From Marsupella aquatica (Eukaryota > Plantae > Marchantiophyta), in assembly GCA_973895155.1 (NCBI GenBank), contig OZ316894.1, positions 24,736,709 through 24,800,708 on the forward strand: a DNA stretch of 64,000 bases. The letters are read 5' to 3'. Both the position numbers and the translations under genes were made by a program. The notes below the pieces were generated by a model. The model searched no databases, had not been told where the DNA came from, and saw nothing but the letters and a program-made list of their open reading frames with translations. This document shows positions 1-64,000 of this stretch, piece after piece; the first letter of the stretch is position 1; every line of letters begins with the position of its first letter.

Positions 1-2189
1 TAAACCAATAACTGCATCTAAAATTGTTTCTTGAACTTCTCCATATGATTGTGTTGTTAGGTCACACACATCTGACTCCTCAATTCCCAACCCTTGTACT
101 GCATGATTGACTGGATAAGTGCATGGAAGTACTCTTTGTACTTGTCCATTGCACTCATCAATAAATGCTTCTTGTGTATCCATTGCACTAAGTGATAAAT
201 GCATGTGTGTACTTACAAGAAAAATAACTCTAATTTGAGGGGAATCTGCCCACTGAACCATGGTACACTAAATCAATGAATGAGAGGAGGGTTTCATTTG
301 CTGATGCTGAGCAGAGGGATCTCTGTTGGCATTGTTGTGGGGGAGTCCTCAAGTACAGTAACATAGATTCATTGGATAAGTGCTAACATTGGATAAGTGC
401 TAACATTCCCTAGCCATTCCATGAAAAATTAAGTGTTGAGGCAAATTATTGGAACTACTAATAAATGTGTCCTTGAGACAGGCCTAAGATTTGCCTAATT
501 ACAAAATCAACTCTCTTAGTTGTAAGGCATGCCACTGTTCCTTTGTCATTGCATGGTACCATAGGGGAGAGTTGAAAGCACTCAAGCTATAACAAAAGTG
601 CTGCAAGTAGATCCCTGTGTAGAACATTTTATGTGAGAGTCTCATTCAAAGCATTGTTTGGGCTTGAAGGGACCAATTCAATCTGACCTCAAAGATTTTC
701 CTAAGTTAGTAAGAGATTCCTTCAATTGTAGTAGGAAGGAATTTTTTTTATCTCAGACTTTCAGGTCATTTATGTAATTTTGTAAGGTTGTTGATATCAT
801 TTTCCCTTGATTTTACGGGCTTAATGTTATGTTCATGTCATAATGATTTACCTCCAAGCTTGTGTGTGAGTTATCACGAGCAAGAGCCTCTCATTGTTTT
901 TTTTTAATGATTATCAGAATTTGCATTCATCTGTATCTTCCAGCTTTAATTGATAACACGAGGAAGGCTCACAGTAGTGCTTTATGCAAGACTCCCATTA
1001 ATGGGATATGTTGCTTTGAGGTATTGGGAGTGCTGAATCCTATATGTTTTGTTACATCAAAAGTTATTGAACACAACTTTTAGTGGGTTCAACAATAAGA
1101 ACTGGAATCTCAAAATTCCAACTCTTGACACTCCATTAGTGCCTTGCAAATCACTTGGGGATGAAATAATCCAACTTCCCCCCAAAAGAGTATAATTCCC
1201 AAAATTGATTCTGGCCTTGCAGCAAAGCCTTCATTTTGCTCAAATGATACATATTACATTGAAGAGTGAAATATGACAGAATAAGAGAGGATTTTGTATA
1301 TGGAAATGTGTAGCTCTCTCAATTCTTAATGAAAGTTGGCAACATTTGATTCCCTGAAAAAATCTTTCCAAGCCACTTCTAACAAAACCAAGAACAATCA
1401 AGTTCACTTTCTATCAAGGGAAAATTAATGGGAAAATTTTGTAAATAAAAACCTTTCTGAATTAAGTGGAAAGAGTGTATAATAAGTGAAACATGGTAGT
1501 CTTTGAAAATTATGCTCTCAATTCTTAACAAGACTTATGACATGAAACTTGCTGGGAAGATCTTTTCAAGTTGCTGCTCATGAACCCAAGTAAGCTGCGT
1601 GTTGGCCTGCAGACAAATTTAAGGTCAAAGTTTGCTGACAAATTTCTTTAAAAGTGAGGCGATGACAATGTAAAGGGTGTCACGGTCCATGGGGACTGTA
1701 TAGCTCACAAGCTTAGTCCTTCTGGGCTTCAGGTTCAGTCACTCAAGTAGTAAGGAGAATTACCCAGAGAATTATTTTCCTGCACAATTAAAAATCTCTG
1801 TAGAAAGGTAGACCTTATTGTCTATAGTCCAGTGCAAGCACCTCTAGGAGTATAGAGTCCATATGTGGCCAGGATGGGGCCTTAACATGCCAACTCCTGC
1901 CAAACTTGCCAAAGTCCACAGGCGAAATACACTGTCATCCCCAAATCCTCCTGCAACTTTACCTATGTGCAATCAACCAACACAGGCGAGAGTTGAACTT
2001 GTTGAATACCCGACCTACTGTTTTCTAGTGCTAGCCTGACCTTCAAACGGACGCTAGCACATGGTGTTTGGACAATCACACGCGACCATGTTGGAAAGTC
2101 ATGAGATTTTATGGTGTCCCGCTGGCCACTTCCCCTCATCACATCCTGGTTCTTTACAAGAGCCAAAATAAATAAATTCAGAAAGTCTT

Positions 2190-2835
2190 GGCACTGGTCA
2201 AACTCATCGGCATGCCACATTCCATGCACTGGCCCTATCCCATGCAAGAGAAAAATGGATTCACATTTGGGACCCCCTAGTGAATGGATGCACTTGTCAA
2301 CTGCATGCCACATTATGGGCACTGGCCCTATCCCATGCAAGAGAAAAATAATAGATCTACATTTGAGTCCCCTAGTGAATGGATGCACTGGTCAACCACA
2401 TGCCACATTATGGGCACTCGCCCTATCCAATGCAAGAGCAAAATAACAGATCCATATTTGAGTCCCCTGGATGCACCACTGGGGGCGTCCCAGCAAAATA
2501 TGTGACCCTGTGAGATGGCCCTATCCCGTGCAAGAGCCAAATAATAATAGATCCATATTTGAATCCCCTTGATGAATGGATACACCACTGGGTGCGTCCC
2601 AGCAAAATATATGCCCCTATGAGATGGCCCTATCCAGTGCAAGAGCCAAATTATGATAGATCCATATTTGACCCCTTGATGAATGGGTGCACCACTGGGT
2701 GCATCCGAGCCAACATATGCCCCTATGAGATGGCCCTATCCCGTGCAAGAGCGAAATAATAATAGCTCCGTATTTGAGTCCCCTTGATGAATGGATGCAC
2801 CACTGGCTGTGATCTAGCCAAATATATGCCCCTAT
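2190..2835. repeat. Tandem array of about 6 diverged 95-109 bp units
   Basis: The core (G/C)GCCCTATCC recurs at about 2231, 2325, 2420, 2517, 2626 and 2732, each followed by ..TGCAAGAG..AAAT..ATCCATATTTG..CCCC..GAATGGATGCAC. The overlapping ORFs here are by-products of the repeat. Confidence 0.9.
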
Positions 2836-5800
2836 AAGAGAGTTGTTGCCCCCATGGCCCCACCATGTACATTGGAGATGCTCTACAGCATGGAGGGCAA
2901 GAGAATCACCTGTGTTTGGACAGTCATGCCTTGGAAATGTCAGTTGTACATTCCAGGCAGTTAGGGTCCGGGATCTACCAGAGCACCGTTGCCACACATC
3001 GAACTCCTACACCGCACTAGTGTACAACTGCCTACCGGAGTCATGAAATCCGGGGGGCCGAAATGGAAGCTGTCTCGCTCTCGGCCGAGCAATTGCGCCC
3101 AGCCTCGAAAGCTCCAGAGAACAGCACCACAACCGAACATGGTGGGCGGACACCTGGTCAACCCATAGCAGGACAAACAACCGCCCATGTCTCTGCCCAT
3201 TTACACTCATGCAGGGAGCATCGTCGTACGCTATTTTCTGAGTTTTTTGGCATACTAGGGAAACTTACTAAAATACCCTTATCAGTACCTTCACCAACCC
3301 TACTGCAATTTTTGGGGGTTTTGATTATTTTAGAATTTTAATTAATTTTTTATTCGAGTCATTGAGTATCCCAAATGAAAATGTGGAATATACTGTGTGT
3401 ATTCATTGATCTGAAAAAAATAGCAAGGTATATCATGGTAGGGAGGGATGTAGTACATGTACACCATATGTATATCATATACCATTGACTTTGGAGCTCA
3501 GGAAAATTTGAACCTCGGTTGTCCATCTGAAACCTGGATCTACCAAGTTCTATCGTACATAGGACCATAAAGGATGGTGTAATTTGCGTTTCTGGTCTCA
3601 GTGGCAGTTTAAGGGTAATTTGGATTCCTATGTTTTGTAAACTTAAACCCTAACCCTGAAAAAAAGCGGTGAGTACAAAGCACCTGAAACCAGAACTCCA
3701 AACAATCATGTATCAATTAGACACCTTAAACCTGAAAGGCTGCCAAAAAAATTCCCGCCCCAAAGTATCAATTTGGAATGTAATTGCAAGCAGTAAACCA
3801 CATATTTTCCAATCCGCCACTTTAGTTCAAGGAAAACCTTCATGAGGATGACTCGAACAAAACCCTTAGAGACCCTTGACCCCTGGTTGTCGACTTTGTG
3901 GCCCTGCTTTAATCCTCTCTCCCTCCTAGCACAGATCCCTGTCGGATCCATGGGGGCTCACCCTGAAATGTGTTTCCTACAAAGAAAGTGTCACTCTTGG
4001 GGGCGGGGAGGGACTACTAAGTGTTCTTCCCCATTTCAGTTCAAGACAAAAAGGAAAACCTTAGAGACACCCTATTAGTCATGATGGGAGTGTTGCAAGT
4101 CAGGAGGTGTAAGTAAACATGTAAAGCATTCAAAACCCTAAGCCCTACAGCGATTGGCCGAGAATCGCAGCGCGTGGCATACCAAGCCACCATCCCGACG
4201 AATGCGGGCAGACCGGGTGGGTGACTGGGCGCCCACAGACAGATCCCCTCCCCTGATGGGCTATGCTGCCAGCACTACGCTTTACAATCGGCAAAGTACA
4301 TTCTGTACACTGATGTATTATACCATATTATATATATACACACAGTAATGTACCATACCATAAGGTGATGTATTATTACAGTACACTGCCAAAGATCCTG
4401 ACTGGGTTTTCTGCCTGGACCAACCATCTTTTTTCTTATTTTGTCAAAGTGGAGAGCCACTAATTTCCAAAGAAGGCTGTCTTTCTTTCCTGGCTACATT
4501 TTTAAAAACAATTCTGAACCTGCCTTCCTAGGAAAGTCATTTATGGTAACCGATTGGTCGAGTCAATTGATGCTCTTTTTTGGGGTTTCATTGTTTAAAA
4601 TGTTGGACCTGCGTTTGTAAGAAATCATTGACTGTCACTCTTTGGGTCCGGCCATTCAATGTTGTCAGTGATGGGTTGATGGGCAAGGTGTGGTTGTCAA
4701 GACATGTGGGTGTATGACTTTACATTTCCAAATGCTACCCAGGGTGCGCAAATACACACAAGTGTAGATTTTGCTTGACATTCAGTTAGTTGTTCGAGCA
4801 AGCATAGCCCAGCAGTAGCAGTCTTCCGTGCAGCAAGACAATGAGGTTCCCAGTTTGAGCTTCAATAGTAGACCAGCTTTTGCACAAACACTCATCCCAA
4901 AGTGGGGTTCACCAACCCCCTTTGCACACAAAACACTTGACACTTCAAATCTCCAACAACATTAAGAATAGGCAGGATACAAACTTGGCTATTGGATTTT
5001 TGAGAATCTGACAGTCCACCAAAGCATCTAAAAAAATAGCAACCATGATGTCATTGTGCCATTTTCTTCCTTTTGTATCCAAAGGATGGAAGCAAAAAGA
5101 GGGTTAGATACTTGCTACCCACATTTCTTGAGAATATTTCATATTGCAGCAAAAATTTTGGGACATAGATCCAACGTGGGCTTGTAGCTAAGATAAAGAT
5201 ATTTCCAATGTCTTTCCTTGAAGTCTACTGTAGTTGAACAAAGACAATAATGTTAGTTTTTTACTGAAGCAGAGGAGGGAGTACTAGCAGGGCCTGAAAA
5301 GTTGAACCTGTATTTGGGGTAAGATGGGCATGAATTATGACCATTAATCTTGACTATAGAGTAAACTATGTTATGGGGATGGGTGAAAACTACAGGTGTG
5401 AGGGATGGAGGGAGAAGTACTACTCACAAAGGAGTAGAACATTCCTACAGTATCTGTGATAAATAATTTCGCTACACAGACCTGATTATCTCAGGTGACA
5501 AGAATTCCCTTCCTCCCATTCACCCAGATGATGAACCTCTATGTTTGCCAAAATGCTCCCATGCATTTTTGCAACATGGATGGACCACATTTTACTCACA
5601 ATGTCACTGACAGAGAATATTCCTAATTTGTCCATGGCAGTTTAGTTCTTTCCATGGGAGCATCCTTTTCTCCCACTCAGTTCTAGAAACTTTGAAAGCT
5701 AGCCTGGATGGAGCTCTAGGTTGTCAAAGTGGTCTCATGGATTTTCAAACCCATATGGATCACATTTTACCCCTAATGTCAGAGAGAGTGTTCCTAATTA

Positions 5801-6138
5801 GCCAAGCCGTGAGTTGGTTTCTGCAAATAATAAATAGCTGATCACAGATAGTGTTTTAAGTATAAATATGATGGCCAACAGTTGGACACTCCCTCAAGTC
5901 AACCAGTAGGCCTGGCATATGGATTTCAAGGAGTGTATGCATGAGCTGTGGGAAGAGTGACGGTTTGGCATGGAAACTGTGCACCATGACACACTTTTAT
6001 GTGTATCTCATGGTTAAGAAAAATGTTCATGACATTTCATAAAAAGACAATGAGAGAGTTAGAACAAAATGGCATATTATAAGGTTGATGTTTATTAGAT
6101 ACACTTACTCTGGTGGCAATAGAGGTTTATGCTTGATG

Positions 6139-6262
6139 GACTCACAAAATGAAAAGTGTAACTTGATAGGATCAATGAGGAATTTAGACTGTTGATAGGC
6201 CTTAAATCAACGTACCCAAGATCTTCAGGGGTACATCAAGTAACACTTGTCTATTTGGGTCC
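6139..6262. mobile_element. MITE-like foldback element (same family as 18771-18921)
   Basis: Imperfect inverted ends AAAATGAAAAGTGTAACTTGAT / ATCAAGTAACACTTGTCTATTT. Internal CCTTAAATCAACGTACCCAAGATCT matches the reverse complement of 18836-18860. Confidence 0.6.
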
Positions 6263-7854
6263 ATCAAACAAATACCTCCATCACTATGATAAGTACTTAT
6301 AAACCTGGAACAGAAGTTAGAGTTGGGGTCTAGATTTCTAGTGTGAAGTCTCTAAACTGGGACTCTAGGGTCCCACCATGTGATGGTGAATATGATGTAT
6401 GTTAAATGATGATCTATGATTTTTGTCATGTGTTCCCTTTTAAATGAAAGAATGTGCATTCAGGCTAATATGATAAGAAATAAGAATGTTATTGACTGTT
6501 TACACCAAAAATAACAATGTACAGCTATTCAACGAAAAACGAAAAGCCTACTGTAGAGAAAGGCCCGTAGAAGTGTACTTCCACGAAGGAGCTGAAGCTT
6601 AGTAGAGAAAATGACTGACGAGCTCGACGACAATCTTTTCATGGTACAACTCACCACAGACTACAGTATGGTGGGAGATACTGTGCATGATGAAATGCTG
6701 CCATCAGTTTTTGCCTAGAACATATCGACCTTCGGAGCCAATGAGATCCCGTACTTCGGATTCTAAAAGATGCTTTTCCTGTGGTGTGGTTTGGCCTCGA
6801 AGTGTTCGTCAAACCGCCTTGATTCCCATTCCCCTTATATTTCCTTTTGTGGTTCGTTTGCCAATTCTGACGGTGTCATCATACTGTCTCGAGACCCAAC
6901 TACCCAAGTGACTAGGCGGAACGTGAGACGACGACGATGCCAGATGGAGGAGCAGGAGCACAGCAATGCAGGCGAGGAAAGGTGGCAAGGTGGCATGTCG
7001 GGAGAGAGACTACAATCAGGAATTTCAGTAGCGGTGGTAAGAGGCCGAGAGCAATTGAATGGAATAAAGCCTACTCCCTTCCATTTAATTTAATGTAGTT
7101 TGCTCTACTGGAATGAAATCAGTTCGACTGCAGACTAGAACGCAAAATAATAGAGAAGCGTGGCGACGACACAACGCTGCTCTGTCATGCGTCAATTCGG
7201 AATATTCTTGAAAAGTGCTAATTTAACGTGCTTCGTGATACTCAGGAGACCTGTTCATGATGTTGTGTGCTCCCCAATACTGCGACATCGTCTATTTAAG
7301 TTACACCTCGTTGTGGTGGTCTGTTGCATCTGTAAGTGATGTCTGTGTTGCATCTGTAAGTGGTGTCTGCGCTTGTTGAAAAACGATCAAGCTTGCTTCT
7401 GTGTTGGAGAAGCTTGAGATTTGCTAACAACCGAATCAAATTTCCTTGGACATCGCTTTGAAGACCTGTGTCCAGCTCTGTGAAAAGAGTGACCGGGGGG
7501 ATGAATTTTTAAGATTGGGGACACCAAAATGGCTGTATTGACTAGGGGTCGTACGTGGTCTTTCTCTGTCGTTCGTTGTGCGCACACAAGAAAAAATACT
7601 TTTGCATCCTTGTGGCATTTTCAGAGAAATCACGGACATATCGCTGATTACGAAGTTGTTCTCTCTTTGACAGTGAATCTGACAGATATTTTGACTGCCT
7701 CGAGCAATTCTAGAAAGGTTTAGTTAATTGTACACACACGCAGACCGAATGATTTTGCAAAACTTTAATGTATATAATGGTTTACCAAGACAAAAGACCT
7801 CTCCTCAAACTTCGTATCTCCATGGAAATCCATGTAATAACTTTAAGAAACCGT

Positions 7855-8190
7855 TTTACATGGATTTGATTTCCAGAATAATATCCATGCAAATCTTTCA
7901 ATTTGTGCTTCTTTATCATGTCACTTTTGTCAAGAAATTGTCGTGTTGGGTTAAGCAAGAATTTTTATATGGATTTGATTGTCAAAAAAGTTTACTATTT
8001 CATTTTGTATTTCACTTTGTGCTGCTTTTGTCATGTCATGCCACTTTTTGTCAAGAAAGAGTTATGTCAGAGTGGTTAAGGAAGTTTTTTAACATGGATT
8101 TGATTGTCAAAAACATTTCCATGAAAATCTTTCATTTGGTGTGGCTTTTGTCTTGTCCTGCCTCTTTTGTCAAGAAAAAGTCACCAATGA
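7855..8190. repeat. Three diverged ~110-125 bp units of a dispersed repeat; related units in reverse orientation at ~32660-32975
   Basis: ATGGATTTGAT(T/G)..CAAAA...TTTCA..TTGTG..TT.TCATG recurs three times. The reverse-complement-like CATGAAATGAAGAAGCA..AAAAGATTTGCATGAAAA..AAATC is at 32672 onward. Confidence 0.6.
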
Positions 8191-9824
8191 GTCATTTCTG
8201 GTCAAGCAAGTTTACTGATGCGTTGTTCTCCAAAGATGCACAAAAGAGACATCAAATGAAGCCCGAGTATATTGATAGGATTAATATACCGCAATCTTTA
8301 AAAGCATGTGCAGCCCATCAAAGCCATCAGCAGGCATGGCCGAGTTGTAGCTCACTTGAGTAGAGACTCATAGATCTTGAGTTTAAATGTTGTAACTGGC
8401 TGTTGTTTCCTTTTCTGTGGAGTTTCATGGATTTCGTGGTTGTTCGAGGTTTTGCGAGATTGCACAAACATTTTTTTTCACATTTTTGTCTCGTACTACA
8501 ACATAAGTGTGAAACAATCATGGCATCTGGGTACAACACTGGGAAGACAATTATACACGCTTTTATCAGGTACTATGAAAGTATATGATGATTAGGGGTC
8601 AAACTTAGGGGGATTCTGGAAATGGAGCAAATGACCTCAAAAATCATTCTGGAAATTTTTTGATTCTGAGCTTACGCAGACCCAAAAATACTCCAAAACA
8701 TTGGACAATGGTGCCAAAATTCAACTGTAAGAATCTGTCGTGAAATTGCAAGTAAGTCCTCTAGTCACACTTCAAATATGCCCTATGCACTCACAAAGTT
8801 GACGATGACTTGAGGATTCTCTTAAGCAACGGGCTTGAAACCACGAGTGGGAGCACTGCTGTGGGGGAGATGTTCTCCAAAAGTTGGCCATTCATACTTA
8901 GCCGATTGGGGCAGAACAATGTGATTCCAGTGTATCAAGCCTATAACAATTGTAACAATCCATTCCAGTTGCCATGGACAACATGCTAGTCCATCCTGGC
9001 ATTACTCTCCCATAAGAGCTCAATGGGTTTGTTTTGGCACATATATTTAGGGGCTGGAAGTTGGGGATTGTCTTAATGCTACCTGACAGGAGCCCCATAG
9101 GGTGGTTGCACACGTATACTTCTGAATACCCATCGGTTTTGATCAAACATTCTTTAAAAGGTTGAGACAGCTGATAAAAAGCAAAAACTTAGGGCTATGA
9201 AGTAGGAGGACAAGGTCCTCAAGCGATTGAGCAGGTATAAAATTGACACCCGCTATTTACTCCATACAAACCTCCTGAAAATCTGTATTACAAATCTCGA
9301 AACACCCTCTTAATTGCAATTGAATGCTAAGGAAGCAAACTCCAGAATGACTGTTCTTTCGTATCTGACAAGGAGTATAAACTAAAAATTTACATCCAGT
9401 CTTTTTAAAGGATACCAAACTGCTTCTCCCTGAATTCCAGTCCGCCCACAAAAAACATAATCTGCATGGTGCATACTTGCAGCAACTTGCAGCCATGTCT
9501 TCTACCAGCATGGACAGTTGTGTGGAGTCCCACCATCTCCCGTGGTCCAGCCTTTAAATATCCTCTTAGTTCCTCAGTACCTCTATATTTCGCCCGTACC
9601 CCCAAAATTGGTTTTCCTTCGTAAATGAATGTTTACTGATCTAAAATTGAAGAGGTTGCCGTCAAGGTCGCCTCGTCAAACGGTGAATCAGAACTTTGAA
9701 CTGCCAGAATCGTGGGCAACAATTGGGTTTTCATCCTGTTTGTGCTGTCTATCTATCAATGACATAGTGTTTGGGTGTAAAACTACGTTAGCGTGCTAGG
9801 AATGTTTCGTGCCTCATTAACATT

Positions 9825-12520
9825 TCATGCTTCCAAGGGATGTACTGGTTCTTTGTCCCCAGAACTTTCCGCCACCTCTTTGGATGCACTTACTGGAAAG
9901 CTGGACGTGAAATCAATGTTTCCTGACATGAGAGATTCGCTATCTGGACACCATCACAGCCAAAAGCACCAGCTATAAGTGTTTAGATCATCAACCATGC
10001 AACAAATCTCCAACATTTGGATCCGCTATGGTTTTAGAATGACATTCCAGTCACTCCAGAGGGAAAATGTGAATTTCTGGAAGTCCCTTTAGTCAAGAGA
10101 AGAACGTCTACATCCTATGAAAGACTGAAATTGTTTGGAGTGAGTTGAGTTTACCTGTCAAGGCCAGGCATGCAGCTTCCCGCCGAACATATCTTGCAAG
10201 AGACTGAAGAAAAACTTATATTAAATGAATATGAAAGATTCACGAAGCCATAAGGCCGCTGGATGAGACTCGGATGATAAGATGAAGGCTTCACAGGATA
10301 AAGCAACCCTTGACTGAAGAAATGGCTGTTTTGATTCAGAACATTGAAAGATCAGTCATCCACGATGATCACCCTAAACCCTAAAAGGATTATCCTTGAG
10401 TTATTTGATTTTGACGCAAGCAAGAGAAACAGAGGAGATTACAACCTTGACTGGTGCTGTTTCAGCTCCTGATGGCATGAGAGAGTCATCTTCAGCATAG
10501 ATATTTCTGCTCATTGACAATTCCAAATAGGTCAAAACACATCCCTACAAACCACGCAAAATCATCTTGTGGGAGAGCATGTTCGCCTACAGAATGAAAT
10601 CCTACTTGTTGATTCAGCTTTTTGGTTCAGAACAAATCACAGAACTAAGTCATGACATACTAGAGTACACTCTCAGTCTGACATTCCTTGGAAATTGATG
10701 AAACAGACCTCAATCCAAACATCGTGTAGCAAATGAGGGGGACACACACCTCCATAATGCACGAGCAAGCTCATCCTTCGGGGCAGATGAAACCATTGCT
10801 GCATCATATGCCGCAACAGCACCATAAAAGTTTTTTTCCAGCTCTTTCATCCACTTCGAGATCAGCATCTTGACCTGTTTCGACAGTTTCATAATCCGCA
10901 GATGAAACTCAGTCGACCATTGGACACTTGATTATTGAAATCTCTCATCGTGGGTCGATTCCTGCTCAACCGCTCTGCCAAGGATAGATTTAGCACATCC
11001 TACGATGTGCTGCAACCTAAAGGTGAAAAAACCTAGGACCTCACAGAAAGCTTAAATGAATGTTAGCCCCAAGCATCCACAGTTGATACTAAGCTTTCGC
11101 TTCAGTGGACGAGGAAATCGGAGACAAAACTAGAGCACTTTGACAAGGTTTCTGGTCATGAGAACCCACCCCTGCTGCCACAATTCGTTTCTCAAGGTCG
11201 TGGTTGAACAGCTCATAAAGAGCCTGTCCCACCTTAGTTCCATCTTGGCCTTCCGAGCGGAGTCTCACGAGAGTCAGCCACACATGCAAGAGCAACATTG
11301 CATGGGTCGTCCTGAAAGATTTTTCCAGGACAAAACCTGTTGTTGGCTTCCATCAGAAACAACTCTACTCCACCCAATACATGTTTCTACGATAGGGCGG
11401 TAAATTTAATCCCGTTCCTAATCTCAAGGCTAGGAAACATACAAGACCAAAACCAAGCCGCTCATCATACATAATTATGTTGCAACAGGGGCGTCACACA
11501 TTTTGTTATTCAAGTAGCAAAATGGCATATAAGGCGATGAAATTTCGTCACAAACTTTATGCCCCACACCACATGTCTAGTTACCTAACAGGTGAATACC
11601 CTGCCATTCTAAGACATTGACAAAGTTTACACCTTTCATAATAATTACACAAAGTAAACCTAATTGTGATCAAGTTTCAGTGAAAGTTACACTGTTCATT
11701 CGCCCTCTCCCATCTGGCAGAACTAACAGCTTATGGGAAGAATGAGTTAGAGTGACATACTTGCATACAACTCAGGGCGCTCCACATGGTTACTTATTCG
11801 TGAATAGAGGATCTTAGATCCTCGAATAAGTTGGCTCTCCCTACTGTAGAACCCCAGGAGCTTCAGGGCTATTCCGGAGAACCCCACCGGTGGGGGATCC
11901 ACCACCTTCAAAGGCGAGCCTTCATCCAGACTTAGAGGTTTTGCTTTGGAGAAAAATAAAAGATTCTGTTTCTGCAAACAAAATCAGTCCTTACCTTTAG
12001 TTCCCGCAGATATTGGTTGTGTATTGCAATGAATAAATAAATTGAATGTCCACGGCTACTCAAGAGGGTTATGTGAACAAGAATGCATAAAGGTTACTGA
12101 AAGCAAAGGAGACCAGGATGGAGGTCAGCAAACAGGTAACCATCTAATAAGCAGGTCCCTAATCTGTGGAAGGTGTGTGAAGCTGTGACCAACGAATTAT
12201 TCGGAAGCCGGTTGTTGCGAGTCTCAGATTTAGTGGCTACAATCTAGTCGATCGCTATCCTTAACATTGAAAGTACTCATACAACGAAAAGAGATCAAAA
12301 CAGATCGAGTGCCGTAAGCAACAGCAGAGCCCACCTTATCTTCATTAGAAATCGTCGAGACCTCAACATCTCGTGGAGCAGTCGCAGCAGTGGCAGCTTC
12401 AGAATATGGGCGTGACAAGATTGAAGACACTGCTGCTCTGCTTAGCCTGCCTAGGCCGCCCACTGCTCGAAGATTCTTCTGCTGTTCCCGAATTATCCCA
12501 TAACCCACCTTGGCCAGCAT
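9825..12520 (-). CDS. UQCC1: Ubiquinol-cytochrome c reductase complex chaperone (CBP3/UQCC1 family), mitochondrial, ~305 aa
   Basis: Exons 12520-12335, 11971-11761, 11336-11170, 10874-10750, 10506-10446, 10203-10155, 9943-9825. All introns GT-AG and in phase (918 nt). Family motifs: GFYSRESQLIRG, LLLHVWLTLVRLR, LYELFNHDLEKR, KWMKELEKNFYG, ARYVRRE. The N-terminus is Arg/Ser/Ala-rich, like a mitochondrial presequence. Confidence 0.93.
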
Positions 12521-14468
12521 TGTTGTATCCCTAAATTCTAAACCCTAACTCTCAAATTCTCGTCCCCAGAATTCTCATGGGCCCCAAATTCCAGCACATG
12601 GAGAAGTTGACTCCAATTCAAGAAGAAGAGTTTCTGATCTCGTGTGACCTCGTCGAGGAGCCCTAAAGCAAGGTGCTCTACGCTGTCCTCAACAATCAAG
12701 ACACAATTGCCTATCCCACAAATTCAATTGCACCAACCAAGATGTGACTTACTAACGAACAAGATTTGAATCTTCCAGCAGCCCTGGTGATTGAGCTCAT
12801 GAAGGAACCAAGAAGTTTATGAAGCTCCTCAAGACTACAACCGTCTGCAATGCCCACTTTCCCTCTGCAGAGAATGTGAGCTGATTCAGTCATATACTCA
12901 TGTTCCGTTCGAAGCCTTTTCCAGTTTTCAAAAGGATCAGAGGACGTGGACCTCCTCTTTCCTCATGAATCTCACACCTAAAGCGCATTGAGTCATAACG
13001 GTGGTGCAAAGTAGACTACTCAATACAAAGGATTATTGGCTGTAGGTTAAATTAAACAAAGTTTTGTGAGTAGGATTTCCAATTATTAGACTTCTTGAAA
13101 TTTAAAGCCAGGCTAAACCTAAGGGTCGTTAATACTTTTGCAACCCAAAAGGCCGCGGAGAAATACTCTGCTTAAGCATTTATCAAACATTATAATAAAT
13201 CCTCTGTTTGAGCAAGTATCAAACACTATAATATCCTATCCCGCCTGTTTGGGGATTCGTTTGTTTATCAAATGTCATCTGGGTGAGAAGAAATCACTAA
13301 TCCTCTGTCTGCCGATTAGGTTTTTTTTGTCACCATTTGATTGGCCACAACCACCTCCCTGCACACTCTTGTGTTCACTCGCCTTCCATGCCTCACCCTC
13401 AACTATCCATACGTCACCATCGTGTAATATGCCGGCATTGGGGTTGTAGTGCATATTACACCTATTAGTGAAATGTGGCAAGAAAACAAGAGTACCTTTA
13501 GAATTTGTAGGTCTCTCAATCCTCAATAAAATTTTGAATGTGATTGGTTCATTGTGTTCAATGGAAAGATTTTTCCTAGTGCTTTCTGATTTACCCCAAA
13601 AAATCTTAAATCATCCTCTCAAGTTTGAGAAGTACAAACTTCCCCCTCACTACTTCAATTTTCAGGAATTCTTTAAGGTCAGATTTGCTTTCAACCCAGA
13701 TCTAAAGAGCAAGCATATCAATTGAAATCTGACATGAATTTCTCTACGCAGAAATCTGCTTGGTATAATTTTGTTTCAACTCCCATGCCTTCCTGTCCAC
13801 CACAAGTTGATCACAAAATGGCTAAGGAACAGTTACAGTCCATACAGCTAGGAAGAGTATTTTTTTGTGAGCTGCCAATTTTTTAGAGTATTTTCATCTG
13901 ATTGTGGCTACTTGAGGGGCAATTTGAAAATCACCCTTGTTTTTTTATTCAAGGTTATGGGCCATCACCCCCTAGTGGATCAGCTTGGCTGGGGGGATAC
14001 CCTGATTTAAATCTCTGTTTTACTAGCACGGGCCAAGAATGCAACTCCCCCAAGCATAGGTTTTCAATCCTCACTTATCAAGTTTGTCCTAGGTAACACA
14101 TCTCATTGCCTATAACCCCTTTGCTGACTGCACTTGGAGATTACAGCCCACAACTTCTTCTTTTTTTAAATAGCCCATAACTCTCTTGAAGGGATGGGTT
14201 ATCCTATGCAAGATCAATTAGTCATTGGCTCACCATTTGATCCCATGCTGAGTTATGCTCCTCTCAACTTCAATTTAGAGCTACTCCTAGTGAGTCGCAG
14301 TCCATCTCCAGGTCTGTATATTGTAGATGTAGATCCCTGCAATGGCACCATTAGTGGAGATGCAAGGATTAGTTGTGAGAGGGGACACTTGTAGGACCCT
14401 AGTTCCATCCCGTTTTTGTGGTCTTTTCATATTGTCAAATGTAGTGGGGGTGGTGCTTACTTTTCTTT

Positions 14469-14567
14469 TTTTAATCTCTAGTTGTAAAATGCTTTCTTGT
14501 GGTGGGCGCCCCCTGTTTTGTTTCAGTTTTAATCTCTAGTTGCAAAATGCATTCTTGTGGTGGGCAG
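14469..14567. repeat. Direct duplication of ~40 bp
   Basis: TTTAATCTCTAGTTG(T/C)AAAATGC(T/A)TTCTTGTGGTGGGC occurs twice. Confidence 0.75.
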
Positions 14568-15714
14568 GCCAGGAGGCTTTTTTCCCTTTCTGAGAAAGGA
14601 GGTGCACTGTTGTTTTTCTTTGCCCCCCTCTTTGTTGAGGTACAGGAGCCCTGATAGAATGTAAGGGAAAATGAAAAATGGAGAAAAGAAAACGAGTAAA
14701 AGGATAAAGAGGAGGGGGTCATCATCTCTTTCCTGTCCATCACCGCTCACCTGATGCGCTTCCATGTTTTCAATTGTTGTTCTCACCCCAATTCTTGCCA
14801 AGCTCTTACCCAACCTCATTTCCATCTTCTATTTTTGTGTCAACTTCTCCAACATTAGACAGCAATCATCGATATTATGCAATGAAAACAATTTCGGAAA
14901 GGGGTACGACCCCAACTACATGAGGGCCCACCGCCAGAACCTCACCAAACCAACAAGAGTTCTGCCAAAGGAGTGCTGCAATTACAAGTGATGAAACAAC
15001 AATACTTATATCGTGCCCAAAATGACAACAGAGAGACAACCACAACATGGTTGCAACAATGACAGTTGCTATCGCTAAGTCCTTCCGTTCTCGTGAGTTG
15101 GTGCTTCTTTGAAAAACTCTGTATCAACTTGTGCTACCTTTGTCCTTTCAAGTCACTTTTTGTCAAGAGAGAGCCACAAGTCAAGAAAGAGCCCTTATAT
15201 GTCGATTTCTGTCAAAAGGAGCACACTTCTGGTCGAAAAAAGAACCCCAGGCATCCTCATCAAGCAAATTTACAAATAGATTCTTTTTGGAGTTTTAAAA
15301 AATAAATTACATGAGAACAGTCTGGACTATTGCGGATTGGTCTGTTGTCTATTGTATGTAATTATGTCTTGGAAGCTAAAATTCTCTCGTAAATTCCTCA
15401 ACAAACACAAAATTGTGATTTATGAGGGAACCCTTCTTAACACCAGCACTACTGCCTTCCACAAAAACAATTTTTACAAGTGGCATCACATATTCGTTCC
15501 CCCTTCACTGAAGAGAAAATAGTAGTCATAATTTACAACAAAAAAAGGCCAAACAAAGGGCCACACAAAGAATAACGTAGTAAAAGTATAAGAGGTTGAA
15601 AGTGGACAAACATAACTCAAAGGAATGTGCAATTGCCAACTGCCAAAACCTAGAAAGAGGAAAAGGGAAAAAATGGGAAACGACTTTCGGCTACAATAAG
15701 ACCCAAGGGTCCAC

Positions 15715-15937
15715 TTCTAGTGCAAAAGTGTGATGAGCTAAAGATACACATCTAGTGTCCTAAGTAAGCAAGTCAGACATCATGTCTGGTGTGATGAGTT
15801 AATGGTCCATATCTATAGTATGATGAGCTAATGATCCATATGTAGTGTCCTAAGTCTGCAAGTCGGACATAATGTCTAGTGTGATGAGTTAATGGTACAC
15901 ATCTAGTGTCCTCAGTCTGCAAGTGGGACATAATCTA
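15715..15937. repeat. Minisatellite built from two alternating ~30-bp subunits
   Basis: TAGTGTCCTAAGT.(A/T)GCAAGTC.GACAT alternates with TAGTGTGATGAG(C/T)TAATGGT.CA. Confidence 0.8.
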
Positions 15938-17101
15938 CCACACACTTGTAGACTTTAGTGGACCAAAAGAATCTAACTCACTTGGAGGGAATTTCAAAAA
16001 TTCCATTCTACTCGTCGATAAAAAGGCTGCATTGAAGATTTGGCTTATCCACTGGAGGACGGATTGTAAACGATCGTGCCCTCGTTGCTTTCACGACTAC
16101 ACTCCATGAGAACCCCTGCTAAAAATTGAATTGGCAGTATTCTAAAGCATATCCCTTCTCGTAGCTACTCCACTCACGGTAAACTTTTCTACTAGAGTAG
16201 CTTGTACAAATCTTCTTCATCTTCATACTTGACCCTTTTGAGTTATCATCTAGTTTATAACTTTTCCAGTCTACGCGAAAATAGGTTCGCAGCGCCACTT
16301 GTGTAGCTGAGCTACTAATGTCCATATCAACAGCTTCCCAAACATGTAAGCTCCAGCCCCACAAGTACATGAAAAGCTTAGACAACTAGCCTCCAAGAAA
16401 TGCAAGGAAAAGGTCACATACTCTGCCTTGCAGGTATTCATAAAAAGTTGTGAGGATATGTTGCCCAGGATCTGCACTTACACCCATATTCTGAATAATG
16501 GAGGAAAGATGGCGGGTAAAAATGTTCCTGTCCCTTTTTGATATCCGTTCAAAGTGGAGACTTATGCTTCCTCCAGCAGCATTGCCCACCGAATTTGACC
16601 TGATGAGTAGGCATACCGAATGTGCAGAAAGGTTCCCCCTACTTGGAAGAACAGACCCTCTATTCGGTGACCAAGGTCGTCAATAAATATGAACAATGTC
16701 GTATGCAAATCTGAAGAAACGTCAACGTCAAAGTCCAGGAAGGAAACGAACAACACCAGGTTATTAAGCGAATGCTGATCTCTGACTATGCATTTGTAAC
16801 ACTACAGTTAGTTCAAAAGCCAATAATGAACCTAGGAACAAGTAACAAGCTCAAATTATCGTGCACGTTACTGGCAAAATAGACTGAAACATGACAGAAC
16901 GAATGATTTGTAAGACGGATACGTCCAGAAGAGAACAAACTACTGCAGCCACAGTTCACATAATAACCAACGCCCGCTACTTAGCAGCGTTCAGAAAAGG
17001 CATAAATTTTTAAGATCAAAATTTCTTTTGAACTCTAGTCAAGCGCGTTTCCTAAGCGTATCCTACACTGAACACAATTGCCGTAATCGAAGAATGACCG
17101 G

Positions 17102-17135
17102 ACAAAACAAAACAAAACAAAACAAAACAAAACAA
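17102..17135. repeat. (ACAAA)n microsatellite in an EMC6 intron
   Basis: Read directly from the sequence. Confidence 0.9.
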
Positions 17136-17322
17136 GCTGCTAGATATGAAAGTTTACTCGAACAGGGACCGAAGCCTAAAGAATCGTAACACAAACTAGG
17201 TGACCTGCTTGCAGTATTAGAACCAAACGGAGAAGAAAGATAATGCTCACCATATAACCTTGATAAGTACCATCTATTGTGATTCGTTGCCAAGAATCAA
17301 AGTAGGAAAACACATCGAATTT

Positions 17323-17655
17323 ACTAAATAGGGTTGGTCTCAAAACCATTCAAATAATTCAATTTATCGAAAACTTACAGAAGCTTGCCGAACAAAACCT
17401 GATTACCTCAGTATCATTTTTTTCCCAATAAAACAAGGTTTACCTAAAGAAGAACAATTACTAGAAGCACTTCCCATATATTTAGTCTCTATCAATTTAG
17501 AAGATGGTTTCTTATTTAGGCCACGAGGTTGGACTCTCTATGTCAGATAGCTCACCATAACCTGTTTGGAACTAGCACCCAAACAATTGAAAAACGACTA
17601 AGCTAAAAACATAGGCATGTGCTACAGGAACTTACCCGGCGCCTACCTTTGGTTC
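17323..17655. mobile_element. 333-bp insertion in EMC6 exon 2 flanked by a 5-bp direct repeat
   Basis: AATTT at 17318-17322 and 17656-17660. Removing the insert and one copy restores AAG ACC AAA TTC GAT GTG (KTKFDV) on the minus strand. Confidence 0.65.
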
Positions 17656-18634
17656 AATTTGGTCTTAACAGCAAAGATCCAGACACCAGGACAGTGATGA
17701 GGAAGTAGAAGAAAAAGCCATACAAAGCAATGAGGCCAAGTACTCCAGCAACGATCCCTCCGACAATCGACAGGAATGTGCTAATGCAACCGCCATAACT
17801 GCGAGAAACCTTCGTGGATCCCATACCTTTTACTTGAATGAGCTACAGCAAATTCTGTCATTTAACACTTTATTTATTTTTATCACCTTAGCAATATCAG
17901 GCAGGGGAGTATGAAGTTCATTCATTCCATCTAAATTCATTCCCTTACGCGATAATGAAGCTTTAGTTTCTAGGTCACCGTTGGCGTCTGGAATCTGGGC
18001 TTCAAAAGCCACTATTGCAATCGTTAGCGCTAAAAGATACATAAAGCAGAACAGGCAGTGGCTGAATACAACTTCATCAAACTCAGCAGCAAAGCACAGC
18101 CAAGAGTTTCCTTGATGCTCGTGCAGTCTCCGAACCGTTTCCTCACAGAACTGAATTATTGACGATCACTCCTCATCAAGACTCCAGTGATGTCAGGAAA
18201 GCTGAACGACTGTTGCGACTCTAAGGAAAGCCCTGAAATAATTCCCACTTCTGTCGAGCAGAACTCCGGATAATGGCAAGCAAATCACACAATCACACTC
18301 TCACAAAATCAGCTCCATAGGTCAAGGCCCGGTGTCTTTACCCGAACCCTAACACTCTACTGAAAGTCTCGGCTGAAATCCGAGATTTGCATACGAATAC
18401 TGTATCACAAGAACCGCCATTCATATATCACGAGCATTAGCACTACGCAATTGCCATCATCCAATGCTTTAAACAAAAATTCGCAGCCAACGAATAGACC
18501 AGTGATAAACAACCCGCATGTTGTGTTGGACGTTCTGCTGGCTGTAAGCCGGCATTTCCGAGGCATCGTCACTCTTCTTCTCTTCCTTGGCGACTCCTGT
18601 GGACCTCGAGGTCGTCGAGGGTGCCATCGCTAGT

Positions 18635-18738
18635 GCTGCTGCTCTGCTCTGCTCTGCTTTGCTTTGATGTGCTCTCTGCTCTGCTTTGCTTCGATGTGCT
18701 CTCTGCTTTGCTTCGATGTGCTCTCTGCTCTGCTCCGC
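18635..18738. repeat. CTCTG/CTTTG compound microsatellite in the EMC6 5' leader
   Basis: Repeated GCTCTCTGCT(CT)GCTTTGCTTCGATGT units. Confidence 0.85.
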
Positions 18739-18770
18739 TTGGATTTCGAAATCTCTAGGACAGTTGATGG

Positions 18771-18921
18771 GAGAGAGAAACTTGAAGGACCCCTAAATTG
18801 AAAAGTGTTATTTGATGGACACCATGAATTCCATTAGATTTGGGGTACTTTGATTTAAGGTCTATCAGATGATCCATAAGTAACACTTTTCATTTTGGTG
18901 GTCTGCTCACTATATCTCTCT
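18771..18921. mobile_element. MITE-like foldback element
   Basis: Inverted arms AAATTGAAAAGTGTTATTTGATGGA / TCCATAAGTAACACTTTTCATTTT, extending to GAGAGA..TCTCTC. A related copy is at 6139-6262. Confidence 0.65.
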
Positions 18922-19590
18922 AGTGGCCCTGAGAGGCTATACATGAACTAGTTTTCAATGATGATTTCTGTGGGTTTGCTGGCCCCAACTTGGGTTTCCA
19001 AACGTCTAGGATGACATATGGCCCTCAGGGGATTATGAGGACAGTTCTAGGGGGTGAGTTTGCCCACTTGGATTTAGAATTGAAATGTGATAACCAGGGA
19101 TTATGGGGTGTAAATCCCTGAGGGTGGTTCTGGGGGTGAACTAGTCCCACCATGATTTCAAAGCATGCTGGATAACCAATGGTCCTGAGGAGGTTATTGG
19201 CTGTAATCTCCAAGGGCAGTTAGCCTCTCACTGGGGTTACAGCCAATAGGCCCCGAAGAGCCAAGGGCTATCAGGCACCATGCTCATTTCCTTTGGTGGG
19301 TTTTGAAAGGAAGAAAATGGCATAAACATATTTTGTATGGAGTGTGCCACTAATTTTAATGTGTGGAGGTGGAGTTGGGTGCAAGTTTAAAATGGGATGG
19401 AAACAAGGTCATCTAGGCATATAAAAAATGCCTAGGCCAAATCCTGGCCACCAGTATAGATGAAGAAAAAAAACCTACCAGGACAAACGAAAGGCAAAGT
19501 ATTCATCAAAGATCAAGTGAAGGTGACAACCTCACAAGGTGGATGAGGATTTGTAAAGCAGCTCTTGACATGGCCTTGGGGGCTTGGATC

Positions 19591-19718
19591 TTAAATTGCC
19601 ACTGTCTCCTAGCAAAAACCTGGTGGATTTAGGCTACCAAAATCAGTAATAATGCTCTTACGGAAGTAAAAAAATCACATTTTGTCCTCCCCAAACCTGG
19701 TGGGCAGTGGCAATTTAA
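19591..19718. mobile_element. Small MITE-like element with a 14-bp perfect inverted repeat
   Basis: TTAAATTGCCACTG (19591) ... CAGTGGCAATTTAA (19718). Confidence 0.5.
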
Positions 19719-20732
19719 AGGGCACTAGTTTAAAGTGAAGAAGCCAATGATGTTGTAGCTGATGTGGGTATGTCATTGGGTGGCAGTTTAAAACATAAAA
19801 GCCCAAAACACCATACCGGTGGGTGGTTCAGAACAAAAACCTTTGCTGAAACCAAATCTAAACACTATGCAATCCTTCTCTATCTTTTTCATAGTCTGGC
19901 CAAAATTTCACCCTGGCCATTTAATTATGATAACATTTTTCCTAACAATGAGATGGCCTAAAGCTGCAATTGTGCACCATGTCCGTGGACTGTGTTTTTT
20001 CTTTAGGAGAATAAAACATAGAGGCTTAGGCCTTTATTCCATCGTTCCATAACATGCTCCCACACACCCTTCCTGCCTGGGCCCCGCATTGCCACTTGAG
20101 GCTAGAGACAAAGTGACTTCCAAGAAAATGGTCCACTTCTAGATATTCACATAGAATGTACTCTAGCTACAATGGACTATTTCATTGTGGCTACTATGTT
20201 GACATCTACAAGCCATATAACATAGAGTATGTCCTTATGTTAACATTTCCACCATTTGAATAAAATTTAGGGTTTTCCCCCACTTGAACCATTTTCCCAT
20301 CAAGTTTTGCCTCTTGATGGAAAAATTTCTCAAGTGGGGTTTCACTTTGTCTTTCAATACACTATTCTTATTACTTTTATCAAATCTATTTTGTCTCAAG
20401 CACTGTTTGGTCCTCATCTCTATTGACATTCAAAGAATGGGGAGTCGGAGCTAGTGCCAATATACATCAGGCAATGTGAGTGAATGGGCCCACTGACCAT
20501 TCACTCTCCACTAGAAGTTGGGGGTCACCCTGAAGTAACAAACTGCTCAGATCTTTCTTGCAGTTTTAGGATATTTCTTATGTTTTCTATTCTTTGCAGG
20601 AAAAACACCCTAAACTGCACCCAAATATTTTCCTGTTTTGTGAGAAGAAATCACTCTTTGCTCTTGGGCCTTGTTGAGCTCTTTGGTTTTCTGAGAATCC
20701 TCCCTCCTCCCAGTCCCCCCCCCCCCCCCCTT

Positions 20733-21437
20733 CTTTGCTTCCTATGCTAATTTTGGAATAGCATGAAAACCAAAAATAATTATCTTATGGTGAGAGACCC
20801 CACCCGAGTGAAAATCATTCAGTGTCCTAGACGGATTCCTTAGACCCATCCGAGTAGGGAGAGATAAGTAAATAGTCTAGTGACAAACATTGAGAGACCC
20901 AGACGGCTGCTATAGACCAACCGAGTAGCAATAGCAAGACCCAGGATAATTATTTGTATGGGACCTCTTTGCTTCCTATGCTAATTTTGGATTAGCATGC
21001 AACCCAGAAATAATTATCTCATGGAGAGAGGCCCCACCCGAGTGAAAATCATTCAGTGTCGCAGACGGATTCCATAGACCCATCCGAGTAGGGAGAGATA
21101 AGTAGATAATCGAGTGACAAATATTGAGAGACCCAGATGGATACTATACACCAACCGAGTAGCAATAGCGAGACCCAGAGATAATTATTTGTATGGGACC
21201 TCTTTGCTTCCTATGCTAAATTTGGATTAGCATGCAAACCCATAATAATTATCTCATGGAGAGTGACCCCACCCGAGTGAAAATCATTCAGTGTCCGAGA
21301 CGGATTCTATAGACCCATCCGAGTAGGGAGAGATAAGTAGATAATCGAGTAACAAATATTGACAGACCCAAACGGATGCTGTAGACCAACCGAGGAGCAC
21401 TAGAGAGACCCAGAGATAATTATTTGTATGGGACCCA
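20733..21437. repeat. Three tandem ~235-bp units, followed by degenerate ACCAACCGAGT subrepeats to ~21830
   Basis: CTTTGCTTCCTATGCTAA starts at 20733, 20967 and 21202. The units are highly similar. Confidence 0.92.
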
Positions 21438-22025
21438 GACTAATGCCAGAGCTAGAGATATATATATATATATAGAGAGAGAATCATTCCGAGTCCAATA
21501 AGGATTCTACTATTATAGAGACCCAACCAAGTGGCAAATATTCAGAGACCTAGACGGAAGCCGTAGACCAACCGAGTAGCTTTAGAGAGAGCCAGAGACA
21601 CCAACCCAGTGCAAGGGGGAAAATAGAGACGACACGACCTGCAAGAGAGAGAGAGAGAGACCAACCGAGTGAAAACCATTCATAGACGAGACAGATGCCA
21701 TAGTCCAACCGAGTAGGGACACCCCAACCGAGTAGGGGGGACCCAAACCGAGTGAAAAAGGTTCAGAGACGCGCAGTCGGATGCCATAATGATTCCAACC
21801 GAGTAGAGAGCGAGAGACACCAACTGAGTGAAGGGGGGAGATAGAGACGACACGACCACCGCCAGTAGAGTGTCTGAACAAAGACAAAGACAGAGGAAGA
21901 GAGCGAGCGAGCGAGAGAGAGAGAGCCACAACATACACAGAGAGAGGCACCAAAGGAGAGGAATAGTGGTTCTCATGTCACTACCTTAGCAGCCCCTTCT
22001 TCGCCTTGTTCAGTGCTGCTTCCTC

Positions 22026-22075
22026 TGCTGTTCTGTTCTGTTCTGTGCTGTTCTGTTCTGTTCTGTTCTGTTCTG
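22026..22075. repeat. (TTCTG)n microsatellite
   Basis: Read directly from the sequence. Confidence 0.9.
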
Positions 22076-23218
22076 GGTTAGGCGTAGTTGGCCTTTGTGT
22101 GGGGCTGTTGTGGGGCTGCTGTTGCTGGGGCTGGGACTGAGGCTTTTTTTCGTCGGAGTGTGCAGTGCTTTTGCTGCTCTGCTTCATTGCTTCCTTTGCT
22201 TCCTTGCTTGCCATCGCAGTTTACTGCTAGGGCTAAGGAAATTGTTGTTGATGCTGGTTTTGTTGTTGTTCTCGACGTCATAGCTGCCACTGCTGCCGCT
22301 GGCGGAAAAAGAAGAAGAACACAGAGAGAGAGAAGAAAGAAGGAAGAAGGAGGAGGGGTGTGGGAATGAATGGATGGAGAAAGCATAGAAGACGGACAGA
22401 GGACGCAGCCGAGAAGACGAATACGAAGCGAGGACATCAGCAGCAGCACGCGATATGTGTGCTATTCCTCGCTTGGTGGTGCACTTAGGACTGCGACTGA
22501 GGCGCGTTGTTCTTGTTGTTGTGTGGGGCTGCTGAGGCGCCGAATACAACGACGACCACGATTTGCATTTGCCGGGCTTCCTTCGTTGGGAGGAGGACGG
22601 AGGACGAAGGAACAGAAGTTGGAGCGGAGGGGAGGGGAGGGTAGGGTAGGGTAGAGTAGGGGACGGGAGGGGATGGGAATGCGCATCAGCAGCAGGTAGG
22701 CGGTGCCGAATTAGTGGAGACAGTGGTTGATGTGGTGTGAAGCGGGTGGCGATCGAGTGACTCGTGGAGTAGGGGGTTCTCATTTGCGTCCTTCAGCATG
22801 TGGTCTGGGAGAGGAGGAGTGAGTTGAGAGTGCGCATTGGAACGCGAACGCAAAGGATTAAGTTCTTGACAACTTGTTTTAGGGTTTGAGTTCGCGTTGG
22901 GGTGGGTTGAAGTTTAGGCGAGATGAGGTGAGGTGGTCGACTCTGGATTTGCTGTGCGAGGAGGCGGAGGGATGGGACAGGGCGGTGAACGGGGAGAGAG
23001 CAGGGGTGGTTCTCGAAATTTGTGTTTGCTCGGGTGAGCCATTTGGAAGGAGAAGGAAGAAGCGGGTGGGAGGGTTTGATTTGAAATTACATTTCGTGGG
23101 GGCTGATCGATCGCTTGATCGATTAGTCTCGTGTTGCGAAGGCGGAGGACGCCGTTACGGAGAGGTGAACGTAGAGCGGCGAGGTTCGACAGGCAACTGT
23201 CGAGAGAGGCGGGTTTGA

Positions 23219-24553
23219 ATGCTCGAGAGAGCTACATTTATGGCCGTGATAAAGCCAGAGGAGGAGGCCGATTCCCTGGAAGTTCCGGTAGTGGCGAAGA
23301 GCACAATGCCGTCTGGGACTACTTCGTTGCCTTTAATTCAGTCGTCCATCTGGCTGGAGACCTTCGATGGAGTGATTCACGAGGTCGAGCGGGAGGTCAG
23401 CATGCTATGTCCGCTCTTGCATAGAGAAGTTCTGCAGAACAGCCAGGGGATCTCGAAAAGATCAGCCATCGCTCTCCCCAGTCAGGTTGGCCCCAGCATT
23501 CTTAAACTAATTCTTGAATACTGCCGTTTTCATCAAGTTCCCGGTCGCTCCGATAAAGAACGAAAAATGTTCGATGAGAAATTCATCAGACTTGATACGA
23601 GAAGGTTATGCGAGCTTGCGTCAGCTGCAAAGAGTTTGGATATGAATCCGCTAGTAGACCTCGCCTGCCGGGCGCTCGCGAGAATGATCGAGGGAATGAC
23701 ACCTGAAGAGATGAGGGAAACCTTTCATTTGCCCGACGATCTGACAGAGGAGGAAAAACTAGAACCGGTAAAAATCACAACTGATGACCCGCGAATTAGA
23801 TTGCTCAACCAGCTGTATGCGAGGAAGAGGAGAGCGCTTCAGGAAAAGAAGCGGCGGAAGGATGAAGGAGCGTCAGTTGGTCAAGCTAGTTCAACTGAGG
23901 ATGGGCATAAAGACGACCGCTCTGTAGACGATCTTCTGTCGTTCATTGACGGTAGTGGGCAAGATGGGAAGGCGACCAGGAGAACGAAGTCGAAGAAGAA
24001 AAGGAATAGGAAGAAGAAAGAGCAAGCCAAAGACTCCAGCTTGGCAGAAAGTCCCGAAAACAGGACTCAGAGTACACACTCCACGGACCACACCCGGCAG
24101 TCAGCGGACGATTTTAGGGACAGACAGGAAGCTAAAGTTATTGGGGAAACTGAGATTGCCACAGATGGAGGGTTGGGCTATGATTCTGCAGAGCTTGACG
24201 AGGAAGACGATGATGGCTTGGATCCTGAGATGAAAGAGAGGCTTGATAGGGAAGTGGAGGACTTCGCTAGGAGGCTCAATTCCGGTTGGCCTGATCGAAT
24301 ACAAGAGATTCTTGCTTTAGCGTCCTCTAGTCAGGAAAGGGGCCGCACTAGTTTCCCGTTGGTCTCGGTTCGTTCTCCCGACTCGTGTTACGGTGAGTCT
24401 GCCAACTCTAGGCCTGCAGCTCAGAATAATAATATTCGAGAGGTTGCTGTTCAGAATGGGGGTAGCAGTGAGGAAGCGCAGAGGAGGAAACCTTCCACGG
24501 AATCATCGTCACAACTTAAGTTTAGGCTTCCCGAGGCCCTTGCACAAAAATAG
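23219..24553 (+). CDS. ASK21: SKP1-like protein, type II (ASK20/ASK21-like), single coding exon, 444 aa (possible start at 23240, MAVIKPE)
   Basis: Uninterrupted ORF with type-II SKP1 signatures: MAVIKPE, IWLETFDG, ILEYCRFHQVPGRSDKERK.FDEKFIRLDTRRLCELASAA.SL, PEE.RETFHLPDDLTEEEKLEP, DDPRIRLLN.LYARKR, DDRSVDDLLSFI, DPEMKERLDREVEDFARRLNS.W. Confidence 0.93.
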   Translation: MLERATFMAVIKPEEEADSLEVPVVAKSTMPSGTTSLPLIQSSIWLETFDGVIHEVEREVSMLCPLLHREVLQNSQGISKRSAIALPSQVGPSILKLILEYCRFHQVPGRSDKERKMFDEKFIRLDTRRLCELASAAKSLDMNPLVDLACRALARMIEGMTPEEMRETFHLPDDLTEEEKLEPVKITTDDPRIRLLNQLYARKRRALQEKKRRKDEGASVGQASSTEDGHKDDRSVDDLLSFIDGSGQDGKATRRTKSKKKRNRKKKEQAKDSSLAESPENRTQSTHSTDHTRQSADDFRDRQEAKVIGETEIATDGGLGYDSAELDEEDDDGLDPEMKERLDREVEDFARRLNSGWPDRIQEILALASSSQERGRTSFPLVSVRSPDSCYGESANSRPAAQNNNIREVAVQNGGSSEEAQRRKPSTESSSQLKFRLPEALAQK

Positions 24554-26518
24554 AGCTGGCGAAAATTTGCTGCGGGATCCTCCAAACTTTTAGGTATTGA
24601 CAAGTTCTCATCTTACTGGTCCAGTTACAGATTTTGAAATTCTTCAAGCAAGTGTGGAATTCGATTCTGCTCCGACTGTTCCACGTAGAGATATCTAGCA
24701 ACCCTGTAAAATCCAGAAATTTTGGGCAAATCCTAGAGAGACGTTGCGTAATTCACCTCAAGTTCCATACTTGTGAGGGTTTGAGAATGCACACTCCCGC
24801 ATGCTGACACACGTGAAATCTATTTATGTATGTTCTTGAAGCATTGTTACCATTGTTCTAGTGCGGGAAGGACTAAAGCCTTGCCTCAAGGGGCCTGATT
24901 ATCCAAAGTGGTTAAGAAGGTGTTCCCTTTGCATGGCATGGCTGAATCTCTATCATCCAGAGTAACGGCTTGGATTGAGTTCTGTACACTAGACGGAATA
25001 TCCTTTGCCATTTTAATTGATTCTCCATGTATCATCACATATTTCGCCCTGGTTTCAATTTATTAAAAATGTGGCAATTTCTCGAGAGTTGCATTTGACA
25101 AATTGTTTCTTCGCGATACGCATGCCTAGATGTGATTAACGTGAGTTTTAAGGTGAAGTACTTTGATTCCACCTAGGAGTTGACTTCGCAGTATGTGCCA
25201 TGAAACTGACAGTAGAATCAGGCAACCTATCAACTCTCATCATCCGCTTCGGTGAATGCCGGAGTCTACAGCACTATTTGAAGCTTCTTTCGCTTTTACG
25301 TAGTCCGCGCGACGAGTATTGAACTGGCCAAACGATTTTAAACTATGCTCTTTCAACATTCCCAGGAATGAAAAAAATGAAAACAGGGGGATTGCGGGTG
25401 CCATCATGATAGTATCATCTCAGCGATGCAACTAGGACCATTGGGTCGTGTTTTGGCGTTATTGACAACGAATCGTATACGACGTTTTGGGTCTTTATGG
25501 TGTATAATGTGCCACGTCTTTCTGCTGCACGTCCAATTCTATTAGAAGATGTTGTCTCGACGTCCTGCCAAGGCTCTTTGGGATGATACTAGTGGCTTGC
25601 ACAATGTTGGTGTTTTCGTCAGGCTTGCACGACAGGGTCACAGGGATGCGAATAGTACAATAGATTCTTCTGCCTTCGCTATATCCGTCAGTTCCAATTT
25701 TCACCATACGGGTTGTGCATTTTGGTGTTCGACTTTGAGAAATTTCAATAAAAGTATGTTTGATTGTCGAGTTTCAAATTCAATCGTCGGATGTTCCTCA
25801 TCGCTTTTGACTTTTCGTAGTGAGTAATGAAGTGGACCCTGTTCTGAGATGAGTACTTGGAGATGCATCCAAAAACGCTTTAGTGATTCAATTTTAACGA
25901 TTGTATGGAGCATTTTGCTTCCACAGCAGGTGCTCATCTTCCCAGACAGGAAGCAGGTGCTCATATCTATGAATTAGCTCTTAATGTCGAAGTCCTGGTT
26001 ACTTCACCCAATAAGAATTTATTCGTATGAATGGCGGTGGCGATAATGTTCAGGCGTCGACGCAACAAGGAGAGGTTGCAGCAGCCAGATTCTGACTAGC
26101 ACTTGCTGGAGGTCTCTCACCCATATCCCTCAATTTGAGAAACGCTTCTTGGTATCAGCGAAAACCTGCAGTCACGGGACATGAAATCCCATTATCCTCA
26201 TTTGGTCCTGCAACGCATCCAAGGCTGTGGCTTATGTTTTTTTCGCTCATTCAGGGGACTTGGAATTAGCCCTAAATAGAAGACCTCCAATAAAGTTATC
26301 GCCAAAACCTGGGCCAGATTTAGGAGTTATCCATAATATAAAGGAGCCCCAAGATTCTCGTAATATAAAGGAGCCCAAACCTGGCCAGATTCTTGTAATA
26401 TGAAGGAGCCAAAACATGGGTCAGGTTCTGGAATGTGCTTTTTGGTGTGTTTCCTTAAACTCTTCCAAAGTGCCCTAAAACATCTTAATTTAGTTTTGGT
26501 GTGTTGGTGTGTTTACAG

Positions 26519-26785
26519 GTGTGCCACCATTTCCATATCCCTGTGCCCAGAAAGTATTGTCGATAATCTTCATTTCCATATCCCTGTGCCCAGAAAGTAT
26601 TGTCTGATAATCTTTTTTCTGGGAATAATTTACATAATAAGCAAGTGAGTTTAGGAATTCACTTGTGTTAAGATACCAGGGTTACAAGAAGCATCTTGTA
26701 ATTCCTGTCAGGAAGAAGGGTTACCAGTGTGCCACCATTTCCACATCCCTGTGCCCAGAAAGTATTGTCTGATAATCTTTTTTCC
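26519..26785. repeat. Three local copies of CATTTCCA(T/C)ATCCCTGTGCCCAGAAAGTATTGTC
   Basis: Copies at about 26528, 26571 and 26736. Confidence 0.8.
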
Positions 26786-26974
26786 GGGCAGGTATTACGA
26801 ATGATAATGACTGTTTGGGATGGAATTCTAGTCTGAAATCTGTTCCCACAAAGCTCAGAAAACGTTCTCGGCTGCCACCAGTAACAGTCAGCATTTTCTC
26901 ACTTTCTAGTCGGTTACAGACTAGTAACCCCAAACCAATCAGTCATTACCTTGTACATAGCGGAGGGGTGCAGC

Positions 26975-27250
26975 TCGCGAGCTTGTGAGGCAGCTTGCAT
27001 TGGATAATTTGTACAGCTTGCAACTTGTAGCCTGATAATTCATAGCAGCTTGCAGCAATGAAGGGAGCACTTGGATAATTCTTACAGCTTGCAGCAATGA
27101 AGGGAGCACTTGGATAATTCTTACAGCTTGCAGCAATAGAGAGCTTGATAATTCTGAGCAGCTCGCAGCAATAGAGGGAGCAGCTTGCAGTAGAGGGGAT
27201 CACAGCAGAGTAGCAGAGGGGATCAGTAGCAGAGCTTGCAGCAATGGAGG
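26975..27250. repeat. Minisatellite with ~39-bp core AGCTTGCAGCAATGAAGGGAGCACTTGGATAATTCTTAC
   Basis: Two exact copies at 27047-27124 plus degenerate flanking copies. Confidence 0.85.
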
Positions 27251-27844
27251 CAAAGAATGTCGGGCCTTGGCAATGCAGCTAGCGACTATGGAGGGCCTAT
27301 GCAGGGATACACTAGGAATGTCGGGACCGGGGAGCAATGGGAGTGAAACGTCGGGCCTGGGCCTAACTCGTGGTGAGAAGGGCCCAAAATTGTTGGGGAG
27401 ACAACAAACAAGTTTCACCCTGTTTCTCGCCCTGAGTAGTGAAACTTTCGGTTAACTCTCCCAAGAATTTACGGGAAAGTCAAGACAAGTCCTGCTTAAT
27501 CATGCACATTATGTATGGGGTAATGGTCCTGCTATGAACCATTACTGTGTATATAAAGGTCAACCGTATGTAGACCTGCATATGCAAGGAGGCATACAGG
27601 AAACCCTATATTACCCAAAATGGTCCACCACAAGTCCATTGGCCAATGTTAAGGGCATTCCTCTCTCACAAACAGGCCACAAATGTTCTAGCACAGACAA
27701 TAGACAGGAATGTCTCAAAACAGTATAGTCACATTATGAGACTTTAAAGTGATGATGTGGCACATTTAGATTGGCCCAAATGCTCTTATAGTCAACCGAT
27801 GCCCTTAACAAATAACTATTATATCTTGTGTCTCTCTTTGACCT

Positions 27845-28179
27845 TTTTTTGGTTTGCCTTGAAAACCGAACGCAGGCCCATCCAAGCCTAGCCAAGAGAG
27901 GATTGCTCTAGAGCATGCAATTCTATGTAAGGTAGCCACAAGGGAACAATACCCGAGGATCGGACAGGGATCCAGACCAGGAAAGAGAGGATTAAACTAG
28001 AACCCCAAGCAGGCCAACCAAGGGCTGAGGGAATAATCTATACTAACACCACTACACTACACCCCACCCACAAACACATACACTCCATGCCCCCTTGCCT
28101 AACGTGTAAAGGAAGGATTGAACCTGGGACCTCTTGGTTCTAGGCTTATCTTCTGGCCAACTGACCAAAGCCAATTGGT
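27845..28179 (-). mobile_element. tRNA-derived SINE (~335 bp)
   Basis: On the minus strand: 5' A-box-like TGGTCAGTTGG (28167-28157), B box GGTTCAATCC (28124-28115), 3' oligo-A tail (T run 27844-27850). Flanked by near-identical TCTCTTTGACCT / TCTCTTTTTGACCT as a TSD. Confidence 0.75.
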
Positions 28180-28951
28180 TCTCTTTTTGACCTACTTGGT
28201 CTCCCAGGGTTCAGAGGGCTCGTAGTAGATTTTTCTCTTATTGGTGCCTCAAAGATGCAAAGAGAGCCACAGTGCCTTCGTTTGCTCGTGAGGCCGCTGA
28301 CCTGAGGCCTTTCTTGCTAACAATGCCGCGTGGGTCCCATGGATTATTTATTCTCCCGAGGTGCACTTGATGTTGGCTCGAATGTTTCTAATTGCTTCTT
28401 TTCTTTGCCCACCGCAAATCTCTCTCGGAGCTAGTTTTTTCCAATCCGGTTTAGTTCTATCCTGGTGGGCAACAGCAATGGCTGGAATTGACCCTGTACT
28501 GAAAGTACGGAAACCACCATTGCCGATCAGGGGCTAGAAGCTCGTTACTCATCCGGGGAAATGTACTTTTCTTAAGGTTTTGCTCGTACCAAAGTATCAG
28601 TGCTGAACCCCAGAGTACAATTGAGAAAGTACCTGTGTTCTCAGCAGCTACTACTGTATTGGTGGTGAATTTATTTGTCATACCCGTTCTCACACCTTGA
28701 CCCAGTTTTCTTTAGTGTATCGCCCGTGGCTTTCTCGCTTTTCGACAATTGTGCTGAGAGGCGCTTTTGATGACGTCATACATCAACAATCTTTCTATCC
28801 TTACAAAACGGCGCTCGTCAGAATGAAACCCACTTGTCAGAGCTCTGCTGTAAGCCGAGAGTCTAAAACAGACAGGACATGAGGAGAGCTCTCGTGTGCT
28901 GTTAGCTTCATCTTCTCGAATTTCTTTGATGAGTTGAAGTAGATAACACTC

Positions 28952-30777
28952 ATGTCTCTATCAATGCTAGTTCAACGATGGCGTTATGGCAACAACTTCA
29001 GCAGGATTCTAAGACCAAGCTCACCAGATCAGCCACCTCCTCTATGGATCCGCTGTACTCCCTGTAAGTTCAAATGCGTGGCTATTGTGCGCAACCCTGC
29101 TTTCGCCACCAGGACTGCTAAAGAGTTGCAGGACTCGTACGGTTGCCAGGGGCTGAGTTTTGTCGACGTAGGTGGCACGCCCGTCGCAGACCTCAAGCTC
29201 GAGAATGGAAGTAAGGCTCGTTTAGTGCTGCCTACAGCTCAGATTATTTCCTACAAAGCACATATGTGGCATGGAGGTGAAGAAGAATTGCTGCACACTG
29301 TACGTATTGGGACAGGGAAAGTTGCCTATGATTCTCTGCGCGGTGGAATTAATCTTCGCTTCTTTTATAGCCGGGATCCTCTGAGCTCTACATCACCGGC
29401 TTCCACAGAATGGAGAGTGGAAGCTGTGAGATGCGAACCTTCGAACTATGCACAGGTTAAAGCTCTTCCCTCTTAACCTATTGACGTTAACTCTTTTTAC
29501 TGTAGTGGTTGCATAGTTCGAGTTGTGCAGAGTCTCATTGTTTCGTAACACCGAAATGTCGAACTTTCTTAAAGCCACACGGAAAATGGTTGTTGACTGG
29601 TTGAGAGGGTTGGTGAGCTTCCGCGAACAATTGCAAAAGGCGAGCAGAATCCCAAATCACTCTAATTGCCTCCACACTTGTCGTTTCCTGTGTCTGTTTT
29701 CCTTCCTCGGACTTCTGATTGTATGAGTTATCTGACTTTATCTGCAGATAACGCTGAGCACGTCCTCAAATGCTGAAGTTGGGATAGAGGATGCGAGCCA
29801 AGGTTGTCTCCAGATCCGATACGTGGTAACGCTAACGGACGAGTCCTTGTCCTCAGCCGTGATTGTCACCAACGCTGGTGCACCGGCTGTGGACTTCAAG
29901 GGCTCTATTGTGAGCCACCTTGCAGTCAGCTCAATTCGAGGAGCGTTTGCACTCGGGTTGAACGGATGCAACTATTTGTCTACCCCGACGCAGCAATTTG
30001 AAGACCTTTCCGACACAACCAATTTTTTTCCTCCGATCTGGCGTTCTGAAACAAATGCTAGTCCTCTCTTGCCATCGACTTCTCCTGCATCACTTTCAGA
30101 AAGGACCATTTCTGTTCGAGAATTGGACCCCGGTTGCTGGGTAGTAGAAAAGGAGGACTACGCCCAAATGCCTGGTGGAGAGGCCAGACTATATCCTTCA
30201 CCACCTCCGAGTTTGACACTCTTGGACAGGGTAATAATTCCAGGCGCCCTGTTTGTTGCTCTCTGTATGAAGATAATTAAATGTTTCATCTCCCTTTCAA
30301 GTTACGGGAAAATAAATTCCTGAGAGCGTCAGAGGTTGGCTGAAATGTTCAGAAAGACTTTGACTACTCGAATGAAATCTCCGGAACCAGTTAAATGTTC
30401 TCTAGAAAACTGTTTGCAATTTTTCTGGAGTGTTTTTTTGGTATATTGAGACACTGCTGCCTCTATGATTCCATCTGGGTTGTGATGACAACGTTAGATG
30501 AGGAGCATTGTGAGCATTGTGCTGCTGCTGAATCTTCGGGTGCTCGGATGTAATATTGGAAGTTATTGGACTGTTTCAGGGTTTCAGAAGATCTCTGATT
30601 GTAGAGAGAGTAGGGTTTGAAGAGTTTTGGCTATCAAATCCTGGACCAGGCTCGAAGCTGCGGGACTGGGATGATTTCATCTGTCTGGGGCCAACGCAGA
30701 ATTCTCAATCGGTTGTGCTTCTGGAGAAGGAGGAGTGGAGGGCTGCCCAAATCCTTAGCAACCCTGGACATGGGTAG
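28952..30777 (+). CDS. NDF5: NDH-dependent cyclic electron flow 5 (NDF5; galactose mutarotase-like fold, PnsB2 paralog), ~394 aa, plastid
   Basis: Exons 28952-29455, 29748-30230, 30580-30777, both introns GT-AG phase 0. Motifs LENGSKARLVLP..IISYKAHMWHGG.EELLHT, F.GSIVSHL, LDRG.RRS..V.R.GFEE, WRAAQILSNP. The MWHGG motif favours NDF5 over PnsB2. Confidence 0.85.
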
Positions 30778-31250
30778 GTGGGTTGGGTTTCTGTGCAGAT
30801 CTGCTGACATAAACTTGTGCAACAGTAGAGACCTACAATTTTTTTCCAACCCTGGATACGCTTAGGTGAAGTGGGGCGGCTCTGCAAATCTACTGCCATA
30901 AACTGTGCAATAGTGGAGGCCTACAATTTTTTTCCAACCCTGGATACGCGTAGGTGAAGTGGGGCTGTTCTGCAAATCTACTGCCATAAACTGGCAATTG
31001 TGGAGACCCACAAGTTTTTGCAACCCTGGATATGATCAGATGAACTGGTGTCGCTCTGCAGATCTACTGCCATAAACTGTACAATTTTGGAGACTACAAA
31101 TTTCTGCAACCCTGGATATGATACGATGAATTGGGGTTGCTCTGCACACATAAATTGTGCAATTGTGGAGATCCACAAATATTCTGCAACCCTGGATGTG
31201 ATAAGGTGAAGTGGGGTCGCTCTGCAGTTCTACAAACATTAATTGTGTAC
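30733..31250. repeat. Six tandem 80-88 bp units, the first overlapping the NDF5 stop codon
   Basis: CAACCCTGGA at 30759, 30847, 30935, 31021, 31107 and 31187. Confidence 0.9.
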
Positions 31251-31630
31251 AAATTTGGTCGCACTTGAGTTCGTAGATCGTGTTCTTTGGAGCCCCAGAT
31301 AGGTCTAGTAATGTAGGAGATCAGACTAGTCGTTCATGAGTTCCATGGGAGAAAAGTGAGGTATGGTGTTCGGCCGCTGTCTTTCTATTGACATTACATT
31401 TCGGTATGAATATCCGCTTACTAGAGAAAGGTGAAGAAGCGAATGCCATAATCATGTCACTATTCAAAAGTGTACTTTGGAACAAGGATCACCAATGGAA
31501 AATTCCCAATCCATAGAATTGGAAGAATCAGTATTGCTTATTATCCCGAAAAGCTCAAACCAACTATATGAGGGCGATCTAATGCTACTCTTCAAGGCCT
31601 TTGGTCTAGAGTGAACCCTCTAGACCCTGA

Positions 31631-31908
31631 CATTGGGGGTGAAACTGAAATTGGGGGTGCAGGTAATGGGGATTGAGGGCAAGGTGAATCTGAAAATTGC
31701 CACTAGGAACCAATTGCCAACTGAGTGAATGGGCGGCTGGCTTGAATGCACTCATCTTTATTTACATCATTGGGGGTGAAACTGAAATTGGGGGTGCAGG
31801 TGGGAAATGGGGACTGAGGGCAAGGTGCATCTGGAAATGGCCTCTAGAAATCAAGTGCCAACTGAGTGAATGTGCAACGGGCTTGAATGCACTCATCTCT
31901 ATTTACAT
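31631..31908. repeat. Tandem duplication of a 137-bp unit
   Basis: CATTGGGGGTGAAACTGAAATTGGGGGTGCAGGT... at 31631 and 31768. Confidence 0.88.
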
Positions 31909-33573
31909 TCAAAGACGGACAATCAGGCTAGTAGATACTACCTGGCATAAAATATTTGAAGCATTTGAAACCAGGCGTGGTCTGATGTTCAAGAAATTGT
32001 GCAGTCAATGAAATACAAGACAGCAATGAGATTTAGACTTTTTGGTTGTAGCTTAGGACATTCCAGAGTCTCGTGCATGTTTTGGGTGCAAAGTTAGACT
32101 ACTATGGTTGAGTATGTGAAGAGCGAGATTCAAAGATTTGGATTCAATTTGTTTTTGTGCTGGGATTCCAATAGTAGTGCAGAATTCCATTGATTCCTAA
32201 CTTTGGGGAACATCCAGCCCCCATATACATGAAACTTTGATGACATGGTTTTAGAGTAGACAAGCTTTATTTACTCACAAAGAGCAGTTTGAAATCCAGT
32301 TGTTCAAAGATTTGAATGGACATCCCATCTGAGTTTATGGTTAAACTTATTTGTTCAAAGAGCATTTTGAGATCATCTGTTCAAATGTTTGAATGGAGAT
32401 CCTATCCCATTTGAGTCATGACTCAACTGACTATTCCACATTTTTGTTGTTTGGTGGGGGAACAAGGGAAGGAGTAATAATGCCACTTTTATGTGCAAGA
32501 TTGTTTGATGACAAGTCCACATTGCAAACGAAAAGCAGAGAAAGTAAGGAAACCTTTCTAGTGTCCCCAGAGGTCATGACTTGCGTGCACTTTTTGCAAA
32601 AGTGTTAAAAAAAACTATACGCAAATTTGCTTAACCAGGAGTGAGAGGTGGCTTTTTCTGGCAAAACCTGCCATGAAATGAAGAAGCATCACAAAAGAAA
32701 AGATTTGCATGAAAACCTTGTCAACAACCAAATCTATCTAGGATTTTTTTTCAAAAACACTGACCAGTCGCTCTTTCACATAACCTGGCATGAAATGACG
32801 AAGGCAGCACCAAATAAAACATTTGAGTGAAAAAAATTTCAGGTACCAAATCCACAGAGGATTGATTTTCAAAAATATGCACCATGAAATGAAAAAAGAA
32901 ACACAAAAGAGAAGATTTGAGTGGAAAAACTTTTTCAGCAACCAAATCTGTGGAGAATCTTTTTTCAAAATGATGCACCGACACATACAATAGTGTTGAG
33001 TTTATGCGTAGATCCATTTAGGGCATTTCAAAGCTTCAAAATTGTGGATGATGGCATTCAGCCATAAGCCAATGGTCATAACTTTTATCAGGGTTCTGTA
33101 ATTTTATTTTTGTTTTTTCTGTCACCAGCCTCTCCAGTGACCAATGGTTATGGCATTGGACCCATCATTATGGTAAAAGTTATGTACTATGAATTTTATA
33201 ATCAGTAACTTTTTGTGCTTTTTTGTGTCCATAACCAAAAACTAGTGACTTGAGGTCATCCAATTGTCCTTTGAGAGACCCTATTGTACGGAAAAGCCTT
33301 CCCAGTCTAGAGTAGTGACTCTAGTTGACACTGTAGTTTTGTTACTCGCGGGTAGGCCAGTTTGAACCCGTGATTACAGCTGAGGCTTGCTTACACCCGT
33401 GATTACATTGTAAGTCCCTTCCATTCGACAGTCATGGTAGTTGGCGCAAAGTAAGTTCTCGATGATTGACTAAAAGCTTCGATTTCATGGAGAGATCGAT
33501 TTCTGGTTCCCCTGCGATCAAATTGGTCCGAGGATCTTACGCACAATTCAGATTCATCAGTCAAGCGAAAGAG

Positions 33574-35762
33574 ATGGCGCGTCGGCTCTTCGTGGTCATC
33601 GCGGTGGCCTGTGTAGCCCTGTTCCTCTTCGTCTCAGGCATGTTGATTTTTCCTTTGCTTGTGATTCTGTTGTTTCACCGGAAAAGATTTCCGTTCTGTC
33701 TACTCCTTTTCTTTCATTCGATGAAAACCTATCCGAACGCAATAGTTTCTCTCCGGATGGTTCCATAGAATTCGATGATTACCCTCCGATGGTTTCTGTT
33801 ATTCTTCCCTTATCATCCGCTTCTCGAAACTCTCGGTGTCATCGGTCAACTTGTTTTAGGTTTGTATTGGCCCCAGAATGATCTTAAAATGTTGGCTCTA
33901 GATCGTCGTCATTTCTCACGCTGGAGTTCGAAAGCTTTGTGACTGAGTTGCACTGGTGACCGTTAGCTGTTAAATCGATTCAATCTATGGCCTTCCTGTG
34001 TGTGCAATTTAAGACTCGAAAGGTTTGCTGTTGTGATTCGTGCAGTCACTGCCAAGGAGGAGAAGGATGTCTCGGAGCTGCAGATTGGTGTGAAGGTCGG
34101 AATTCCAGATCTCGGCTGATGTGTTTGCCGATGGAGTATGTGTTGTCTTTGCATAGTCGACGGTGGACTAATTTGACGTGGTTTGCGTTTGCAGTTTAAG
34201 CCGAAGGCTTGTGAGATAAAAGCACACAAGGGGGACAAAGTGAAAGTTCATTATCGGGTGAGGTTTCGTTTTTGAGTTTATAGCTCCAAGATCGTTGATG
34301 GCGTTTTCTACTGTTGTTTCATTTGTAGCTAGGTCGGTTTCAAGTTGGAGAAACCCTTTTTACTCTTTGCAGTCCTAGACCTATCAAAAAAGTAATATGA
34401 GTATCACTTTCACCGAAGCCTAGTCTTTGTTGGGATCTCTGGTTTGCTACGCGTTCATGAACAAGATTTCGACCAAAAGAGCAGACCCTTCAATTGAAAA
34501 CTAATATTGACAACACCATGGATATTATAACACCCATTTTGAGTGTTCTCGGAGGTTACTTGTGACAATAGTATTAGCAGAACCTGTGTGTTGCTGTGGC
34601 TAAAAGTTGATAGGGCAGTCTGTGTGCCATAGGCCGCCACAGCAGAAATTGTCTTCATCAGATTCTGCCTGGCGGAAGACACTTTCTTCTCGACGCCCTG
34701 AAATAATGTCCTTCCCTTTACTTTGGTTGCACAGGGGGCACTTACAGATGCGAGTGTTTTTGATGCAAGTTATGATAGGGGTGAACCCATTGAATTCACA
34801 CTTGGTACTGGCCAAGTCATAAAAGGTCAGTCTTTTTACTAGTCAGTTGACCTTCTTGCCACTGGATGGACAGGGTAAATTAGTCGATGGCACAGAATTT
34901 GACTCCAGTGTTGGAAGGGGAGTACCTTTTGATTTCACGCTAGGTCAAGGTGCAGTAATCAAAGGTATGTGTTTGTCAAGGTGCATGAAGTTGTGGTGCT
35001 AATTATGACGATTATACGTCGAACCATGTTTTGTTTGATGGAATCGCGCATCGGAAACGAACTTTCTATGTTTCTATTAAAAAAATCATGTCAGCTACAC
35101 AGCCGAACAACTGTACTCTACCTGCCTTCTAAAGCGGTGGCTGCAAACTGAGAGTTCTGTTGCTTCTGATGCTTTCACAATTCAGTCATTCACACCGCTT
35201 TGCAGTCAGTAAATGGGGCCTTGGTTGGCAGTCTACGCTCGGAAATCCATTATCATGTACAAGCGACTTTGTCTGCTTTGCTGTCTATTTCATTAATAGT
35301 GCAAGTTGCACCTTGTCTAGCTTCGGTGTCATTATATTGTGCAGGTTAAATATCTTTAAGATGCTAACCGGGTGTGATCTATCAGGTTGGGATCAAGGTC
35401 TACTTGGTGCTTGCCTAGGAGAAAAACGCAAACTGAAGATTCCTTCCAAGCTTGGCTATGGGCCAGGAGGATCTCCTCCCAAGATTCCAGGTAATTTTTT
35501 TAATTTATGGAGGTTTCTGCAGGGCCGCATTATCGTTGTCATGTATTCATTCATACCTGCAGTTGAACAATATGAACCAAGTGTCACTTCATATGACCGC
35601 TATGCACAAGCAATACCTTGGCTTGGTATCACAGCAATTCTAATGAACGTTGCGACCATTTTTGGGTTGTCATTAAATGCAGGTGGTGCTACGCTCATTT
35701 TTGACACAGAACTCGTTGGCATAAATGGAAAAATGTACACTGAAGATCATAGTGAGCTCTAA
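33574..35762 (+). CDS. FKBP15: ER-luminal FKBP-type peptidyl-prolyl isomerase (FKBP15-like), 150 aa, with two alternative copies of exon 4
   Basis: Exons 33574-33637 (signal peptide; GC donor), 34046-34095, 34195-34257, [34735-34825 or 34874-34964], 35386-35490, 35683-35762. Motifs [58 protein letters not shown]-terminal HSEL is ER-retention-like. Confidence 0.93.
34735..34825 (+). CDS. FKBP15: FKBP15 exon 4A ([30 protein letters not shown])
   Basis: ACAG| acceptor with an upstream pyrimidine tract, 91 nt, G|GTCAG donor, phase 0 to 1. Confidence 0.88.
34874..34964 (+). CDS. FKBP15: FKBP15 exon 4B ([30 protein letters not shown])
   Basis: ACAG| acceptor, 91 nt, G|GTATGT donor, phase 0 to 1. 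Paralog of exon 4A. Confidence 0.85.
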
Positions 35763-37032
35763 GGTTCGCACCTCTTTGCCGAACTGGGGGGCCTCACAAG
35801 ATTTACTCAGCAAGTCCTTATGTCTTGTAAGGGATCCACCATATGGAGAGGATGGTGAACATGTCAGTAAAATGTGAGAGTTTCAGTGTTTCAGACAACT
35901 CCTATGTTGGTGCAAAGATCGTCGTTATGGCAGGCCGCTTGAATTAATGGCAATGGGATGGTCTCGGAATTGATTCACCAAGGTGGGATGCGATGTTGTT
36001 CGTTGTAATTTAATTCAAAGACTGCCTGCGCTTTACCATCAGCTTTCTCTGTACACAAAGGCTGGATCACCCTGCCCTACATTGTCTAGTGAACATATTC
36101 CTTCGGGGCATGGGAGTCTCCCTTGTGGGCACAGATTGGCTTGGTGATCAATTGTCCCATGCTTGGCAACATTGTGCTTGTTGAGTTCTTTGACTGTGAA
36201 ATGATTGCAACATAGTGTGTAGTAGAAACTGATTTACTGGGCATCTTCAAGTGTCGGCATCTAATAGATAATTATGAGTGATACTACAAAGGTTGGGTTG
36301 TAGCGAAGCTATATCGTTGTTTGGTTGTTCCTGCCGGCTGGCAGACCCAGCTCGTATCACCAAAGGCTGGTTTTTTTAGACATAACTGACAGAAGGATGA
36401 GAAATATCTTTGCAAGATATGCCAGGCATACAGAGATACCACAACAAATTTCCTGTCTTGCACAGCAGATCACAGGTGACGGCACAAAGTAATAGCTTTA
36501 GTTCATATTATGGTACGATGAGAGATTTTCTCTGAAGGGCAGCTACATCCTCTCAACAACGAATTTCCCATCAAGCTTGTGACACTGAGCTAAAGCAAGA
36601 TATTGGTTGTAAAAGTGTCGTCTGTTCAATGAAGTCTCTCCTTTGGAAATGTCAGATTGAAAGCAAATGCGATGTTCATTAGCAGAACGGGGACATTTCA
36701 GTTGACATGAAGTTCAGGCAATGGCGGTTATAGTTGCAGCTTATCTTGTCGGTTTCCATTCCACCTAGGAATGGTCGAGATGTGTGCAGGGGATTGAGTC
36801 CATCCCAGTCTTCATCTTCTTCTAGAAAGAGACCTAGATCTTTGAGAACCCAGCCTATCCAATCCTACTGGAGCCTCCAAATTGCTCGTTCTAGTGGGTT
36901 GTGATGAAGTCAAAATACATTGGAAACCAGTTTAGAAGCTCCTTGAAATGCTCCTAAAACTTGTACTGGCAATATCCTTCGTCGGACTTGGGTTGAGGGT
37001 GAAGCTTAAAGTGTCATTGTCCCTCATCAGAT

Positions 37033-37160
37033 TTGGATCCACCAGGTTGCATCATTTATAGGACATTTGTTCTGAAATCATGGTGGTTGGCAGACTAGTG
37101 GAGGGTAGCTTGGATCCACCAGGTTGCACCATTTCTAAGAGATTTGTCCTGAAATCATGG
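37033..37160. repeat. Direct duplication of ~50 bp
   Basis: TTGGATCCACCAGGTTGCA.CATTT.TA.GA.ATTTGT.CTGAAATCATGG occurs twice. Confidence 0.8.
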
Positions 37161-37656
37161 AGGAGGATCATTGAAATGTGATGACAGGACCTTCTCCTGG
37201 TTTGCACACCTCAATGGCTAGCAGTCCTACCCTCCACAAGCTAGCCAGATATCGCCCACCAAACTGTTAGACAACTCACATTTGCTCTAGCAAGTGCACT
37301 TGGCCACCAAAATTGATTGACAATTGCAACTTAGCCTTCTCAAGTTTGTACTAGCAAGTGCACTCCGTATACTCACTACTAGCAAATTTTGGTGATTGTA
37401 AAAAGTGAGGAAACCCATAGGACCTTCACTAATACAGACGTATGGGCGTCAAAGCTCTTTGGTGTGCTCCCAATTCAGAGCTCTTTGGTGAGTAAAAAAG
37501 GTGAGCAAATTCATAGGACTCCTCACTAAACTACAGATGCAGGGGCGTCAGAGCTGTTTGGTGTGCTCCGGTGGGAGTGTTCTTACTAAAGTATGGTTCC
37601 CTCTGCCTGCAAAATAACCATCGATGGTCAGCACCGTTACCAGACAGCAACGGCGC

Positions 37657-38271
37657 TGTCGTACCGGGTAGTGACTGGACTAACTAAGCCTACGAAAGTT
37701 GACCCGTATATTACCACATTTTGATGTGTGATTATCGGCAGGGCAGAATATGGACTATCATAACTATGTCGGGCCCTTTTGTGATAGTTGTACCATGATC
37801 ACCCCTTCGATAAGCTTCAAGATCCCCTGTCGGTAATAACACATCAAAATGTGGTAATATACAGTGTGCACTCATTGATTTAAAGACAATAACAAAGTTT
37901 ATCATGGTATGGAGGAATTAATGTCGTACATCATATATGTCATATTTTGATGTGCAGTTACCGATATGTGTCGTACCGGATACTGACTGGACTAACTAAG
38001 CCTACGAAAGTTGACCCGTATATTACCACATTTTGATGTGTGATTACCGACAGGGCAGAATATGGACTATCATAACTATGTCGGGCCCTTTTGTGATAGT
38101 TGTACCATGATCACCCCTTTGATAAGCTTCAAGATCCCCTGCCAGTAATAACACATCAAAATATGGTAATATATGGTGTGCACCATTGATTTAAAGACAA
38201 TAACAAGGTTTATAATGGTATGGAGGAATTTCGTACATCAGATATGTCATATTTTGATGTGCAGTTACCGA
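37657..38271. repeat. Two tandem 312-bp units, each with a long internal inverted repeat
   Basis: Units start TGTCGTACCGG at 37657 and 37969. Stems span 37706-37862 and 38018-38174. Confidence 0.92.
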
Positions 38272-38455
38272 GACCCCATACTTTTCCGGGATGCCATTCC
38301 CACCAATCAATGAGTACTATTAATCCAGAACGTTGAAGTTCTCGATTGATGGATAAGATTCGATGAGTAAGAGGGAAAATTCTGCTGGGCCTGGACTCCC
38401 AGTTGTCAGTTGCACCAGGAGTCATGTCTGGTCTGATAGGTAGTACCTACTGATG

Positions 38456-38642
38456 GTACTACTTAAACCACAACTGCCCTTCAAAAGCTACGGGTTACCC
38501 GTAGTTACCATTAAAAGGAGATTTTTCCTGAAATTGTGGAGTAAACTGACATGCTAGGGAGAACAATTATTGAAATGTGGAAAAAGGGGGAAATCTTGGA
38601 CCCTTTCCCTTCTATAGGGGAAGTTGTGGTTTAAGGTAGTAC
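38456..38642. mobile_element. MITE with ~20-bp terminal inverted repeats
   Basis: GTACTACTTAAACCACAACT ... AGTTGTGGTTTAAGGTAGTAC. Confidence 0.65.
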
Positions 38643-40821
38643 AATAAAGCTCAAACTGTACCAGTTTGGTAAGTTCGAGCACTGCTAGTGCAATTTAAAT
38701 TATTTTCCTGTAGGAAATACCATAGTGACAGCTGTTTTTTGGACTGGCCAGTTGCGACCATGATCTGGTAGAGTGACTTTGTAAGACGGTGGGGGCATCT
38801 TATAACCAAAGTGAATTGGAGCTGATAACACACTAAAGATAGTGTACTCAGACTGAAAGGTTTTTTAATCCTTTTATGGCCCCAAGGATTTGTAAAGTGA
38901 ACTGGAGCTGTATCTCACTAATGGATGGTCTCCATCCAATCTTGGATACCAAAAAATGCAAAGGAGTAGTTTTTTTTATGAGGGCGTACACTTATCACTC
39001 GGTAAACTACACTGAAGGAAGTATATGTTTGATTGACCTGCCAAATTAAACAAGTTTACATGATCAAGCACATGGGCCCTTATGAAACTTCTGTTACACA
39101 CTAGGCCCTGTGACATTTCTGTCTCGAATGATCTGGTGAGAGTTCCTATAAGGTGTTTTACATTGATATCATCACCAATAAGAGCTACTGATAAGTTTAG
39201 GGTCAACGGTGTTGAATTGAGAGACTACACGGTTGGGAGGACCCGTGAAATAGTGGTTGTTGGTGCCCAAACTGTCATGTAACTCAAGTGAAGAAAATAT
39301 TATTCATGTTTTCAGGTGTGAAGGTTTGCCATACTGTCTTTAGGTTATTTTCACGCAAGCTATGCACAGGGTTTTCACTATGTTCTGACGTTTCTCTTTG
39401 TACTTTTGTCTAAGTATGTCAGGAATCCTCTACTTTTGGCTGCTTGCCCTTTCTGCAACATTCAAAATTTGTCCAAGTGAGGAACAAAGACAACATGGAG
39501 ATAATCACTTGAATATTAGACGCTTACTCTTATGTCTAGGGTTACGACTGTGAACGTAGTTAGAGCTTACCTTAGACTGCACACTATATCTCAAATGGTG
39601 TTTACTTGGATAGTAGGAACTCAGGCTCATTGTTATGGAGCAAGTTGAGAGATAAAGAGATATTCTATTGCGGAGACTCGGTATGGTCGACATGCCTAAA
39701 CTGCAGTAAAGTTCTCATGTGTCCCCGTGGTCGTAGCCTCAATTGAGATGACCCACGTATCTCTCTGTGTTGATTACTTGTGAGTTGGCTATTTCATGGG
39801 CTTGCCGTTGTGAATGTTGTCTTTGCTCAACACGGAATACCTCCACTAAATGCCAAATGATGCCCCCGCTCCCACAATTGACAATTGACAACCTCTGAAA
39901 ACTCATAGCCATAGGCAATAATTGATTGAGAGCCGTGAAACCCTGGGAACCCACCCTAAGCCCACTTAAAGTGAAGCAAGAACCCAATTGTCACTAGACA
40001 AATTGGGCATTGTGAGCAAGTTAGATGGCTTCACTGTAAAGGGAAATCAAAACTTATGGGATTGCACTTGGTAGACAACACAAGGAGATGGTCCATCCAT
40101 GCATAACCATCCCCCGTCAATCTACATTTCTTTCCACTTAGTATTGGTTGCATAACATCTTGTCACACATTGGCACTGATTCCTTTCACTTGAAGGGAGC
40201 ATGGTGGGGGTTAAGAATCTGGCTAGTCCGGTTACACTTGGCCCCGACAGATAGGAGTGCTCTAAGTATGTTCTTCTTGGCTGCTTATCGCAAATCATCT
40301 GTGAAATGCGTTTAGAAATTTAATGCAAAGAGAAAATTGAGATTCAGTTGTAAAATCTGCAAAAATGTCTGGAGCACAGGATATGTATTGCCAAATTAGC
40401 ACCCTTGTGCGCCCCTGGCGCCCAGTCCAATGGGGAGGCGTTGATTTTTGTTTCATTTTTTCTTTTGGTTTAATATTTGATTTTTGGCCTCATAATATAA
40501 TTTAAATGGAGGAGAGCTCAAAATATAGAGAATGTTGTGAATGCAAGTATTAAAAATAAGGAAATCCTGTTTACAGAACATGGTGTGCCACAATGCCTCC
40601 AAAAACTAGAGCCTTGGAATTATGTGTATTAACACGATTTTCTTATATTTTTAATACTCATATTCACAATATTCTTTGCTGCTCCTTGAAGTTGCTCAAA
40701 TTGGCCATTGTGTTCAAAGCTCAAGCACAAGTGACACCTGCTGCTATGCTAAAAGCAGAGGCAAAGGCCTCTCCCGTCATTGCTTCCAGTAGACAAGGTC
40801 ACCAAAAAAGACAGTGATTTC

Positions 40822-41193
40822 GAGCATCTCCAATGGTGTAACCTATTTGCTTACTGTATACATTAAATCTAGCATGAATAGTTGTGTGTTTTTAGTCTAC
40901 TGTATATTGCATGGATGATATGTCAAAATGCAAGCCCAATGGTTAGTGGGTTTTCTAGTACCTCCTGACTTAGGCACTCTTGGATACTAATGATTAGAAT
41001 TTGGAGAACCCAGGAACTGTATTCAGTCAATGCCCTCTAAAGCAGTTCATATATAGATCAAGTAAACAAAAAACCCATTAAACTCACAATTGCATAGGGT
41101 TGTCCCATTGGGGTTGCTTCTTTTGTTCAGTTTTACTGGTTTTGGTCAACATAACCATACAGTAGACCAACCCAGTAACCTTTGGAGATACTC
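40822..41193. mobile_element. Tourist/PIF-Harbinger-type MITE
   Basis: TIRs GAGCATCTCCAA ... TTGGAGATACTC followed by TTA. The TIR is typical of Harbinger MITEs. Confidence 0.65.
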
Positions 41194-41587
41194 TTAATCT
41201 TTGACACTCCTGAAGTTTGTTTTCTTGGTTTACCCCCTAAATTAGTCCTGTGTATTTCAGTTCTGCGGGTAATGAGCAAACCTGCTATTCACCCTATGAA
41301 ATGCCATCCTGTGAAGTCCCAGTAATAGTCCACAGGGATAGCTAGTCAAGCTAAATTGTAAGAGGCATTGTGACTCACAATGCCCTGTAAACAAACAAAA
41401 ACAAGACACACCAGCAAAAAAAGGACAAACTGAGAAACACTCTTCTAAAGCCGTTGGATTGACTGCTACGAACGGCGCTGTTGGATGGATTACTATCCTG
41501 TACCGTAGGTCGGTCCTTGATCCCAATAAAAGGGGTCAAGCGTCATTCCCAATAACAGGGGTCAAGCATCATTCTATTAATTAATTA

Positions 41588-41942
41588 GGGCTAGGTTCCA
41601 TAGGACAGGGGCAGGGAGCCAGGGAGTACCATCACTCCCTCTGACACCCCTTGGGGCCCAAATACACAGTATTCCAAGGTGTACATAGTACTTTGAATTT
41701 ATGAATCTTGACTTTACAACCAATGAGAATGCAATGTACTGTCACTGTGCAGGGGGTGCCCCTGAGTTTAACTGGGAGTCTGTCATACTCTCTATTACCT
41801 TATTTGTACACTCTTCACTCCCTGGAAAGTCTGTGATCTTATTGGCTCAAACATGAGCACTCCCTGTAAACCCTGTGATCTTATTGGCGCAAAAGTTGAC
41901 ACACATGTGCACTGCTCACTCCCAGCCCATGGAACCTAGCCC
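41588..41942. mobile_element. MITE with 17-bp inverted ends
   Basis: GGGCTAGGTTCCATAGG ... CCCATGGAACCTAGCCC, preceded by TTA. Confidence 0.6.
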
Positions 41943-42169
41943 AAATGACAGAGGAGATTGGACGATGTGCCTGTCAATGTGCTCTCTGTGGGTTGGTCCG
42001 TTGGACTGTTCGAGTCTGATTGATTGATTGATTGATTGATTGATGGAGAGGCCAATAATTTTGGTGGAAAGGCATCGTCTGCAACACTTTGCCTGAGGAA
42101 CGACATCAACGAGCATGATTGAGGGTGGGGACATGGGGGATTGGGGCGAGATTCGAATCCGGCCTAGCA

Positions 42170-42495
42170 TCAGTGTACAGTTCGCAAGGTGCTCCCGAAG
42201 AAGTGTGGATTCACTATTTCTCAGCTTTGGATGGAGGAATCGAACTTCTATGGAGCACACCAGCATTAGTATGCAGTAGTAGGGTGCTGCCGAAGCTCGT
42301 GCTAGTGTGGATTGGCCGTTTCTCAGCTTTGGGCGGAGTAATAAAAGTTTTTTTGATGCACACCAGCACAATCATACACATTTCTCAGCTTTGGAGTGAG
42401 TAATCAGACATCTTCGATGCACACCAGCGTATCTATACAGTAGTAGGGTGCTGCCGAATCTTATGCACAGCGTGGATTGGCTGTTTCTTAGCGCA
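42170..42495. repeat. Diverged tandem repeat, ~100-bp and partial units
   Basis: TTTCTCAGCTTTGG, GTGGATT, GCACACCAGC and AGTAGTAGGGTGCTGCCGAA each recur. Confidence 0.75.
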
Positions 42496-44993
42496 ACGAA
42501 ACAAGCAGTGCACGTCCCTCCCATCACCTTAATATCAGGCACTGACAGATACACTTTGCAGGTCAGAGCGTCCCCGCTCACGGCCAGATCATTACAGGAA
42601 GTTCACACAGGGCAAAGACAGCGAGACACTAAGTTATCGAATGCAAAAGCTCAATTTCACGAAAAAAATTCGTGTTGAATTCTATCCCACCTGAGAATCA
42701 ATAAATGAGTTGGCGTGCTTTCCTTCACAACCAAGGGAAACATTAGCCTCTGTAAGGAAAGACACAACGATGGCGCTCGTGCCCAACTCCATTTGAATCT
42801 ACACTTAGGAGAATTGGATTTCAACACTCACAACCGAACGCAGAATAACTTGTCGAGTGGATTCAAATGACTACAAGCCTGCGAGTCGCTGTCGACTACC
42901 ACAAAAGTACCTGCTAGCGAAGTGTCAAGATGAGAATCTACAGCCTAGCAGATCAAACAGCGATTGATCAAAGACCCAATACCTGCTGATGGAGATCAAC
43001 AGCTGCTTACAGCCGTATCTGACAAATTCTTAAAAGCTCACATGGAAAAGCACCTCGGGTTTTACATAGGACTGCCCTTGTGGGAGGGCGCTACCAAATT
43101 CACAAACTACCGTAATCGATGCCTTGACAGCAAATGGCGCACAGCAGAGGATCAACCCAAAACCGGGAAGGTTCAACCGGTACCGGCTCTTGTTGGAAAT
43201 AAAGTTTTCCTCTTAACCTTCCTATCTGTTCTGCACCGGATCCTCTTGCCCTCCGGCGCATCCGCTTGAAAATCCAGTTGCATTAGATCTCTCACAAAAG
43301 CTTGATGCCATACCGCACTACAATGCCCCGATGATGAGGAAGTGAGATGGATGTTTGACTGCGGAGGTCGGGGTAAACCGATAACTCAATCCGCGCTGGC
43401 CGTGTCTGTGTTAAGAAGATAACGGAGTACCTATCCGTCGGCCGGTAAGCTGACGTCAACAATTTGTTATAGCGCTTCGGATTGATTTCTGTTGCAAGGT
43501 GTAGTTTCGTCTTTCTCTCTCTTCCTGACGATGCACGTCGTAATGCGGTTCTTCTCTTCTGGTCCATTCCGATTGAAGATTTGGTTCTCGACCTTTGAAT
43601 TGCTCTTTTGTCGGATCAATTTAGAATCGGAGGCATTTGGATATCCGCTTTCTTCGATTCGTTTGAGTTGCCCTCAGGGTGGTGTAGTTTGCAGTTCCTG
43701 ACTGGCTTCGGTGAATGCATTCCTCCAAGTAGCCTATTCGTTCTCTAGGGAAATCCATTATCCGGGATCGGGAGGTCTTATGTGCGTGAGCAGCGTTGTA
43801 AAATGTGAGATTACCTGTGTCTTGATACAATCCGCAAGTTATTCTTTAGCAGTGGCTTTCGAGTTCTGCGCATTAAGCGGGATTAAAGTAAGTAAGAAGT
43901 CCTTTCAGTCGGTAAGACACGCACCGCCATAGAATCGTCCATCCCGTTTCAGGCGAGATTGTGTCTATCCCTTGTCGTTCGATCCAATCTTAGCAGGCCT
44001 CCCTTTCTTTCGACAGATGCTCCCGGAAGAGATTGTGCTTCCTTCGTTACCAATCGACGGACTGGTAAATGATTTGTTTCCATTCCTCATTATTGATTCT
44101 GTTCGATGGAAGCGCTGCGGAAAACTGATGAAGACATTGGTCCTTTCACCGTTACAACTCCTTGCATTTCTTTACCGTCAAGCTGATTGTCTCTTCCGTT
44201 CGCTATCATCCTTCTACTTCTGCTCATCAATGCGTTTTCAATTCTCGATTTTGGGTACCCCTTGTGAAGGCATATTTAGAAAATTTCACCGCATTTTTGT
44301 AGTATATTATTGCACGGTTGTCAAAGAAGGATTTCCCTTGACAAGCTTCGTCTCCGGTTTAGGTTAGGGAGGAATCCGGATCACCTCGACTTAATTGAAT
44401 GACGCACATTGTAGCCTTTGTACATTCTCGAAATTTTGGGGGTTTGAGAAGCGCAGTAGCTGATTACGGTCTGAAAAGGTTCGACGGCAGCGTGTTTCCC
44501 TAGATGTTGTTTGAGGTTCCTGCGAACTGGTTGGAAATTCTCCGGTCCTGTTTTGCCAGAAATCTGATGATCACGTGCTCTTAAGGACATTTCTTTGACT
44601 CTCCTGTAAAAGCTCAAAATTCGTGATGTGACCGCCCTGATGCTATGAAGATTGTTTGTGAGAACTTTGTAATTTGTATCCGTGTTCTTCCTCAAGGAAT
44701 CGTCGTCTGCTTGCGGAGACGAATGTATGTTTAGTACAATAATGTATCCGCAGGCTTAGATTAAAATGGATCCATTTTGTAATAAACATCGTTGGGTTGT
44801 TTTCTCACATTGTAGGCTATGAGCGAGGAATTGGGTCGGCCAGTTCGGAACTGCCAGCGATAAATGTCCTGTGAAGCGGGGACGAGGATCGTCCAACGGT
44901 TTGTTTTGCTGTAGCGTATGGTGTGTTTGATTAAGTTACTCTGGAGGGCTCGCTTGCTGTCAGGTGTTCATGTGAAACGAGGAGCTTAAAAGG

Positions 44994-45989
44994 ATGGAGT
45001 TCCCAAGGCGGTGCCCCACAAATAACGTCTTGTGTGTGATAATTTGGTTCCTGTTGACATGGATTGCTGTGGAACACATCTTCAGTTCTGGAAAGCAAAG
45101 TTTGGGCCTGCTACCGGACCGGACTTACGAGCCGCAGGGGTTCAGGATACAGGCAGCGGAACGGACACAGGGCAGAATGTGCGATACAAGGGATGCCCAT
45201 TTTCTGGACGATATAGAGGCCGATATGAGCGCGGAGAACGCCTGGAGTCAAATGAAATGGATAGGACAACCTGCACTGTGTCCAGTACGAGGGGAATTGA
45301 TCGAGCGATTAGATGATGTCAACAACTTTAGGAGAGGTTACAGCCTCAGATTCTCTGGCAACGTAGAGGACAGAATGCACATTTTGCCCTGGCTACTGGG
45401 CACCAAAGTAGATTTGAACAAAAGGAAGAGAAGGGTGTTTCTGGACCTAGGCTCGAATAGTTTCTCATCGAGCCTTCAATGGTTTCTGCGAATGTATCCA
45501 TGCGACTTCACGGAAATCCACGCGTTCGAGGTGCTCAAGGACCTCCTCAAAATTCCAAAGCCTTTTGACGAGGGGAGCAACAGAGCAGCTGAGAATCCGA
45601 ACTCGCGAAGAACAAAGCAAACGCCCGGGATTCCTGGATGGATGCTGAAGCGGATCAAAGTACATAACAAACTCGTCTCCGATGCGGATGATGCGATGAC
45701 CAATTCAGTTAACATCACCAGGTTCATAAAACACGATCTGAAGCTCCAAGCAGAAGACGCCGTGATTGTGAAAATGGACATCGAGGGGAGCGAGTGGCCG
45801 ATTTTGCAACGGTGGCTGAACGATCCGGAGATGGCCCAAATTGTGGATGAGATCTTCGTGGAGGTTCACTACAACCACGCGAGCATGTACAATTTTAACT
45901 GGTATAGATTCAAGCGCGCTAGGACTGAAGCGAAAAGGCTTCTCGCGGATTTAAGGTGGAAAGGATTCTATGCCCATTCCTGGCCTTAA
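44994..45989 (+). CDS. FkbM-like SAM-dependent methyltransferase-fold protein with N-terminal membrane anchor, 331 aa, single coding exon
   Basis: Long ORF with a hydrophobic N-terminal segment (VLCVIIWFLLTWIAV) and FkbM/Methyltransf_21-like motifs VFLDLGSN, IHAFE, VIVKMDIEGSEW, VDEIFVEVHY. Confidence 0.78.
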   Translation: MEFPRRCPTNNVLCVIIWFLLTWIAVEHIFSSGKQSLGLLPDRTYEPQGFRIQAAERTQGRMCDTRDAHFLDDIEADMSAENAWSQMKWIGQPALCPVRGELIERLDDVNNFRRGYSLRFSGNVEDRMHILPWLLGTKVDLNKRKRRVFLDLGSNSFSSSLQWFLRMYPCDFTEIHAFEVLKDLLKIPKPFDEGSNRAAENPNSRRTKQTPGIPGWMLKRIKVHNKLVSDADDAMTNSVNITRFIKHDLKLQAEDAVIVKMDIEGSEWPILQRWLNDPEMAQIVDEIFVEVHYNHASMYNFNWYRFKRARTEAKRLLADLRWKGFYAHSWP

Positions 45990-47189
45990 AACCCAACAAA
46001 AACTTCCCAACAGTCGTCATGGCTATGGAAGCCACTCAACAATCATGAATATTTTTAGGCAACAACTTATTGTCCATAGTGCAGGCAAATTGCTTGCTTA
46101 CGCTATAAAGGTCGCAAAGGAGTCAGTATGGACCGGCATGAATACAGCTTACACGTACACGTTAAATACATTAAAGAGCATGTGGCAGACTGAAAATCCG
46201 AGAGGGGCGCAATCGTACGAAACTTTCTGACGTGAAATTTATTTTTCTATATTTCTCATTCAATCTGCTCTTCTTACAAAAGCTGCCAGTGGGTTTCCCC
46301 TATTAGACGAGTCTCGAGTGCTCAACGTGCAAAGAGTGAACACACCCAGGCACGGGACTCTGTCTTTCATCGGTCGTGAGCCATGTGATGCGAAATGGTG
46401 GTGTTAGTCTGCCAAGTCCAGGCTAGGTAGATAAACGGGCGATGACGATCTTTCTGTGTGGCCTCTTCTCTACGCTGAAGCTCTAGGATTGCTCTGCTCC
46501 GGTGTACAGTCACAGCTCTGCCAACATTATTTTGCGAAATGCTGGAAGAGGAGTGGACTACCTTCAGTACTTTTCTTCGGGGTCTTGTGTCTTTGATGTA
46601 ATGTGAAGTAATGTGCAGGAACTCGAAGTTTTCCAATTTCTTGGTTGAACAATTTCTTTGTGCCCATCTTCTTGAATCTACCGTAGCTCTGGTCAGTTAC
46701 AGCTTGAACTCCGTAGTAATTGCTAATGGGCGGCTGATTTTCCAATTCGATACACTGTATTTGTATTAAAAGTATCTTTGGGAGGCGGGTCCTGCCTCGC
46801 GCATCGATCTGGCTGTGAAGCTGACGACTGATAATGCCAGCTGCTGGAGAATGGAGTCCGCTGGCCAAGGGGCGAGCATGAACTTCTGCAGTAGTTCAGT
46901 AGGGACTTGATTATGAAATGATTGTGTTGTATTAGTGGACAGTGCGAGTTGCTGATCTGAGCTTCAAAACTGTCTTCTTCATCACGATCTGCATGACATG
47001 ACTTGATGTGAATTAATTTAATAGCCAGGTCCTGACACAGAGTTAAGTGAGCTGCTACGCTGTCCAACAGAATTAGTGTAAGTGTGACACCAAAATAACA
47101 GAATTAGTGTAAGTGTGACACCAAAATGAGTGTGCCTCACACTAATTGGGGAACAAATAGTTTGTTTTAATCAGGAATTACATTAATTA

Positions 47190-47400
47190 TGTTGCAACTA
47201 TCTTGTAAGATTTCTTTTAGGACTGGCCCTACTATCACCAGATTCGGCACCTCTCTCTACTTTATCTCTACCGCTATCTTAGCAGTCCATCTTAGGTCCC
47301 TGGGTCCCCTTCGGTCCCTCTCTCCGTTACTTATAGTGGCACCTCTTGTTTAGTCTCTTGCAGCAAGATAGACCAATAGCTGCTACCACCAGTTCCATCA
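47190..47400 (+). repeat. 5' LTR (211 bp)
   Basis: Matches the 3' LTR apart from substitutions and a ~21-bp indel. Confidence 0.93.
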
Positions 47401-50400
47401 CATGTCTCAGCACTCACTCGTCACTGGTCTCCCTGCTCTTCCACGTGTCCAGAGAGTCTGCGACACCTGCATGGTGACTAAGCACCACCGGGAAAAAATC
47501 CCCAAGTACTCCACTATGCGGACCTCACGACCTCTCGAATTACTCCACACCGACCTCTGTGGACCCATTCGCGGTCCTGCCTCAGAAAAATACATTCTCA
47601 CGTTGATTGACGACTTCACCAGATTCACTTGGGTCTATTTTCTCACCTACAAAAGCAAAACCTTTGACAAGCTCAAAGAATTCAAACTCTTGGTGGAAAA
47701 GCAATTCAATCTTAGCATCAGTTGCCTACGTTCTGATCGAGGGGGCGAGTACCGGTCGACTGACTTCCTCACCTTCTGCAGTCAACATGGCATTTGGCGT
47801 CAATTCACCGTCGCCCCGACCATCGCTCACTCCCCACATCAAAATGGCATTCCTGAATGCAAGAATCGGACCCTTCTTGAAGCCGCACGAGCAACACTCA
47901 TCAGCTCTGGTATTTCTCTTCATCTCTAGACTGAAAGCATCCGCTCTACTAACTATCTCCAGAATCATTCTGGAACTCATGCTCTTCACCAATGCACACC
48001 GTTTCAGGCTATCACCGGCTCCAAACCGGATCTCAGTCATCTTCACATCCTCAGTTGCACGGCTTACGTTCTGATTCCTGCTTCCCACCAAACCAAACTT
48101 GGCATAAAGGCCATTCGCACCACACTTCTCGGCTACGATGACGAATCTAAAGCTTATCATTGTTATGATGCAACTCGTCGCCGCATCCTTATATCTCGCG
48201 ATGTTACTTTTGATGAAAATACTATGGCTGCCTCCCACCCCGACCCCACTACTGTCATCAATCTCTTTCACTCAGTCCTCCTTGATGACCTCGCCAGTGC
48301 TCCACCAATTGACGACATCCCACCAACATTTCTCCTTCCCGAACTTCCAGTTCCAGAGAGGGCTCACATTAACGTGCCAGCTCCAGAGCAACTTCCAGCT
48401 CCAGAGGGGGCTCACATTGACGCGGCAGCTCCAGTGGCTTTGGCGCCAGAGGGGGCACTTCCAGTCTTGGATCACATTCCTGATATTCCTGATAATCCCC
48501 CACCAGCTGTTATCCCTCCAGCTACTCGACGCTCACTTTGAACTCGTCAGATCCCACCCTAGCATCACGATTATGAAATGAGCACGAATCTCGTTGAAAC
48601 TACTGGACCTGATTGCGCTAAACTCACTATTGCAATGGTGTTACAAGACCCAGAATGGGTCAAAGCCATGCAATCTGAGACCAAGTCTCTTATTGACATG
48701 GGGACATGGGATCTTGTCTACCTGCCCGCAGGACGCAGGGCACTTATTGCTAAATGGGTCTTTCGAGCCAAACCTGACTCAACTCGATTCAGACTCAAAG
48801 CACGCCTAGTCGCCCGGGGCTTTGAACAAAAATTCGGCATTGACTACAACAAAACTTTTGCGCCCGTGGTCAAATGGTCCACACTACTGGCCATTATTGC
48901 CCTCGCTGTTGCAAATGGCTGGGAATTACACCATATGGATGTCATCACCGCCTATCTCAACGGGACTCTCACTGAAGAAATGTACATGCAGCAACCACAA
49001 GGCTTTGAAATTCCTGGGAAAGAGACAATGGTATGCAGACTACGAAGGTCCCTCTATGGACTCAAGCAATCTCCTCGTGAATGGTACAGCGAGATTGACT
49101 CACACCTTCGAGACACAGGATGGACACCCAGCCCTTGCTGACCCCAATCTTTACTTCTGCCATTCTGAGGGCGCTATCATAATTCTCATGTTATATGTTG
49201 ACGACCTTTTGATTCGGTAGTGATCCACAGAAAATTGCCAATATCAAAATTCATTTGAAAAACAAATATCAAATGAGCAATCTTGGCTTAGCTCAAAAGT
49301 ATCTTGGGATCAAATTTTTTCACACTCCCACCAGCCTTATGCTTCATCAAACATCCTACTACCAGGAATTAGTTAAAGAATTTGCCATCACCGACAGTGC
49401 ATCTATTCCTCTGCTTGAAGGACATGATTTAACTTCTGACACTCATACTACTTCATTTGATCCCACTGCCTATCGTCACGCAGTCGGCAAACTCATCTTC
49501 CTTACTCATACCAGGCCAGATATCTCTTATGCCGTAGGCATAGTAAGTCGGTATATGAGCTCTCCCCAAACCAAGCATTGGGAATCCGTTCAACACATTC
49601 TTCGCTATCTACACGGCACTACAGATCACGGCCTCACTTTTCTCCGCTCCTCCACGTCTACCAACCTGCAAGGCTTCACCGATGTTGACTTCCTAGTCTG
49701 TACCGAAACCAGGTGCTCTCGTGGTGCTTATCTACTTCAACTCGCTAGCGGGCCCATCTCTTGGTCCAGCAAACTCCAAACAACAGTCTCTGACAGCACT
49801 ACCGAAGCTGAATACAAAGCGCTTTCTATAGGGGCAAAAGAAGCAGTTCACATCCGCCACCTCCTCACGGACCGAAATCAATCCTACCTACACTCTCCAG
49901 GTACCCCTTGCCTCCTCTAACTCTGTCATTCATTCTGATCTAGCTCGCGCCTCCACACCTACCTTCGCCAATGTTCACCTCTACTGTGACAACCAAGGCT
50001 CGATCAAATTAGCTAGAAATCCCGTCTTCCATGCTCGCACCAAACACATTGAAGGGAAGCACCACTTTATTTGGGAACGAGTGCTAGAGGGGGAAATCAC
50101 CTTGTCCTACATCAATACAAACAAAAACCCAGCCGACATTCTCACAAAACCACTTCCACGACAGAAATTTGAGAAACACAGATCCTTTATTGGAGTAAAA
50201 TCCATTTCTGACATACATCTCAGGTCTCCCTGATACTATCATCTACTCTTTACTCCCTCAAAACCCTTCTACACCTTTTCGCCCCAGGAAATACTCTGCC
50301 TCTGCTAGCGTTCAAAAACCTTGGTGACAATTCTCGGGGTATCCGACCACCTCTTCATTTGCTTCTACCCAGGTAGTATATATCCCTGGCCTCAACCCAC

Positions 50401-50769
50401 TGCTATAGCATAAAAACGACGTTTATACATCATCGGCATCCGTTGCTACTCTCTTCCACCGACTTCTCCTGGGAGAACCTGCATCTCCACTGGTACACTT
50501 GGCCGATGCACAACTGACCTCAACGGCACCATCGGCTGCATCATCTGGGGTGTCCCATCCGCCTTCAGCTTGCCAGTTTTCTCCCGAGCATCTTGCTCCC
50601 GTATCTATCGGGCCAATTTTCCACAACCTACATACAACAAGTGACAAATCTGCGCCAACACCCCAAAGGTGCCACTCACCAGCATTACCAGCCCCTTACG
50701 TATCGTCATCAACTTCATTCGACTGGTCCCTACTGCTCTTGGTTTTCTTCTTCCTTACTCGAGAGGGGG

Positions 50770-51001
50770 TGTTGCAACTATCTCGTAAGACGTCCTTTAG
50801 GACCGGCCCTACCATCACCAGATTCGGCGCCTCTCTCTACTTTATCTCTACCGCTATCTTAGCGGTCCATCTTAGGTCTCCCGGCTCTGCCGTCAATCCC
50901 CTGGGTCCCCTTCGGTCCCTCTCTCTGCTACTTAGAGTGGCACCTCTTGTTTAGTCTCTTGTAGCAAGATAGACCAATAGCTGCTACCACCAGTTCCAAC
51001 A
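50770..51001 (+). repeat. 3' LTR (232 bp)
   Basis: Follows the PPT, ends CCAACA and is followed by the TSD AATTA. Confidence 0.93.
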
Positions 51002-51959
51002 AATTAGGTCTGTCAAGTCACAATATTGACTGGCTTCTGAAAGTTGTGAAAAATCTAGTAGACAATATACTGTAGATACCAGAAGGGGAAGCATGATTCC
51101 AATATTCAAGATACTTGACTATGAGGCTCACTGCAATATTAGATATTTGATGACAGTTCTTACTTTGTACTGGAAGTCCACATTGCTTAATGCTTTCCCT
51201 TGGAGACTCTGTCCCTTGTCTCTCGGAGACCCTTGTCTCGAGCTTGCCCTCGAGATTGGCTGTCGTCCTTAATAAGATCAGGTCCACATTCTTTAATGCT
51301 GTCGCTTGGAGATCCAGAGCCCAGAACATTACAGTACCCCTTGCCTCCAAACAGATTGTCAGCTCCAGTTAGAGGGCTATTGAATGTCACTGATTCTCAG
51401 TTTCATACCCTCTACTCTATGTACTTTTTCTCACTGTGCTTAAATAATATTTAAGTTTACTCAACAACCTTGACAGTAATTGTAACAAAAGTGATATAGA
51501 GTCAGGTCAATTCTTCAAGTCATTGTTGGCTTCTGCAAATGCACTCGTGGAGCTTTAAGCTGCTGCTGGGTTAGAGACTGTTGTGGCTGAATGTACTGGT
51601 AATCTTGGAGCAATGTGATGTGAGCGCTACAGTTAGTATAACTAGAGTGTGATTTCATATGAGGTGCAATTAGAGTGGCACCAAAATTAATGTGACTCAC
51701 ACTATTTCACGTGAGACAGTAAACATTAAGGGCTATGCAATTATAGTCTACCGTGTCTAAGTGGAGGCTCCCGGGATGACAACCCAAGCCTGCAGTTATC
51801 CACGTTATGTACTTCATCATAAGTGCATGTTGCACTTCTCCATAGGTGGCACTTTGCAATAAGTACATATGAAATTGCTTATTCCACTTTCACAAATGTC
51901 TTGTCAGGTCATACCCATCTATTTCCCATACCCAGAATCCTTGTAGTGCAAGATTCAAC

Positions 51960-52292
51960 TCTATTCATTAAAAGTGTATTTTATTTTGTTCACCTTTAGG
52001 CCTCTAAATGTTCACTTTTTGGTCTCCAAATGTACACTTTTTAACCCCAAAAAGTACAATATAGTATATTACTCTACACCTAAATGATCAATTGTAAACT
52101 TGAGGGTGCAAAAATGATCTTTACTAGAAGGAGTCTCATCCTAGTTCATTTACAAAGGATGAACATGGTGGTACATTTGATGGCAAGCATCTTTATTTTT
52201 TGTCCAATTGTACACTTTTTGAAAGCCAAATGTACACTTTTTGTTACCCAAATGTTCATAAATTGAATAATAATTCACTTTTAATGAATAGA
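51960..52292. mobile_element. AT-rich MITE with 17-bp inverted ends
   Basis: TCTATTCATTAAAAGTG ... CACTTTTAATGAATAGA, with internal CCAAATGTACACTTTT repeats. Confidence 0.65.
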
Positions 52293-52814
52293 TAGATTAC
52301 AATGTGTAGTTGTATGCTGCACTTATCAATAAATGCTTCTAGCAAATGTGCTGCATTACTTGATTGATGCATTTATACTCTTATAGATGGAAATGCCCTT
52401 ATGTATTGGTAGTTTAGTGATAGGCAACCTGCATTTACAAACAGTGCATTTTTTAGTGCATTTACAAAGGAATTGGCTGTATTATTGAGGGACTACAGAA
52501 CCACCCTGCAGTTACCCACCGAATGCAGTTATACATACTGCACTTATCCATGAAAAACTGTAGTGTGACTAACACTAATTGCTATGGACAGCAATTAGAG
52601 TGACACCAAAATTAATGTGACTTGCACTATTTCAAGTGAGACAGTAAACTTTAATGGCTATGCAATTAAAGTGACTAAGAGGGATTGATATGGACAGAGT
52701 AGCTTAGCCATCACCTACAGTTAATTAGCTACCTACAGTTTAATTAGCTTCATGAGCTCTGTCAAGAAACTAAAGTGCTCTAGACAGGCCTAGTGGTTTT
52801 TCCCTGACAGTGCA

Positions 52815-53025
52815 GGTGAGTATGATAAATAGAGCCTTTTTCAAGGTGAGCATGATAGATTGAGTTGATAAATCGAGCCTTTTTCAAGGTGAGCATGATA
52901 GATTGAGTCTTGTCACAGTGAGCATGACAAACAGAGCCTTGTCAAGGTGAGCATGATAGGTACAGCCTTGTCATGATACTGTAGATAGAGCCTTGTCAAG
53001 GTGAGCATGATAGATAGAGCCTTGT
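52815..53025. repeat. Minisatellite of ~29-bp units (GAGCCTTGTCAAGGTGAGCATGATAGATA)
   Basis: About 7 degenerate copies. Confidence 0.85.
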
Positions 53026-53992
53026 TCCATTTGAGTATGCGTCACCCAACCAAAGCTGGCAAGCTGCACTGTGGGGATCATCATATACTATAATTGGCTA
53101 AGTCTACTCTTCATGACCTGCCTGTTCGCGAAGTCATAAGGCTCTGGAAATGACAAATTTTGATACTTGAAACAATGTTTGCGAATAGGGAGGCTTATGG
53201 GGAGCCTGGTACACCAAGCCCTTCCACGTGCACAATTATGCACATATATTCAAAGTAGTATCCCTCACAAGGCAGGATTTGCCTGTAATTCTCAAATTGG
53301 CTCATGCCATTCTTCTGTGGTAAGCCCTTGCCACACAATTTAACCTGGCTTCTACATTCGTGATTTTTCACTCCTATCTTTTGGGTTTCATTCCCGGTTT
53401 CATTTACACTTTGATGCACTATATATTTGTAAAAAGTGATGTTTTACATGGGGTTTTACATAATACTGGTGGAGTTCTGAAAGAATATTCCATAACCATA
53501 TTAGTGTTCATCTGATACAGAAGGATGGAAGAGAACACATGTGAGAAATAGCCAAGGGGTCCGGTTAACAATATCTTGTAAATCCCGACAAGCAAATCAC
53601 TTCACTAAACTGGCTCAACCAAAGGCGAAATGCAATAGGACAAAAGGTTCTACACCACAATGTTCCAAAGACCTTTCATGGCTATGATTGAAAGTGATAA
53701 TATCCCATACAGTAGTGACAATACTATATGGATGTCTTGCTCATACAAGACTTGTCATGGTAAGTTACAAGGAACCAAACTATGTAATCAGTTTAAATTT
53801 GTTTTGATGGGGCCGGGAGTCCCAATGAATGGAAGGAGGGGCAAAAGACTGGAGTACATTCGTCGTGTAGGTGAGAAGGAGCAAGAGAAGAAAGCCTGAT
53901 AAGAGAAAGAAGCCAAATGGGGGAACTGAACTGGCTAAAAGGAGGAGCCAGATATACAAAGAACAAAAATGCCAAACTGACAATATCCAAAC

Positions 53993-54667
53993 TGTTGGTA
54001 CTTAACTCTAGTGCCTGGTTAGGTTAACCAGGAAGAACTAGGATTGTCATAGAGCACCTTGTGAGCTTGCCAGGCTATGGCGGATATACTAGTTTATGTA
54101 TACTAGTGATTCTTTTCTTGCTTTGTGGACGTAGCCCAGACAGGGTGAAATTTGTATCTATGTGTCGGTGTCAATTTCTTGTTGTACACTCATTCTTGGT
54201 GACATTGTATTGTGCAATATTTCCCAACACAAACAGCAAGAGACCCAAATGGGGAGAAAACAAGGGAAAACCCCAGGAAGACCACAAATCCAAAAATGCA
54301 TGGGGGTTCCACACAAGACAAATGAACTAAAGCCATACCCAATTGTATATTGAAAATCCTGGTAAAGGTCAGGAGTGCCAACAGTTTACTGCAAAGTAAC
54401 TTTCCACACAAGTCAAAGGAAGTAAAGCCCGAAGCAAAGCAGAACTCAAGAGTAAACTAAGAAGCTCATGGTAAAGTTCAGGAGTCCTAGTAGTTTCACA
54501 AAAGGAACTAAAGCCCTAGTACTCAACAGTAAACTGAAACAACTGTTAAGTACATTGCCAGTAAAGAGATGTTCAAATTTACAATACTGCCAAGGTTTTT
54601 GTACATATATAGTTCCCCTGGTTAGTTGCTAAACCTACCAGGCCCGTGATTGAAGGGGTTGGTCACA
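53993..54667. mobile_element. Probable solo LTR (~675 bp)
   Basis: TG...CA ends (TGTTGG / GGTCA(CA)). Subterminal inverted similarity CCTGGTTAGGTTAACCAGGAAGAACTA versus TAGTTCCCCTGGTTAG..CCTACCAGG. Imperfect flanks CAAAC/CAAAG. Abuts and truncates a LINE fragment. Confidence 0.4.
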
Positions 54668-54669
54668 AA

Positions 54670-54865
54670 GGTTGAACAATGAGCAGTCTCCAATTGAGAA
54701 ATTCCAGCACGTCATGGTTTTTGGGGATAAGCTTGATTACCCCGGCTAGAGCCTTGGTGGTCATCAGTCTGTCTCCCCGGAATGCATGGACCATCGCAGA
54801 GCAGTTCGGGGCCATAAATTCCCAGCCCTTGATTAGCACCTCAATTGTAAATCCATCAACCACAT
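54670..54865 (-). mobile_element. LINE reverse-transcriptase fragment
   Basis: VDGFTIEVL..WEF..MVHAF...AGVIKLIPK...L.NWR matches the (KAPG)xDG ... I.LIPK ... NWRP region of non-LTR RTs. Confidence 0.75.
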
Positions 54866-55498
54866 ACCCTTTTCTATCTGTCCCCCTAAGGTATCCTTGG
54901 TGTCCATCCCGGCCAAAGAATCAAAATGTCTTTTTTTAATCTTTTTTATTCCTCCCCATCCTTTGAAACGGGCTTTGAAATACCCTTAATCCTCTATCCC
55001 TGCCCACCCTCAAAGAAATAAAACAATCTAAAAGAGATAGTCCATATGTTTTGTGCTTATCCTTTTTCCTAGACAAAAAGAAAGAAGAAAGAATAGAAAC
55101 GCAAAAAGGTCTCTTAAAAGATGCAATTCTTTAGCCCCTTTAAGAGTCTTTCCTTGTCCAGGTGACCCATTTCACCCAAAGGGAAATAAATAAATAAATT
55201 GAATGCTCCCAAGGTGAGAGAATAAAGTACATTCATTGATGAAGGGGCATTCAATGTACTGTCATTTGTCTTCAGTACTGTCTGCAACATACTCTAACAA
55301 ATGAAAGAGCGTTAGAGACACTTTAAGTATGTCGTTACCAAGTTCTTGTGACTAAAGTATGTATGCAGAGAAAAAGCTTTGGAGGCGTTTTCAAGGCCCC
55401 CATGACATAACTGAAGTGAAAGTTCAGTCAATCATCCATATGAGAAACCGTGGCTTATTTGTAAATACAAAAAAAAACTGTGACAGTATTGTCAATTC

Positions 55499-55621
55499 AA
55501 ATATTTTCAGCGACAAAGTACTTAAAAGTTGTAAAAAATGAAATCCTTGTATAGCTCTTGACAAATATTTTCAGTGACAAAGTACTTAAAAGTTGTAAAA
55601 AATGAAATCCTTGTATAGCTC
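55499..55621. repeat. Near-perfect ~64-bp tandem duplication
   Basis: AAATATTTTCAG(C/T)GACAAAGTACTTAAAAGTTGTAAAAAATGAAATCCTTGTATAGCTC occurs twice. Confidence 0.9.
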
Positions 55622-57517
55622 AGGAGTAACATGAGAGAATAGAGAGGCAAGGAAAGCCCCCTTAGATGAACAAGGCTAGAAAGCACAGGAAAGAAGGAAG
55701 TGATGACAACTACCACCAAGATATCAGTCAAGTTATAGAAAAAGAGGAAGAATGGGAAAAGAATAGGAAAACAATGAGCTATAGTCTCCCCCAAGCGGGA
55801 AATATAAAACAGAGCTACAGTCAGTATGATATAACTATTATGGAAACAAAAGACCAAAATGATGCTATAATTATTGTTCAAACATTGAGCTATAAGAGTA
55901 AATAGGATCCCCATCCCAAATAGGTTCCTACTTTTACATGAGGTCTCTTGAGCTACAAATCTACAAAGGATCCCTGTCCCAAATGCTTGTTTCCATAGGA
56001 CTCCTAATTTCATGTGAGATCTATAGAAATATATGTTTTAGCCAGGGATAGCATGGATTTAGAGACAATATGTTAAACTTTATGCAATGGGAACTTGAAA
56101 ATTTTGTCCAGAGTTCAAAGGTTGGATGGAGATCCCTCTCAACTATTGACTCTCCACAAATTTCTTAATTAAAAAACTGGTCCAATACAAAATTTCTTCT
56201 GATGAAATTTCCCCTTTGACAGTTGACTGTGTTTAACTGTGCCCAGTGAAGTGACTATGGCTGACCTGCAATTGCAAGCTTCCATCCCAGTTGTCACTTG
56301 AATTCATGCAGTTGATGCCTTGATGGGCTTCATGGGAGCATCAAACCGTGTGACAACATGAACCGAAAGAGGGAATGTGAAAGTAGGAACAGAAAGAGGG
56401 AATGCAAATGGCACAAGATGAATATTTACTAAGGGCCAAACAAGCAAAGTACTTTGAGGTGCAATCAAAAGAGGTCAACAGAATACAAAGAAAGTGGCCA
56501 AATGCAAACCCCAAAAACCTAAAAAGAGGAAAAGTCAAGAGATAAAATTTACCAGTACAATAGTTTGATGACTTAATGATTCATATGAGAGTGGAACTAA
56601 GTCTGGAAGGGGGACCTTAATGTCCACTAAGGGAGCAAGCCTCTTGTGAGACAAACTAGTATTCACTGCTAGAGATCTACAGTGGGTCATCAAACTTGAG
56701 ACCCTTCTAATGGGAGGATAAGTCCCTATCTTTGGCTTTCCCTGGCCCACCTTGTTTGTTGGTAGTCTGTATGAGTTTGGAAGTTTTCCCAGATTTTGTC
56801 GCTTGGCTGCTGGTTCCTCTTCTTTGCAATGTGTGCACGACTTGTTAGTTGATGATAATATGGCTTTGCAAGTTTTAAAGAGGGGATGACAAAAGAGGAA
56901 AGAGTTAAAGGATGAAAAGAAAAGGAGTCCCCTTCAGTCCCCCTCCCCTCCATCTCAAAGGGAAGTAAAAAAATTGATTTGATGTGAAAATGTGAAAAGA
57001 ACGAGGGAATGTTGGATGTCAAGTCAGGTGTTAATGAGATTTCTTCTCGGCATTATTTGAGGAAAAACTACAGCAGGGAGACTGAAAATGGGTCTCTGAT
57101 GGACCACAGTTTGTAAACAGGCAACTAGAATGTATCTAACAACTTTTGAGGCCCTGAAAAGTTTTTCTGGGACTTAATTATATAGTACACCTACAAAAAA
57201 AACAGAAGGCATCTAACTGGGAGACAAGATCTTAGAGACATGTGAGGGCCCAATAAAGGGAGAGGAACCCCAAGATCCACAAACCTGTGACAGTTGATTC
57301 ATGACTCGAACCAATGGAAGCAGTTATTATAATTCTATCCAAAGGACACTATCAACACTCTTAGAATGCTAGAGCAGAAGGATTCAGCAATTCATTTTCT
57401 TTTCTTATTGTTTAATTTTACACAACCTTCTCCAGTAGCTGTGAACTTGCTCTAACCTGAAGTTGAACAAGCTGGTTAGTTTTACTCCCTTTTCGGTCAC
57501 ACAGTTGCAGGCTAGAA

Positions 57518-57631
57518 ATTTCCGCCCATTCCTCCTTTATTAATGTAATTATTACTGTCTGGCAAAGGTTACTGGATTTCTGCCCATGCCTCCTTTATAT
57601 TATGTAATTACTGTCTGGCAAAGGTTACTGG
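57518..57631. repeat. Tandem duplication of ~58 bp
   Basis: ATTTC.GCCCAT.CCTCCTTTAT..ATGTAATTA..CTGTCTGGCAAAGGTTACTGG occurs twice. Confidence 0.85.
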
Positions 57632-58503
57632 TCACAAGTTTCCGGGCAAGAGGTCATGAAAATAACAAGTACTTCCAAAAATGCTTACACGCTGGTAGCC
57701 TATATTAGATACAGAAATGATGTCATTTGGAGACATCCTGCTGCAGATTGGTGTCTTCAAACCCCTTCACCATTACAATACAAACTGGGTTTCCCAACTT
57801 GTTATACTACTTATTTAAAATCTTTAATAAACTGGGTTTTTCCAGCCAATGCCATCTACAGTATTTATAGCCTCTTCTGGTGGGGCAAGGTACCCCTAGT
57901 TTAGGGGGCAAACAGACCATCCCTCATGCCCAATCTCCACTCCCCATGTGGCCCCCTTATTGTGACACCACAACAACCCCAAGCGTTTTTCCGTATACTG
58001 CGGCCGTGCAAGAAAAATAATAAATCGAACTTCAAAGTTCTTTAGATTTCCACCCACCCTCCGATCAAATAAACGAAAGGCCCAGATCAGGCAGACGTTT
58101 CCTTTCAGCGAAACAAATGAAAATGTAGGAGTTTATCGGGACAAGAAGGCTTCAAGATCGACGCCTCCGGAGACGCGCGGGGGGTCCGTGGGAAGATCGA
58201 GGACGCCCAATGATATCGAGGTAAAGATTCGCGAATACTCTGGCTCATTCGCTCTCTTCCGTGCGCCTAAACAAATTTTCTTCGAGCAAATAAATCAATC
58301 GAATGAATGTATGAATGACAGAATGAATGTGTAGGACGAATCTCACGAGCGTTGTGGTCGATCGAATACTGCGACGAGCAGAGTAGTGGCCCTTGAATCG
58401 CTCGAATCTGTGTGAGGCGCAGTAGCGAATCGATCCGTGAAACTCGGATTCACGGTTTAGCATTTGCAGCGCCTCATTTGGTGATCGATTTCTTAATTAT
58501 CGA

Positions 58504-61257
58504 ATGGCTAGCGCGGCCGCAGCGCCATGGCGTCAGCTGCTGATGGAATCGCTGGAAGCCAACAAGCACTTGGTGCACGCCAAGTACTTTCAGCTCGTAA
58601 GTCAGTCAGTTGCCTGTAGGCCGTGCATGGTGCATACTGTGCGATGAACGATTTGCAGGATTGAATGAGTGAATGAATGTCAGGCCTGGCCTGATCTGAT
58701 CAGCTTGTTGTGAGGATCTGCAGATTTGAAGTTTGCGAGCCTTTCAGAGTTTGTTTGGTTCTCCTCTGCCTTCGCCTCGGATTGTTTGTTGTTTGCGATG
58801 TCGCAATTTGACTGAATGAATGTCAGGCTGTACCGGATCTGCTTCTTGCAAGGATACGCAGATCTTCGGATAAAAAAGGTTCTGTACTTTGAGAAGCTTG
58901 GTTTTTTTGGTTCTCGCCTGGTTTATCCTCTAGCTGGTATCTGCCGTTGTTTGATTGTGGTTGTCGTCCTGTGCCGCGTATGTGCTTGTTGACCGTTACA
59001 ATTCAGTGTTGATTTGCTTTTGATTAGGACTCGAGGATGTTTTGGAAAGGTTTTGGGCTTTTCGAAACTGTTATTCATTGCGTGCTTCTTGTTGTCGTCG
59101 TGTGTGTACGTTTTGGAATGTTAAAGTTCGAATGTCTGGTACTATCTCCGTGTGATACTGATGATGATGATTTGCGGATTTCAGATGAAGTGTGTAAGGA
59201 TCTGTTCAGACGGATTTTTATTTGTAGTTGTTGGCGTGTTTGCTCGCTTATGGATTCTGGACGCACCTCCTCTGTTCTTGCATTACACATTTTCCCGGAC
59301 TGGAACATCGTGTGACCTCTGTATGTATGTGTGTGCCTTTCTCTGCTTGGCAGGCCACAGTCAGGCAGAACGGATCTCCGACTGTGCGAACGATCGTTTT
59401 CAGGTATTTTTGCGACCCGGATCGATCGGACTTGCGGCAAATTCGTAATCCTCTTGAGGTTGTACATTTTGTTTTGTCCTCAGTTCAACGAAGTTTTCCG
59501 GGCGTTGTTGCCCTGCTGTCAATCAATTCTGTCACGGAGGATCTAGTTTCGGTCAATGCGGTCGATGGAGAAAAGGTGGAATGGCACGTGGGCTCACTTC
59601 TTCGATAGCTGCTTGACTTGTGGTCGAATTCTGATGCTCATTTAATCGCAGGGGATTTGAAGAAGGGACGAATAAGCTTCTCATAACCACAGATGCTCGT
59701 AGTCGAAAGGTAAGATGTGCGAATTGGATCTTGTACTGTGACAAGTAATCTAGCCTCGTCGCTTTGTCTAGACGCCTGGTATGATATGGCTTCCTTCGAT
59801 TTAAGATTCTCTATGTAGTTCAAAGAAAAAAGGCGTGGTAGGCTTTTGCAGGCTCTTTATAGAACTCTATCCCAATTTACTTTGCCTCGGTACACACAGA
59901 CCTTATCAGATACTTCCAAAATGGGTTGCAGGTTGACGAAATCAAGAATATACCTCTAGGAGAGGTATTCCAATCTGTACCAATCTTTTTCTGTTCTATA
60001 TGTTTAAGCAACAAATAGGTCGATTGAGCAGGATAGGAGAGTACTTCTATGTGGGCATGTCCCACATTTTTCAATCAAGATCTCATCTCGTATCGTAAGC
60101 AGATACTGTCCTTTCAGATGCTGAGGATTCTATGTGAGCTTGAGCAAGAACTCTTCCATGAAGCCCGTAGAAGAGGGCTACACTAAGCAGGATAGATTTG
60201 CAGTGTGTTGTTTATTTCAGTGACACATGGGAGCAGTTCCGAATAAGTGGTATTCTCGATTTAATTGGACCTGAAAGCCCTCCAGAAGCACAAAAGGTAA
60301 TACTCACTTTATCTTCTTGGTCGTTGTCAGAGTTCTTTGATTCAAGCAGCGACCTTCAGAAAATGGTGGGCTCATCATTGACCTTACTGTTATCTGGAAC
60401 GTGTCTTCTTAAAATCCAAGGATAACTTTGGAGACGAATAATGATTATGAACTAATGGAGAATTTATGTCATAGTCCTGTTCATGGCTCCAATGGATGCT
60501 GACCGGTTATGGCTGTGATAGTTATGTCCCTTGCAGAATGAAAAATTCCTTACGGGTTACGGGTTTTTACTTATTCATTCTGCATACAGGTAAGGCAAAA
60601 CTTATGGGACGCAAGCTCTCCCAAGTCTTTGTTGCAGTTGGTTGGTCCTTATCCTGGAACTCCTTTGACCAAGGAATCCAAAGAAGAAGCAGCACAAGTC
60701 CACTTGCGTAAAGAAGGCGGGCCAGTGGAGAATTTTTTTATAGTGACTCTAGATCCAATGGAGGTATTGTTTTATAACATGATGTGCATTGTGTCATTTG
60801 TGCAAAATTTGGTAAGGCCCAGGATTCACTTTAAATGGTGAGGAACGGCGGCAGTGGAAAAGCCACAACAGGGAATGTGTCCAATGTCTCGATAATCTTC
60901 TTGGAGTAGTAGGTTATTAATTGTGTCTGAAATTTTCTAATTATGAAATCTGTTACTAGGAATTTGGGACTAACTTGTCTGTTATCACAACGGCATGTTG
61001 ACAAACTTGCTTACAAATTCCTACAACAGGCGCTGTTATTGGTCCGGCTTTGATGATTATTATACTCAAACAATGTCCCTAGCAACCTTTGGGGCAATGA
61101 AGCGGTCTATAAAGCTCTTAAGTCTAGGCCTGGTCTGAATTAGACCTTTTCTGTCCGTGTGGCACAGGTTGACTATCTTCACTTGCAGCAAGCGAGGAGG
61201 GTATATTACGAGAAGAAAGACAATCAAGAGTGGACAGAACAAGAACTGAATCCATGA
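58504..61257 (+). CDS. PPOX2: Pyridoxamine 5'-phosphate oxidase family FMN-binding protein (PPOX2 / At2g46580-like), 196 aa
   Basis: Exons 58504-58596, 59354-59403, 59652-59709, 59932-59964, 60204-60296, 60590-60763, 61168-61257. All introns GT-AG and in phase (591 nt). Motifs APWRQLL, YFQLATV, P.VRTIVFRGF, TDARSRK, YFSDTWEQFRISG, VDYLHL, ELNP*. Confidence 0.92.
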
Positions 61258-63278
61258 ATTTCCAAGTGCCACACAATTCGAACAGAGTAGGAACAGTTGG
61301 CCCACGGAGTACAGGTTGGTTTACTGAAATGTACTTCCCAGGAAATTGTTCAGAGCTTGTGACTTAGCCGTAATGGACTCTTTGCTAAAATAATTGCCTT
61401 GACTAAGAAGGCAGAAAAATGGTGGACAACCGAGTCGCTTCTGACTGGAATACGTCGTCCCCTTACTAATCTATGGAGGTAAAATGAGCACTACCAAGTT
61501 CGCACAATGCAGATACCTTTTGGTCGAGACTAAAAAGTCATTTTTGTTTATTAGCATGGCGAGGAATGAGTGCAGAGGAGAGACACAAGTGGCTATTGTC
61601 AACACTGCCTAGCCCTTATGAATAATATCTTTGGGATGACTGAGCGAAAACTCCCGAGTCTTCGTAACCCACACGAATATTGTCTAAAGTATTACCCAGA
61701 TTGGCAAGTAATTTGGTTGACGTGAACAGAGTTTGCGCTTCTTAGGTACGGAGTAACATGTATTTCACCGTGAGTGTGTTTGACCCTCAACATGACGCCC
61801 TCCTAGAGCAGAACGATTGTTTTCTTAGCAATAGTGCTATGTCCATGGCAGCTGGGCATTTGTCTAGACAGTAGCCCAGGACTATTGGTGTCATTTGATC
61901 TTTTCTGTCTGCATCAAATTCCAACATCTTGAACGAGGAAGCGTATTGAACAAACATACTCGGAAGATCAGCTTGCTCCGAAAACCGCAGTTTACTAATA
62001 AGATTAGTCATTCGACACCTGAGACTACTGAAGAGTTCTGGAAGATGTGTAGAGAATCAGGATTTAAGTGATGAATCTGTATAACAGAGTTCAGCATTAC
62101 AAAGGGAGCAAAAGGCTCAACAATGGGAGCGAACGAGTCATGCTGCTGGTCAACCTATTCATCTTCTCACCAAAGGGTTTCCTTCAGATTTTACCAGAAC
62201 CTTCTTTGCACATCCTTCTCAACCATTCGTTTCCAAGTATTCTACTCCTAAAGATGGTCGATGCTGGGACTACAACCCTGAGATTTGCCCAGATCTATCT
62301 TATCTACTGTAGGGTCCCAATTTCTTTTGGGTAACCAGTCCTAAACATAGTGGAAATTGCGAGACTGAGGTAATCTCCTTGGCACCGTTGTCTCGCGAGT
62401 GGCTGCACACTCAGGGGCAGGGAAATGTGGTCCAATTTCCATTGACAGAATGGCTATTCACGACACAACTGTCTGGCTGGGAGAACCTGTAACCGTAGTT
62501 TAGACCACAGCTGAATGGAATGTTGGTCCAGTTATGTACTCACAGATTGCTTTTGAGGCTCCCTTGCTCCCTTTGCCTGGTGGCTTACGATGGCAATCAT
62601 AATAATGGTGCGTCAGCAGATTTTGAGTTTGTATGTTGCTCGATTTAAAATAGATGATGCATAACCAAAATTGGAGTCATTGCAGACTATTTCAAGCAAA
62701 AGAGTCTGATCTATTTGGCATCTATTTGGCAAGCCCAAGAAATGTTTTAGGAAGTTTTTTTCGGGTAAGTATTTACTGTTAAGATCAGTTGATTCCCTGC
62801 TATCTTAGACCTATGCTTAAAGTCATGTTCATTTTGTGCAACGTCAGCAAAAAACTTCAAAACCAAAAAAAACTATCCCAAAACTGATTTAACCAGGTCT
62901 GACTGCTGCCCCTTCTCTTATTAAAGTGGGATCAAATGAAACAATCCAGCTCAAATTGAAAACCTTTTCAGAAACAAAACTGTTAGAGAAACATTTTTCC
63001 AACTAAACTGATATGAAAAACGTTTTCAAAAACGAGTACAGAATAAGCATCACTCAGAATTTATGGAAATGTCTTATCATATATGTATTTAATGTTATTA
63101 TAATATATGTTGGGCTTTGTAAACTTCAATCAAGAAATGTGAACCGAATGGAAAGGCCAACTTTTTCTTTCTGTCATATTTGTTCGGAAGATGAAAATTA
63201 AGATGTGGGGTGCAAAAATGTTCAGGTGCCACAAGTACACAAGGATGTGATGAACTCATGGGTCAGCATATACTGAAC

Positions 63279-64000
63279 TTATCTGACGGGAGCAGCAGTA
63301 ACTTGATTCACCTGATTTAATTCATCTAACCAGGACTGAATTTTGCACCATGCTTCTGCACGTCTCCTGATCCTTCCGTTCTCTAGCCTGGTTCTTTTGG
63401 CTGCCCCATGCCAGCTTTGGAAAACATTCATCTGAAGTGTTCTGAGAAGTCTCCCACAGAAATGGAGGATTAACTTTTGCATTGCAACAAGCGTTCCGTT
63501 CCACCTTCTCTATTTTCTCTTGTTCACCTTGATCCAGTGCTAGAAAGTGTGAGTGTCTCAAGGAGGACAGAGATAAACAAGTGAGACAAATTAAGCATAT
63601 TTAACGAGGTGTGCAGAAACACAACAAGTCCTAAGTTTCTCCAGTTCTTCCAGTGCAACGTATTCTAGCAGCACGGGCTTCAGAACTTCGTAGAAATGAA
63701 GTTCTTAGATTTAAAGTCAGTCTCTCAGATTGCTGTTGATCAAGAGTTCCCTGATATCAGCTAAAGAGCAACAGAAATTCGCCTCTTGATCTCAAATCAC
63801 TGCAGTATTGAACAATGTTGCTTTTGGAGTGGTGAAAAGTATGCCATGCGGCATAGATTATAAGCTGCGAAACAGCTGTCCAATATTGAGAAACCTTATT
63901 AGCAAGTCTTAATGCTGACCTTTGGGCATGCCCGTCAGCAATCCTTTCAAGTGCCAACGCCTTCATCAAGTTTGTACCTCTGAGAACATTCACGTGTTGC
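63279..64000 (-). other. Possible 3' end of a gene or pseudogene entering from the right edge, with Trp-spaced helical repeats (SFI1/CCDC191-like)
   Basis: Minus-strand ORF pieces ALRLANKVSQYW..LIIYAAWHTF and LHFCGRLLRTLQMNVFQSW...RRRAEAWCKIQSWLDEL. The exon structure is unresolved and stops intervene. Confidence 0.25.

Follow-up and report, generated by a model that had tools for sequence, protein, structure and literature searches.

Homologous exons that are spliced in a mutually exclusive manner have been surveyed largely in animals (Hatje et al., 2017, PMC5740500; Lam et al., 2021, PMC7954323), and the pairs described there have equal length, the same phase and recognisable homology, together with a length that is not a multiple of three and variable residues near a functional site. 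Swaps of this kind tend to preserve the fold and to change specificity (PMC7954323). Human clusters in which the donor lies less than 50 nt from the branch point are placed in a steric class, which numbers only 57 (9%) (PMC5740500); for mammals a minimum intron length near 70 nt has been given (PMC11850230), and no corresponding value for liverworts was met with in the literature consulted. For plants, Kassiopeia reports 99 internal mutually exclusive candidates in Arabidopsis, none of them then annotated as such (PMC3923563), and a study of Riccia fluitans reports 169 MXE calls among 19,045 events, with no mention of FKBP in its main text (PMC13642808). The rice proteins OsFKBP15-1 and OsFKBP15-2 each have a single FKBP domain, an N-terminal hydrophobic stretch and an xxEL end; at the F46 position, Ile is given for the former and Phe for the latter (PMC3012604, Table 1).

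Here we describe two copies of exon 4, termed 4A and 4B, in an FKBP15 gene of Marsupella aquatica, which are alike to the surveyed pairs in all of these respects, including the short distance from donor to putative branch point, but which belong to a plant gene and are known from sequence. The exons predicted in Arabidopsis and Riccia were recognised by the same criteria. Rice makes the Ile/Phe split with two genes and this locus with two exons, and both rice proteins carry Gln where the isoform containing 4B (isoform B) carries Ala. The pair is of a known kind that is rare or sparsely documented in plants, and 4A and 4B are absent from the literature searched, in which no exon swap in a plant FKBP was found as judged by title or the start of the abstract. 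Mutually exclusive exons were reportedly described by Bowman and colleagues in 2017 in Marchantia FKBP12, which would be a similar case in a liverwort gene of the FKBP family, but in a different gene with a cytosolic product. If that pair concerned FKBP15, the present finding would already be known; the clustered FKBP15 proteins of Marchantia, like those of Riccia, Sphagnum and Diphasiastrum, show one segment type per species, which suggests that the Marchantia pair is not this cassette.

The window, by which we mean the whole 64,000-nt stretch of DNA that was analysed, is plant DNA rich in repeats, and the gene is laid out at 33574-35762 in seven coding segments (Table 1). A GC donor after exon 1 (window 33637-33639) makes intron 1 a non-canonical GC-AG intron. 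The closest named relative found with 4A as query is from the liverwort Calypogeia fissa (91% over the matched part), and among the best 120 of 537 matches to the C. fissa protein, its nearest relatives are Marchantia proteins and angiosperm FKBP15-1 and FKBP15-2; on this sequence evidence the source is likely a leafy liverwort and the gene a plant FKBP15, with FKBP15-1/15-2 proteins as its closest relatives. Either copy of exon 4, joined to the other five exons, yields a 150-aa frame ending in HSEL. Both isoforms read from the sequence have this end and a hydrophobic N-terminus, and the family (PMC3012604) leads us to predict that the product sits in the ER. Elsewhere in the window, a 444-codon frame (23219-24553) has Skp1 domains in its first 180 residues and is far longer than a usual Skp1, a 337-codon frame (44976-45989) carries DUF7870 with a weak FkbM-type methyltransferase match, and a Copia-type retrotransposon pol (integrase, SH3-like, RVT_2) is split over several frames at 47372-49920.

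Table 1. Coding segments and splicing features of the FKBP15 gene, in window positions.
Feature	Position	Strand	Description	Support
Exon 1	33574..33637	+	Initiation codon; hydrophobic N-terminal stretch, likely signal peptide	Matches N-terminus of C. fissa P0018/P0028
Exon 2	34046..34095	+		AG/GT sites; frame continuous with homologues
Exon 3	34195..34257	+	Carries Y26 equivalent; phase 0 at its end	
Exon 4A	34735..34825	+	91 nt; plant-type copy, F46 = Ile, E54 = Gln	28/30 residues identical to C. fissa
4A-4B spacer	34826..34873	+	48 nt; branch-like TTGAC at 34847-34851	No difference listed in organism B
Exon 4B	34874..34964	+	91 nt; FKBP2-like copy, F46 = Phe, E54 = Ala	
4B tail	34944..34964	+	21 nt, behind internal AG (34942-34943)	Same pattern in both C. 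fissa models
Exon 5	35386..35490	+	W59 equivalent and 80s loop	
Exon 6, coding part	35683..35762	+	HSEL then stop, likely ER retention	C. fissa ends alike

Both copies of exon 4 follow a CAG acceptor, end at an AAAG/GT donor, and are entered in phase 0 and left in phase 1. They agree at 17 of 30 residues and at 55 of 91 nucleotides, and ten of the 17 common residues use different synonymous codons. The residue and codon counts, the matched lengths, splice sites and phases, and the 48-nt spacer are as the original prediction had them, and every figure of that prediction was reproduced. By the Nei-Gojobori method with Jukes-Cantor correction, dS between the copies is ~2.0, near saturation, and dN is ~0.39. 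As a DNA pattern the two exons match once in the window, in none of 100 shuffles, and nowhere in the metagenome contigs. Each copy matches positions 17-46 of the Pfam FKBP_C profile (PF00254), with 29.9 bits for 4A and 29.1 for 4B against a curated cut-off of 21.1; exon 5 scores 34.9. In human FKBP12 (PDB 8vjj), the counterparts of exon 4 positions 1-29 by alignment are chain residues 29-57, or residues 28-56 in mature numbering, in agreement with the earlier placement of the equivalents of F36, D37, R42, F46, F48, E54, V55 and I56 in this exon. The acceptor of 4B is of lower quality than that of 4A (T fractions 0.3 and 0.5, respectively), which counts against mutually exclusive use.

Some smaller features of the cassette were observed as well. 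Codon 6 of 4A (34750-34752; window 34746-34752) is Ala at the G33 equivalent, a position that is Gly in all 133 plant segments compared and in C. fissa 4A; in organism B, no difference from the window is listed there, so that an unusual change is found in the plant-type copy too. Eleven nucleotides of the 4B tail (34944-34954) are repeated exactly at 34975-34985, 10 nt into the next intron. The donor hexamer of 4A (34826-34831) recurs 16 nt further on in the spacer (34842-34847), where its use would shift the frame.

The sole branch-like motif found in the spacer, identified as a motif match only, is TTGAC, whose A is 25 nt away from the 4A donor and precedes the 4B acceptor by 23 nt. The motif had been predicted about 22 nt past the 4A donor, and it does start at spacer position 22; the steric exclusion that was deduced from it gains from the 25-nt distance, which falls within the 50 nt of the human steric class (PMC5740500), but is itself still inferred. 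Were this A the branch point of 4B, U1 on 4A and U2 on 4B would clash and could not be bound together, and the 48-nt spacer would not be removed as an intron. A second lock would be provided by the reading frame. A transcript with both copies meets a stop at codon 91, immediately past the 4A-4B junction, and one with neither meets a stop at codon 70, as expected from the earlier claim that including both or neither shifts the frame; transcripts of either kind would presumably be degraded. We consider it likely that 4A and 4B are spliced as mutually exclusive exons, with exclusion enforced by steric clash and frameshift. One gene would then make two 150-aa prolyl isomerases, predicted to reside in the ER, with the 4A form as the usual one and the 4B form as a minor or regulated one. 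No spliced junctions were found in the contigs of four runs over the locus. Competing RNA pairings of the Dscam type (docking site and selector) were also considered as a mechanism of exclusion; none occurs among eight inverted repeats and the fold z-score is 0.13 for this single-species sequence, and neither result lends support to RNA structure as the mechanism.

That the duplication is old, with both copies under purifying selection, had been proposed from the codon differences, and the comparison with other plants is in agreement with it, as is the dS value. In a set of plant FKBP15 segments (133 parsed of 141 proteins), conservation reaches 95% or more at 16 positions, of which 4A and 4B each keep 15. 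When 36 random changes, the observed nucleotide distance, were introduced into 4A under neutrality, 17 or more identities were kept in 40 of 200,000 trials, and 15 of the 16 conserved positions in 0 of 200,000. Further evidence comes from organism B, a relative represented by two runs of one study; the near-identical run X1, from which the DNA of the window may itself derive, is left out of the count. Across the 230-nt cassette of organism B a single site, in 4A and synonymous, is changed relative to the window, compared with 11 listed differing sites and an indel in the next 196 nt of intron (Fisher p=0.0017), a difference that may be overstated because haplotype bubbles near the cassette mean that the single contig there may be a mosaic. 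Exon 5 of the same organism, 105 nt long, carries at least 5 changes, judged synonymous when read by hand. Subject to the mosaic caveat for organism B, these sequence comparisons support selection on both exon 4 copies. Separately, runs X3 and X4 reveal two haplotypes of organism B over window 34464-34746: the first equals the window and the second diverges from it by 4-6%, a pattern to be expected in a hybrid or polyploid.

Relatives bear on whether 4B is used at all. Both C. fissa models (P0018 and P0028; C. fissa loci CAM6101452.1 and CAM6102222.1) read 4A and then seven extra residues, which correspond to the final 21 nt of 4B, behind an in-frame internal AG. This acceptor, absent from the original prediction, is apparently the one that both models use. 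The presence of 4A joined to a match of the 4B tail makes it very likely that a 4B-like exon lies behind 4A in C. fissa; the joined form may be either a compromise of the gene predictor or a real minor isoform. In the window, the same join keeps the frame and adds seven residues. It could be argued from the two models that use is confined to 4A, whether or not the 21-nt tail of 4B is added through the internal AG (a 118-nt intron and a 7-residue insertion), the rest of 4B being untranslated, and the internal acceptor does have a fair pyrimidine tract (Y fraction 0.65, compared with 0.60 for the main 4B acceptor) and escapes the steric limit. However, the first 70 nt of 4B keep the F36/D37/R42/P45/F48 motif in frame at a dS near 2, which needs selection at the protein level; moreover, a gene predictor facing two exons would give the same compromise, and a form with 4A and the tail can coexist as a minor isoform with mutually exclusive use. 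We regard exclusive use of 4A as quite unlikely for these reasons.

We give about the same small weight to the reading that 4B was once functional and is now silent or decaying. It would account for the lack of any 4B product among the matches searched, and 4B does carry residues that are rare or absent in the 133 plant segments, namely Val31 (1), Glu35 (1), Val40 (0) and Val44 (0). These odd residues, however, look like those of non-plant FKBP2 rather than random damage, no change in 4B or the spacer is listed for organism B, and C. fissa has retained the tail. A third reading, that the pair chiefly sets the amount of protein through double inclusion and degradation of the stop-bearing transcript, is suggested by the immediate stop after a 4A-4B join but is highly improbable, since nothing would oblige a poison exon to preserve the FKBP motif and the 25-nt distance from donor to branch point argues against that join.

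Mutually exclusive use of 4A and 4B predicts products of both kinds, and those seen are unequal: one liverwort-like single-exon product has 4A only and none has 4B only. The former is a continuous protein of a relative (P0019, a 1,024-nt contig), which is likely derived from mRNA. No full-length 4B-type protein with liverwort flanks was found among 16 matches to the 4B query, nor any 4B-type isoform among the best 120 of 537 matches to P0018, where a high rank would be expected; the queries were the 4B exon and P0018, and a 4B-type relative may be missed by them. A search of 50% clusters with 4B returned mostly multi-domain FKBPs. At the genomic level, a Logan assembly (P0185) has an open frame through two copies of exon 4 with the same boundaries, a 59-nt spacer and a separation of 50 codons. 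Its copies have 22 of 30 residues in common, and the one with Phe46 stands ahead of the one with Ile46, opposite to the order in the window; for both reasons this may be an independent duplication. Another sequence (P0267) has one 4B-like segment (23/30), apparently with the same boundaries. Together, the C. fissa tail and P0185 support the view, at the level of sequence, that the cassette is not private to the source genome. Close tandem copies of the segment occur in two of 318 collected proteins, P0185 and P0264; the latter (NCBI/JGI) has an animal-type FKBP2 frame with a second, partly degenerate segment copy 53 codons on, and is possibly another duplication of this exon. In a family scan of metagenome contigs, 55 of 80 loci among the matches listed carry the exon motif, each once, and none is bryophyte-FKBP15-like.

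The two copies also differ in kinship. Of 143 plant segments, 124 are nearer 4A, 15 are nearer 4B and 4 tie, whereas among 219 other segments, a biased set in that 4B was the query by which many were retrieved, 152 are nearer 4B, 47 nearer 4A and 20 tie. The best PDB match of 4B, and the best solved relative both of it and of the family, is human FKBP2 (PDB 4nnr, 2pbc), a non-plant protein. In a tree of 34 rows and 30 columns, all named plant segments, that of Coleochaete among them, form a supported group (95/90) to which 4B does not belong; a constraint uniting 4A and 4B in one clade was not rejected (p-AU 0.144). By sequence, 4B appears to resemble non-plant FKBP2 more than plant FKBP15, a likeness that the original prediction did not mention and which could reflect either an old form that was retained or drift back toward the general FKBP consensus. 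For orthology of 4B to a moss exon, a C-terminal run is shared with Ceratodon and the tree groups the mosses with Marchantia; the clade test is uninformative (p-AU 0.4). A bolder proposal, which we hold to be doubtful, is that the cassette is very old: 4B would be a surviving pan-eukaryotic FKBP2-type exon that has stood beside the streptophyte-type 4A since before land plants, with splicing in liverworts switching the ER foldase between an ancestral pocket and one specific to plants, while elsewhere one copy was lost or the Ile/Phe split was recreated through gene duplication.

Isoforms A and B, containing 4A and 4B respectively, differ at 13 residues. Seven of the 14 classical FK506/PPIase ligand positions (PMC3012604, Table 1) lie in exon 4 and only two of these differ, namely F46 (Ile/Phe) and E54 (Gln/Ala), with the 40s loop among the sites of the remaining 11 differences. 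The exchange would leave the fold and the catalytic core as they are and would alter the pocket wall at F46, the E54 position and the 40s loop. Among the 133 plant FKBP15 segments, the F46 position is Ile in 84, Phe in 42 and Leu in 7, and Ile versus Phe at this position is ordinary variation among plant FKBP15s. The predicted differences at F46, E54 and the 40s loop are present, but the functional weight that had been placed on them was too strong, with two of 14 ligand positions affected and one of these changes commonplace. At the key positions of the rice table, isoform A is identical to the OsFKBP15-1 row and isoform B departs from the OsFKBP15-2 row only in Ala at E54, the positions outside exon 4 having been counted by hand. 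As exon swaps elsewhere tend to preserve the fold and to change specificity, the choice between 4A and 4B would likely have the effect of a modest tuning of substrate or partner preference.

The pair is compact, common to at least one other liverwort and clear in its steric anatomy, and could serve as a minigene to test how the plant spliceosome makes an either-or choice. Because two rice genes differ by this Ile/Phe switch as well, exon duplication and gene duplication become directly comparable. In Arabidopsis, FKBP15-2 is reported to be needed for ER-stress immunity and to be inhibited by an oomycete effector (PMC13387897); more speculatively, having one gene supply two pockets could be relevant to client range or pathogen pressure.
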